From Monocercomonoides exilis PA203 (Eukaryota; Protista; Preaxostyla), in NCBI GenBank assembly GCA_001643675.2, contig LSRY02000018.1:434001-498000 (forward strand): 64,000 nucleotides of DNA, given 5' to 3'. Position numbers and translations under genes: made by a program. The notes beneath the pieces were generated by a model. That model was not told where the DNA came from. It did no database searches and was given only the letters and a program-made list of their open reading frames with translations. Below, piece by piece: positions 1 to 64,000 of this stretch (position 1 is the first letter of the stretch; every line of letters starts with the position of its first letter).

Positions 1-878
1 AAATAGTCAGCAATCTTTTCGACCTGAAATGGCCAATTGTGGCGAAAGACAGCGAAGAGAGTCTTCAAACGACCAAAATAACGCTCGACTATGACTCGCC
101 GCGATGCCAGCTGAGGAGTTCCGACAGGTTTCGTAATATATGCATCCAAATCAGCCCTCGCCCCGATGTATGCCGAGTCCGCAAGCACCTTTGAGCCCCC
201 AAGCTGCGCCTTAAATTGTGGGAAATGCTCCTTGAAGATAGAAAAGTCGTGTGTTGAGCCGGTGTGAATGGAACTGACAGTACTGGCTGTTCCGGTGCGC
301 GGGTTTACACCAACTTCAGCCTTTACGCAGTATATATGATGTTTCCCGCTGTAGAATTTTGTTCCAAACTGCAAGCTTCCAGCTGGTCTGTTGATTGGAA
401 GAACTGTGCAGTCAACCACAACACCCACATCTCTCATATCATCCGATCTATCTGGTCGAAATGTGATGAACAAATCGATCAGATTGACTTTTATATTTTG
501 AACAATGCTGTGAAGTAGTTTTATTGTTGAATTTTGTGTTTCATAAAAAGAAGAAACGAGAAAATGAGTGAAGGATGTTGATCCAAGATGCAAAAAATTC
601 AAAAGAAGAAAGAGTTGATCCTCAAATTTTTCAATTGTTTTTTCTTTCCCACGATGAAGAGGGATTTCTTTACTTAATAACTGATAGAGCAAATCAAATT
701 CAAAACGAGCAAATCCAGTGAGTCGGAAAAATGCATGAGTTTTATCAATTTTCATATATTTGCAAGCAGATTCGATAAGGGATTTTTTTGCAGGTGAAGG
801 AGTGATGTGCACTGGTGCAGTGATAGCATTTCTCTTTTCCACTCTCTCTAAAATGTCTAAAAAAGTTGATTGTGACAT
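1..878 (-). CDS. DDE_Tnp_4-type (PIF/Harbinger/ISL2EU-like) transposase, copy 1; runs off the left edge
   Basis: Manual translation from ATG at 878: MSQSTFLDILERVEKRN...FFRLTGF...DQLFLLLNFLHLG...VVDCTVLPINRP...YSGKHHIYCVKAEVGVNP...STHDFSIF...VLADSAYIG...RRVIVERYFGRLKTLF. D-D-E motifs intact, no stop to the window edge (hence missing from the ORF track). Clearly paralogous to 5348..6127. Confidence 0.9.
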   Translation of the reverse strand, partial: MSQSTFLDILERVEKRNAITAPVHITPSPAKKSLIESACKYMKIDKTHAFFRLTGFARFEFDLLYQLLSKEIPLHRGKEKTIEKFEDQLFLLLNFLHLGSTSFTHFLVSSFYETQNSTIKLLHSIVQNIKVNLIDLFITFRPDRSDDMRDVGVVVDCTVLPINRPAGSLQFGTKFYSGKHHIYCVKAEVGVNPRTGTASTVSSIHTGSTHDFSIFKEHFPQFKAQLGGSKVLADSAYIGARADLDAYITKPVGTPQLASRRVIVERYFGRLKTLFAVFRHNWPFQVEKIADY

Positions 879-1079
879 TTTGTGAAAAAAATAGAAACAA
901 GCAAGTGAAATGACCCTTTAAAGATATTTTTTTTTAAAGTGATCATGACACCCAGAATTGAAAACATCGGATGTGACTGAGTCACATCCAATTTGACTGT
1001 ATCTTAATGGTATTAGATCGATCTTATTGGATGTTGACCGATCTAATGCCACTTGACGCAGTCAAATGAATTAAGTTCT
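1..1079 (-). mobile_element. Harbinger/PHIS-like DNA transposon Tn1 (5' end only visible)
   Basis: Terminus ...GAATTAAGTTCT (ends 1079; AGAACTTAA on the minus strand), followed by AGT. Subterminal block GTGATCATGACACCCAGAATTG (939-960) is shared with the element at 1789-2784. Encodes transposase copy 1. Confidence 0.75.
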
Positions 1080-1083
1080 AGTA

Positions 1084-1783
1084 GTCGGTGTGGAAACCCG
1101 AGCCAGGGAGGAAACCCGAGCCAGTGATCTTTTTTCAAATATTTTTTATTTTTTTCATCGATGAACAATTTGAAAAAAAACGAAATAATTTCACATTTCA
1201 ATACATATGAATATGCTGGTATGCATGTGGTTTTCGTGTTTCTTTTTTGAATGTATCTATGAAAAAAAATTATTTTTGATCATAAATTTTTTTGTGTGAA
1301 AATTTTTACTAATTTTGAAGAAGAAAAATTTTCACAATTTGTCATCATTTTTGTATATTATACACACATACAATTCATTTACGCGTGTTTTCAATTTTCT
1401 TCAGTGGCTGAATGAGAAATGAAAAATTTTCTATGTAATTAATTCGACTTTTCACACAGCCACTGAAGAAAATTGAAAACACGCGTAAATGAATTGTATG
1501 TGTGTATAATATACAAAAATGATGACAAATTGTGAAAATTTTTCTTCTTCAAAATTAGTAAAAATTTTCACACAAAAAAATTTATGATCAAAAATAATTT
1601 TTTTTCATAGATACATTCAAAAAAGAAACACGAAAACCACATGCATACCAGCATATTCATATGTATTGAAATGTGAAATTATTTCGTTTTTTTTCAAATT
1701 GTTCATCGATGAAAAAAATAAAAAATATTTGAAAAAAGATCACTGGCTCGGGTTTCCTCCCTGGCTCGGGTTTCCACCCCAAC
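1084..1783. mobile_element. Fold-back palindromic MITE A1
   Basis: Arms 1090-1410 and 1457-1777 (321 bp) are reverse complements, with a 46-bp spacer. TA on both flanks (1082-83, 1784-85). Terminal motif GGAAACCCGAGCC doubled with an 18-bp period. Confidence 0.9.
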
Positions 1784-1788
1784 TAAGT

Positions 1789-2784
1789 AGACCTTAAACG
1801 AATTGAGCGGCTCAATTTGAATTGACAAAGTCAAAACGTTTTTAGTTTGTTTTATTGGTTTTGACTCAATCAATTCGGTTTTCCCTCAATCTTTTTTGTG
1901 ATCAAAAAATCAAAAATTATGTATCAATTTTGATCATAACTATTTGATGTTTTTTCTATTTTCGGTTTGAAAACAGCTTGTTTTCAGTTATTTTTAAATA
2001 TGTGAATCTTTAATATATTATTAATACATTTGCGTTAGGTTTTTTTTGGATCATAAATAATATGTCAATAGTTTTGTTTCTGACGTTTTTATTTGTTGAT
2101 CGTTTGGAAAATGGCTTTTAATATTCAAACATTAGTTTTTTAGTATTTTGAAAGGTGGAAATGTTTGTTATTTCCTTTCTTTTATTTCAGTTTTATTTTG
2201 AGAACATGTTTTTGATTTGACAATTGTTTTCATGAAGCCTTTTTTGAATAACAAACAATTTAAGTGATATTTATTCTTTTTTTCATTTAAAATGTTTGTT
2301 TAAAGCTATGTCAGAGTTATTAGAAACTTTTTTGTTGTAACTGTCGTTTTTTTTCTTTTCTTTTCAATAATGTTTATTATTTTTGATTCTTTAATGATCA
2401 TTAAATTTTTTTTCGCTTCATAACTATTTATTATTAACAAAAAAATGAAAAGAACAGAATAACTTTACGAAATAATGTTTTTTTCAAATAAAAATTGAAA
2501 TATGAAGAATTTTGAAAAAGTCAAAACATTGAAACTTTCGTATTTTTTAAAGGAAATAATTTTTATAATAATTCTTATATTATATTATTCATGTATTGAT
2601 GAAAAATTGACAAAAACATAACTCTTTATTTTATTGATTTTCATGTGATCATACACCCAGAATTGAATCAATCGGTCTTGACTCAATCAAAACGGTTTTG
2701 AGTCAAACTTTTTGGTTTTATGAACCACTAATTGGTATTTGATTGAGCTAACGGGTATTGATTAAGTAATTTCGTTTAAGTTCT
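1789..2784. mobile_element. Non-autonomous relative of Tn1/Tn2 (element B)
   Basis: TIRs AGACCTTAAACGAATT / AATTTCGTTTAAGTTCT. AGT on both sides (1786-88, 2785-87) is a candidate 3-bp TSD. Subterminal GTGATCATACACCCAGAATTG (~2646-2666) matches Tn1. No ORF. Confidence 0.8.
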
Positions 2785-2785
2785 A

Positions 2786-3413
2786 GTGAGGGAGGAAACC
2801 CGGGCCGGGGAGGAAACCCGGGCCAGTGATCATTTTATAAAATATTTTTCAATTTTTTCGTCGACAAACAATTTTCAAAAAATGAAATTAATCCATATAA
2901 TAATACATGTGAATATGCAGGTGTGTGTATTTTTTGGTGAAAATTTTATAAAATTTTGAAGAAGAAGAATTTTTCATTTAGTCATCATTTTTGTATATTA
3001 CTCACACATACAATTCATTTACACATGATTTCAATTCTCTTCAGAGGCTTGTTGTGTAATATGAGAAATTAACCCGTTTCGCAACAAGCCTCTGAAGAGA
3101 ATTGAAATCATGTGTAAATGAATTGTATGTGTGAGTAATATACAAAAATGATGACTAAATGAAAAAATTCTTCTTCTTCAAAATTTTATAAAAATTTTCA
3201 CTGAAAAAAATTTTTGATCAAAAATAATTTTTTTTCAAAGATTCATGTAACAAAGAAATACGAAAACCATACACACACCTGCATATTCACATGTATTATT
3301 ATATGGATTAATTTCATTTTTTGAAAATTGTTTGTCGACGAAAAAATTGAAAAATATTTTATAAAATGATCACTGGCCCGGGTTTCCTCCCCGGCCCGGG
3401 TTTCCTCCCTCAC
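2786..3413. mobile_element. Fold-back palindromic MITE A2 (same family as A1)
   Basis: Arms ~2786-3054 and 3082-3413 are reverse-complementary apart from a ~55-60-bp deletion in the left arm. TA flanks. Doubled GGAAACCCGGGCC motif with an 18-bp period. Interior is homologous to A1. Confidence 0.9.
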
Positions 3414-3416
3414 TAA

Positions 3417-6325
3417 AGAACCGAAACGATATGGCCATGTAATAACGTATTGTGAACGTCAAATCAATTTAGATCTTACTATTTCGTAGCGATTAATTCA
3501 CAACGGTTGTGGTTTAATTACGACGGGCTGTATCACGGATTTTTGGAAATGATGTTTGTTGATCATATATTTTTCTTTTTTTCCATTTTTAAAAAATAAC
3601 GTTTCAAATATAAACAGCATAAAGATATGTTTTGTATTATTGAATTTTGAATGTTTATTCATGATCATTATGTTCAACTTTTTTTCAGATCTTACGATTT
3701 TTTAAAAATATCATTTTTTTGACTTATCAAGGAAGAAAACATAACCTACATCGGAAGTTCGATGTGAATTTGCTTTTTTAATGAAAGTGTCCGCGAAACA
3801 AAGATTCACAGAAATGTTTTTTTCTTATAAAAAAAACTTTTGCGTTGAATATCACTAATAACATTTTTTCATATCATTTTTGGTTTTGAACGTACAACAA
3901 AGTTCTCTTTTTTTAAGTTATTTTTTCAAACAAGAATCGTTTTTTTAAATAATTGTTAGTTGTTTATTAAGTTAAATAATTGATGAAATATATACTAAAA
4001 GGAGATGGGAAAACTTTTGGAGAAAAAGCAAACGAAATTCATAAAAGAATTTGAGAAAAGATATTAATTCCGATGAAAAATATATAAAGGACAATTATTT
4101 AAGAACTGTTAACATTCAAAAGATACTCGAGAACAGTTTGCTTGTGTTGGTATTGTTTTGAACTGGGAACTTTTTGATTTTTGCAGGATTTTTCTGGTGC
4201 TTTTGTAATACACAAACAATTGTTGTCAGGAGTCTGGCTGTGTTCTGTTTGAATAAACTGAGTGGAAGAAGGAGGTCAGATGGAGGAATGATGGCAGTGT
4301 ATTTTCTTTGAAGGCATTAATTGTTCCAGATTGAGAGATCGTGGTTGCGATAATGAACTTGAAGGTCTTTGCTTTCCCAATGTTGGTTGAGACGAATGAA
4401 AACTTGGATGAGTTTCAATTGCACTTGACGTTGATGGTAGAGAAAAAATTGAAGGTGGAGAAGAAGTGAAATGAGAGGTGTTAGTGGAAATCACTCGTTC
4501 ATTCATAAATGTTTCTTGTGATGATTGCAGCTCAGATGAATGAGAAGGTATTGTTTGATCCGAAATAAGAATTGTTGTTGGAGGTTGTGGAGATGCAGAT
4601 GAAGCTGGTTGAGTTGTTGATGAAGATGAGGTTTCATTTGAAGAAGAAGAAAGGTTTTGTATATGTGGGAATAGAACAGAAGAAGAATTAGCTTATGCTG
4701 AAGTTGAAAAAGAAGAATTATATGAAGAAAAAAGTTGCTTGGCAGACTTCCATTGATTAGGAAGCAGCCATTTAAAAGAAAAATCAATATCATCTGAAAC
4801 AAAACCTTCATCGCTTTCAGAAATCGATGAAATTCGAGTATCTTCATTCAAAGTTGTCACCACTTTCTGATCTTAACTGCTTTTGCAATTTTTTTCATTG
4901 ATCTGTGCATGAGGTTCAGTTGTTGCATCAGCTGAATAAAAAAATTAATATGGTATTTGAAAAAAATAAAAATTTAATTGTTAACATAAATAAAGTCAAT
5001 ATGGGTAAAATATGAAAATTCAAACTATCTTCAAGTGCATGTAAAGATGTTACACTTGAAGTTGGAATTGAACTTGGGTTCAATCGATTAAGTAATCTGG
5101 CTCTGTATTTTTAATTTGTTAGTTCCTTTTTCTGTCTTTTTTCCTCAACTTTTGTAATTAGATTAGAGAGGAAAAGTTGATTAGCCTCGAAATCTGCCTC
5201 CGATAATGGGTTTTGCAATATGTGATAATTTGTTAAACAGCATGCGACGTAAAAGTATTCAGCAATTGAAGAAATCTTTAAGGGCCAAGGTCGACGAAAG
5301 ATTGTGAATAATGTTTTCAAACGACCAAAAAAGCGTTCGACGATTTCTCAATGTGCTGCAAGCTTTGGTGTCCCAACAGGTTTGGTTATTATTGCTCTAA
5401 ATTCACTTTCAGCACCAATATAATCCGAATCTGCCATGATTTTTCCTCCTTCCAAACGTGCTGCGAATTGAGAGTAATGCTCACGAAACATGACATAGTC
5501 GTGAACTGCTCCGCCATGAACCTTGCTAACTGAACTTGCAGTTCCTGTTTTTGGATTCACTCCCACTTCAACTTTTGCACAATAAATTTTGTGTTTTCCA
5601 CTGAAGCAATCGCTTCCACAATTAAATTCTTTTCCTGTTTTGTTTACCGGTAAAACTGTACAGTCCAAAACAAGTGCCACCTCCTCCATTCCATGAATTC
5701 TGTCAGGTCTAAACGTGAGAAACACATCAAATAAAAAAACTTTGATGGATTGCAAGATCGAATGAATTAGTCTAAGAGTTGCATCTTGCGTTTTTTGAAA
5801 TGGTGAGGTGATGAGATGAGAAACAGTTGGTGATCCAAAATGAAAAATATTTAATAACAAGAATAACTGATCGTCCAATTTTTCAATAACTCTTCGTTTA
5901 CCCGGATGAGGGAATATTACAGGTTGAACCAGACGAACAAGAAGATCAAACTCACTCTTTGTGAAACCAGTCATTCTGAAAAAGCCCAAATCTTTGTTAG
6001 TGAATTTGGACAATGCGTTTTCAATCAATGACAGTTTCTTTTCTTCCTCTTTTTGGTGAGTATTTTTCGGAAGAACATTTCTTTCTTCAACATGAGTAAA
6101 AATATCCAAAAAATTAGATTGACTCATTTTTAGAATAACATTGAAAGAATTGATCGAATGAATACATTATTTGGAAAAATTTTTGTGATCCCCTTGTCCC
6201 ACTTTTGATTTAATTCATCGTGAACGAATCAAAACGTTTTTTCTTTGATTTTTTTGTTTTAGCACTTGATAAAAAGAGGCTTATGAAAATAATAACAATT
6301 GACGATAACACAACGTTTAAGTTCT
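3417..6325 (-). mobile_element. Harbinger/PHIS-like DNA transposon Tn2, full-length but inactivated
   Basis: Termini AGAACCGAAACG (3417) and CGTTTAAGTTCT (ends 6325) form an imperfect 12-bp TIR matching Tn1/B termini. Contains transposase copy 2. Flanks (TAA / ACA) are not a perfect TSD. Confidence 0.75.
4099..6127 (-). pseudogene. DDE_Tnp_4 transposase copy 2 with in-frame stops and a probable Ser/Thr-rich C-terminal extension
   Basis: ORFs 5348..6127 and 5111..5320 are one frame: ...KLAAH*EIVERFFGRLKTLF. The TGA aligns with CGA in copy 1 and lies just before the catalytic Glu. The frame continues through a putative intron (4932-5025) into 4276..4506 and ends at TAA 4099-4101. The extension is less certain than the core. 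Confidence 0.85.
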
Positions 6326-7039
6326 ACAAAAAGATGAAAGTGGATTAATTTTCATATTAGTGAATTTGTTCACGAAATGTTTTTTTATAAGAATATTAAT
6401 GTTTGACAATCGTTAGAAAATTTATTTTTTTTTAGATACAGTTTTTGTTTTTTTTATTTCTGTTTTTAAATTTTTATTTTTATTTCAATTTTAAAATTTG
6501 TTTCACATATTGAAAAGTGAGAACTGTTTGATTATCAATAATTACAGATCATCTCAATTTAATATTCAGTTTTCTTTAATGACAGAAGTGAATTTGTTTT
6601 GTACCTAATTATTCGAATAAAATTTGCAGATTCAAAAATTTTTGTTCGATGGTTAATTTTCAATTGTGGGTTATTAAAAGAGATCAAAACAATCTACAAA
6701 TTCAAAAACCTGATTTATAAACAAAATGGTAATTTTTAAAAAGAGCAGCACAAATAATCAAATTGTTATCAAATTATCGTTTTGACTCTTTTTCAATGAT
6801 ATTTGAAATTTTGGGATATTTTTATTGAAAAATCACCTTTGATCAAAAAATAAAATCCTTGTTATTATGTTTTTTCTGAGATTTCAAAAAATTCAAAAAC
6901 TTTAAAGATATGATATAAATTATTTCTTTTCATTTTTATAACAACATTTATTGTGAAATAATACGTTATTGGTTGGATGATGACTTGAAGTTTTCCGAAA
7001 TTGAATCACAGTATAAACAGGATATATTTTCTTCGAATA

Positions 7040-7732
7040 CAGTCAAAACCTGATATTGTCATATCGAATACAATTTCATTCGTTTGTTGTCACATTTTTA
7101 CGATACACAGACATTTTTTGCTAGTTTTTTATTCATTTTCCACAGGATATAAATACTGGGCTGAAAATATATAATCACATTTTTTTATATTATGTGTGTT
7201 TTTTCAATGAAAAATCGATTTTTTGATCAAAAATTTCTAATTTTCACTTTTTCAAAAATGTGCTTGAATAAGAAATAATAATTTATATGGGTGATTCTTT
7301 TTGAAAAGTCACAAATGTTAAATTAACAAATAAATCCAAAATGTCATGTTTTGCTATATGTTTTGTTTACAAATATCAAACTTCACTAAAATGGAATCTA
7401 TCGCTTCAAAATGCTATTTCAAACATTCTTGAGGAGATTTGTGAGCTGAAACAGAAATTTGAGCAAAACAAGAAATTTTTGATATATTTGAAAATTGAAC
7501 ATTTGTGACTTTTCAAAAAGAATCACCCATATTTAAGAAAAAATTAATATCGCAAGTGAAAAATGCGTTTGTTTGAAGAATTTACAAATATTAAAAATCT
7601 GACCCAACAATAATTAATTTATAAATTGTTTTTTTCTTTTTTGTGAGTGAAGTATCATCGTATGTTATCACAATCGGATATAGTCGCAAAAAGTCGTTCA
7701 AAACGCGATGTTATTATACCCGATTTTGACTG
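7040..7732. mobile_element. pogo/Tc1-like MITE (TA|CAGTC...GACTG|TA)
   Basis: TIRs CAGTCAAAACCTGATAT / ATACCCGATTTTGACTG with TA on both flanks. A diverged homolog starts at 61226. Confidence 0.75.
7288..7529. mobile_element. Nested Tc1/mariner-like MITE
   Basis: Perfect inverted repeat TGGGTGATTCTTTTTGAAAAGTCACAAATGTT at both ends (7285-7319 / 7498-7532 including flanks) with TA flanks. Absent at the equivalent position in the 61.2-kb homolog of the host MITE. Confidence 0.85.
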
Positions 7733-7780
7733 TAATCCCATTTTTACAATGAAAAGGAACAAAAACTTAATTCTGAATTA

Positions 7781-9685
7781 CCATTGGTAGAAAACCAGGT
7801 AGTTAGTGGAAAACCCGGCAGTTGGTTATTCGAAATTGTCAATTTTTTCAACGTTAAAGTCATCTCAATTAATTTTAAACATTTTTATATTTGTTTTGAA
7901 AGGTGTTTGCGATAAAATATTTAATGATTGCAGAAAAAAACTTTTCGAAATTTGGAGAGAAAGTTATTAACTTTCATTTGATCAAAACCATTAAAATATG
8001 AAAAGCATGCCAAAAACTCAGCTACAGCGTGTTGTTCATGTCTGTCAATAATATTTCATTAAGCAATTAATAACAAATTATATTTCTCTCACTATACATC
8101 AATTTTTTTTAGTGAACGAGCACACAGGCAACATGTTTTGATTGGAGCGTGCTTTTTGGTTGCAGGCTTTCCAAAAGAAAGGTTACAGTTTGTTATTTTT
8201 TGTACTATGTTTATTTTTTTTATAATTTGTGATGTAATTAATTAAATTCTTTAAAAGAAATTGTTTATAGCAATATTGTTCGACGTGAGTATTTTTGAAG
8301 TTTATGATGTTTAATTTGTGTAACAGTGGATGATACTTTGGTTTTGAATTACTAATACTAACTTCTAATTGTAATTAAAAATGTGATTTGTTTAAATAAG
8401 TATTGATTGTTAATTTTGAAAAATATTATCATTTGTAATTTCTTCAATTCTTTTTATATACAATTATTTATCTTTTTCTGTTATTAAATTTCTTGAATTC
8501 AAACTCAATACATTATGTCTATTGTTTTTATATTTCAAAATTCTTTTTTATCACATAAATATAAGATAAATATATTTGTTTCATATTTTAACAATTTTTT
8601 TTTAGACAACAAGAATTCAGTAGTTTAAATGTTTATAATCAATTCTGAAGTGAATATTAGTGAAATGAACATAAAAAGAAATTACAAAAATTATTTATTA
8701 TTAAGTATGTTCATGAATAAATTCGAAAATAAAGAAAAATGAGATTTCTTTTACAGAACATAAAAAACGTCATCTGTTTTTGTAATTCGTAATTCACGTT
8801 ACAATATAAATATATTATGAACCAACAGAATTTACAAAATTTGATAAATAATTCTTGTTGTCTAAAAAAAATTGTTAAAATATGAAACAAATATATTTAT
8901 CTTATATTTATGTGATAAAAAAGAATTTTGAAATATAAAAACAATAGACATAATGTATTGAGTTTGAATTCAAGAAATTTAATAACAGAAAAAGATAAAT
9001 AATTGTATATAAAAAGAATTGAAGAAATTACAAATGATAATATTTTTCAAAATTAACAATCAATACTTATTTAAACAAATCACATTTTTAATTACAATTA
9101 GAAGTTAGTATTAGTAATTCAAAACCAAAGTATCATCCACTGTTACACAAATTAAACATCATAAACTTCAAAAATACTCACGTCGAACAATATTGCTATA
9201 AACAATTTCTTTTAAAGAATTTAATTAATTACATCACAAATTATAAAAAAAATAAACATAGTACAAAAAATAACAAACTGTAACCTTTCTTTTGGAAAGC
9301 CTGCAACCAAAAAGCACGCTCCAATCAAAACATGTTGCCTGTGTGCTCGTTCACTAAAAAAAATTGATGTATAGTGAGAGAAATATAATTTGTTATTAAT
9401 TGCTTAATGAAATATTATTGACAGACATGAACAACACGCTGTAGCTGAGTTTTTGGCATGCTTTTCATATTTTAATGGTTTTGATCAAATGAAAGTTAAT
9501 AACTTTCTCTCCAAATTTCGAAAAGTTTTTTTCTGCAATCATTAAATATTTTATCGCAAACACCTTTCAAAACAAATATAAAAATGTTTAAAATTAATTG
9601 AGATGACTTTAACGTTGAAAAAATTGACAATTTCGAATAACCAACTGCCGGGTTTTCCACTAACTACCTGGTTTTCTACCAATGG
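7781..9685. mobile_element. 1.9-kb fold-back element C
   Basis: Arms ~7779-8617 and 8850-9687 (~840 bp) are near-perfect reverse complements, with a ~232-bp spacer. TA|CCATTGG...CCAATGG|TA. Doubled 19-bp terminal motif (GTAGAAAACCAGGTAGTTA / GTGGAAAACCCGGCAGTTG). No ORF. Confidence 0.9.
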
Positions 9686-9955
9686 TATTTGATTTTTAAA
9701 AAGTTGACTGTTCATGTTTTTCAATTTTTCAAATAGAATGGGCTATGTTCATAATTGAACAGGTTCTATATTTATTTCAAAATAGAACAATTCAGGTCCA
9801 CAAAATGTGACATTGGCAAAAGGGGGTAATTCAGCTAGGAATGATTTTTTTCTTGAAAACACCTGAAACTGTATCGAAAATGAGCTTTATGATCTCATTA
9901 ATTAAGATCAGTTATTAAATTCTATTAAAAAATAAAATTATCTACCAACGAAATA

Positions 9956-10353
9956 CAGATATCGCATAAAATACCGGACATCGCACAAAATACCGGACAA
10001 GATCGATTTCTCAATAACTGCAAGAGGAATATTTCTTGCAATTTTTCTAAAAGTATTTCTCATCAATACAAACTCAATTGATAAACGAGATTTTCAAAAT
10101 TGCTTCATATGTGCTCAAAGAAAATTGTTTTTAAAATCTCGGAGAGAAAATTAAACTCCTATTTTCCCAAAATTTCGATAATCATTTTCTCTGAGCACAT
10201 ATGAAGCAATTTTGAAAGTCTCGTTTATCAATTGAGTTTGTATTGATGAGAAATACTTTTAGAAAAATTGCAAGAAATATTCCTCTTGCAGTTATTGAGA
10301 AATCGATCTTGTCCGGTATTTTGTGCGATGTCCGGTATTTTATGCGATATCTG
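9956..10353. mobile_element. Fold-back palindromic MITE D
   Basis: Arms 9954-10117 and 10192-10355 (164 bp, one mismatch seen). TA|CAG...CTG|TA. Doubled 19-mer ATCGCAYAAAATACCGGAC. Confidence 0.9.
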
Positions 10354-11011
10354 TAAATCTTAAAGAGATAAAAATTTTAGATCAAGCCCATCATTTAATA
10401 TATTAATGTTTTCTTTTTTATATTTTTTTCCTATGTCTGAATTTTATTGAAAAGTTCCACGACTTTGATTTTGTCCCACAAAAGATCAAAAAATATCGAT
10501 CATTCCGTTCCCATTTTAGTTTTATAAATGCTATTTGTTGTTATTTATTTCGCTTTTTATAGAAAAATAATAAACAAATTTGTTTATATCATATAAACTT
10601 TTATCTTTATTTTGAAATATTCATTTGAAAGATTCTGCTTTCCAGCTATTTGAGTCAAATGAGTTGCATGTTTTTATTTTTTCATTTTCATTTCATCTTT
10701 TTGAATATTCGCTTTGATTTTATGAACAGGAGCTAAGATTTTATTATTTTCCTTTATGAAAGATAAATTATATTTGATTTGCTTTTATAATTGAATTTTT
10801 TTAAGAAATTTTCAAACAGGAAAAATACATCAAAACTACGCTCGTAACAATTGAAAGATACTCGAAAAATTGAAAGCATTGAGCAATAATAAATTTTATC
10901 ATCCAGAAATGCAACATGAAATGTTATTTTTCAAAACAAATCTTCATTGTTACAAACTCAAAAATACAATCTCTTCTCTTATAAAGATTCAAAAAGTTTG
11001 TATCAAACAAC

Positions 11012-12628
11012 TTGTTTTCATATCAGCACGTGTTGTTTTCTTCGTCTATTTCACAGTTCTGGAAGTGGAGAATAGAAGAGAAGAAGGCTGGATGGGACAA
11101 GCGGCCAGTATTCTCTTCATCTTCATCTTCATCATCAGCGTCTGCAATTGATTCTTCGGATGCCTCGGCCGTGGCGGTGTCACATACGTCGGAAGTGGCG
11201 ATGGACGACATCGAGAGGCAGTTGCGGATTGTTGTTTAAAAAGCAGCTGAAGTGAATTCAATTCAAAAGAAATCGTTGTTGAGGGTTTGACAAGCTCCGC
11301 GAGGTTATGACGAGGAGCGGCTGTCGGTGCTGTGTGAAAGTGTTGTGTGTGTGTACGATGTGGAGCTTTTGGTGATGCTTTCGGTTGCGTTAGTGGGGCA
11401 GCTTCCTACTCTTGCAGAGTCTGTGAGCAAAAACTCTGGGAGCATGAGGGTATATGCAGCGGTAGAAGTGAATGCGTTCCCGTTGATCTACAATTTGTTT
11501 GACACTTCACAGCAGATATGGCGATTGCCGCAGTCGAGACATGTGATGATGAAGTTGGATGAGAAAATGATGGGGTGAGGGGTTGCAGTGTGAAAAGTGA
11601 GAGAGATTGTGGAGAAGGTGCTGGAGGAAGAGGGGCTGAGGATGAATGATGCGGTTCTGTCTTTATTTGCGATCGTGCTCGTCGCGCTGAAGGAGCGAAT
11701 ATAAGCTGAGGAAGGTGAACGATTCAGCAGCAGAAGCAGATGAGTGTTTAAGTATTTCTGCAATGAAAAGTTTTATTAAAATGATTAGATCTGTGAAGCT
11801 GTTGTAAAAAAAAGAGCGAACGATTTGATAATAAATGAGGAAAAAGACAAATGCAATGAATAAGCAATGGAAAAAAGTTGTTTGATTAATGTGGAGTGAT
11901 TAAAAGAAGAAGAGGAAGAGGACGAAGAAGAGGAAGAGGGAGGAATAATTGAGTTCACCTAGAAGAACGGAGTGACGAGGTTGTTCTATCTGGTCGATGG
12001 CCGAAGACCAGTGCCTTGACACAAAAAGGAAATCAGCGAATGATGCGTGTGCGCATTGCAAACGGTCAGACTTTTGATGTGCTGGGCGAGCTGAACATGC
12101 AGCTGCCTTGAAGCTGTGCAAAGATGCAGATGAAATGGCGGAGATCCAGTTGAGAAACAAAGTCGAAGAGGAATCTAACTTTAGAGCCGTGGGAGATCCT
12201 CATGCAGCATTGGACTAAGAGTGAAGCAGGGATGAAGCAGGCGATTGTAGAAGATTTGGTGGTTATGTTTTTCGTTCTTGTAGAATGGTTCGAGCACGAA
12301 GAGGAGGAGAACGAGTTTGTGATTGATATCTTTATCAGCCAGGATGAGTTGATCCGCCTTGCAAATGCGCATCCTTTGATGAAGCAACGGCTTCTGTGAT
12401 GTGGAGTGACAGCGTCGTTTGATATTGCATACGGATGATTCAGTGAAGGTGAAGTTCACAACGGAGAAAAGAATTGAAGCTGCACGGCAGAGTAGAGAAG
12501 GAATAGAAGAAGGTTATGCGAAGGAGATTCTGAGCAATTATTCAGCGATGCTGTCAGTGCATGCGTTTGAGGGTATGTTTGATGAGGCGTCTGATGCGGA
12601 TAAACAGCTGATTTGGCAGGGTGAGTGA
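11012..12628 (+). pseudogene. Decayed gene of unknown family
   Basis: GC-richer, protein-like frame joining 11012..11239 and 11327..11578 and beyond through in-frame stops. Further fragments at 12202..12399 and 12419..12628. Confidence 0.5.
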
Positions 12629-12629
12629 A

Positions 12630-12866
12630 TGGAGGCTGAGGTGCAGAAGGAGGGGAGGCGGGTTCATTCAACACGTCAGACAAGAGGCTCGGTGTCGAAG
12701 AGTTGTTTATTTAGAGAAGACAGTCGAATGCTGTTCAAACGATGGGTTTACGCGGCTGTGATGCTTAGTACGCCATTTCTAGCATACAATGCTTTCTCAG
12801 CGGTTGTACCTATGGATGCTTCCATGTCATTGAAGATGGCAGCAGAGGACTGCATCACAATTTTGT

Positions 12867-12910
<44 letters not shown>

Positions 12911-14950
12911 TTTCTTCCTCTTCCTCTTCCTCTTCTTCTTCCTCTTTCTCTTTCTCTTCCTCTTCCTTTTCCTCTTCCTCCATCTCCTCCTCTTCTTCTT
13001 TGTCATCGTCAATTTCTGTTTTTATGAGTGTCTGTTCCTTCTTCACATCCTCCTCATCGTCTCAAATATCTCATCTGTCACATTCCTCTTCTTCTCTCTT
13101 TTCATCAGCATAAGCACATGCATATTTGGAAGCAACTGCTTTGAACAGTATGTCAAATGCGTGTGTTCCGACAAGTTGCTCATCGATGTGCTTGTATCAT
13201 TGGCTTTAAGGTGTTTATGCAGCTCCATCGACCGCCTCATCTCCAGATGCGAAGAAGAAGAGCACTTGTGCGACGAATGGGACAAAGGCATCGGTGGTGG
13301 CACATCGTCAAGAGAGGTGGTGGATTTGAACAGACAAGGACACGAATGGAAGAAGCGCTTCTGCGACGAGGTCTGTGAAGATGGAGAGAATGTGCCCAGG
13401 AGAAGCGGTGGGGCATCAGCAGCGGAGAAGGAAAGAGGCGCAGACAGAGCTGATGAAAGAGAAGAGGAGGAAGTTGTGGAGACGACAGCAGACGAAGTGA
13501 CAGCAGCTGGCAAGTCTGATGAGGTAGTCGGGGCTGCAACAGCAGTAGATTGCTGGAGGCTTCCTGGCTGAGCCAAATGAGACGGGCGGGAAGGAGAGCT
13601 TGCCTGCGTGCGTGACTTCTGCGATGTGGCTGAGAGTAGGAAAGAAGGGCAGAGAAAGAGGAAGAAGCGAGAGATGTTGGAGAAGTCAGAGAGGCCAAAA
13701 AAGAAGAAGCAGAAAAAGATAAAGATGGAAGGGAAGAAGACGATGACGATGACGAAGAAGATGATGTTGCAATAGATGCAGTTGAAGATCCCCCAAGCAC
13801 GATCGTCGGAGCCAACAGCGATGCAGAAACAGAAGGCGATGTGTCATCAAAGAAAGAGCGAAGCGTGGCTAACTCAAAAGTGGGAGAAAATGGAGCATTT
13901 GAGGTGCTTATCTCAGAGCGGTGAGCTGTTGATGAGTGCGTGCGTGCTATTGACGTGGTTGTTTGAGTGATGACGGGTACAAGGAAGATGAGGGCAGTGG
14001 CTGAGACAGAGGAAGAGGAGGAAGAAATGGAAGAAGAAGAGGAAGAAAAAGAAGAAGAATAAGTTGAATTGGGGATATCTTGAATGGTTAGATGATGCGT
14101 CTTGGCAAAAGATGCAAGTTTGTTTGAGGATTTTTGTTGAACTGATTCATTTTCTGATGAATGAGATGAAGAAGAAAAAGAAGAAGAAGAAGAAGATGAT
14201 GATGATGATGAAGAGGAGAAGAAGGAGAAGGCGAAGGAAAGAGAGGAAACAATGGCTGAAGTTGAATGGATTGGGGAAACGAATGAAGATGAAGCATATG
14301 GTTGTGTAGGAGTTTTTGAATGTTGTGAGCGAAGAGAAAGAAGTGAATGAGGAAGAATGGAAGGCGAGGAAGTTTGTGGAGTGAGAGAAGATGCATGCTG
14401 TGCGGATGGATGCGTGTGATGCGGTGATGATGAACACTACAGCTTCGGAGATGTCGACAGAGGAGCTGATGCAAGCGACAGGATCGAGCGCGCTGCAAAG
14501 TGGCAGCACAAAAAGGACATAAAGCAATTCACTGAAGAATGATGGAACTCTTACGTTGTTTTGCACGTTACGCTTCTTGCTGAGAAAAGTGTTTGTGCTA
14601 TATCAAGTTCATTTGATGATTAGGTCGTCGAATGTGTGTTGCAGCAGAGAGTGAGGGCTCATGGCGGGGCGAAAGCAGAAGGGAGGGTGCTGGAGGCAGA
14701 TTGGAGAGACAGGATGAATGTGTCGCAGGATGCGGAAAAGGAAATGCTGCTTGAGTTTCTGGAGTGGAAGAATCTGTAAAGAGAAGATATGGACTTGATG
14801 ATGATTTAATGGTAGTTAAAGGAGAAAAGTGTATCTGAACTTGTGGTTTTGATACTGTTGGCTGTATGTGGGAAGGTGCTGTGGTGCAAATGCATGAGAC
14901 AATCATGGTGAAAGGGAGCCAAGTGTGTTGAAGTCTCGCCATCTGATCAA
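12630..14950 (-). pseudogene. Decayed low-complexity (poly-Glu/poly-Ser) gene fragments
   Basis: Short overlapping ORFs built on GAA/TCT triplet tracts, interrupted by stops and frameshifts. No recognisable domain. Confidence 0.35.
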
Positions 14951-15730
14951 TGTGCATATTTTTGTGTTTGGAATAGAAGAAGAAGAGATGATGATGAAGA
15001 GAGAATGAAAATGGAGCGAAGAAAAAGGGATGACGGAAGAGAGAAGATGAGTTTTGATAATTCCGTTTCAACACTTGCTTTTATCAAAGCTGAATTGGAT
15101 GTTCCACTTGCATCAGAGACTGTCCAGCCACTCAGTTCATCATTTCCTTTTATTTCGTGTTTCCGATCAGAAAAAGCTAATTTATTGCTCATCAAAGACA
15201 TTCCATTCACAACAACTTTCTTTGTTCCTGTTTGTCTTGTGAGTGAGTGCTTCATTGTCAAACAAGGGAACTGAACAATTCCACAATGTGAGTGATTGGA
15301 TGACTCGATATTGCTCACATATATTTCTTCTGGAGTGGGAAGGAGATAGACGCACAGAGGAATGGCCACACTTGTGTTTCCATTGTCGAATCCTCGAACT
15401 TTTTCAAAAGAATCCAAAGAGGCTGTTACACACGTAATCTTTTGTGACTTTGCAGTTTCTTCCAAATTTGGTGAAATGGCAAAGATATCATTTCCCCACT
15501 TTTCTGTGTTTGTTCCAAAAGAAGAAGAAATCAGGAAATTTGGATTTTCATTCAATAATCGAAGAAAAATTCTTCCCCCCAGGCCATCTGTTGCTGAACA
15601 AAAGCATCCATCAAAGTTGTAGCCTTTCACTTTCACTTCGTTCGCTTCTCCCGCACATCGCATTGTTGATCCTCCGTTGGCTGATTTTGTGCTTCAGCAT
15701 CTGAAAATGTTCTCGAAATCATATCTTTGT
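14947..15730 (-). pseudogene. Fragment of the giant beta-helix surface-protein family
   Basis: ...GLGGRIFLRL...GNDIFAIS...IYVSN...HSHCGIVQFPCLTM parallels the GGG-hydrophobic, G(K/N)DVF and CGxxxxPCxT motifs of 18828..27011. Truncated at both ends. Confidence 0.7.
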
Positions 15731-18700
15731 CTATTATGAAATTGATAAAACAAATGTTTACAATCAACTGAGAACTATTCAAAAAAAAAAGCATGATTGA
15801 ATAATAAATTGAAAATTAAATTTATTTGTTTTAATTAATTGGAAACCACTAAACTTATCCGATTAACAGTTGCATCGATTATGTGTGTTCTATCTTTGCA
15901 TTCATGTTGAGTTCAGACTCATAAAGCAAAAGAAAAATGCTATTCAAATGAAATTTTGAATTAACATTGAAAATCAAGTTTGTCAGGATAAAGAATCGAA
16001 ACATACATTGTACTTTTTGTTAATAAACAATTGCAAAGTAGTTCAATCAAGTGATACTCTTTTTCATTGAAAAAATGATATATAAATTTTGATCAAAAAA
16101 TATGATACATAATTTTTTGTGAAAGAGTATTTCCTCTTATAAAAAGTTTGTTATGAATTAACAAACATCACCGTGAAAATTCGTTATTATCATTTGAATA
16201 ATGGTAACGGAGTGTGAAATAATTAACTTTCATGAGACAAATTTTTGATCGGATGTCACTTTTCAAAAAAATTTTGACCTATTAACTAATTCTAACAATA
16301 GAACTCTATGAATTAGGGTTAGTCCAAAAAGAAATTTCATTTTTACTTCGTTTATAAAGATATTAGGGCTTCAATACGAAAATAACTTTTTTATCATAAT
16401 TCAAAAATTGAAAAAATTATAAGGTTCTTTCTCTGAAAAATTGATGATGTTAATAGACTTTATCTTTATTGTACAAATGATTTTCTGGTAGGAATATGAA
16501 AAAGAAATCGTTATGATATGAATCTTTAACTGGTCGTATCAAGCCCATTTTCCGTGACATTTGCAGACAATTCGTTTTCAGCACTTGATAATGACACTTT
16601 TTTTGTTTTCTTTTTTAAACATTTAATGTTCTTTTCAATATTTGAAGAATATAATTTTTGGAAAACGAAAAAAATATTTTCAATAATAAATTTTTTGTTG
16701 AAAAATTACATTTAAAATTTATCATGATCAAGATTTCTGATTCATATCCTCTTGTTTGTCAATATTGTTTTGAAACGGAGAAAGAGAATACAGACATGAG
16801 TTTTGGGCTGCTGAGTTAATATCACAAGACCATTTGTTTACCAAAAAAACAAAAAACTTTCAAGATTATTTTGTGAATTCAAAACAAAAGGATATGAAGA
16901 AAGTTAAAATTGTTTGAGACAACAAGAAGGAAAAAGAGCAGTGGATGTGATTTAATGAACACAATCGCTTCTATTCACAATGAATCGTTTCATACAAAAT
17001 GAAATTTTGGATGACACCCACAGGATAAAAAACATCAGCAAGCTTTCAAAAATACAATCATGAAAGTTAACATTATTGAATATTTCTGATGAATATATCT
17101 TTTCGAAAGAATTTTTGATGGAAAGATTTCAGGTCAAATATCCATTGTTTATTCTCAAAAAAGAAAAAAAATCGTTCCATGAAATTCAATAAAATTTTTT
17201 CTGAATAAAGAAAGAAAGGAAATAATTATTTTTTCGTGTTGAGTGATTGTTTTTGTTTTTGAATACAACCAATTGCAAAATTATTTGATTTCCATGAAAA
17301 ACAGAAATGTTGGGAGATTCATTGAAAAAGTTAATTTTTCTTTTTCAAAAATCTTTCAAAGATCATAAACCTTAACATAATGAATTAACATCTCAAGCAA
17401 CACTTTGAAAAATTGCTATTTAAAAAAGGGATGGAGATAAAATAGATTTTGATGAAAACAAAAATGTGTTGAATTTTCACATAAATAAAAAAACAATGAT
17501 GAACATGTTAATTCGAATAACTGGAAAATAATGTGCATTTGTTTTTCGTGTTCAGAAAAGAATGTTGCATCAGTGTGATTATTATTGAAAACATGAATAT
17601 TGGTTAACACATTTTAACTTTTTTTTATTTTTTTCGCAACTATGAAACAAATTTTATTTTGTTTCAATTTTTGTTAAGGTTGTTGTGTGAAAACATGAAA
17701 AAGAGAAAATAAATATAAACATTGTTCTTTCTGAGAATCTGAAATGCCATTATAAAGGTTGATTTTGTGAAAATGAACTTGAACAATCGAATCGATATTT
17801 TCAAACAGAAACAAGATGAAATTTAAAAACATTTCCTCCTTGAAAAAGAAAATAACAATTTGAAACAACTTTCTGAACGAGCCGTAATTCAAAGAGTCAC
17901 AAAGAAGTGTTGCAAATAAAAGGTTGATTTCATTGAACCGAAATCATCAAATGAAGAACAATTCCATTCACAAATGCATAATTTGAAAAACATAAAGAAA
18001 TGTGGATGCTTTCATTTTTCAATATTTCTCAATTTGATTTGTTGTTGGGTTGTTGTGAAAAACGCGATTTGATAAATTCAGAATCAAAAAGACAAAAAGG
18101 CAATAAATTCTTGCTGGATTGCAAAGAAATTCTGCTTTTTCAAATATCCTTTTCGAACAAACACAAATGAATTCTTTTTTCAACATCGAAATTGCAAACA
18201 AATGCAAAATCAATCACATCCAATGACTATATATCACAAAAAGGAAATCAACCAAAACAGAAATACATTTACAAAAGCAAAAATACGAACAAAAGAAACA
18301 ACTCAAATCTTGACTCGAGAATTACAATGACTTGGAAAAAAGGGAAAAAAAGTTGAATGGATAAAGACAATTATAAAAAAAAAAAATAGAAAGAAAAAAA
18401 TCAAGAAAAAAGGAAAAAAAGGTGAGAAAAAAGGGGGAAGAAAGTAATTAAAAAAGTGAAAAACAATGAGAAAAATAGAAAGAAAAACAATGAGATTAAA
18501 AATGAGAAAAACAATGGGAAAAACAATGAGAAAAATGCTTTAATAAAGTTAAAGAGAATGATAAAGAAAGATAAAAAAAAGATCGGAAAGGAAAATGTGC
18601 TGAAAAAGAAGAAGAAAGCAATTCATTTGTGGGCAATCGTTCAACGCAAATGTTTCAACTCAAAAGCTATGTCACTCTTCATAAGAGCAAAGCTGGATAA

Positions 18701-18827
18701 CCCTTGACACACATCATCTTCCTCAACAATCCCCTTTGGAAATAATAATTCACAGAAACACTGTTTCACATTTGCCATCGTGCCATTTCTCCATTTTCCT
18801 TTTTTCCGTTTCTCGTTCCATTATCCT

Positions 18828-21800
18828 TCATTCCTTCTTCACCATGTCTGGCTGATCTGCCACTATCCCACATTCACGTTCACAAATGACCAAAGGCTCA
18901 TCACCTGTCAGCCATCCGCTCTCCTTCTCACCATCTTCAGACTCTCCATAATCAACAGCATCTGAAATTGTCATGATCAATGCTCCAGGAGGGAATCGTT
19001 GGACAAACTCTCTCTTCAAATCCACAAGACTCATCCTTTCATTTGGCTCTCCTTGCCAACACTTGCATATTGCTTCTTTCAATGAACACTCACCCAAACT
19101 TTGAACAGTCGGCCTCTCCCCATTCACAATCTTATCTCCAGCAACCGCTGCATCATAGTCACCAAACGGGATCTGAAGAGTCAGACACTCCCACAGCATC
19201 ATCCCAATCGAAAACACAACCGACTTCTTTGTTGCCCCCATCTTCCTATTCATCAACAATTCTGGTGCCATCCATCGCAGACATTCTTTTTTGTAATCAT
19301 CCTCATCCTCAAAGGCTGATGAGGGAAGAGAGTCTTCGCTATCATCACTGGCAGATGTCACAACAGTTGATGAAGAGATGGAAGAAGAGTCAGAATCATC
19401 ATCTGACAAAAAGTCTGAGTGCATCACGATGCAGATCACCATGTGCTCTGAAAACAGCACAATGTGCGGACTCAGGTTCGGCAAAGAGGGAAGTTCATCT
19501 TCCTCGTCCTCAAGCGAGTGCAAAGCCCCATTCGCCACCCAGAACAGGATTTGCACACCTGTCATCTCCCTCTCCTTCAAGTTACCAATCGCCATTTCTT
19601 TCTTCTCATTTCTTCCATGAAGCAGCATGAACAACGAATCCCTCAAGTCCACAATCAGCTTTTCATGAGGCGATGAACATGCCATTGCATCCACCAGATT
19701 CGACATCGAAGAGGTGGTTGGACACAGACACTCTGATCGAACAAATGTTGTGTCTGTGTCTGATGCATCAGTTGTTGAAGTTGATGAAATAGATGGTGAT
19801 GGTGTTCTCTTCCTTATCTCTTCTTCCTCATCTTTCTCCAACATCCATTGAGGGATCTTGTCTGAATCTCTTCCCAATATATATTCAGTTGATCCGCTTT
19901 CAGAAAGAAGATGCTCCGATGACTCAGAGTGTCCTAAGCTTTTCGCATACACCCTCTTTTTGATTCTCTCTTCATTCTTTTTCTCTGCCTCTTTCTCTGC
20001 TCTCCTCCATTGCTCCTCAGGTGACATCTCCATCGTCACCATCTCAAACGCCTTCGGATCCTTTTTGATGTTGTCATTCACAATCTCTCTCAGATCTTTA
20101 TTCTCGTTCTTTGCCCTTCTCCATCGAACTGCCAGAATAATAATGACTACAAGCAGTATTACACAAGCAATGCACACGATAATTACAATTATAGGCCATA
20201 TCGATTTTCCTTCTTTTCTTCCTTCAACATTTCTTTCATCTCCTTTTTGCTCAATCTCACTTCTGTTTTTCACAACAAATGGCTCTGTTGATGAAGGAGA
20301 TTCTGCATTCCCAAACAAAATACACACACTCACCTCGATTTCATTTCCACAACTGCTGAGGAGATCTTTTCCCACGCTTCCTTCAACTTCTTTTTCTGAC
20401 AAAAATCCATTTGAATCAAAATCATGTTTTTCAATCTCTTTCTCTTCACCTTTCCTCTTCACAACTGAGTATGACAGATTGCATGGAACAAGAAGCATCC
20501 CTTTGAACGTCAGCTTCATTCTATCTGTCTCTTCTTTTGTTTCCACATTCTCCAGAATTGGAATGAAGAATGATGAATCTCTCTCAGAAACAATCCCTTC
20601 AAAACTGCACCCATCATTCAACATCCAAAGAGATGTGTTATCTTTCAGTCCATCTCCTCCTTTCAAACTCAACACATTCAATGTTCCTGAATCTGAACAG
20701 ATGATGTTTCTTCTCAATGATGGATATCCTTCAATTGAGGGATTGTTATTCAAAAATTCTCCTTTCTCAATATTCACATTTCCACCTCTCATTGTTATTC
20801 CACCTTCTGGTGAATTTGTGATTGTTGAAACTTTCATCATCACAGAACTCTTCACAACATCAACAAGAGAACCTTCCCATCTGCACATCTCTTCTTCCTC
20901 GTTCAAATATTGCTCATTTCTTTCCTTTGAACTCCCATCGAAAATGCAACTGTCCATTTTCACATCCAAACAATCCTCCAATTTCATCAATTTTCCTTTT
21001 GCGGTCTTTGAACTGACTCCACCTATTGTGCAATTTGCCAATTGAATTGTCTTTTTCATTGTCAAGCAAGATATCAATGATTCATCATTTCCTTCAACTG
21101 TGATATTTTCTGTATTGAAATCCTTTATTGTTAATTGCGCGCATTCATTAATATCCATCAGAGAAGTTTCTATTATTGAATTGCAAATCGTTAATGAATC
21201 AATTGTTGATGGAAGTGGTGATGAAAGATGCAATACAGATTCTTTAAGAATAAGATTGGACATTGTGCATCCATCAAGTTGCAATTCTCCTTTTTCCATA
21301 TTGATAACGTGAAATGGAATGTTTGCAAATTCTGTATTAACACCTTCCACTGGAAGTTTTGAACTGAATGAACAACTCATGATATCAAGAATTCCTCCCT
21401 CTGGCGATATCAGTGATTCATGTTGAGAAATGAAATTCGAATCAAACACAAAATTCACTCTCAATAATGAGACTGTTCCGGTTGTTGTTATCAATACCAC
21501 TCTTGTTTCTTCAATCTCTGATTTCATTTCAACTTTGCACATCTCTCTGCTCTTTGAACTCAAACTCATTTCCTTCAGATTTATCTCTTGACCAATCACA
21601 CTCCCTTCAACAACGAGTATTTGACTTATCAGCTCTGAAGTCAGGTGCATCAGTCCATAATCAATCGAATAACATGGAAGTGTGTTTGTTCCACATTGCC
21701 TCTCATCCGATCCATCCACACTTCTCACAACAATTGTGTCACTCTGATGGATAGTCACAAATTCAATAAGATCTGTATCTTCTTTGTGCTCACAACTATC

Positions 21801-24800
21801 AATTCCATATATAGCATTAATTCGTGAATAATGATTCTCTCGAAGATCAAATTGAAATTGGGTTTCATTGATCTGCGAAGATATGTTAAAGCAATCAATG
21901 AAAACATCTTTTCCAACACTTGCACCGTTGTCACTGAACTTCATCCCCACAAATGAAAAATTCAATTCTCCTCTTTCATCTGTTGCCAAATACACTCCTC
22001 CTCCTTTCCCTGAACTAATACTGCAATTGCAATTTGAGATTTTGGAGTCAATCATATTCATTGATCCAGACGATTCCAATGTGAAGAATATTGCCCCTCC
22101 TTTTTCACTTGTTTCTGCTTTATCTTCTGTTATATTGCTCTCGTTCACAACCAAACAAATCTCATTTTCACTCTTTGATTCCAAAATGGTTGCTCCATTA
22201 TCACTTCTCTTCACTCCTGAAAATGATGAATTATCAATATTGAGACTCATTTCTTCACATCCTTCATTTATCTTTGTTGCTAATTCCGGTCCTTTGATCT
22301 GAAGAAGACATCCTCCACTTTCATTCAACGATTCCACTCGAACATTCACCAAATGACAAGAAACTCCAACATCATGAATGACAAAAATACTGTTTCCAGC
22401 ATTGCACGATTCAATCGACAAATCATTCACTTCCACACTGCCTCCAATCGCATCCACAAACACACAATCAAATCCATTATTCACTCCTGCTTCTGAATGG
22501 AATGAACATCCAGTTATTACCAAATCTCCTCCTTTGTTTGAAATAATTGTTTTGGCTGAGTTGTCAAATCCTGATGTCAATTGAAGTTGGATATCCGTCA
22601 ATTCAAAGTGAAAATCATTTCCCATGAAATATTCCAGTTGACTTCCAATTGCCTTTTCAAAATTCAATATCGCTTTTGTATCTTCCTCTCCCATCTTTAC
22701 ACTCTTTTTGATCTGATAATTGGTAACATTGAATGAATCTTGAATGATAGTTGATCCTTCAATCTGAATTGTTTTCTTTCCAATCTCCTTTTCCATGTTT
22801 TCCATCCCTTTCCACATTGTTTGACATGGCTCTTCCTCGCTTCCACATCTTGCAACATCAAATCCTTCTGATGAGATAAATATCTCAAATGAACTGAATG
22901 GAACGAGGAACATGAACAGATCCTTGTTTGAATAATTGTTATCTCTCCCAACAAACAAATTACCATTATTTATCATTGAGGAGTAATCAAACTTGAATGA
23001 GTCATTTGTCACAGAAGTATTTAAATCATTTGCCAAAATGAACATATTCCTCCCATATTCTGCTTTATTCTGATCAAATATCAAATTTCCTGACAACTCA
23101 AACTTTGCATCTGCATCTGCCACAGAAAGCATCATCCCTCCTCCTTTCCCTTCACTTCCACTCGTTGAGGGTGCACAGCACTTCTCAAATCTTGTTGATG
23201 AGACAAACAGTTCAGACGGATGCTTCAATGAAACTGACAGTCCTCCTCCTCCTTTCCCTTTCTCACTCACCTTGCACATCCTGAATGAGCAATTCTCAAC
23301 TCTGATTATATCTTGGCTTCCATCATCATTCGATCTCACACAAAGGCTTCCACCATCTCCTTTCCCTCTCGTGATATTCTCAAATGAGGTGTTCTTCAAT
23401 TTGATAGATGAACACTTCTCAACCTGAATTGCTCCACAACTCGGCAGATCACAATTTGTGATCGAGCAATTCTGGATTGTGGCTGAACTGCTTGTGGCAA
23501 TCTCAATCAATCCACTCACTCCATTTGATATTGTCTGATTCATAATCACCTCATCCATCAGACACTCACAGCTCCCATTCACAAAAATCACACTTCCCAC
23601 AAATCTCACTTCTCCCACACTCCCTCCACAACTCATCCCAACAATCTCCACTTTCCCTCCACTCGCACTCACAAACAAATAATTCACTGCATTCGCTCCA
23701 TTCCCCATCTTCATCCCACAATCAGCAAATCTCAATGTGCCTCCTGAAGAATGGATAAATGATGATCGCTCTCCAATCGATCCTCCCAATTCAAACAAGA
23801 TCCCTGTCAATGTTGATGAAACACTGTTCATCACCAACGCTTCTTGTGTTTTTGTTCCTGTTGCCTCGATTTTTATTCCAATATCTTTGTCATTCGAATC
23901 AATCTCATATGACTCCTTATTCAACTCCACTTCTTCATCAAATGAAAATGTGCTTGTCAGTCTGATCATTCTCTTTGAACTCAGATACCGATATTCACTC
24001 GCTTCTTCAATTGTTCTGCATGGGTAATCTTCATATCCACACAGTCTGAATTCACTTCCTTGTTCTCTCCCACTCACATATGCTGGCGATGAAAATGTCC
24101 GAAGAAACACAACAAGCGGAACAATTAGCTCTGCCTTGCCTCTTTCTCTTCCACAAAGTTCACTCAAATCTGCTTTATTCGCCTCAACAACTGGATTGAA
24201 TCCGATTGAAGAGCTGTTGATAACAGCTGACAGGTCATGTGCTTCCACAAACACATTCTTCCCTCCCAATGTTGCAGCACAACCAGCAAAATTCACTGTT
24301 GTGATCTCAAAGTCAAATGAGTCATTAGCCAGATGCAGCTTCACCCCTCCTCCATATCCACCGCATTTGCATTGATTGAACGAAGTCGTCCCTCCACTGT
24401 GTGATATTGAATCTCCAATCAGAACCTTGCTTGCTGATGATAATAATTCCACTTTGATTCCTCCTCCATTTCCATTCACACACTCACACTCCTCAATCGT
24501 TGTGTTCCACACCACAAATGTCTCTCCTCTCTTCACACTTTTTGCCATCACCACTCCATCTCCTTCTGTTGTCCGATTCACATTCCGAATTGTCACATTC
24601 GCTAACATACTCTCTCCTGATGTTGATCCTGCTGATGATGGCTCTTCGAACAGAGGTTGGCTCATTTTCATATTTTCTATCTCAACATCGCTCATCCTCA
24701 ATTGCGACAGTTCCATCACAAATATCGATGCTGATATTTCTCTCTCTCCATTAACACTTGAAAAGATCAGAACATCCTCCAATGAAAGTGATCCGCTTCC

Positions 24801-27011
24801 ATCAGACACCACAAACACATTCGGTGAAGAATCTCTTGTTGCGTTGTGATCGATTCCCACATGCCCCACCTCAAGCTGCCCACTTGTCACACTGAACAGC
24901 GTTGTTGAAGATGAAGAAAGAGAATTCGTTCCAATCACACTCGTCTCCTTTCCTTTCCCCAAAACATTAATCTTCTTTTCCCCAACATTGATTGTTTCCT
25001 CTTCGCTTTGATGTTTCCCGCTAAGGACTGTGATTGTCGAGCTCGATTGCATCAAACTCACCCTTGCAACGAACCCCACTGTTTTGCACGGCACTGCCTC
25101 GCTCATCCCACACAAACTCCTAAAATCGTCTCCATTCTCCCCAACAAATCGATCCTTTGGCCCTTCTTTCAGCCAACCCTTCTTTTCTGTGTACATATAT
25201 TTCACACCGCCCGAATAATAAGCATAGCATAATCTGTTTGAATTGCTATTCGTTGTATACGATTCATGGAACGGATTTTTCGATGAAAAGAGATTATTCA
25301 TATCGGAATAGTATACATCATGACCAAAAGGAGTGGAATTAGTGCATCTGCAATCATGAAAGAAGAAGAAATAACAATAAATGTTGTTGCTTGGAGCTAT
25401 TTTTTGATTTGGCCGAAAATCCAATCCTCCGCCATATATCGCAGCCTTGCACGAAATAAACTGAATGCTCCTCATTTTGAATGAAGCTGAAACAGCTCGA
25501 CAATACATCCCTCCACCAATTTGATTTTTTAGCTCGCATGAAATCAAACTACAGTCAAATACAAATGCACTCTCCCCTCCTCCATTTTCTTCCCCAATAC
25601 ATCCTGCTCCCGAATCATTAAAAGTGTCAAGATTTAGACCTCCTCCATAATTAACTGCTTTGCAATTTTTGAATTCACATCCACTGATTCTAACACATTG
25701 CGAAATCGCGGAAATACTCATTCCTCCGCCACACCAATCCTGTGCTGAGCATAAGTCAAAGGTGTTGTTCTCAATCTCAACGATTTTGATTTTCACGCAT
25801 AATACTCCACCTCCACTTCTATAAGCAAAACAGTTGTTGAATGCACAATGTGAAACTGAAAGAGTTCCGTTCTGCAGATCGTACATGAAAATAGCCCCAC
25901 CATTCGAAGTTCCATTAAAGTCTTCTGTATTGTTTTTTGTTGTCTTTGACCCATTCCACACACACCAAATAAATGAATTCGCCCCATTGTTTGTCTGATT
26001 CTGTCTCCCTGGAGTCAACTTTCCATCTGAAGTTCCTTCATATTTCACATTTCTTGTCCGACAACATCCGATGAACGAGGAATTCGAGGCAGTCAAAGAA
26101 GAAAAAGGGTTGTTGAGTGAGGGAACAATCCCACCATCATACACATCGCAAACCGACGAGAACGAGCAACTGCTCATCAGACATGATGTTTGATAAAATG
26201 AAGTGGTCGAAGACGAACATTCTGAAGCCGCTGTTGAAATGTTGAAAAATGACAGGTGAGAGAGTGAAACAAGAGGAATAGAAGGTGATGAGAGAAATGG
26301 CGCTGAGGAAACACAAAAAGAAGAGAAATGAGAAGAACAAACAGAAACAACACATTTTCCAGAATATTTACCTTCCAAGGCTTTTGAAGAAACCAGAGAA
26401 GGAAATATCTTCATAAACGAAGTTGAAGAAGATCTGAGTGAAATGTTGGTGAACAGCCCACAACTTCCAGTTAAGCAAAACGGAGGTGTTTCACTCAATG
26501 GTACAACTTCACAATCGTTCAATTCAACATGGCTCCCATGTCCTGCTTTGATAACATTTCCCCCATCATTTTGCCTCAGCCCCAATGATTTGAGCTTCAT
26601 CGAAGAATTAACAAGAATCAAACATCCATCAACCTCACTCTCTCCAAAATATCTTTCTTTTTTCCACATTTTGCACTCTTCATAAAATATTAAATCATTC
26701 GTTTTCTCATCTGGATTTCCTTCTTCTGTTCGGTTGAATCCTTCATTCAGCATTTTTTCACAATTATTCATTCCTTTTTCGTGCTTATCAGCTCCGTTTG
26801 TTCCATCTTCATTTTCTTCGGCAAGCACTTCACATATATATTTTCCATCATTTACGTCATTTTGGAGCATATCTACCCAAGGGTTCTTGAGATAATAAAT
26901 ATTTCGTTCATTCATTGATTTCTCTGCTTGCTCTGCCTCAGCACTTGTGGCACCAATGCACAGAAACTGTACACATATTATGCCAATAAGCAAACGTATT
27001 ACCGACAGCAT
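18828..27011 (-). CDS. Giant single-pass receptor-like protein: signal peptide, parallel beta-helix (pectin-lyase/Pmp-like) repeats, TM helix, degenerate TKL-like kinase C-lobe (2727 aa)
   Basis: First ATG at 27011 gives MLSVIRLLIGIICVQFLCIGATSAEA (signal-like). Repeated GGG/GGA-hydrophobic motifs and four CGxxxxPCx(T/S) modules. TM WPIIVIIVCIACVILLVVIIILAV. Kinase motifs LRWMAPE, VFSIGMMLWECLT, CWQGEPNER. Confidence 0.88.
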   Translation of the reverse strand: MLSVIRLLIGIICVQFLCIGATSAEAEQAEKSMNERNIYYLKNPWVDMLQNDVNDGKYICEVLAEENEDGTNGADKHEKGMNNCEKMLNEGFNRTEEGNPDEKTNDLIFYEECKMWKKERYFGESEVDGCLILVNSSMKLKSLGLRQNDGGNVIKAGHGSHVELNDCEVVPLSETPPFCLTGSCGLFTNISLRSSSTSFMKIFPSLVSSKALEGKYSGKCVVSVCSSHFSSFCVSSAPFLSSPSIPLVSLSHLSFFNISTAASECSSSTTSFYQTSCLMSSCSFSSVCDVYDGGIVPSLNNPFSSLTASNSSFIGCCRTRNVKYEGTSDGKLTPGRQNQTNNGANSFIWCVWNGSKTTKNNTEDFNGTSNGGAIFMYDLQNGTLSVSHCAFNNCFAYRSGGGVLCVKIKIVEIENNTFDLCSAQDWCGGGMSISAISQCVRISGCEFKNCKAVNYGGGLNLDTFNDSGAGCIGEENGGGESAFVFDCSLISCELKNQIGGGMYCRAVSASFKMRSIQFISCKAAIYGGGLDFRPNQKIAPSNNIYCYFFFFHDCRCTNSTPFGHDVYYSDMNNLFSSKNPFHESYTTNSNSNRLCYAYYSGGVKYMYTEKKGWLKEGPKDRFVGENGDDFRSLCGMSEAVPCKTVGFVARVSLMQSSSTITVLSGKHQSEEETINVGEKKINVLGKGKETSVIGTNSLSSSSTTLFSVTSGQLEVGHVGIDHNATRDSSPNVFVVSDGSGSLSLEDVLIFSSVNGEREISASIFVMELSQLRMSDVEIENMKMSQPLFEEPSSAGSTSGESMLANVTIRNVNRTTEGDGVVMAKSVKRGETFVVWNTTIEECECVNGNGGGIKVELLSSASKVLIGDSISHSGGTTSFNQCKCGGYGGGVKLHLANDSFDFEITTVNFAGCAATLGGKNVFVEAHDLSAVINSSSIGFNPVVEANKADLSELCGRERGKAELIVPLVVFLRTFSSPAYVSGREQGSEFRLCGYEDYPCRTIEEASEYRYLSSKRMIRLTSTFSFDEEVELNKESYEIDSNDKDIGIKIEATGTKTQEALVMNSVSSTLTGILFELGGSIGERSSFIHSSGGTLRFADCGMKMGNGANAVNYLFVSASGGKVEIVGMSCGGSVGEVRFVGSVIFVNGSCECLMDEVIMNQTISNGVSGLIEIATSSSATIQNCSITNCDLPSCGAIQVEKCSSIKLKNTSFENITRGKGDGGSLCVRSNDDGSQDIIRVENCSFRMCKVSEKGKGGGGLSVSLKHPSELFVSSTRFEKCCAPSTSGSEGKGGGMMLSVADADAKFELSGNLIFDQNKAEYGRNMFILANDLNTSVTNDSFKFDYSSMINNGNLFVGRDNNYSNKDLFMFLVPFSSFEIFISSEGFDVARCGSEEEPCQTMWKGMENMEKEIGKKTIQIEGSTIIQDSFNVTNYQIKKSVKMGEEDTKAILNFEKAIGSQLEYFMGNDFHFELTDIQLQLTSGFDNSAKTIISNKGGDLVITGCSFHSEAGVNNGFDCVFVDAIGGSVEVNDLSIESCNAGNSIFVIHDVGVSCHLVNVRVESLNESGGCLLQIKGPELATKINEGCEEMSLNIDNSSFSGVKRSDNGATILESKSENEICLVVNESNITEDKAETSEKGGAIFFTLESSGSMNMIDSKISNCNCSISSGKGGGVYLATDERGELNFSFVGMKFSDNGASVGKDVFIDCFNISSQINETQFQFDLRENHYSRINAIYGIDSCEHKEDTDLIEFVTIHQSDTIVVRSVDGSDERQCGTNTLPCYSIDYGLMHLTSELISQILVVEGSVIGQEINLKEMSLSSKSREMCKVEMKSEIEETRVVLITTTGTVSLLRVNFVFDSNFISQHESLISPEGGILDIMSCSFSSKLPVEGVNTEFANIPFHVINMEKGELQLDGCTMSNLILKESVLHLSSPLPSTIDSLTICNSIIETSLMDINECAQLTIKDFNTENITVEGNDESLISCLTMKKTIQLANCTIGGVSSKTAKGKLMKLEDCLDVKMDSCIFDGSSKERNEQYLNEEEEMCRWEGSLVDVVKSSVMMKVSTITNSPEGGITMRGGNVNIEKGEFLNNNPSIEGYPSLRRNIICSDSGTLNVLSLKGGDGLKDNTSLWMLNDGCSFEGIVSERDSSFFIPILENVETKEETDRMKLTFKGMLLVPCNLSYSVVKRKGEEKEIEKHDFDSNGFLSEKEVEGSVGKDLLSSCGNEIEVSVCILFGNAESPSSTEPFVVKNRSEIEQKGDERNVEGRKEGKSIWPIIVIIVCIACVILLVVIIILAVRWRRAKNENKDLREIVNDNIKKDPKAFEMVTMEMSPEEQWRRAEKEAEKKNEERIKKRVYAKSLGHSESSEHLLSESGSTEYILGRDSDKIPQWMLEKDEEEEIRKRTPSPSISSTSTTDASDTDTTFVRSECLCPTTSSMSNLVDAMACSSPHEKLIVDLRDSLFMLLHGRNEKKEMAIGNLKEREMTGVQILFWVANGALHSLEDEEDELPSLPNLSPHIVLFSEHMVICIVMHSDFLSDDDSDSSSISSSTVVTSASDDSEDSLPSSAFEDEDDYKKECLRWMAPELLMNRKMGATKKSVVFSIGMMLWECLTLQIPFGDYDAAVAGDKIVNGERPTVQSLGECSLKEAICKCWQGEPNERMSLVDLKREFVQRFPPGALIMTISDAVDYGESEDGEKESGWLTGDEPLVICERECGIVADQPDMVKKE

Positions 27012-28424
27012 GGGGATCAATCCACACGAAGAAGGCGCTTTCTTTATTTTCTTCGTTTTGGCTTTATTAGTATGGGAACAAATCAACAAATAATATTAAA
27101 ATTCATTTTTCTTATTTATTTTGTTCAAGATAATATTGTATTTGTAATTTTCTATAATTAACTGTAATAAGTTATTGATGTGTTTCAATTTCTATTTCGT
27201 TCGATCCTGAGAAAGATACAAAATGGATTGTTCGAAGTTCTTGAAATTTTGATTTTTTCATGATAACGTTGAGAAATGCGATGAAACTTTACAGAGATGC
27301 AATTGAATTTTTAAAAATAGCGTATGATCAGGATGAACAAATTCCTTTTAAAGCAATAGTTCGAAATTCATATTATAGTTTAACTTTCATTTATCCTGTG
27401 AATAGAAGAGGTTTGAACAATGAAAATGTTGCTGCTCTTTTTCACATATTATTTTCTGGTATTTATGTGATTTTTGTGAATTACTTTATTGTTATCATCA
27501 GATGCATTGAGTTTTTAATGAAATTGATATTTGTTGATAGATAATTAAAATGAAATGGATATTATTATGCAAATAAATGAGGCTTGTGCATTCTTTTTAT
27601 TAATGGAGTGATGTGGGATATTTCATTCCTTTTTTGATAAATTTTGTGTTTTTTCCGAAAGATACACAACATTGATCGTTTGAGAGTTTTTTAATAGATG
27701 AAGTGTACAAAAAATAGAGACTTATCAAAAAAGCTTTGACATTTCAGTTAGTGATCTTTTTAACATTGAATGTGTGTTTATCGTCTGTTTGATTTGAATA
27801 TTTCATCTTTTTGATTTTTTTAATTGTGATTTCACAATCTATTTTTATCTTTATATTCTTTTCAGGGCCAATTGAAGTTCAAAGGCAAAAGCCTAAGGTT
27901 TAAAATTTATATTGACAGAATTCTTTTGTGTTGAAGATTATTTCAAGTGGAGAAGAAAGGCAGAGAATAATTGAAGAACAGAGAAAGACATTTAAAGAAA
28001 AGAGATTGTGATCAGATTTGGAAAAGGAAATGTTTGAATAACACACAAAAGGGCAGAACCAATGGAAGCGCAATTATTCATTTCATGCTGATCTTGAGGA
28101 TTGGATTGAATGGTTGAGACAATTCTGAGTGTGAATGGAATTGATGTTGATGATGATTGAAGAAGGGAACAGGCAACAGCATTGCTTGGAAGTGAAGAGA
28201 TAGATAAGAGGGGAAAAAAGATCGATTTGGCCGAGAAAGAAGGAATTGAAGAAAAAAGATGATTTTAGCGAATATGTTAATTTGTGAATGTGACAAAGTT
28301 CCACTGGAATGGAAAAGAGAAAATCATTGAACAACTGAAGTTTTTCTTCCTCAAGCATCATCGTTCTTTTTCTCATAGGATAATCATCAACTACATCAAC
28401 TTGGCAAGAAAAGCCTTAAATACC

Positions 28425-29664
28425 TCTTCTCCTTCTCCTCCTTCTTCAACCAAATGCAAAAAACAACAAGAACCATTCAATCATCCATCATTGCCCTTTG
28501 GATACCCTCCATTTTACCCATTTCTTTTCCCTCCTCAGTTTTTGCCTTCACCTCAGCAGCAACAGCAGACACAGCAAAATGAATCGAAGAAAACACAGAA
28601 ATCGACAAACATTGCAGAAAAAGAAGAAGAAAAAGGAATGAATTCATTGAATGGAAAAGGAAAAGCCACATGTGATTTGTTTGGTCAAGAGCATTCTTCG
28701 AAGCAGCAGAAGAATCCAAAAGATAGGAAAGTTGACAATTCCAAAAATGATGGGACGAAACAGACAAGAAGGGAAGGCAACATCGAAGATGAATTGGTTG
28801 CTGAGCTGAATGATGATACAACAGAAGAAGAAAATGATGATGATGATAAAGATAATGATGACTCAGAGGAAGAAGAAGAAGAAGATGGGGTTGGAGAAGA
28901 GAAAGAGATTGAGAAGTTTTTTCCCTGTGAAAATGAGGAAGAAATTCAAAATGAAAATGAAAATGAAATGCAATATGAGACATCAGAAAACAAGGAAGAA
29001 TATCGAGGGGAAGATGAAACAGATAGAACAAAAGAAGAAGAAGAAGAAGAAGAATTCCAAGAGGGAAAACCAAAGTCAACAGAAAAGAAGACATTTGTGT
29101 TTGGGTTTGACAGCCAGTTTGGAGAAAGGATGGCATTTGATGACGGACTGGAAGAGGAAAGAAGATGGAAAGAGGAGAAAGACAGGCTGGATGAGGCAGG
29201 CACAAGTGAAGCAACAGACTTTTCACAGAAACAACAGAAACAGGGAGATTTCGATGAAAAGAGGCAGATTCCTCAACATTCCAACAAATTTGAATCCAGA
29301 AAGAGGCAAAAAGCACCTGAAGACAGAGCCTTTGGCAGAAACTCTGTGTTTTTGACATCGTATTCGCGACTTGCCTCAGCTTCGTCTGGCCTTGCCATTC
29401 CATCGGCATCTGAGAATGGCAGAGGAAAAGAAGGAAAAGAAGGGAGAAGAACAGATAATCAGGACAATGGGGATTGTTTCAATCATTTATCATCAACATC
29501 AACATCTTCTTCTTCTTCTCTCCAATCTCCCCATCTGCACAAGACACACGCCTCTCCTCGCTCTTCGTTGCATTCAGTCGAAGACCCAGTTTTGTCGATG
29601 ACACTGCCTTCGCATTCAGGAAGTGAGCTTCTTCGGATGAAAGAGATGCAACAACAAACAGCTG
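28425..29664 (+). repeat. 1.24-kb inverted duplication of 35487-36726
   Basis: Mirror-image ORF sets (coordinates sum to 65151). Only about three substitutions seen by eye. Confidence 0.95.
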
Positions 29665-29879
29665 GCTCTTCTTCTTCTTTTTCTTCTTCTTTTGTTTTTA
29701 TTTAACTTTCTTCATTTCACACTTCATCTTCCCAGAAATCTCCTATCCATCCTTCTGGTGAAGACAATCACTCTTCACCACCTTCATCTCCATGCACATC
29801 TTTATCATCTTTTTCTTATCCAATTTCATCCACAACCTCATCCTCTTCCTCAGCATCTTCATCTTCTCCGACAGGCCTT

Positions 29880-30413
29880 GTGACATACACCTCGCTCCCA
29901 GCCAATCTGAGGCCGACTCAAAACGGCGGGCATCGCATCCTGTTTGGAGGGCGCTCAGATGCGGACGATCTGTTTGTTGAGCCGACACTGATTCTGTGTG
30001 CGCCGAACACCACGTCGCGCTTCATGAAGGAGGAGATATTTGGGACGATTCTTCCGATTGTTCCGCTTCCGTCGGCCGGGTTTGCCAGCCGGTGTGTGGA
30101 CTTTGTGCTGGGCAGGGACAAGCCGCTGTCGTGCTATCTGTTTACGAGCGACAGCGAGACGAAGAGCTTTGTTGCGTCGCACATCTCGTCGGGGTCGATG
30201 GCGATCAACGAGTGTGTGCTGCAGCTGCAGATCCCGAGCCTTCCGTTTGGAGGCGTTGGGGAGAGCGGGATGGGGATGTACCACGGGAAGTTCTCGTTCG
30301 ACACGTTTTCGCACATGAAGGCGCTGCTGGACAAGTCGGTGTCGCTGGATGTTGGGGCAAGATACCCGCCATACACAGAGGCGAAGCTGAAAATGATCAA
30401 GAGGTTCATGTAG
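29880..30413 (+). pseudogene. Aldehyde dehydrogenase (ALDH3-like) C-terminal fragment
   Basis: EPTLI...MKEEIFGTILP...KPLSCYLF...LPFGGVGESGMGMYHGKFSFDTFSH...RYPPY. The NAD-binding domain and catalytic Cys are absent upstream. Confidence 0.85.
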
Positions 30414-31411
30414 AGTTGCATCGGATGAGCACATTTGCTGAAACTGCGTTGAACGATGTGAACAGCAGAAAAGAGTGAGAGAAGGAAAAACATTTAGGAG
30501 AAGTTCAGTTATATTTTTTCTTTTTCACTGATTTTTCTCTGTTGGTTGCTTTCATGTTTTTTATTTCTTTTCATTTGGAATTCCATCACTTTCCACCTCT
30601 GTTTGAAGAGTATTCACATTTATGAATGAAACACAGAAAATGCTTTATCGGATGCTTTCCTTTAGAAATGGCTCATGCTTTTGAAAAAAGGACAAGAAAG
30701 CATTTTATGTTTTTGAAACATTCGTATTTTCAAAGAAGAAACATTGTACCGTCATCGAATAATAAACCAAAAAATTGGATATTCCGAAATGAAAAAGATG
30801 AAATCAAGAAATGTGTGAAACTCACTCTTGAATATGAGAAACAACTGTTGAAAAACATTTGATAATGCAATATGTTGAATAATCTTCAAAATTTTCGTCA
30901 TTCATCTTCTTTGTTGACATCAAGAATTGAAATGATGGCAACTGATGAGGAAGTTGTTTGAAAACCAAAGAAGAGAATGAAAAGTTGCTGATTGGCATTT
31001 GTGAGTTATGCCTTTTTATTTTCTGAAGTTTTTCTTCAACAAACCGATTTCCAGTTTGTGATTCTTGCCTTTTTAAAGCTATGTTGAAGAATGAAGTATG
31101 AGAAGGAAAAGAAAGGGCTCTGATGGTTTTTATTTCTTTCTTTTTCTTTTCAGATGATTGTTTTCCATTTTGATCAATTTGAATGAAAAATTCATCCAAT
31201 TTCCAACAAGTATCAAGCAAACAAAACAATTTCCTCAACAATTCTTCATCTCTTCTTCATGCGATTTTTCTCTCTTCTATCTTTTTTATTTGCTTATTTG
31301 TCTTTTATTCATTCTCATCTTCATCATTTCTTCATCTTTTTTCTTTTCTCATTTTTTTTCTTTCATAAAGCTGAGATTTCCCTTTCCTTCTTTCTCTCAT
31401 TATTCACTCTT

Positions 31412-32826
31412 TTATTTCAGCTGCAGCAGTTCTTTGATATTTGCTGGCATTTCTTCAATTTTTGTTCCATAGAATTCCTGAATGTCTTTCAGCATCTGTC
31501 CATCTTCTTCTGTGACAAGATTGATGGCAATTCCTTTTTTTCCAAAACGGGCTGATCTGCCTATTCTGTGAATATATAACTCTTTCTCCATTGGCAAGTC
31601 ATAGTTCACAACAAGCGAAATCTGCTGAACATCAATGCCACGCGACAACAAATCTGTTGTAACGAGCACTCTGTTTTTTCCATCTCTGAAATCTTGCATT
31701 ATACGATCTCTGTCTTCATAATTCATTCCACCATGAATCGAACTGACTGTGAACTTTCTGCTCCGAAGATCTTCAGTGATACAGTCCACTTTGCGCCTGG
31801 AGTTGCAGAAGATGACACATTGTGCAACCTGGACTGAATCGTAAAGGTCGAACAGTGCTTCCTCTTTGAATTCTTCTTTTTCAACAGCCACATAGAATTG
31901 GCGCAGCCCGTCAAGTGCGAGTTCATCGCGAGGAACCAAAATTTGAACAGGATCGTTCAGAATCTGGCGAGTAATCTCAATGATTTCTTGGGGCATAATT
32001 GTGCTCATCACAACTGTTTGTGCATTCTTTGGCAAATTTGAGTTGATATCTAAAATCTTATTCTTAAACCCTTGACAAAGCAATAAATCTGCTTCGTCGA
32101 GCACAAATATTCTCAGATGAGAAACATCAATAATTTCTGAACGAATCATATGTACCATTCTCCAAGGCGTCCCAACAATTATGTGTTGAGGAGCTTCGGA
32201 AACTTTCCTTGCTATTTTACTGATGGCTTCTCCTTCAACAACTCTGAGAATGTTGAGGCCCTTCAAAAATTTTGCCATTTTTGAAATAACCTAAAAAAAA
32301 AATCGTAAACATCATTAAATGCTTAAAAAAAAATGCAAACATTGTGTGACTGCATTGCAAGTTCTCGAGTTGGAGTGAGAATCAACGCTTGCGTGAAGTG
32401 GTAATAAGGATCCACTTTCTGCAAGCAAGCGATTGAGAAAGCGGTTGTTTTTCCTGTTCCAGGCTGGGCTTGAGCAAGAAGATCACGCCCTCTAACAATT
32501 GGCAAGATTCCTTTTTGCTGAATGAGTGTCGGAGTCTCAAAGCCATATGAATAAACTCCACGAATCAATTCATCCTTCAAATGCATTTCCTTAAATGTTT
32601 TGCACAATTCACGCGAAGTTTCCTCAATTTCCTTGTCCCCTCCCGTCAAAGCAGCACGCTGAACTGGGTAAGAAGGTGAAGGACGTGGTGATTGTCTTCG
32701 AAAAGGAAACACATTTTTTTGGTGATGAGAACATTTCCCAAAGTTCAATGAACGGAATATTTCCCCAAATAAAATAATAAATGTGAATAAAGAAAGAAAT
32801 AACAAATAGTCACATGTTGTTGCCAT
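31412..32826 (-). CDS. eIF4A: eIF4A-like DEAD-box RNA helicase, divergent paralog
   Basis: Q motif [45 protein letters not shown] 50-bp GT-AG intron at 32291-32340 joins the two ORFs in frame. 5' exon structure uncertain. Confidence 0.85.
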
Positions 32827-34070
32827 TTCGAATGAAAATGACTAATTTTGAATCGAGAACAAACAATTTTTGTTATGGGTATTTTGTTTCAAACCATTTT
32901 TTTTTTGAGAAGAAAAAATTTCAGTTTAAGTAGTTCTGTTGAATATTTTTAAACCAATATTCTTATCTTGATGATTATTAAAATTTCACGAAAAACAATT
33001 CATTGTTATTGAATGAAAAGATTGTTCCATTTGAAACTTCTTTTTACTAATTGAAAAGAAATTCGAAGAATTACAAGAATGCTCAACAGATTCTTCGACA
33101 AAGATCATGACATTTAACTTCGTTGATGAGTTTGTCTTTCTCAATGTCAATGAAATAAAAATGTTTAAACAAAATCAAAAGGTGTTTGCGAACATTCCAA
33201 CAAAAATGAGAAAAGGATGAAAATAATCAAGCAATAAAGGAACAATTGCTTTCTATTATTCATAAAGATATATTAAAATTGAAAAAATCGAAGAAGAAGC
33301 ATTTGTTTGAAGATAACGCAAAAGTTTTGAAGCACAGAAAACAATCAAGTCACTGGAATTGCAAGGTATTTCACAAAAACTTATTTGAAATGTCACATGC
33401 AAAAAAAGTGATTGAAAAGGAAAAAGAAAAGAAAATCAACTGAATGGGTTTTGTGAAAGTTCTAAAAATGAATGATGATTTCAATTATTGTTTCTGGTCA
33501 TTTGGAAGTAATAAAAGAAAAAATGAAGTTGAGAGAAAGAATTTGTTCTTGCCCAGCTGAAGTGATGAATGCAATGTTTGTTTTTTTGGCTTTATTGATT
33601 TCACCTAAAGCATTGATTTTCCTCAGTTCAAAAATGATCTTTGAAAATGAAATGGAAAATCGATTCTTATATGACACATCAACATCAAAAGACTTTCATT
33701 CAGAACATCCCATCCACATCCCAACAAAACAATTGACTTGGATATTTCTCACCACAAGACTTGTTCAAAGAGGATCAGAAGATGCGATTGAGAACGAACT
33801 GAATTTTGAGAGGAAAGAGTCAATTGAAGTGACAGTTTTGGAAAAAAAGAAAAAGGAAAAGGAAAAGATGAATGAAGAAAAAAGAAAATAAATCAAAGAA
33901 ATGAACTGACTTTGCTTGAGTGCGGCAGTTATTTTGTTGAATCCAATTCTTTCTTCAAACGATATTGGAAATCGCTTGGCAACTGAAAAACAAAGCAAAC
34001 AGACTGACAAATTAATCACTTCAAAAACCCTTTCATGAACACCCAATTGTGAACAGTTCAAGCTGAATGG

Positions 34071-37000
34071 CTATCTCTCGTTGTCTTCCTGCTCTTCAGA
34101 AGCTCGCTGCAAGATCTTCTGCAGAATCGCCATTTTGCGCTCTTGCTTCTCTTTTTCACTCGCCAAAGAGGCACCCGACAAGACAGACTGCTTCTGCTTT
34201 CAAATGAGCACAAAACACACAAAAGAATAAGCGCAACATGGAAATCGAAAATAATTCGAAAAATGAATGGAATTATAAACAAATGCACATTTCAACACAT
34301 TCATAAATTGTAATTCAAAAGCAAAATGTTCAAAAAAAAAAATGAAAAAGAAAAAGAAAAAGAAAATTGAGAGAGAGAGAGAAAGAAAGAAAGAAAGAAA
34401 TCAACAAAAGAATAACCTGTTTTGTCTGTGAAGGAGATCTTGTCTTTTTGTTGGTGCTTCTTTCTTTGCTTTTGGTTTTCGTGTTCCTCTTTCGGCTGCT
34501 CAAATTCATTTGCTCTTTCTCTCTTTCCCTCCCAATCCTCGTCGAGTTCTTGAACCTCGCCTTTCCTGAAATCAGCAAAAAATCTTTCTCCCCTTTTGTC
34601 TCTGCCCTTTCCCAGTCTCCATCCACCCCTCCTCTCCTATTCCATCCTGTGTGCTTCCTCATCGCTGAACTCGTCCCTGAAGCCGATTGTGTTTTCAGAG
34701 GCGAGCCAAAATAGGCTCCTGGTGCTGCCAGCGATGAAGAGCCACAAAACTCCACAGAGCTGCCAAGTGCATGCTCATACACAATATCATCATCATCACC
34801 TTCTTCTTCTTCCTTTTCATCAGTTGCATGTGAAATACCATTCATTCTCTCTTTCTCCATCCCAATCACAGCACTTTCGCTCAGAGGCACCCATCCGTCT
34901 TCCGACACATCTGTCTGCTGTGCCTGTGCAACACTCTGCTCAGCTGTGCTTTGGCTGTACTGAATGAATGGATGCTTATTCTCAGAGGAAGAGGAAGAAG
35001 AAGAAAAGGAAGAAGAAGATGATGATGGATTGTTGTCATCTTTGGCAGAATCAGAAGGCGTGCTCACTCCATCAGAAATATCAGTCGAGCCAACAGCATT
35101 CGATCTGGATGGAAGACCATCTGCAAGAAGAGTCGAAATGTCGTCTTCTTGAAAAAGATTGACTTTTTGCTGTGTTTTTATCGAGGAGGACAGCAGCGAA
35201 GCAATGGGAGAAGATGCAAACATGTTTGGATGTGCAGAAGGATCAAGTGCAACACCAGATGAAATGAATTGGGCTGATCTCTGAGGAAGCTGTGGATGTT
35301 CCAAAGAAGAAGAAGAAGAAGAAGATGATGATGATGATGATGAAATATTCTGTTTCTCTCTTTGCGAGCAAAAGAAAAGATCGGCTGGAGGTGAATGATG
35401 TTTGACTGCTCTGAAAAAGGAATCTTCTTCGAGAGGCGAAATGGAAGAGCTGTTGAAAGAAGAAGAGGAGGGAGAAGAAGAACAGTCAGCTGTTTGTTGT
35501 TGCATCTCTTTCATCCGAAGAAGCTCACTTCCTGAATGCGAAGGTAGTGTCATCGACAAAACTGGGTCTTCAACTGAACGCAACGAAGAGCGAGGAGAGG
35601 CGTGTGTCTTGTGCAGATGGGGAGATTGGAGAGAAGAAGAAGAAGATGTTGATGTTGATGATAAATGATTGAAACAATCCCCATTGTCCTGATTATCTGT
35701 TCTTCTCCCTTCTTTTCCTTCTTTTCCTCTGCCATTCTCAGATGCCGATGGAATGGCAAGGCCAGACGAAGCTGAGGCAAGTCGCGAATACGATGTCAAA
35801 AACACAGAGTTTCTGCCAAAGGCTCTGTCTTCAGGTGCTTTTTGCCTCTTTCTGGATTCAAATTTGTTGGAATGTTGAGGAATCTGCCTCTTTTCATCGA
35901 AATCTCCCTGTTTCTGTTGTTTCTGTGAAAAGTCTGTTGCTTCACTTGTGCCTGCCTCATCCAGCCTGTCTTTCTCCTCTTTCCATCTTCTTTCCTCTTC
36001 CAGTCCGTCATCAAATGCCATCCTTTCTCCAAACTGGCTGTCAAACCCAAACACAAATGTCTTCTTTTCTGTTGACTTTGGTTTTCCCTCTTGGAATTCT
36101 TCTTCTTCTTCTTCTTCTTTTGTTCTATCTGTTTCATCTTCCCCTCGATATTCTTCCTTGTTTTCTGATGTCTCATATTGCATTTCATTTTCATTTTCAT
36201 TTTGAATTTCTTCCTCATTTTCACAGGGAAAAAACTTCTCAATCTCTTTCTCTTCTCCAACCCCATCTTCTTCTTCTTCTTCCTCTGAGTCATCATTATC
36301 TTTATCATCATCATCATTTTCTTCTTCTGTTGTATCATCATTCAGCTCAGCAACCAATTCATCTTCGATGTTGCCTTCCCTTCTTGTCTGTTTCGTCCCA
36401 TCATTTTTGGAATTGTCAACTTTCCTATCTTTTGGATTCTTCTGCTGCTTCGAAGAATGCTCTTGACCAAACAAATCACATGTGGCTTTTCCTTTTCCAT
36501 TCAATGAATTCATTCCTTTTTCTTCTTCTTTTTCTGCAATGTTTGTCGATTTCTGTGTTTTCTTCGATTCATTTTGCTGTGTCTGCTGTTGCTGCTGAGG
36601 TGAAGGCAAAAACTGAGGAGGGAAAAGAAATGGGTAAAATGGAGGGTATCCAAAGGGCAATGATGGATGATTGAATGGTTCTTGTTGTTTTTTGCATTTG
36701 GTTGAAGAAGGAGGAGAAGGAGAAGAAGAAGAGGATGATGATAGCGAAGGAGAGAAGGACGATGGATATACAGAAGTTGCTTGTGGAGGTACAAAATACG
36801 GTGGATGCAGATGAGGAAATGCGCCGACTGAATGAGAAGGATAAGGGAAAACAGGAAATTGTGGAGGGAGAACAGAAGACTGAGCCTGGGGCGCTTGCGG
36901 AGGCGGGCCTACAGACAGCAGGTTCTCACCTTCGACGTCGCTTGCGATCAAGTCTGTCAGTTTTGGCGGCATCGGCTTTATCTTCGTGTGGAGCAGCTTT

Positions 37001-38203
37001 CGACTTTGCGCTTTTCGCTCCAATTTCTCTTCTCTCAGCCTTTCTTCTTCTTCGTCGATTCGCCGCAGTTCCTCCTCCCGCCTCATTTCCATCGCTTCCC
37101 TCCGCTTTCGCATCAGCTCAATTGATCGGAGCATTTCTTCTTCCTCCTCTCTTTCTCTCGCCTTCTCCTTCTCTATATTTATAGACTCCAGTTTCTGCTT
37201 AATCTCCTCAATTTTCATTGACATCTCCTTTTGCTGCTTCGCAATTTCCTTTTCCAAGCGGCGTTTCTCTTTCTTTTCTTCTTTCTTTCTTTCTTTTTCG
37301 AATTCTTTCCTTTTTTCTCTCAAAATCCTTCTTTCTTCCTTTTCCGCTTCCATCTTCATCCTTTTCATCCTTTCCCTTTCCTTTTCCTTTTGTGCCTCTT
37401 CTTCCATTTGCCGCTTTCGATTTTTGCTTTCTTCTTTTTTCCTTTCATAAGCTTTTCTCAACCGCTCTTCTTCTGCAGCCAGTTCCTTTCTTTCTGCTTC
37501 TATTTGAAGATGAAGCATCTGCTTTTCAATTGTCCACTCTCTTTCTCTTTCTTTTTCTTCTGCCTCAGAAAATTCTCTTTCAATTCTCCGCTGTTCGATA
37601 AAATGCTTTTTCAATGCTTCAAGCTTTGAAATTTCATCTTTCTTTTGCTTACTTTGCATTTCTTCCAATTGCTTTAAAAGTTTATCGTTTTCTTCTAATT
37701 CCAGTTGTTCAGTTTCATAGCTATTACTTGTGCGTTTTAGTTTTTGAATGAAATTTTCTTTTAGGATTGATCTTTTCTTTGATTTTATTTCTTCTATCTC
37801 GCGCTTTGCTTTCTTTTTCATATGAAAAAGTTTTTTTTCTTCTTTCAACAACAAAGAATCAGATAAAAAATTGTCCTCCGGCTTCAATTCTTCATAGGAT
37901 CCTACGTTAATAATCAGTAACATAAAAGAAGGAATATAATTTATGATTTTCATATTGATAGAAACCTGATAGTTTTTGTTGCGCAGAAATTTCTTCCAAG
38001 TCCTCATCAAAATCAACGCTCTTCCCCATATTAACATCATTAATTTTACGAATAGGTTTTGTTGTTCTTCTTTTAGTTTCGGTAGCGTCGTTAATTCTTT
38101 GGTTTGATGTGATATTATTCTTTATTACCGCATTTTTCCGCTTGGAGTGTCTTTTCTTCAAATATACATCAATTGAATTTAATGTGTTTTCCTCATCTAT
38201 CAT
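34071..38203 (-). CDS. Hypothetical coiled-coil / low-complexity protein (at least 3 exons)
   Basis: Exon 38203-37966, intron 37902-37965 (keeps frame), long E/K/R-rich and Ser-rich exon to ~34418, last exon ...ERKMAILQKILQRASEEQEDNER* ending 34071. Confidence 0.7.
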
Positions 38204-38804
38204 ATGTATAAGGAAAAAACGCGATATCTATCTTTATTTAAGTTGAAATTTTAAAAAAGTTATTTATCTAAAAGAATCAAATTTTAATAAGGGTCCTTCA
38301 ATGAACTTACACTCTGTTTTTTTCATTAACTTGAAGTTTAATTCTTTTGGAATAACAGCAATAAAATAAATTTAGTAAAGTTTCAATTGTCATCAAATTT
38401 TCGATCAAGTTTAATTGAACAAATAAAACTTATTTATTTATTTCCTGAAAAACAAAAGCAGAAAAAAACAAAAATGAATTATTCAAAGATGACAAAGTTG
38501 CACCAAAAATGGTGATGATTTTTCTTTAAAGAACAGATTGGAGTTGTGTTCTAATCTAATTTATCTGAATGTTGTATTTTGTCTTCAAATCAGTTTTTTT
38601 AACGAAATTTTCAAGCCATTTTGAAAATTATTTTTTGATTCAAACTACAAGAAGCAATGGTTGATCATTTAAATAGCAGTTTCTTTGCTGATTTCTTCTT
38701 CTTTTTTTATTTTCCAAAAAATCCAAGTATTGACTAATTTATAATACGAAAAAATAAATAAATAAATAAATAAATATAAAGATACGAATTTAACATCAAA
38801 ATAT

Positions 38805-39516
38805 TTAAGATGGATGGATGCTTCTCATCATCTTTACGCATTGAATAATATTACGATTGAAGTTCGATTTGGATATCGTTTCATTAGCATCTAAAACATT
38901 ATTAAAAATCTAATAAAAAATATAAATATATGAAAGTTGTAAATAGAATTTCAATTTTTATTATTTTTTTATGAAAAATGATTCACACATTTGTTTGAAG
39001 AACCTCTTTCAAAGATTGCTGCTGGCAGAGAGGATATTGTTCAATGATATCATTAACAGCCGCATCATACAACTTGAATGTTTTCATTTCAAAATGTGAA
39101 TTTCAAAAAAAAAAAAAGGTAAAAAAAAATGAAAATAATGAAATAAGAAGAAGGAAAATGATAAAAATTATGGAGAATAAAAGAAAAGAAAAGAAAACGA
39201 AAGAATTGAATGATCTTTTCATCATACGTTCTTTTTCCAGAAAACAAGTATCAAAAGAGCATCAGAAGCAGATTGAGGGCAATCAACATCTTGAAGCACA
39301 ATATGTACCAGCTGCTTTATAAGCTCAAACAATGCGACAGGATGCTGTTAAATTTGGTGGAAATAAAAAAAGAAAAGAAAAAGAAAGAAAAAGAAAGAAT
39401 GAAAAATTATTTAAATAATGAAGTTGAAAAAATTAAGATAGCAGAAAGAAAGAAAGAAAGAAGAAGAAGAGTTTTCATGAATGAAAATAGAATCACGAAA
39501 TAAAAAATTAATTAAT

Positions 39517-39566
<50 letters not shown>

Positions 39567-42500
39567 TAAAAAAATCCTCATAATTGAAACATTATCCAAT
39601 AACGATACATAAAGCACTCAAATATCATTAAGCATTTATGTATTATCTGATTGTTAATTCAACCATACTCTTTCTTCGAATGCCATCCACTTGCACATTG
39701 TTGGAGAAAGGCAGTTTCGGTTTATGTACAGAAAGACATAAAGAGATGATATAGCATTGCAGGCAAGCTTGACAACTTGTGGGGCTTTATGAAAAAATAA
39801 ACCAATTAATTAATAAAAATAATGAAAAAGGAAAAGAAATGTCAAAAATGCAAAGAATGAATAAGCATAGACAAAGATAACAATATTCGAAAAATAAAAC
39901 AAACAAATAAAAATCTCAAAAAAACAATTATTTCAAAAAGAAAAATATGAAAAATAACAATAACAATAAAAATTAAATTTCAGTTATGAAGTTATTCAGC
40001 AAACACAATGACTTCAATGCCGTGTGCAGTTTATTCAGCAGCCCAATCATCACATACGGCGGCTGCTCTGCTGGCAAACTGAGATTCTTCATGTCTGGGT
40101 TCGAAACAGCAGCAATAGGAGCCGGAATGAGAAGAGATGTGGAGGCAGAAGAGGCAAGCAGCGATGTTGAGGCAATGATTGAGGCAAAATACGGCCTGAG
40201 CTCTTGCTGAAAGGGGAGAGAGAGGGAAACTGGGACAGTGAATTCGGAATGGATAGTGAGCGGGTCGAAAAAACAGACGTTTACGGTGGAATTTGTGTGG
40301 TAGAACAAGATGCTGCTGATGAACTCAAACACACGCTGGGGAAGTTTTGGATAGAGCTGATATGTGAAAATAACAATAAATTGGATGGAAGAGGAAGTGG
40401 TGTGTTGAAGAGGGAAAGAGAAAGAGAAATGGATAGAAAAAAGAAAATGAAAAGACAAAAGAACATTAAAAAACAAACAAATAAATAAATAAATAAATAC
40501 ACATTGAATCATTGAAATTACAATTAATATCAAATATTAAAATTATTCACAATATTATTTGCAATCTCAAATATACACATTCATATGTACACAATAAACT
40601 TCCCATCCACACCATAATTTCCTTTGCAGGGAGCAAATGAATCGCATTAAGCAGATCAAACAGGATATAATAAACAGAATAGTCTCCATAGAATGCACAA
40701 GCACCAAAGTGGATGTAATGCCCCAATATCATGTTGTTTGCACATATCAGTGCATGCGACAACGGACGGATAATCAAGCTGTACATGGAAGAAGTAGAGA
40801 ATTGCCTCGTTATGGAAGAGAAAGAGGAAGAAGAGGAAGAAGAGGAAGATAATGATGAAAAAGAAGAAAGAGAAGAAGATGCAGAAGCAGAAGCATCCAT
40901 TTGTCCTCCTTCAATTTCTCTCTGTTCTCCTCCTCCCCCTTCTTTTACTGCAACTTCCTCTTTCTTTTCTTTATTTCTCCTCCTCTTCATCTCCTCCTCC
41001 TTCATCTCCCCCCTCTCCTGCGTGAATGCCTTCTCTTCCTTTTGCCGATACAGCACCATCAAACACCTCGAGGCGTGCCTGCACACAATCTGAACACACT
41101 GACTCACCAGCCTTAAGATCAGAGGGCCATAAGCTATTTCAGCAGAGGCCAAGTCAATGGAAAGCCTGGCGCTGCGGTTCAAAACGACCTCAGCCACCAG
41201 CTTCAGCAGAGAAGAGGACATTTTGCCGTCTTCGATCCACAAATCGAGTAAAGCAACAAGAACAGGGAGGAAAGGGGAAAGAGAGCGGAGGAACAAAGAA
41301 TAGCTGGAGGTGGTGGTGATAGAGGCAGTAAAGCCACGCAAGGAAGCAAACAGAGAAAGAAGAGGGGTGCGGTTTTGAGGGCTGCGAAAGGCGGGGGGAA
41401 GAAAGGGGAGGGAAGTGGATGGGTCTGTGCTGATGTTTCCGGAGAGGGTGGAGAGCTGAGAGAAAAGGGGAGAAATGAAGCTCAGGAAGAGGTGGGTGCG
41501 TGAAGGGAAGAGGAGTCTGGAAAAAAAGTTGGAGAAAGAAAGAAAGAAAGAAAAATGAAAAAGATTAAAAAAAAAATTCAAAGAAAAATAATAAAAGAAT
41601 AAAAAGTGTGTGAAAAATTCAAAAAAAAAAAAAAATTGAAATTAATAAATAAATGAGAAAGAAATTAACAAATAAATAAAGAACATCATACTTTCCTAAG
41701 ATGAAGTAGTAAGTGTAAAGAGACGAAGAGTAAGTCCTCAAGAAGGGATATGAAGTGTTGCCACCTGTCTGAAGAAGTGATTCAACCTAATTATCAGAAA
41801 TAAATAAATTTAAGAACAAAATTCAAGAAAATAAATAATGGGATTAATTGTGAAATAGAGAAAAAAAAGAAAAAGAAAAAGAAAAAGAAAAAGAAAAAGA
41901 AAAAGAAAAAGAAAAAGAAAAAGAAAAAGAAAAAGAAAAAGAAAAAGAAAAAGAAAAAGAAAAAGAAAAAGAATACACAAAATTCAATTTTTATAAGAAA
42001 AATCGAAAAATAAGAAGATTCATAAAAAAAAAAGTTAAAATTTCCAGTAATTTTCCATTTAACAATCATCACAAACAACTGGCAATTTCGAATTCGCGTC
42101 CTGGTAGTAATAATTCGTGACTATTTTTTCCATCAAATCCAAGCTTTCAACACGCACATCTGCATTGATATGCCCAAAAAACCTCAAAAAATGCAAAGAA
42201 AACGCAAAAAGTGAGTTAATTATGCCGTTAAATGAAGATAATTCTATGAAATTCTTCTGCTTTAGGTTGAAAAGGAGGGATGTGTTGAGTGTTAAGCTGG
42301 AGTCGGCAAAACGCGAGCGGAATTTGGAGAGAAAAGTGATGGCTGAGAGAACTAGCTTGATGAAAGGGGAATATTGTGGAGAGAAAGAGGAAGGGAAAAC
42401 TGAACTGGATGAGGAGGAAGAAGAAGAAAGAGAAGATGATGATGATGAAGAGGAGGAGGAAGAAGAAATATTTGATGAAGAAGAAGAATTTGTCGATGCT

Positions 42501-42696
42501 GCTGTTGAAGTTGCAATCAATACAGTTGCACATTTTGTGAAGAGCGATTTTTCAGAGGTGAGAAAGTAAACAAGCTCAAATCCACACGCCGAAAGCAAAG
42601 AGTCCATAACAGTTGGATTGACATAGGAACTATCTTGTTCTGTTAGATTATTCATTGAAAAAGAAGAGGAGGAAGAAGAGGAGGAAGAAGAAGAGA

Positions 42697-42729
<33 letters not shown>

Positions 42730-45700
42730 GATAAGAAGAATTATAAGGAGAAGAAATCGAAGAAGAACCGTTCATTTCTTGCAAGATTCCATTCGAAGCA
42801 CCCAAAAAGAAAGGAGAAGGAAGAGCAGGGGAGCTGATTGTGTATGAAATACAGTTCATTATCCATGCAAGTCGTGTTGCATTGATTTCTAAGCTTTCCC
42901 TCAGCTCCTTCGAACAAGAAGATTTTGAGTATATTTCGTTTATTTGGGATTTGAAAAGGGAGAAAAGGGAAGAGAAGGAAGAAGAAAGAGGGGAAATCAT
43001 TGTGAGGAAGGAGAAGCGAATAAGAGGGGCAAGAGAACTGAGCTGGATGGAGAGGGTGGAGGAGTCGAGGAGAGGGTCTGGGAAGGAGAGAGGGAGGAAG
43101 AGAGAGAAAGAGTAAGAGAAAGAGGATAAATTATAGAAGAGACAAAAAAACAAGAAGAATAATAATAAAATAAAACAAAATAAAAAATAACGAAAGATCA
43201 ATACAAAATTTACCACAAAATCAGAAAAAATAAAAATTTAAATAAATAAATAAAAAAGAGAAATCAAACCTTCGTCTTCAGAAATGTCGTGTCTGCAGAC
43301 AGAAGCAGCGATGTGTATACGAGAATCAAGAAAGGTCTTGACAATCATTGGAATCAGGTTCTCCCACGAAAACAAAGGGGAAGAAGAGGAAGAAGAGGAG
43401 GAAGAAGAAGGGGAAGAGGAGAAGGAAGAAGGAGAGGAGAAAGAAGAAGATGATGATGAAGTGATATTTGAAGTGATTGGTGAATTGAATGAAGAAGAAA
43501 GAGAAGAAATCGATGAAGAAGAAGAAGATGATGATGATGATACAGCTGGCACATATTCAGCCATTCCCTTCGAAACAGAAAGGTTTCCAAGTTCACTGCT
43601 AATCTCCACGTCCATCACATTGCTGTCACCTGCGTTCATTTCTCTTTCTCTTTCTCTTTCTCCTTCTCCTTCTTCCTCTTGTTCCATTCTTCCTCCTTGC
43701 ATACTGTTATTATTATTATTATTCCTCAAAGAATTATTTCTCAAATTATCTGCGCTAAGCAGCCCTCCTTCTCCATCATACATCTTCATCTTACTTCCTA
43801 ATGCGCTTGTCATTCCACATGAAAATCTTTCTTTTTCTCTTTCTTTCTCCTTCTCCCTCTCTTTCTCCCTCTCCCTCTCTCTTCTCTCTGCTCTTGCTGT
43901 TATCCTTTCTTTCTCCTTCTCCTCTTCGTCCCACTGAACAACACGCTCCCAAAAGCGAAGAAGGAAAAAAGCAGAATTTTGCGACCACTGCCACGAAGCA
44001 AAGGATTGTGTGGTGATGGCAAAAACTGCATTTAAGAAGTCAGAGAACAAATTGGGGGATGAAGGAGAAGGAGAAGAAACAGAAGAAGGAGGAGGAAGAG
44101 AAGGAGGAGGAAGAGAAGAAGAAGGAAGAGAAGAAGAAGGAAGAGAAGAAGAAGAAGAAAGTGAAATGGAATTTTGATTGGGGATGAGAGAGGAATGAAG
44201 GCAACTGTATTGTATTTCGTTGAGGGTGTATGTGTGGATGAAGCGGCAGAGCAGATAGCAGAGCTCGTGGAAGAGATCGTGAGAGGCAAAGCCTTGAAAG
44301 GAGGGAGAAGAAGAAGAAAGAAAGAAAGAAGAAAGAAGAAGAAGAGAAGAAGAAGAAGAAGAGAAGAAGAAGAAGAAGAGGGATAAGGAAAGGGAGTGAA
44401 GTTGTATGTTAATAGATTAAATAATTTATTAATTAAAAAAAAAAAAAAAAAAAAGAGGAAAATAAAATAAAAAATATTGAATAAAAACAATTCGCCAGTT
44501 CAAAAAATAAAAAAATAAATAAATATTAAAATAAATAAACACACCGATTTTCCTTTTTATGATTTCTGTGGTAGATCGGACGATTTCTCTAATAAAACCA
44601 AGTTTTGTGTTCTCATTGATAAATGCTTCACCTTTCACACTTGCCAAACTGGAGGCTATTTGCAATAACTGTGTTATAATGTGGTAAGTTCGGAAATTAT
44701 TCGAAGTATAAAAATCATAATTTTAAATTGAAAAAAAATGAAAAAAATTTAAAGTTTAAATAAAAGAGAATTTCATAAAGGAATAAGAAAAAGGAAAAAA
44801 GAAAAGAAATGAATGTTATATGTAATTGGAGAGTCATATTAATAAAAAAAAAAGAAACAAACAATTTTCTTCTGCAATTCAGTTGTGTATGGCTGTGCAT
44901 ACAGATAGAATATCGATGATAACAGAAATGGCTCCTCAATAATCACACACCACTTCTTTGAAAGCTGAACAAAAAGTATAAAAAATCAATCATTAAAAAA
45001 ATAAATAAATAAATTCAAAGAAAAATGTTTTGAAAAAATGAAAGATAATGAGTTAGAAAAAAAGAAACGAAATGCATTTGAAAAGAAAGAAATAAATCAT
45101 ATTTAGAAATTAAAAATAATCACAATATATTTTCAATTTTTTTTCTTTTTCTTTTTCTTTTTTTTTTTTTTTATTTTCAATCATAACAATAATAACAATA
45201 ACAAATCATACAACAACTGGAGTCATCTCTTCCAGTGAGTCCGAAAAGCGCTGATAAGAATCGAATGATAGGCAGTTTGACAGCAGCTCAAGAGAACATG
45301 TCAAAAGAATCTCTATCAACCTTCCTATAAAAAAAATAAATAAATTATTTCAAAGTATTAGGAAATAAATTAAACGAATTAGTTTTACAAAGTTTTGAAA
45401 TTCAATTCATAAAAAAAAAAAAAAAAAAAAGACAAACTGAAAAAACACTTTCAAATATAATCTCATTCAAAATACTTTTTAAATTTTTAAAAAAAAGAAG
45501 AAGAAGAATAATAAAAAGATATTGCAACAAAAAAAACATTGCCTTTTCACATTATCAACATTCCAATTCTCAAACCATTATCATTCTGCACTTTCCCTTG
45601 TAAAAGCATTCTCACATGTCTAAACGCCACAATCGCTGAGGGCAGCAGCACACTATTTTTGAACTCGTTATCCAACTTCTTCCTTTCCTGCGGTGTGACC

Positions 45701-46668
45701 TTCACTTTTTCACCATTGGCACTCACTTCTCTTGTGATCGACAGAAGCAGCTCTGTTCCCACAATCACACTCGCCAGCTGCAAAATCTGTGATTGCAGTG
45801 GTTGCAGTGGTTGAAGTGATTGAATTGACTGCATTGCCGGCAAAGCCGGCAAAGTTGACAAAGCTGTGGGGTTTATTCCCTCTGTTTGTTCGGACAGAAT
45901 AAAAAATGAACCAAATTCTTCACACGAAATAGGAGCCATATCTGTAACCCACAGCAGCTTCAGAAGAACAGCCAGCGAATCACAGATGCTCTGCAGGCTT
46001 GTCATGAGCGGAGGAAGCTGGTGCTGTTTGGGGAATGGAGAAGATTCTGATGTTGACGGAGAAGAGAAACCTGAGGTTGCGGTTTGTGCAGCTGGGAAAA
46101 ATGGCGTTGAACAGTTTCCGAATGACGCTGTGACCAATTCGCCACCTTTTGTCATGAGATATTTCAACAAGAATGCTCCTTAAATCATTTGACAAAATGT
46201 CAAATGAAGGCAAATATAAAATGGTGATGTTTCACATTAAATTCAATTTGAGGAATCAACCACAATTCAAAGATGATTGTCAAATATTAATTTTGTAATA
46301 TATTGATAAAAAATTAAAACAATTGTTTTGAACAAAAAATTAAAAGAAAATGAAAGTGATAAATATTAATAATAGTCCATCAATTTTTTTCCACCACTAA
46401 ATTAAAAAATCATACGGAAACCAATTTTTTCTTCTTTCGAAATGGCATCCCAGTGTTCAACAAAATACCTGCTTAGCGATTTGCCAATGTATAATATTGA
46501 ATATGGATTAACCGTTTTTTCCAGAAAATACTTGCAATTTTCAAGAAAATGAGGGAGTTGGGTAAATTTTTGCAATTTGAACATTGCTTCATCATAAGCA
46601 TCTCTAGATGGCACAAGATAGAAATTTGAGCACAAATCATCAAAATTGAAATTTTCCAAATAATTCAT
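38805..46668 (-). CDS. XPO7: Exportin-7 / RanBP16-17-like importin-beta family protein, multi-exon
   Basis: Exon peptides resemble XPO7 signatures: DDLCSNFY...LENCKYFLE, WQWSQNSAFFLLRFWER, LLKLVAEVVLNRSARL, GHYIHFGACAFYGD, YPKL. Exon boundaries approximate. Confidence 0.8.
41866..41972 (+). repeat. (AAAAAG)n hexanucleotide microsatellite in an XPO7 intron
   Basis: About 17 uninterrupted units read directly. Confidence 0.9.
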
Positions 46669-47621
46669 TCCGTATTTCAAATGAATGCTAACGCTGTGAA
46701 GTGAAATATTTTGAGATAATTTGTTTTTCGTAAATATTTACAAATGATATTTAAACTAATCAGGATGCAAACAATCAATGATTTATGCGAAATTTTAATT
46801 GAAAATTTTCGAGAATAATTATTTAAATATGTCTTTACAACTCTATAAATTGATATCTTCAAAATATTTTACCATTATTTTGTTTGATAATTCGGTTTTA
46901 ACCATAAACAATTTATTGAATAAATCAAATCAATTCAAATAAAAGGCTAATACCAATAATATGCAATCTAAAATTAAATTCTTGAAAAATGGAATGAAAA
47001 GAAAATGTAACTTTATTTACCAAAACTAATAATTTTTGAATGTTGATGACAAAAATTAAGAATTACTAAATGGATAAAAAAAATGTCATTTACAATATTG
47101 AATGACATATCGCAACAACAAGAATTATAAAATGGCAAAATAAACGAGATGAAAAAAAGATTGTCGAATGATAAAGGGTTAAATAAAAAAAATAAAAGCA
47201 GTGAGAAATTGGAGGAACACTGAAAGAAAAATAATGAGCATTTATAAATATATAAGTATATCAATCAACCAATAAATCAAGCAAAAAAAGAAAAGCAAAG
47301 CTCTGATCAAATGAAATGAAATGAATGTTGCATCATCATTCACTTTTGCGATTCTTCTTGTCTTCAGGCTGTTCCAATAAAAATGCATTTTATAAAAAAA
47401 ATCATTCAATCCAATCAAGTTTTCAAAAAAGGTGGCGTTATTTCAGTTGTTGTAATAGTGACTTCCTTCTTCTCATTTCTAAATTTGCATTCTACATTCA
47501 ATTTTTCTTCTAATAAAACCATAAAAAAAAAATTCAATAATTAAAAAAATTTATAAAATTCAAATGAATAAAATAAAATAAATTATTTAAAAAAAAATTA
47601 AATTTATAAAATTCAAACATT

Positions 47622-50600
47622 CTAATACTCCCTCGTCTCATTCCCCATATCCGTGCTTGTCGCCTCTGCATCCACCACTTTGAAGCTCAACGGCAAAAAC
47701 GGGTGCCCATCAGCCGCATAGAACTTATTCTGGAATTCCACCCAATGAAGCCTCAAGCAGTGCAGGAATGCTGATAATCCCTCCATCGCCAGCAATATTC
47801 CCACCGTCGCCCCGATCCACGCTGCTGTCCCAATAAGCAGGCCGAACACGGGAATTAATTTTCCGATGACCAAAATAAGGTAGTTGAAAAACACCTCTGC
47901 TAATTCTCCGTGCGCCAATGACAAAGCCCACAGACGGAGATATGAGGCGGTGTTGCTCACACATCCAAGCACGTATTCAATCACATCGATCAACTGATGC
48001 ACACACATTTCTCCGATGCTGAACTCTTCTTCTTCTTCCTCTTCATCATCGTTTCCTTCGCCTTCTTCAATATTATAAATAAATAAATAAATAAAATTAT
48101 AATAATTATTATAAAAAATTATTGCCGGAAAAATTAGCATTTTTTTAGCATACCCATAATTTGTGCTCTGTTCTCCATTCCATTTTTCTCCGAAGACCCA
48201 ATTTTTCTATCAGCAACATCAACAGCTTCAGTTTTTGCTAAATCAGAAGAATTTATTGAGGTGGAAGAAGAAGAATTCGAAGAAGAATTCGAAGAAGAAG
48301 AATTCGAATTAACTCCCTGATTCAGCTGTTCCAATCGTTTCTGACTGCCATTTGGATGGAAATACTGATTGAATTCACCATCGTCTGCCATTTTCCCCCC
48401 TTCGACAGGAGTGATTGAGCTTTGGCTGCGATGGATGGGGCGAGGGGGAGTGGAGTGTGAGAGAGAAGAAGAGGAAGAAGAAGAGGGAGAAGAAGAGGGA
48501 GAGGAAGAGGAGGAAGAAGAGGAGGAGGTTTGGGGTGTTTCTGAAAGAAAGAGGGAGAAAATTAAAGGAAAAAGGAGAAAAGAGGTAATTATGATATGTG
48601 AAAGAAAAGAACGTGAAAAACATTATTTCAAATTTTTTGGGGAAAAAAAAAGCAGAAGAGCATTAACAAATAAAATATAAAATAACAAATAATGATAAAA
48701 ATCTCTTTCTCTTTCTTCTAATTCGCCTCCACCTTCTCCTTCTTTCTCTCTCCTAAACACACCCTTCTCCTTCTTCTCCTTCCTCTCCTCCATCGCATGC
48801 TGCACAATCCTCACAATCGGCTTTGGCACCAGCAGCCACACGATCGACGCGATTGCCACAATCACCAGAATCAACTGCACTTTCTCCTGCCCTTCAAACA
48901 ACCTTTCTTCATCGCTTATCTTTTGACCTATCGCAAGAAACATATTTATCATTGTGCGAATCAGCATTGGCTTCGCATGGCCCTCAACGGGTGTCATCCA
49001 TTTGTATATGATCATGAATGACATGTACCCAAACAGGCTCATCAGAAGCAGGAATTGCGGAATAAACGTGCAAATCACATCGACAAGAGAATGTTTGTTG
49101 ATGTGGTTGAAAAGAGACAGGAAAAGCCCCAGCGTCATGTGACACACGCCTAAAATGACAGACATCTTCATCTTCATGGAGTTTGTGTACACGAGGTTGT
49201 TCGTGCTTTGACGCCAGATCTGGTTGAAGAAGATTGAATAAAAAAAGAAAAAGAAAAAGAAAAAAGAAAAATCTAAAATTTAGACTTTGTAAGAAAGATG
49301 CATACCGGATCCACTCCAAACGGATACGTTGTCCTTCCTTCGATGAAATGGCACACAGTTTCTGTTCTGTGATTCTCTTCCACCTCAACACATTTGTATC
49401 GGCTGCCAAACAAGTTCATAGAGAGAGAAAAACATTCATTGTAGAGAAGGCCGCAATATGCTGCAAACAGACCCATGATGAGGATCATGTAACGACCGAT
49501 GTAGAGATATTCGATGAGCTGGTGGAGGGGTGAAGAAGAAGGGGGGGGGGGAAGAGAGAGAGAGAGAGAGAAGAGGGGGAAGAAGGGGAAGAGAGAAGAA
49601 GGAGAAGGAGAAAGAGAAAGAGAAAGGGAAGAAGTTAAATGAAAAAGGGATAAATAGAAAGAATAAAAAATTAAAATATAAATTAAAACAAAAAAAAAAA
49701 AACTAATAAGCATCAACAGCACACATCATTCAACCCCTTCGACAGCCTCTTCTCAAACACGCAGAACACAAGCCCCACCAGCGCTAGCAGTATCCCATGC
49801 CCAAAATCCCCGAACATCACGCCAAACAGAAACGGAAACGTAAACAAGCAGAACAGCGCTGGATTCACTTCCCTGTAATGCGCTGTCCCGTACGCATCCA
49901 CCATCGCCTGGAACGCTGACGTGAATTTTGTCGATCTAATCTTCGTGGGCGGAGTCCGCTTTGTGGGGATCACATGTGCCATCGCTGCAATCTGGCTCTG
50001 TGCCTGTGTAGATGCTGCTGCTAATCGCATATGTACTTTCTCCACTTCCCTTTCCGCCACCCACCCTTCCCCTACAACACACCCAGCAAATCGGTCAGAG
50101 GCAAACAGGTTCAAAGTGGAATAGATCGCTTTCTCCCTCGCCACAAACAGGCGCCACTGATTGAAGTGCGCTTTGATCTCCAGCATACGCTGCTGCATTT
50201 GCTCTGCTGATCTTTCCTGGACGGCCTGGAGTGTTTGCAATCTTTCGTCTATTTGAGCGATTTGCTGCAGATGTTCTGAGGGAGAGGAAGGAAATGGGTA
50301 GACGCTGGCACCGAAAGAGGAGCAGATGCGCATGATTTTGTTGCGGGCGTGCTCGCCAGAGTAGAAGAGCATGAAGACACGCTTGCGTTCTGGTTGTTGC
50401 TGAAAGACGGGGGAGGGAAGAGGGAGGAAGGGAGAGAAGAAGGAAAAAAGATAAAAGAAAGTAGAAGTGAAAATAAAAAATAATGAGTGGAGAATGAGAT
50501 GTGTGAAGCGCATGATGTGGGTGGTTTAAATGGCAAAGCAGTGAAATTAAGTTGGTTGAAGAAATCAAAAATAATAAATTTTGAATGCAAAAAGTATTCG

Positions 50601-51431
50601 AATTTAATTTAACAATGAATAAATATTTTCTAACAATAAAAATTAATGAAAACACACAGTTGTCAAGTCGACTAATTGTACAGGGACCTCCTCTGACTCA
50701 ACAAGAACATTTCCTCTCAATGCAACAAAGATCATTCTGTAAAACATTTCCATTTTCGACTGTGAAATGATTCCAGCTGAATACATCAAGCTTCCGGGGT
50801 TTATGGGCTTGTCTATATCTGGTCCTTTTAATTCTCTATAAATTTATATTTAAAAATTCACAAAGAAATAAGCAATTAAAAAAATATTTATTACTTAATT
50901 CAGATACTTATCATCAGCAATCTCATTACTTGGGAAGGAAGTTGCACTTGCAATTGTTGTTGATGCTTGCCCCATTGTCTTTTCAAAAAATTTTGAACCA
51001 ATTGATAGCACATGTCGCATTTCAATAAGCTCAATCCTGTGCCGATTCAAATCGTCTTCACCCTGAATTAAATGCTTCAAATCTGTTTCGAGTTCTTCAA
51101 ACATTGGACCTAACTCAGTAGAAGACAATTCTTGCGTTAATGGCGTATCGTCCGGAACAATTTTCATCTTTTCAAGCTGAGAATGAAAAAAACGAATGCT
51201 TCTTTTGAGCTCATTGCATCTCCGAATCTCTCCTGAGTATTCTCTCTTTCCTTGATTAACATTAGGATTAAGGTCTTTAAAGTGAACAGACCCCGCTTCT
51301 CCTAGTTCCTTCATAGAAGCGTACGCTAAAAAATTCTTAATTATGAAGATATAATTAAAATGCAACAAACCAGCATCTCTTGGGAACACAAATTGCATGT
51401 AGACCATTGGTTCACTCCGATAAATATCCAT
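47622..51431 (-). CDS. ATP6V0A: V-type H+-ATPase V0 subunit a, multi-exon
   Basis: MDIYRSEPM..HFKDLN, YREVNP..FPFLFGVMFGDFGHG, YPFGVDP, NSMKMKMSVILG, SNTASYLRLWALSLAH (essential Arg present), LHCLRLHWVEFQNKFY. Confidence 0.96.
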
Positions 51432-52916
51432 ATTTTCTGTAAGTTTTAACTTGAACTTTTAGAACTCGCAGAAAATAAAACAAAAAATTGAAATCAAAGT
51501 GATGGTTTGATCATAAATAATATATTTTTCCTAAATAATATTTTTTTATTCGGTCTATTTTTGTGTGGTTAATTGAAATACATCAAACATTTGATAAATG
51601 GAATTTCTATATATTCTGGGGATTCAATCTTTTTTTTTTCAAACAAGTAATTTCAAACACAAATGAGAAAACTTCAATTTTAATTTTCAAAAATTTATTC
51701 AAATTCATATTCACTTTCACTTTTGCATCTTTCATAAAAATAAAAATTTGAAAAATAAACATTTTTTTCTTACTAAATTAAATTCAGAAACAAAAAAAGT
51801 TAAAGAAATTTTAAGGATGGAAAAATTGTATTTAATTTTTTTAAAAATGAAACATGAGTAAGTAGCAAAAGAGTGTTAACAGCAATAAATAAGGCTGCAT
51901 TAAATATTTGCATAATTTATTTATTAAAAAGCTTCAATTCTGTATTCATTCATTCATTCGAGAAAAAAATATTATTTAAAAAAAAAGAATCAGAAAGAAA
52001 TAAAGAATTAGAAGGAATTAAAAAAAAGATAAAGAAAAAAATAGAAAAGAATAGAAAAGAAAAGAAATAGTACATACAAAATAATAAATTAGAAAAAGCA
52101 AAAGAAACAGGAAAAAAATAAATAAATAAATAACAAAAAAAAAAATTAAATGATATAAAATAAAACGAATAAGAAAAAGAATCACACACATCAAATAGAG
52201 CTTATGGAGAAAAAAGGAACGTAATGACTTCGCATGAACGTGATGATGTAAATAAAGAAGATATAAACCTAAAATATAAAATGAAGAAAAGAATAGAATC
52301 AAATAAAACGGAAAGAATATTATTTATTTATTATTATTGTTATATCATATTTTATTTATTTATTTATTTATTTATTTTAATTTATTGGTTATTAATATTT
52401 TATAATAGATAAATAAATAGATAAATAAATAGATAAATTAATAAATAGATAAATAGAGTTATTATTATAATAATACGAATCGCTAACAAAGATGTCTATA
52501 CCTACACCATCTGTCACTAAGCGCTGTCCATCCATTCAAAAAAGTAAGTCAAAAAATATAAAATGCCGAACTGAAAATTCGAATTATAATGCTGCATACA
52601 AAATCATTCCATTGTTTCTTTTTTCTCCCTCCTTCTCTTTCTCTCTCTTTCTCTCTTTCTCTCTCACACTCTTCCCAAAAAAGATATTCACAAAATGCAT
52701 AAGGAATGGTATAACACCCAAAAACATTCACAATTGTTTTTTTTTTTTTCCTTTCTTTTTCTAAAACTTTTGTATAACAGTTATTTTCTTCTCATCTTCA
52801 AAACAACACCATTTTTCTCTTCTCTTAATCTTTCCCTCTCCCTCTCTTTCTCCCTCTCTCCCTCTCTCACCTTCTTCCTTCCTTCCTTCCTCACCTTCCT
52901 TCCTCACCTTCCTTCT

Positions 52917-55753
52917 TTACTTCTCCTTCTTCCCTTCTGCCCCTCCACTCCCCACCGCCATTTGTATCGCTTTTCTCTTGCTATCGTCTTCCTCCGCTGG
53001 GAAAAATCTCTTTCTGAACGCGGCTCTTCTCGGCTTCAGTGTCGGTGTCATCAAACCAGACTCAATGTCAAATGGCTCTGGCGCAATAATCACAGATTGC
53101 GGGGCATGGAACGAAGGCAGATGGAGTTCAACACAAATACGCTTCATGTCCTTCAGCAAAATCATCTGCGGAGTCGGAACAGTTGCAAATGAGGCAGCGG
53201 TTGTTGGGGAAGATGTATTGTCACCTGAAGAAGAAGAAGAGGAGGAGGAGGAGGTTGATGTATTTGGTGGGGCAGTTACAGAGCGAAGCTGGATTGGCGG
53301 AGAGATCGAAGGCGAAGGAGGAGGAGAAGGTGCCATCATCGAACGATCACCATGTGGATCATCATTCGAAGAAGAAGAGGAAGCCGATGATGACTTTGAA
53401 TCATCATCGTCTTTCTCCTTCACAGGCTTAACACTCCCGTCAGCATTCAGTTCTCTGTGTGCCTCCTTCCACTCATTGATGCACCTTTCAATGGCTGCAT
53501 CATCTGCCACTACAACTGCCACGGGCGCTGTCAGGTGAGGTGCTGCGTGGATATACACCTGCTGAATGAACGGCGACAAGCAGAACATTCCCTCTAAATA
53601 CTCAGGCGACACCCACTCTCCATTCATCAGCTTCACAACTGACTTCACTCTGTCCACAATGTGCAAAAAGCCATGCTCATCCACATACCCCAGATCTCCT
53701 GTGTGGAAGAACCCGTCTTTGTCAAACGCTGCTTTTGTTGCCTCTTCGTTCTTGAAGTAGCCTGTGAACAAAGAAGTGCCCCTCAAACACAACTCTCCTG
53801 TAAAGTAGTTCTTCTTCCCCTTTTCAAACGACTGCGACTTCGACGGATCTGCTCCGTCCTCGTCTTCTCTGTTAACCTTTGCGATCTTCGCCTCAATACA
53901 CGCTGTAGGTGTACCACAGTTCGTCAGCCTAATCGCCGATGGATCCGGAAGCGGGTTGAATGCACGCACAACGTGTGAGCAAGATGCCACTTCAGTCAGT
54001 CCGTACCCTTCAAGCAGATACACCCCAAAGATATCCTCCATAAACTCCTTCACTTTCGTCGCCATTGGTGCACCGCCCAACACAATGTACCTCACGCACC
54101 CTCCCAGCACTTTGCGGAATGGGTAGAAAAGAGTATAGTCCAGCACATAGTTCGGATGGCGGTGCATCAGCTTCTTCTGCATCTGCCTCAGCATTATCCC
54201 GCCATTCACAGCTGCCCGCAGCGCGCAGGGCATTGACGCGATCTTGTCAGTCACCAGCTTGAAGATCTTGTTGAACACACGAGGCACACCCACCAGGAAC
54301 GTCGGGTGCAGAACTTGAATATCGCTCATCATTCCCGAGGGACCTTCAGAAGCAAAGGCAATCTTCGACCCGCCGTGCAGCGAGCCGTCCAGACACAGCT
54401 TCTCAAACACATGTGCCAGTGGCAGATACGAATAGTGGATGTCTGACAGGAGGAAGTTGTACCCACGCACAGCTGCTGCTCCGTAGGTCACAATGAACGC
54501 CCTGTGTGGCAAGATCACTCCTTTTGGCAGGCCTGTCGAGCCAGACGTGTAGATGATGCAGTGCGGAGACAGCGGCTCTGGATCGCACAGGGGCATTGGC
54601 AGTGGCTTGGAGGATTCCGATGAAGAGTCGGTTCTTGAGGCAGATGGATACAGATTGTACAAAAGCGCGCCAATGAACCTCCACTCACCGAAAGTCAATA
54701 TCGGAACTGTATCAGTCTCAAGAGTCTTCTTCATCACTTTTCTGGCATTTTCGATTTCCTCCAAAGTGTAGTTGGGGCACACCAAGGCATCGCCGGATGG
54801 GGCTGGCCGCTTGCTTTGCTCCGATTGGCGTGGCAGCACCGAAGGAGGAGGTGGAGGATATTTGGGATTCGGTAGATTCATGAAAATTGAAGTTGTATTA
54901 TTTACAATAGGGGTAGCATTTTTAGGGAAAGCTGGAAGTTTTAATTCAGATTCAGGCGGGTTTGTTGCCATGCGTGTAACGTATTCATCGAGTGCATCCT
55001 CGCTAATGTAATCATAGGTATTCATAAGGATAACTCCCCTAATTAAAGAACGAGCATGTTTGCACTGCTCTGTTGAAATAGCTTGAACAAAACGAGGCAC
55101 AAATCCAGGAGTAAGCGCGACAATCTGGCACTCTGTTTCGCACACAGCATGAATGATCCCGTTGACTCCTAGAGCATTATAGAGAGGAATATGAATTGCG
55201 GAAAGACGATCGCAGGCGTGCACCATCAATAAAAATTCCATGCAATTCTCTGAAAAAACTAATACACGATCCCCTCGCGTAACTCCGAGGGAGCAAAGTG
55301 CTCCCGTAAATTCTGTAACAAGTTTCTCAACAATAGGAGCTTTCAAAAATTTGAAAGGCCCCCACTTAAGGTCTGGCGATCGAAGACGGAAACCATACAA
55401 ATCATGATCTGGCCATTTTTTCACTCTGCGTGAAAACCACTGTTCCATTGTAAAAACACCATCTGTTAAAAGACAAAAAAATGAGATCGAAGCGTAATAA
55501 AAGAAGCATCAATAAAAAGCAACAAATGCAAATATATCTTTGGAAAATCAAACGATCACAACTCTGACAAACCTATTCCGGTCATAAGGCCTTTTTCATC
55601 TGTTGCATAATCTCGGAGTTTCTTTTCTTCATACAACGGGTAATAAATCCGTTCAGAAGGACTTTACCGAAAATTACAGAAAAATAATTCATTTATATAT
55701 TCAACAAATAATATTAATTCAAGGGCAAACTCATTTGATGATGCTGATGCCAT
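52917..55753 (-). CDS. ACSL: Long-chain acyl-CoA synthetase (AMP-binding family)
   Basis: YTSGSTGLPKG, YLPLAHVFE, EGYGLTE, GELCLRG, FHTGDLG, MTPTLKPRR. Main exon 52917-~55460. Small 5' exons inferred from ATG 55753. Confidence 0.92.
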
Positions 55754-56395
55754 GTTTTTAAAGTTGAAAAACAATAAAAGCAAACCATATTTCCTAAAGT
55801 TTGAAAATATTTTATTTTGTTCATGAGATAATATTGGAAGAATGAAAAAAGTTTCAAAATTTGTCGAAGGAAAATATAATAAAGGAAAAATATTTTGATT
55901 TTTCATATACGGTCTTTATTGGACAAATTTCTATTTTTCATCATTAATAATAATATTTCTCAAGTATTTTTGAATAAATCCAGAATGATTTTTTTCAAAC
56001 GTTGAATTGAAATTAATTGAATATCTAATTCCTCTTTTTGTAACATTTCTACTTTTTTTTTTCAATCAATTCTTCTGTTTTTAACAAACAGTTTATTACG
56101 CAAAATAAAAGATGAATTCACAAACAATAAATGCGATTGTTATCATAACAATCACTATAATCACATCTTGCATTCATCTGGTGTGAATTGTGTTGAAAAT
56201 TCTTCAAATAATACAAATACATCATTATTTGATTATGAAAACAATTTTAAAAATGAAAATCAAAGTTTCTAATAAAATAACAAAAGTTACAGTTTTAATC
56301 CATAATTTCCGACATGTAAAATTAACATGTTCATTAAAATAAAAATCATAAATTACCAATTAAAGTCTCAAAACAAAAAGCAATGACTCTGACAT

Positions 56396-56783
56396 TTACA
56401 AAGCAATTGGCTTGAACTGACAGCCGGCATTTTTGTACTGTTTCACAGTTTGGTAAAAACCGCAAGGCATAAGAAATGTCACATGAATGCAGTCGCTGCA
56501 TGCATCTCCAGCAATTCCTTCTTTCAGACGAATCTCATATCTGACCAATGCAAGGAAGGGAATGAACATTCCAATACAGCAATGCTGGCATCCGCACTCT
56601 TCTCCATAAACATGTGCAATCATGCTGCCAATTGTGCAGGGAGCAGTAAAATATCCTGAATAAAAAATAATCAGAATTTTCATTTTAAAAAATTATGATC
56701 AAAAAATTGATGTTTATCACACCTAAACAGCAAGCTTTAATATCTCCAAAGCATCCGCAAGTTCCTTGTGCCCATTCACCCAT
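56396..56783 (-). CDS. PLAC8/cornifelin-family Cys-rich protein
   Basis: MGEWAQGTCGCFGDIKACCLG|YFTAPC...VRYEIRLKEGIAGDACSDC...PCGFYQ. Intron 56656-56722 keeps frame. Confidence 0.85.
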
Positions 56784-57400
56784 GTTGATTTATTTGTGTC
56801 TCAAAACAAAAAATGAGATCCTAAGCCATTAATTTACTTTTGAATCACATAAGTTTGGGTTTGCAATTAAGAAATAACCGCAATAATTGAATATTTCAAT
56901 GATTGCGTAACCAAATACAACTTTGCTTAAATTGTACAACAATAAAAAAAATATTCATCAAATTATTTTTAATTTTTCTATTTTTGATCATAAATAAATT
57001 TTTTTCCAGGTTTTCTTTTTTTTTTTTCATTAGCACTTTTCATATTTTATTCGTGTAATCAGTATTTTTTATTATATAAGTCAAAATCAAATTCATGCTA
57101 ATGAAAGATGTTTGCTAACAAATTCATCTTTGTTTCATTAACTTGTTTCGAATTTTCAATTTCCAATTATACAAATAAAAGAAAAAAATTTGTGTTTTCT
57201 TTTCTGTTCTTCAAAATTTTTCAAGATGAATTTCATTTAGAATTATTATCCTTTAAAAGAATTACAAAATTTTCTACATATTATCCAATTCATTGTTAGA
57301 ATAAATATAAAATATTTAAATCAAAAGTGTGTGGACGTTTTTGAAATGCATTCAATAAACTGCTCTTTTTCAATTATGTTTCTTTTTAACAATTTTTTAT

Positions 57401-60212
57401 TCATTTGTTCTTCAAAGCCGACACACGCAAATGCAAGTGCTTTGTAAGCTCTGTCAAAAATTCATCAATCGAAGTTTTCTTCTCCAAAAATTTGGAATTT
57501 TTATCTTTGTCTTTGTCTTTGTCTTCAAAAGAAGATGAGCTTCCAATTTTTTGATTCTCATCGGTGCGACTTGTGGCCATCTCATTTACTTTCGTGCTTT
57601 TCATGCGCATTGGCTTCACATTTGGAGAACGAGAACTTAACATCTCATTTGCTATTAAGTTCAAATCATTCAAATAAAAAAAAGAAAAAAAAGACAGAGA
57701 AATAACAAAAATAAAAATATAAATTATTAAAATAATAATAATTAAAATAATCACATTCAAAATTCTTCTATCAACCACCATACATCCCCCACAAACCAAC
57801 AACCCAATTCCCTATCGCCTCCATCCCTCTTCTCCCTGTGTATGGAGGAGAAGGTTTATCAAACCCCCTTCGGAAGAATAAAAGAGTTGGATATCCTTTT
57901 ATGTCAAAGCGGCGGCGGAGGGAAGGAGAATCTTCGCTGTTGACAGCACAGAAGAGAGTTGGCTCTAAATCAGTTGATTGAGCCTTTGCTGCAATCAATG
58001 AAGATATTGTGAGTGATGAGTTCTGGTAGTAGGAGCCTAGCTTTGTTAGAGCGGGTTTGAGGGACTGAGAGAGAAAGAGAAAGAGAAAGAAAAAAAAAGT
58101 AATAATTATGGAAAAAAAGATAAATTGATTAGAAGATTTATTACATATGCAAATATGTCAACATCAAGTTTTCAAACAAACAATAATTCATTCTTTTTTT
58201 CTTTTCTTTTCTTTCTTCTTTTTTCTTCATTTTTTTTCTTTTGTTCCGTTCATAAATAAACCAACACACACACAAACAAACAAGCAAGTAAACAAACAAA
58301 CATACATATATATACATACATACAAACACACACAAACACACACACAAACCTTGCAGTGAGGGCACCAATCAGCATAGAACATAACCAGAACATTTCGAGT
58401 GCCATCAACAACTTCGTCAAACGTGCTGTCATTCAACAAAAGGAGTGAATATGGCTTGCTTGCTGCATCGATGCTTTCTAGAACGAATGAGGAAACAGAC
58501 GCTTGATTGCGCTTTCCTGTAAAGCTGAGGGATGTGTTGGTTTAAATATGCATATTGGAAGGAGGGGGAAAGGGGAAAGGTGAAGGGAAAGGGATGAGAA
58601 GGGGAAAAAAATTGTTTTAAATTAAAAAAATATTATAAAAAAATAAAAATACCTTTTCCCTTCTATCAAATTGCCCTTCTCAAACACTTTGAGCGTCGGG
58701 TATTCCTTCAGCTTCTCTCTCTGCTTCAGATAATCGTCGCTGCCGACATCAACATTCAAAAAAATTGTGTCTTTTACTCCGTCTCTCAGAAGCATCTCAG
58801 CTGCTTGGTTGATAACACCTGCAAACGCATGGCAGTATACACACCTGCAATGAAGTATTTTGTTTTAGTGGAAGTTTGTAAGGAGGAAAAAAGAAGAAGA
58901 AAAAGAAAAAGAAAGAAAGAAAGAAAAAGATAAAAAATAAGAGAAATATTATTTGAGAAGATGAAGCAAAATAAAAAAAAATAAAAAAAAATAAAAAAAC
59001 AAATAAAAAATAAAATGAAATAAAATGAAAAAATAAAAAGAAATAAAATAAAAAATTGTATTTCATTTATTCAACCACACCATTTCTGCGAGAAAAGCGC
59101 CACGATATTTGTGTGTGAGCCGAGCATCTCCAGAAACGTGTCGCCATCCACATCCGCCACTATCTGTGGCACAGGCGCTGCTTTCGTGTTCTTCATTGCC
59201 CAGTCGCCCATCATCTCCGGCGCTCGCTCTCCGTCGTACCGCAGCGTGCCGTTGGTGCAGTTCTCCGGCACCACCACCAGCCACGGATACGCCGTCACAG
59301 AAAAATTCTCCTTCAGACCCGGGCTGCTGTCACCGTCTATCTTCGCGAAAATCGTCGAATTGAACTTCTCTGGATATTCCTCTTCGCAAAACACTATCAT
59401 GTCCCTGAAGTTCTGCTCAAATGAATGGCAAGGAGCACATGTTGGAGAACCAAAATAGAGAACAGCTGCTCTACTTCCATTAACAATAGATGAAAAATTT
59501 AAGCTTTTTAAACAGTCAACATCAAGTTTTTACAGAAAATTTTCATCATGAAAATTCAATCCAAATTCATCAAATGATCATACTCGTCGAGTTCGAGAAT
59601 TGTATCAACATATGGCTTGAAATGATTCAACATTATCCACTCAAGAAAGTCTGAAACTGTTCTCTTTCCATTGAAGCTAAATAAAAACTTAGCATTATTT
59701 CTAATCTTTTCATTAAAAAGCAAACTTTGCTCTTGCGTTTCGAGACCCTGATGGAAACATTTTTACCGTTGGATATCCCTGAATTCCAATCTGCTCAATC
59801 AAATCAACCTCAGTTGATGAAACCTGAGCAAAAATAACAGGAAGATCATCTCGAGCGGCTACAATGTCCGCAACCTTCGCAAAAGTCGGGTAAAATTGTT
59901 TGCAGTGACCACACCAAGTCCCAAAGAATAATACAACAACTTTCAATAAATGTGTGCATTTAAAATAATAAAAATTCTGCCAAAATTCGAAAGAACAACC
60001 ATACCGGTTTTATTCTGCCCTACCACTTCATAAAAGTTCGTTTTATTTAATTGGATAATATTATCTCCTGCTTCAAAAAGATCAAGAGCAGCTGCTGCTG
60101 CAATGTGATTTTTAATCTTTTCAGGGCTATCCCTTTTATTTTCAACACAGCCAGGCGTGCTGCACTGCTGACAAACAATAATGTTAAACAAAAAGCACGC
60201 AGAAAGCAGCAT
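57401..60212 (-). CDS. Protein-disulfide-isomerase-like protein with four thioredoxin domains, multi-exon
   Basis: Signal-like N-terminus. WCGHC...GYPT, TCAPC...AYPW, WCVYC (split by an intron)...EYPT, WCPHC...GYPT. Confidence 0.85.
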
Positions 60213-61225
60213 TTTACCTTATTAATGGTTTCAAATCATTAAACAAATCAAATGATCAGCTTATATTAAGGTTCTGAAAAAAATGAAAATGAAACAAACC
60301 TTTTTGAAAATCATCAAATCATTTGAAAAAGAAGTGATCATTTTGAATTTTATTCGACTAATAGCAAATGATTCAATCTTATAGAAATAAAGTCAATCTA
60401 TTGTTTGTTCATTTTAAGAAAAATAATAGACTAATTTTGATCAAGAAATTTGAAAGCACACTCTGTCTCTAGTGAACAAATTGTTTTCATTTTTCAATTT
60501 CTTTATATATTGTATATTATTTCATTTTCTATATATTCTCTGACTGCTTTAAATTTATCTGTGTTTATAGGCCAAAATTTTTTTGGAATTATTTTTTTTG
60601 TTTCATAGCTTTTAACAATACCCAGCGAATATTTTGCTGTATTTAGTAACTATTAATGTTTGGTCCACTCAAATTCCTTCATTATTTACTTTAACTTTCT
60701 TATAAAATATGTTCAAACAATTCATTTATGGTTTTTGATTTGTTTTTTTAAAACCAACAGTTTTTGTTTGATCATTCTCGTTCATTAAAAACAAAATTCT
60801 TTTGAAAAAAATAAAACTTTGAACGATAAAGAACATTTATGTTTTTTTAATGAATTTTTTGACTTTATTACTTGATTTTTATTTTTTCAAATCTGTTGTA
60901 ATCGTTGCATTGAAAAACTCCGATTCAGTTTTTTTTGAATCAAAAGAATGAGATAAAGACAATTGTAAGTGTTTTTTTATGATTTAAACAATAATAAATT
61001 ATCATAAAGTGTTATTCTTTTTGATAAGTCGCAAAAGTTTTATATATTGGTTGAATAAAATATCACTTTATTTAATCACTTATTGCAGAAAATCCAAAAA
61101 ATATGATTACTTTGCAAATTTGAGTATTCAAACTTATTTGATGTGAGAATATCTGCACAGTGGGAAAATTTGATGGATTATTACTAAAAAATGTTCAAAA
61201 TAAATTAATATTTCCATAACACATA

Positions 61226-61616
61226 CCGTCTAAACCGGATATGATCACGTCGAATATAATCACATTCGAATGTTGTCATATTTTTCGATGCACCGACATT
61301 TTTGGTCTATTTTTCATTCATTTTCCATCGCATATAATCACAGGGCTGAAAATATATAATCACATTTTTCATTTTAATGGGTGATTTTTTCATTTAAAAA
61401 TCGATTTTTTGATCAGAAATCTCAATTTTTCGCTTTTTCAAAAATGTGCTCAAATAAGTCAAAATAATGTGTATTTGCGAAAAAAAAGTTAATTACGCAA
61501 GTGAAAAATGCGTTTTTTTTGAAGAATTTTCATAAATTAAAAATCGACCCAAAACTAATTAATTAATTTAATTATTTTTATTTTTATCTGTGTTAAACAG
61601 CATCGGATATTCTCAC
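61226..61616. mobile_element. Truncated homolog of the 7040-7732 MITE
   Basis: TA|CCGTCTAAACCGGATAT... collinear with 7040 onward (shared GGGCTGAAAATATATAATCACATTTTT and CGCAAGTGAAAAATGCGTTT). Right end missing. Confidence 0.75.
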
Positions 61617-61618
61617 TA

Positions 61619-61950
61619 GGCCTTTGCGACAGACCGACTTTTCACCAAAGACCTCGACAAGTCGACAGACAATGACAATAAGTTTATTTTGATCTTTTTT
61701 ATTAAGACAAAAACATTAGCTAAAAAATGAGTAATATTTTATTTTTTTCAGTTTTATTGAATGACAATCTGATAGTTGAAAACTTTATTTGTAGTGCATC
61801 TAACTTTTTAAAAAAAAACATCATTCTTTTATAGGAAATCGACATATCTTTGTCGAGATCAATCTGTCGAAAGATCAGTCGGTCGAAAGATCAGTCTGTC
61901 GGAAGATCAGTCGGCCGAGTTGATCTATTTGTCGAATTGAATTATTTCCA
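61619..61950. repeat. Element remnant with 16-bp tandem subterminal repeats (possibly MULE-like)
   Basis: TCKGTCGRAAGATCAG x3 plus degenerate units at 61863-61926. Inverted degenerate copies (CGACAGACCGACTTTTC) at 61627-61670. Confidence 0.5.
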
Positions 61951-62804
61951 AAGCATTTCATCCATTCAGTGTTTGTTTTTAAATACTATTATTGAGAGAA
62001 TGATGCAATGTTAAAAAACAAATGAAACAGGGGAAAATATCTTGTTTTTGATGGCATTTTAGAGCTTTTGCTATAATAAAGGGGATTTGACATTTTTGGC
62101 AAAATCACCATAAAAATAGTACACTTTGCAATTGACTGTGCATTTGAATGATCTTGTAACCTTCTCAAAGTTATGCTTCATACAGTTTAACAAGTTTTAT
62201 TTCAGAAATTTTCATTTTAAATACAGCAGTGCAAAGAAGGTGTTCAAAAATTTTCCTGTTGGTCACAATTCAGTATTTGTCCCACGAGCATAGGACAAAG
62301 GTCAATTATTGAAAGTGAAAACATCAATTTGAAAGCGGAAACACGAGAGAGAAGGATTTTTTCTAGGCATAGGTCTAAATTGTACCAGTAGTGAATTTGA
62401 CCTTTTTTTGTGAATTTTCGAAATATTATTGATTGTTATAATTAATTAACACTGTGTGATTGAAAAATTTTCAAAAATGTTTGAGTTAATAATTAAATCT
62501 AAAATATTGAACAATCCCATAAAAACATTTGTTAATTTTGTATTTTGTATTTTGTGAACGAATAAGAGCTGTATTTTGATTATTTTCTTTATTCATAGTT
62601 TTGTTGTATTTTTTTTTTCATTTCATGCTCTTTTTCAAAAAGAACAAATCAGAATGATGTTGTTGATTTTCATTAATAATTCAAATTGCAAAATTTGAAA
62701 CGAATGGATTGAGTAATATTCAAAATATAACAACTGCTTTAATAAAGTTTTTATCTGTGTTCAGAAAAATATATCCACAAAAATTCAAAATCTCTGTCTT
62801 TCGA

Positions 62805-64000
62805 AATTGATGTTCCAATACAAATTTCGCTTGCTAAATCCTTCAACTCAATCTCTATCCCCTCTCCATTTCCGCTCTTTCATCCACATTCCTCCATCGT
62901 TGTATTCCATGCCACAAATGTCTCTCCTCCCTTCACGCTCTTTGCCATTATCACGCCCTCACCTGTTGTCCGATTCACATTTCGAATTGTCACATTTGCA
63001 AGAATGCTTTCTCCTGATGGAGATCCCGCTGATGATGGTTCAGGGAAAAGAGTCTGTGATATTTTCATATTTTCAATCTCCACATCAATCATCTCTAATT
63101 GCTTCAGTGCCACTTCAAACACAGATGACGAGATTCCACTCCATCCTGATGTTGAAGAATTGATCAAAACATCCTCCAGCGAAAGATTCCCGCTCCCCAC
63201 TGACACCACAAACACACTCGGTGATGGACTTCTTATCGAGTTGTGATCGATCCCCACATACCCCACCTCCAGTTGACCAGAAGATATGCTAAACAGCGCT
63301 GTCGAAGTCGAAGAAAGCGCACTCGTTCCAATCACACTCGCTGCTTTCCCTTTCCCAATGACTGAAATCTTCTTTTCTCCAATTGCAATGGTTGCTGTTT
63401 CACTTTGATGATCCCCTTCCATCAGCGTGATTGTCAAACTAATTTGTGTCTCACACATCTCAAACGCCTTCTTCACTGTCAGACACGGATTTGATTCATT
63501 TGCCCCACAAAGCGGAGATGAATCATTCCCACTCACCGAGACATATATCGTCTTGTCTTTCAGCCAATCCATTTTCATTGTTTGATCATATGTCCAAACA
63601 CTTGCATTTGCATAATTGTATGCAAAGCACACTCTCTGATCATCTGTGTATGTGGTGGAGCATTCATGAGATGGAGTTCCTGAATCCAAATACAGATTGT
63701 ATGTATCGGCATGTTCGACGTCATGCCCGCGTGGTTTATTTGCATCCCTGCAGCTGCATTCGTGAAAAAATAAGAAGAAGCAATATAGTTTATTGTCAGA
63801 TGTTGTTGCTCGATTTGGCTGCAAAAATAATCCTCCTCCATTTGCAGATGCTGAACATGAAATAAACTGAATGTTCCTCATTTTGAATGCTGCAGGAACA
63901 GTTCTGCAATACATTCCTCCGCCCCAAGTCGATGTTAGTGAACATGAAGTGAAATTGCATTCAAACACACACGAACTACCTCCTTCTCCATCTTCTTCCC
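62805..64000 (-). pseudogene. 3'-truncated paralog of the giant beta-helix receptor (5' part off window)
   Basis: Collinear with ~24410-25590 (GGGMYCR, EPSSAGS.SGES.LANVTIRNVNRTT). Stop at 62880, ~25 more homologous codons, then similarity ends. No TM or kinase part. Confidence 0.85.

Follow-up and report, generated by a model that had tools for sequence, protein, structure and literature searches.

DNA transposons of two unrelated kinds stacked end to end upstream of tRNA genes in Monocercomonoides exilis

The window analysed here, a 64,000-nucleotide stretch of the Monocercomonoides exilis genome (LSRY02000018.1:434001-498000), opens inside a chain of five DNA transposons set terminus to terminus. 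The left end of the stack lies outside the window, on the upstream side of a tRNA-Ala gene called by aragorn and Rfam (54.2 bits). The features are as follows, with negative positions lying to the left of the window and strand given where one applies.

tRNA-Ala gene: -1339 to -1267, minus strand.
Tn1: 1 to 1079 in the window and leftward to -1260 (2340 bp in full), minus strand; autonomous Pangu-type (PHIS) element, tRNA-proximal member.
Junction AGTA: 1080 to 1083; the AGT flank of Tn1 overlapping the TA duplication of A1.
A1: 1084 to 1783 (700 bp); fold-back (palindromic) non-autonomous pogo-like derivative with TA on both flanks.
Junction TAAGT: 1784 to 1788; the TA of A1, then the AGT duplication of B.
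B: 1789 to 2784 (996 bp), plus strand; Pangu-type element, non-autonomous, AGT/AGT duplication perfect.
Single A: 2785; separates B from A2.
A2: 2786 to 3413 (628 bp); fold-back derivative of a second pogo-like family.
Junction TAA: 3414 to 3416; the TA of A2 and one A.
Tn2: 3417 to 6325 (2909 bp), minus strand; Pangu-type element, distal member, transposase with one in-frame stop.

A first-pass annotation had described five elements of two unrelated transposon types forming a non-destructive array, joined by four junctions (GTTCT-AGTA-GTCGG, CAAC-TAAGT-AGACC, GTTCT-A-GTGAG and CTCAC-TAA-AGAAC). All of this was verified in the sequence: the two types are Pangu-type and pogo-like, and no element is nested in another. 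The elements of the 7586-bp stack contain 469 TA and 817 ANT sites, none of which has been hit, and the GGAAACCCGNGCC doublet was observed 8 times against 0.06 expected, so the arrangement is not a matter of chance. For comparison we sampled nine other M. exilis loci, picked through their transposase genes and not through tRNAs; these carry the L numbers used below.

On its minus strand Tn1 carries a DDE_Tnp_4 domain (E 2.3e-17; 2.5e-21 for the Tn1 product P0030), and the whole element holds one intact open reading frame of 391 amino acids. It is colinear with L001 9360-11698 at 97.4% identity. ACT flanks its left end and AGT its right, two triplets that differ in the middle base. In Tn2 the DDE_Tnp_4 match falls on the minus strand in two pieces (6127-5351 and 5347-5114) with one in-frame stop between them. 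The nearest copy, L007 1646-4556, is also colinear, at just 89.6% identity; the Tn2 flanks, TAA and ACA, are mismatched, and the open reading frames of an extra region of about 1.1 kb gave no match to a Pfam family. B, in which no open reading frame was found, has 12-nt terminal inverted repeats (TIRs), AGACCTTAAACG and AGAACTTAAACG, that match at 11 of 12 positions, and it is 99.0% identical to L001 1-813 over 814 bp. It alone within this stack has a perfect duplication. Across the sampled DNA the termini of such elements read AGAAC or AGACC in most cases and GGACC or TGAAC in a few; A-N-T flanks occur at 50 of 58 of them, and matched duplication pairs were found for B in the window (AGT) and at L002 (ACT and, twice, ATT), L003 (AAT), L009 (AGT) and L001 (ACT). 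PHIS groups are told apart by their duplications; the Pangu group is defined by a 3-bp ANT duplication, and its TIRs are 11-40 bp long and start with AG or GG (PMC4482050). With a DDE_Tnp_4-type transposase, AG-starting TIRs and 5'-ANT-3' duplications, the AG...CT elements are by sequence Pangu-type PHIS transposons, as had been suspected at first pass. They appear to differ from most Pangu families, which have two open reading frames in about 3.5 kb, whereas the M. exilis copies have a single 391-aa frame in 2.3 kb; neither tRNA targeting nor stacking is reported in that description of the group (PMC4482050). As relatives, an exhaustive search yielded only metagenomic sequences, at 31-38% identity, and proteins of Blattamonas nauphoetae.

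No open reading frame was found in either palindrome. The arms of A1 are 337 nt long and 99% complementary, and over its terminal 48 nt A1 shares 90% identity with the TIR of a full-length DDE_1 element at L001 5322-6985. The arms of A2 pair at 99% over the outer 152 nt and at 98% over the inner 90 nt, and its 40-nt terminus agrees at about 37 of 40 positions, by hand count on the sequences, with the DDE_1 element at L007 9549-11242. A1 and A2 share just 74% identity. The L001 pogo-like element matches DDE_1 (8.1e-13) and HTH_Tnp_Tc5 (1.1e-4), and P0021 carries both domains. A TA precedes 21 of the 22 pogo-type termini in the sample, and TA stands on both flanks of A1 and of the pogo-type elements of L001, L005 and L008. 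By these signatures, DDE_1 with HTH_Tnp_Tc5 in the autonomous partners and TA as the duplication, A1 and A2 are fold-back MITEs derived from pogo-like elements. The same transposase domains, the TA duplication and non-autonomous derivatives that share TIRs are found in pogo/Tigger elements of Tc1/mariner; the M. exilis elements differ in lying at tRNA starts or in stacks and in having derivatives that are near-perfect palindromes of 630-700 bp. Ordinary pogo elements show little regional preference among TA sites.

The 5' end of the tRNA-Ala gene lies 6 nt (TTC ACT) from the Tn1 terminus. Each of the six tRNA genes present in the sampled DNA (the window locus and the nine others) has a stack on its upstream side that starts 6-9 nt from the mature 5' end: 6 nt for Ala, 8 nt for Asn and 9 nt for Leu, Lys, Tyr and Asp, a count that comes from loci centred on transposase genes and so describes stack-bearing DNA. 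These six tRNAs have six different anticodons, and the tRNA is therefore not a passenger. Every stack with a visible proximal end terminates at a tRNA gene; those of L001, L006 and L007 leave their 20-kb loci, inside which no tRNA was found. When the flanks of both families were tabulated (58 Pangu-type and 22 pogo-type termini), 53 of the Pangu-type termini were seen to face another transposon end or a tRNA start. The Pangu-type termini lie opposite another Pangu end in 34 cases (30 of them at exactly 3 nt), a pogo-type end in 14 (at 1-8 nt) and a tRNA start in 5, leaving 5 others; among the pogo-type termini, 14 meet Pangu ends, 2 meet each other and 1 meets tRNA-Asp, while four of the remaining five form the distal end of a stack.

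Orientation is regular for one of the two kinds. Pangu transposase genes are directed at the tRNA in nine of nine anchored cases, Tn1 and Tn2 included, and pogo genes point away from it in 6 and toward it in 2. The AATTGAGCGG end of B is turned toward the tRNA, as is that of L009 17499-18489; among the B-like MITEs of L001 both orientations are present. Duplications peel cleanly outward from the tRNA in L002, L008 and L009, in L002 as pogo TA, then ACT, ATT and ATT. Where a pogo end meets a Pangu end, the spacer is most often T or TANT. These correspond to the two ANT registers closest to the pogo TA site, as a narrow distance range combined with the ANT rule predicts. Two Pangu ends separated by 3 nt make up the commonest junction overall, one that is absent from this window. 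The type seen at Tn1/A1 (GAC T ACT AGAMC) recurs at L009 9919/9924. At B/A2 the A at 2785 and the opening two bases of A2 together make the right AGT copy of B, the last T of B serves in the left TA of A2, and this 'T-type' junction is found again at L007 11244, L002 7443, L001 6987 and L006 11604. A Merlin/IS1595-like element with an 8-bp duplication lies inside a Pangu copy of L006, so interiors are accessible to other families.

We consider it likely, at roughly 80%, that the stack consists of cut-and-paste DNA transposons piled up by repeated integration in one narrow zone before the tRNA-Ala gene. This zone would cover some 4-11 bp directly upstream of the gene, where RNA polymerase III starts, and would be shared by two unrelated kinds of element, Pangu-type PHIS transposons taking an ANT triplet and pogo-like transposons taking TA. 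Each newcomer would enter between the tRNA and the prior occupant and shift older elements outward. The result would be a chain whose ends abut across duplication remnants of only 1-8 nt, with no hits in the interiors and frequent re-use of triplets. Because the promoter lies inside the tRNA gene, the target would be defined by its distance to the gene, whatever the upstream sequence, and would thus survive each insertion; a fixed tRNA-proximal zone is enough to account for the abutting ends, the interiors free of insertions and the shared triplets, and no recognition of ends is required. The probable cause is that the transposases are tethered to the Pol III initiation complex (TFIIIB/TFIIIC).

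Such growth would make the distal element the oldest. Tn2 is apparently the oldest member, being the most decayed (89.6% identity, a stop codon) where Tn1 has an intact 391-aa frame. Against this order, B appears no older than Tn1, with 99.0% identity to a copy at another locus where Tn1 has 97.4%, and an extra A at the A1/B/A2 junctions blocks an exact step-by-step reconstruction. Identical spacers carry no information on insertion order.

The first-pass annotation had proposed reciprocal end-targeting. On that reading Pangu elements would favour ANT at or beside resident ends, pogo-like elements would favour TA at Pangu ends, and arrays would grow at any junction whether or not a tRNA gene is near. 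Part of that proposal stands. At five junctions (GAC-T-AGAAC) the Pangu duplication uses an ACT/AGT made of the last two bases of a pogo-type end and the T of its TA, exactly one triplet separates the ends at the 30 Pangu-Pangu junctions, the chain of L001 extends for at least 11 kb in a locus lacking a tRNA and with MITEs facing both ways, and B sits mid-stack yet has a perfect duplication and a 99% twin; IR-targeting by IS30 supplies a precedent (PMC9333248). As the cause of the stack, however, end-targeting leaves two things unexplained: that six of six tRNA genes have their 5' end 6-9 nt away from an element terminus (6 nt in the present stack, 8-9 nt in five more), and that the Pangu genes face the tRNA in nine of nine cases. 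The constant distance to tRNA starts makes it insufficient on its own. A pogo-Pangu spacing that varies from 1 to 8 nt means that no fixed sequence register is recognised, and the common context, T-ANT-A at most, is far too frequent in AT-rich DNA, as the 817 unused ANT sites of the stack illustrate. We therefore regard reciprocal end-targeting as an unlikely account of the stacks; it may act as a minor addition beside the tRNA anchor, where it is not needed.

Random insertion followed by selection, so that only copies in the harmless space before tRNA genes or beside other elements persist, gains some plausibility from a coding share of about 62.6% in the complete chromosomes of M. exilis (PMC8767320), which means that many insertions would do harm. 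Hits within resident elements should be just as harmless, however, and there is none among the Pangu and pogo copies, while the Merlin-like one exists; nor does selection account for the constant 6-9 nt, for the regular orientation or for triplets being used again exactly, and we judge this explanation very improbable. Least credible of all is a composite unit, segmental duplication or assembly artefact, in which junctions were copied after a single origin or mis-assembled. The same pogo-plus-Pangu pair does occur at L001 and L006, but the pogo element is reversed relative to its Pangu neighbour between the two and the outer flanks are unlike, so the two are separate events, and junction partners vary by locus, an A2-type end being joined to one Pangu family in the window and to another in L007. 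Logan contigs of the strain's own sequencing runs do not reach across the stack, being too short, but the assembly itself derives from Nanopore long reads (PMC8767320), and short Logan contigs span the A2/Tn2 junction (three runs, zero mismatches) and the right boundary at 6325; the other three junctions have Logan coverage, with no bridging contig among the contigs listed.

If repeated insertion upstream of tRNA genes is correct, the elements work like Ty3 without being members of its kind, having TIRs, short duplications and PHIS or pogo DDE transposases and not being LTR retrotransposons with a retroviral-type integrase. The Ty3/gypsy retrotransposons Ty3, Ty3p, Tj1 and Tyl3/Ylt1/Tyl6 target Pol III start sites, inserting a few bp from the start of any tRNA gene, at a position that is measured from the gene and is safe since the promoter is internal (PMC5911963, Table 1). 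Those are retroelements with a retroviral-type integrase bound to TFIIIB, whereas the M. exilis elements belong to two superfamilies of cut-and-paste DDE transposons, show a strict orientation in the Pangu type, and form stacks with five to at least eight members. Dictyostelium TRE5-A, TRE3 and DGLT-A likewise show convergent tRNA-gene-directed insertion by unrelated classes in one protist genome, but all are retrotransposons and they insert farther off, at 13-54 bp on the upstream side or else downstream of the gene (PMC5911963). The closest analogue of end-targeting is IS30, whose tandem dimers also have abutting ends with a spacer of duplication length; it is bacterial, copy-out-paste-in and has an active IR-IR junction, in contrast to the mixed-family, tRNA-anchored chains described here (PMC9333248). 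Dada transposons are DDE elements linked to multicopy small RNA genes, including tRNA, but they enter a specific sequence inside one kind of gene, disrupt it and make 6-7-bp duplications (PMC3706591); here insertion is outside the gene and upstream of many different tRNAs.

Retrotransposons of compact genomes, such as yeast Ty3 and Dictyostelium TRE and DGLT-A, are the textbook examples of homing to tRNA starts, and the table of tRNA-targeting elements in a 2018 review contains no DNA transposon (PMC5911963). Our literature search found no paper describing tRNA-anchored stacks of DNA transposons. We lean toward the view that two, perhaps three, unrelated DDE lineages independently evolved docking on the Pol III initiation complex and so integrate at tRNA gene starts by distance, whatever the sequence, which would be the first such case for cut-and-paste elements; the lineages would be Pangu-type PHIS, with orientation-specific integration, pogo-like and perhaps a GTTTTCATTTAACCGG-ended family. 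The strategy would then be convergent across element classes, in an oxymonad, and a 391-aa transposase with a 1-kb MITE would offer a tractable model, simpler than a retroelement. It would also represent natural safe-harbour integration based on a small single-protein transposase, a lead toward gene-sparing targeted integration. For annotation, repeated insertion accounts for gap-free transposon chains joined by ACT/AGT and for tRNA genes at the edges of repeat blocks in M. exilis. The third family, with GTTTTCATTTAACCGG ends, also lies within stacks.

Six bases (TTC ACT) separate a tRNA-Ala gene from the left end of Tn1 (-1260) in L010, the locus of the window itself (negative coordinates lie upstream of the window start). 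From this gene the array runs through Tn1, A1, B, A2 and Tn2 into unique DNA, over a total span of 7586 bp. Examination of the sequence and a repeat scan bore out the first-pass annotation exactly, for all five elements and each of the four junction strings:

-1339 to -1267, minus strand: tRNA-Ala gene (Rfam, 54.2 bits)
-1260 to 1079, minus strand: Tn1, with a DDE_Tnp_4 transposase gene
1084-1783: A1, a near-perfect palindrome with arms of 337 nt, 99% complementary
1789-2784: B, a 996-bp non-autonomous relative of Tn1 and Tn2, bounded by 12-nt TIRs and flanked by a perfect AGT/AGT duplication
2786-3413: A2, a near-perfect palindrome with arms of 152 nt, 99% complementary
3417-6325, minus strand: Tn2, with a DDE_Tnp_4 transposase gene broken by one in-frame stop

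The proximal Tn1 retains an intact 391-aa ORF, and the distal Tn2 is the most decayed member of the stack. By identity to the nearest copy Tn2 ranks oldest, although in this small sample B (99.0%) and Tn1 (97.4%) give no clean ranking. B alone within the stack has a perfect duplication, the flanks of Tn1 being ACT/AGT and those of Tn2 TAA/ACA. The ACT (-1263 to -1261) and AGT (1080-1082) beside Tn1 are reverse complements rather than a direct repeat, making the inverted repeat three bases longer; possible reasons are chance (1 in 4), a mutation, or recombination of copies belonging to different stacks. Exact stepwise reconstruction of the window stack was off by one base, the A1/B/A2 junctions holding one A too many, and failed at the flanks of Tn1 and Tn2 as well.

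Since no further copy of either family was found within the window, related loci were retrieved through their proteins. Nine more M. exilis loci, each some 20 kb long, were collected: L001-L005 via Pangu-type transposases and L006-L009 via pogo-like ones. The assembly that contains the window (GCA_001643675.2; the window is 434001-498000 of LSRY02000018.1) rests on Nanopore reads (PMC8767320). All close transposase homologues came from M. exilis. Termini were mapped by iterative BLAST, a profile of termini and a pattern for GGAAACC/GTTAACC ends. The three bases outside the terminus read A-N-T at 50 of 58 AG...CT termini, and the flanks of these elements agree on both sides wherever they can be judged (AGT, ACT, ATT or AAT), those of Tn1 and Tn2 in the window being different. 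Within the PHIS superfamily, the Pangu group is defined by an ANT duplication and TIRs beginning with AG (PMC4482050); both traits support classification of the AG...CT elements as Pangu-type, an affinity that the first-pass annotation had proposed. The terminal 40-48 nt of the palindromes are common to 1.65-1.7-kb elements encoding a pogo-type transposase (DDE_1 + HTH_Tnp_Tc5), and TA precedes 21 of 22 pogo-type termini. By these sequence features A1 and A2, which share just 74% identity, are therefore classed as fold-back MITEs belonging to two pogo-like families.

The position of the stack beside a tRNA gene proved to be recurrent. According to tRNA scans, all tRNA genes of the sampled loci border a stack at one of its ends and face it with their 5' end; one match to the terminus pattern in L009 was itself identified as a tRNA. 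Besides tRNA-Ala, the anchoring genes are:

L002: tRNA-Leu, 9 nt from the stack
L004: tRNA-Lys with an intron, 9 nt from the stack
L005: tRNA-Tyr with an intron, 9 nt from the stack
L008: tRNA-Asp, 9 nt from the stack
L009: tRNA-Asn, 8 nt from the stack

The intron-bearing tRNA-Lys was missed by the default filters of Rfam and recovered with permissive filters and aragorn -i. An aragorn call of tRNA-Glu at window 32362-32477, with an oddly placed 23-nt intron, was rejected; Rfam has no match there. In all nine anchored cases, among them Tn1 and Tn2, the Pangu transposase gene is directed toward the tRNA; the pogo genes face away from it in six cases and toward it in two.

Abutting ends occur throughout the other M. 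exilis loci, the main kind being a Pangu end that faces another Pangu end. This arrangement, which is absent from the window, accounts for 34 Pangu termini, with exactly one triplet between the ends in 30 of them, and the same triplet is frequently repeated along a whole chain, as in L001, where ACT stands between at least six elements. Pogo-type ends stand opposite 14 more Pangu termini, 1-8 nt away, the commonest spacers being T and TANT, the two ANT registers closest to the pogo TA site. Only 5 of the 58 Pangu termini face something other than a transposon end or a tRNA start. In L002, L008 and L009 the duplications can be removed one after another without conflict, starting at the tRNA. 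Copying of a composite pogo+Pangu unit was rejected as an explanation, the pogo element being inverted between L001 and L006 and its flanks different. In public runs of the strain, which yield short contigs from one sample, contigs bridge the boundary at 6325 and the junction between A2 and Tn2, and loose contig ends show these junction types in further copies, such as a Tn1-like end with AGT and then a pogo-type terminus behind it. No empty-site joint was seen in these short contigs, an uninformative result.

We propose that such stacks would arise by repeated insertion into a narrow window ahead of a tRNA gene, between about -4 and -11 relative to the mature 5' end and near the Pol III start. 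Each newcomer would insert between the tRNA gene and the latest occupant, a Pangu newcomer often taking the same triplet again, and the target would be restored after each insertion because the tRNA promoter is internal. Insertion in this order would give abutting ends, intact interiors and frequent re-use of triplets. The interiors are not themselves refractory, given that a Pangu copy in L006 contains a Merlin/IS1595-like element. The first-pass annotation had put forward reciprocal end-targeting, in which one or both types of element may seek the termini of the other; as the cause of the array this gives way to the tRNA anchor. A true end preference, like the IR-targeting of IS30 (PMC9333248), may nevertheless contribute: the stacks of L001, L006 and L007 extend beyond their ~20-kb loci with no tRNA detected inside them, and the B-like MITEs of L001 are present in both orientations. 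End preference alone, however, leaves unexplained both why the distance stays constant at six different tRNA genes and why the Pangu elements follow an orientation rule. Insertion at tRNA starts most likely accounts for everything noted in the first-pass annotation, recognition of ends being unnecessary. We infer that the transposases may be tethered to TFIIIB or TFIIIC (compare Ty3 and TRE5-A; PMC5911963).

The tRNA-directed elements tabulated in a review of such systems are retrotransposons only (PMC5911963, Table 1), and the Dada DNA transposons follow a different principle, inserting into specific sequences within small RNA genes (PMC3706591). No account of DNA transposons that home to sites upstream of tRNA genes came up in full-text literature searches, and the M. 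exilis genome paper mentions neither tRNA genes nor stacks (PMC8767320). Pol III-start targeting is itself known; we rate as new here its use by cut-and-paste transposons from two superfamilies. In Blattamonas nauphoetae, DDE_Tnp_4 genes are ~31% identical to Tn1, and two loci (L011 and L012) have 1191 bp in common at 98.7%; these loci, where the nearest 10 kb hold no tRNA gene and the shared segment does not end in recognisable AG termini, are uninformative.

Several other repeats were noticed. Three further fold-back elements of the window lie outside the tRNA stack:

7285-7532: arms of 84 nt, 86%
7767-9699: arms of 836 nt, 99%; unlike A1 and A2 in sequence, but sharing their subterminal GGAAAACC-type doublets
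9938-10371: arms of 205 nt, 92%

Relatives of the first occur at L001 19662-19909, L006 9193-9441 and L002 1986-2232, and also in L008 and L003. A perfect palindrome at L001 16824-18560 (arms of 816 nt, 100% complementary) appears to be inserted within a Pangu-type element starting at 16118. The Merlin/IS1595-like element of L006 (11965-13350; DDE_Tnp_IS1595 gene) is nested with an 8-bp duplication, and the uninterrupted twin of its host copy is L004 11828-14138. A third transposon family, with TIRs of approximately GTTTTCATTTAACCGG and GTCTTTCAAATATCCGG and a 455-aa gene without a Pfam match, is present in the stack at L009 11579-13474, flanked by two pogo elements, and at L007 1-1646 adjoins a Tn2-like Pangu copy (88.7% identical). 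Window positions 29064 (plus strand) and 36087 (minus strand), 7 kb apart, share an identical sequence of more than 70 nt with a GAA repeat at its start, which suggests a large inverted duplication. Finally, a AGCGTGTCAAATACCCGGGAA motif stands beside a Pangu end in L003 (9476-9496); in the reads, among the loose ends at window 2786, it comes after a different copy of the B-type end. The motif probably marks the end of one more repeat family.
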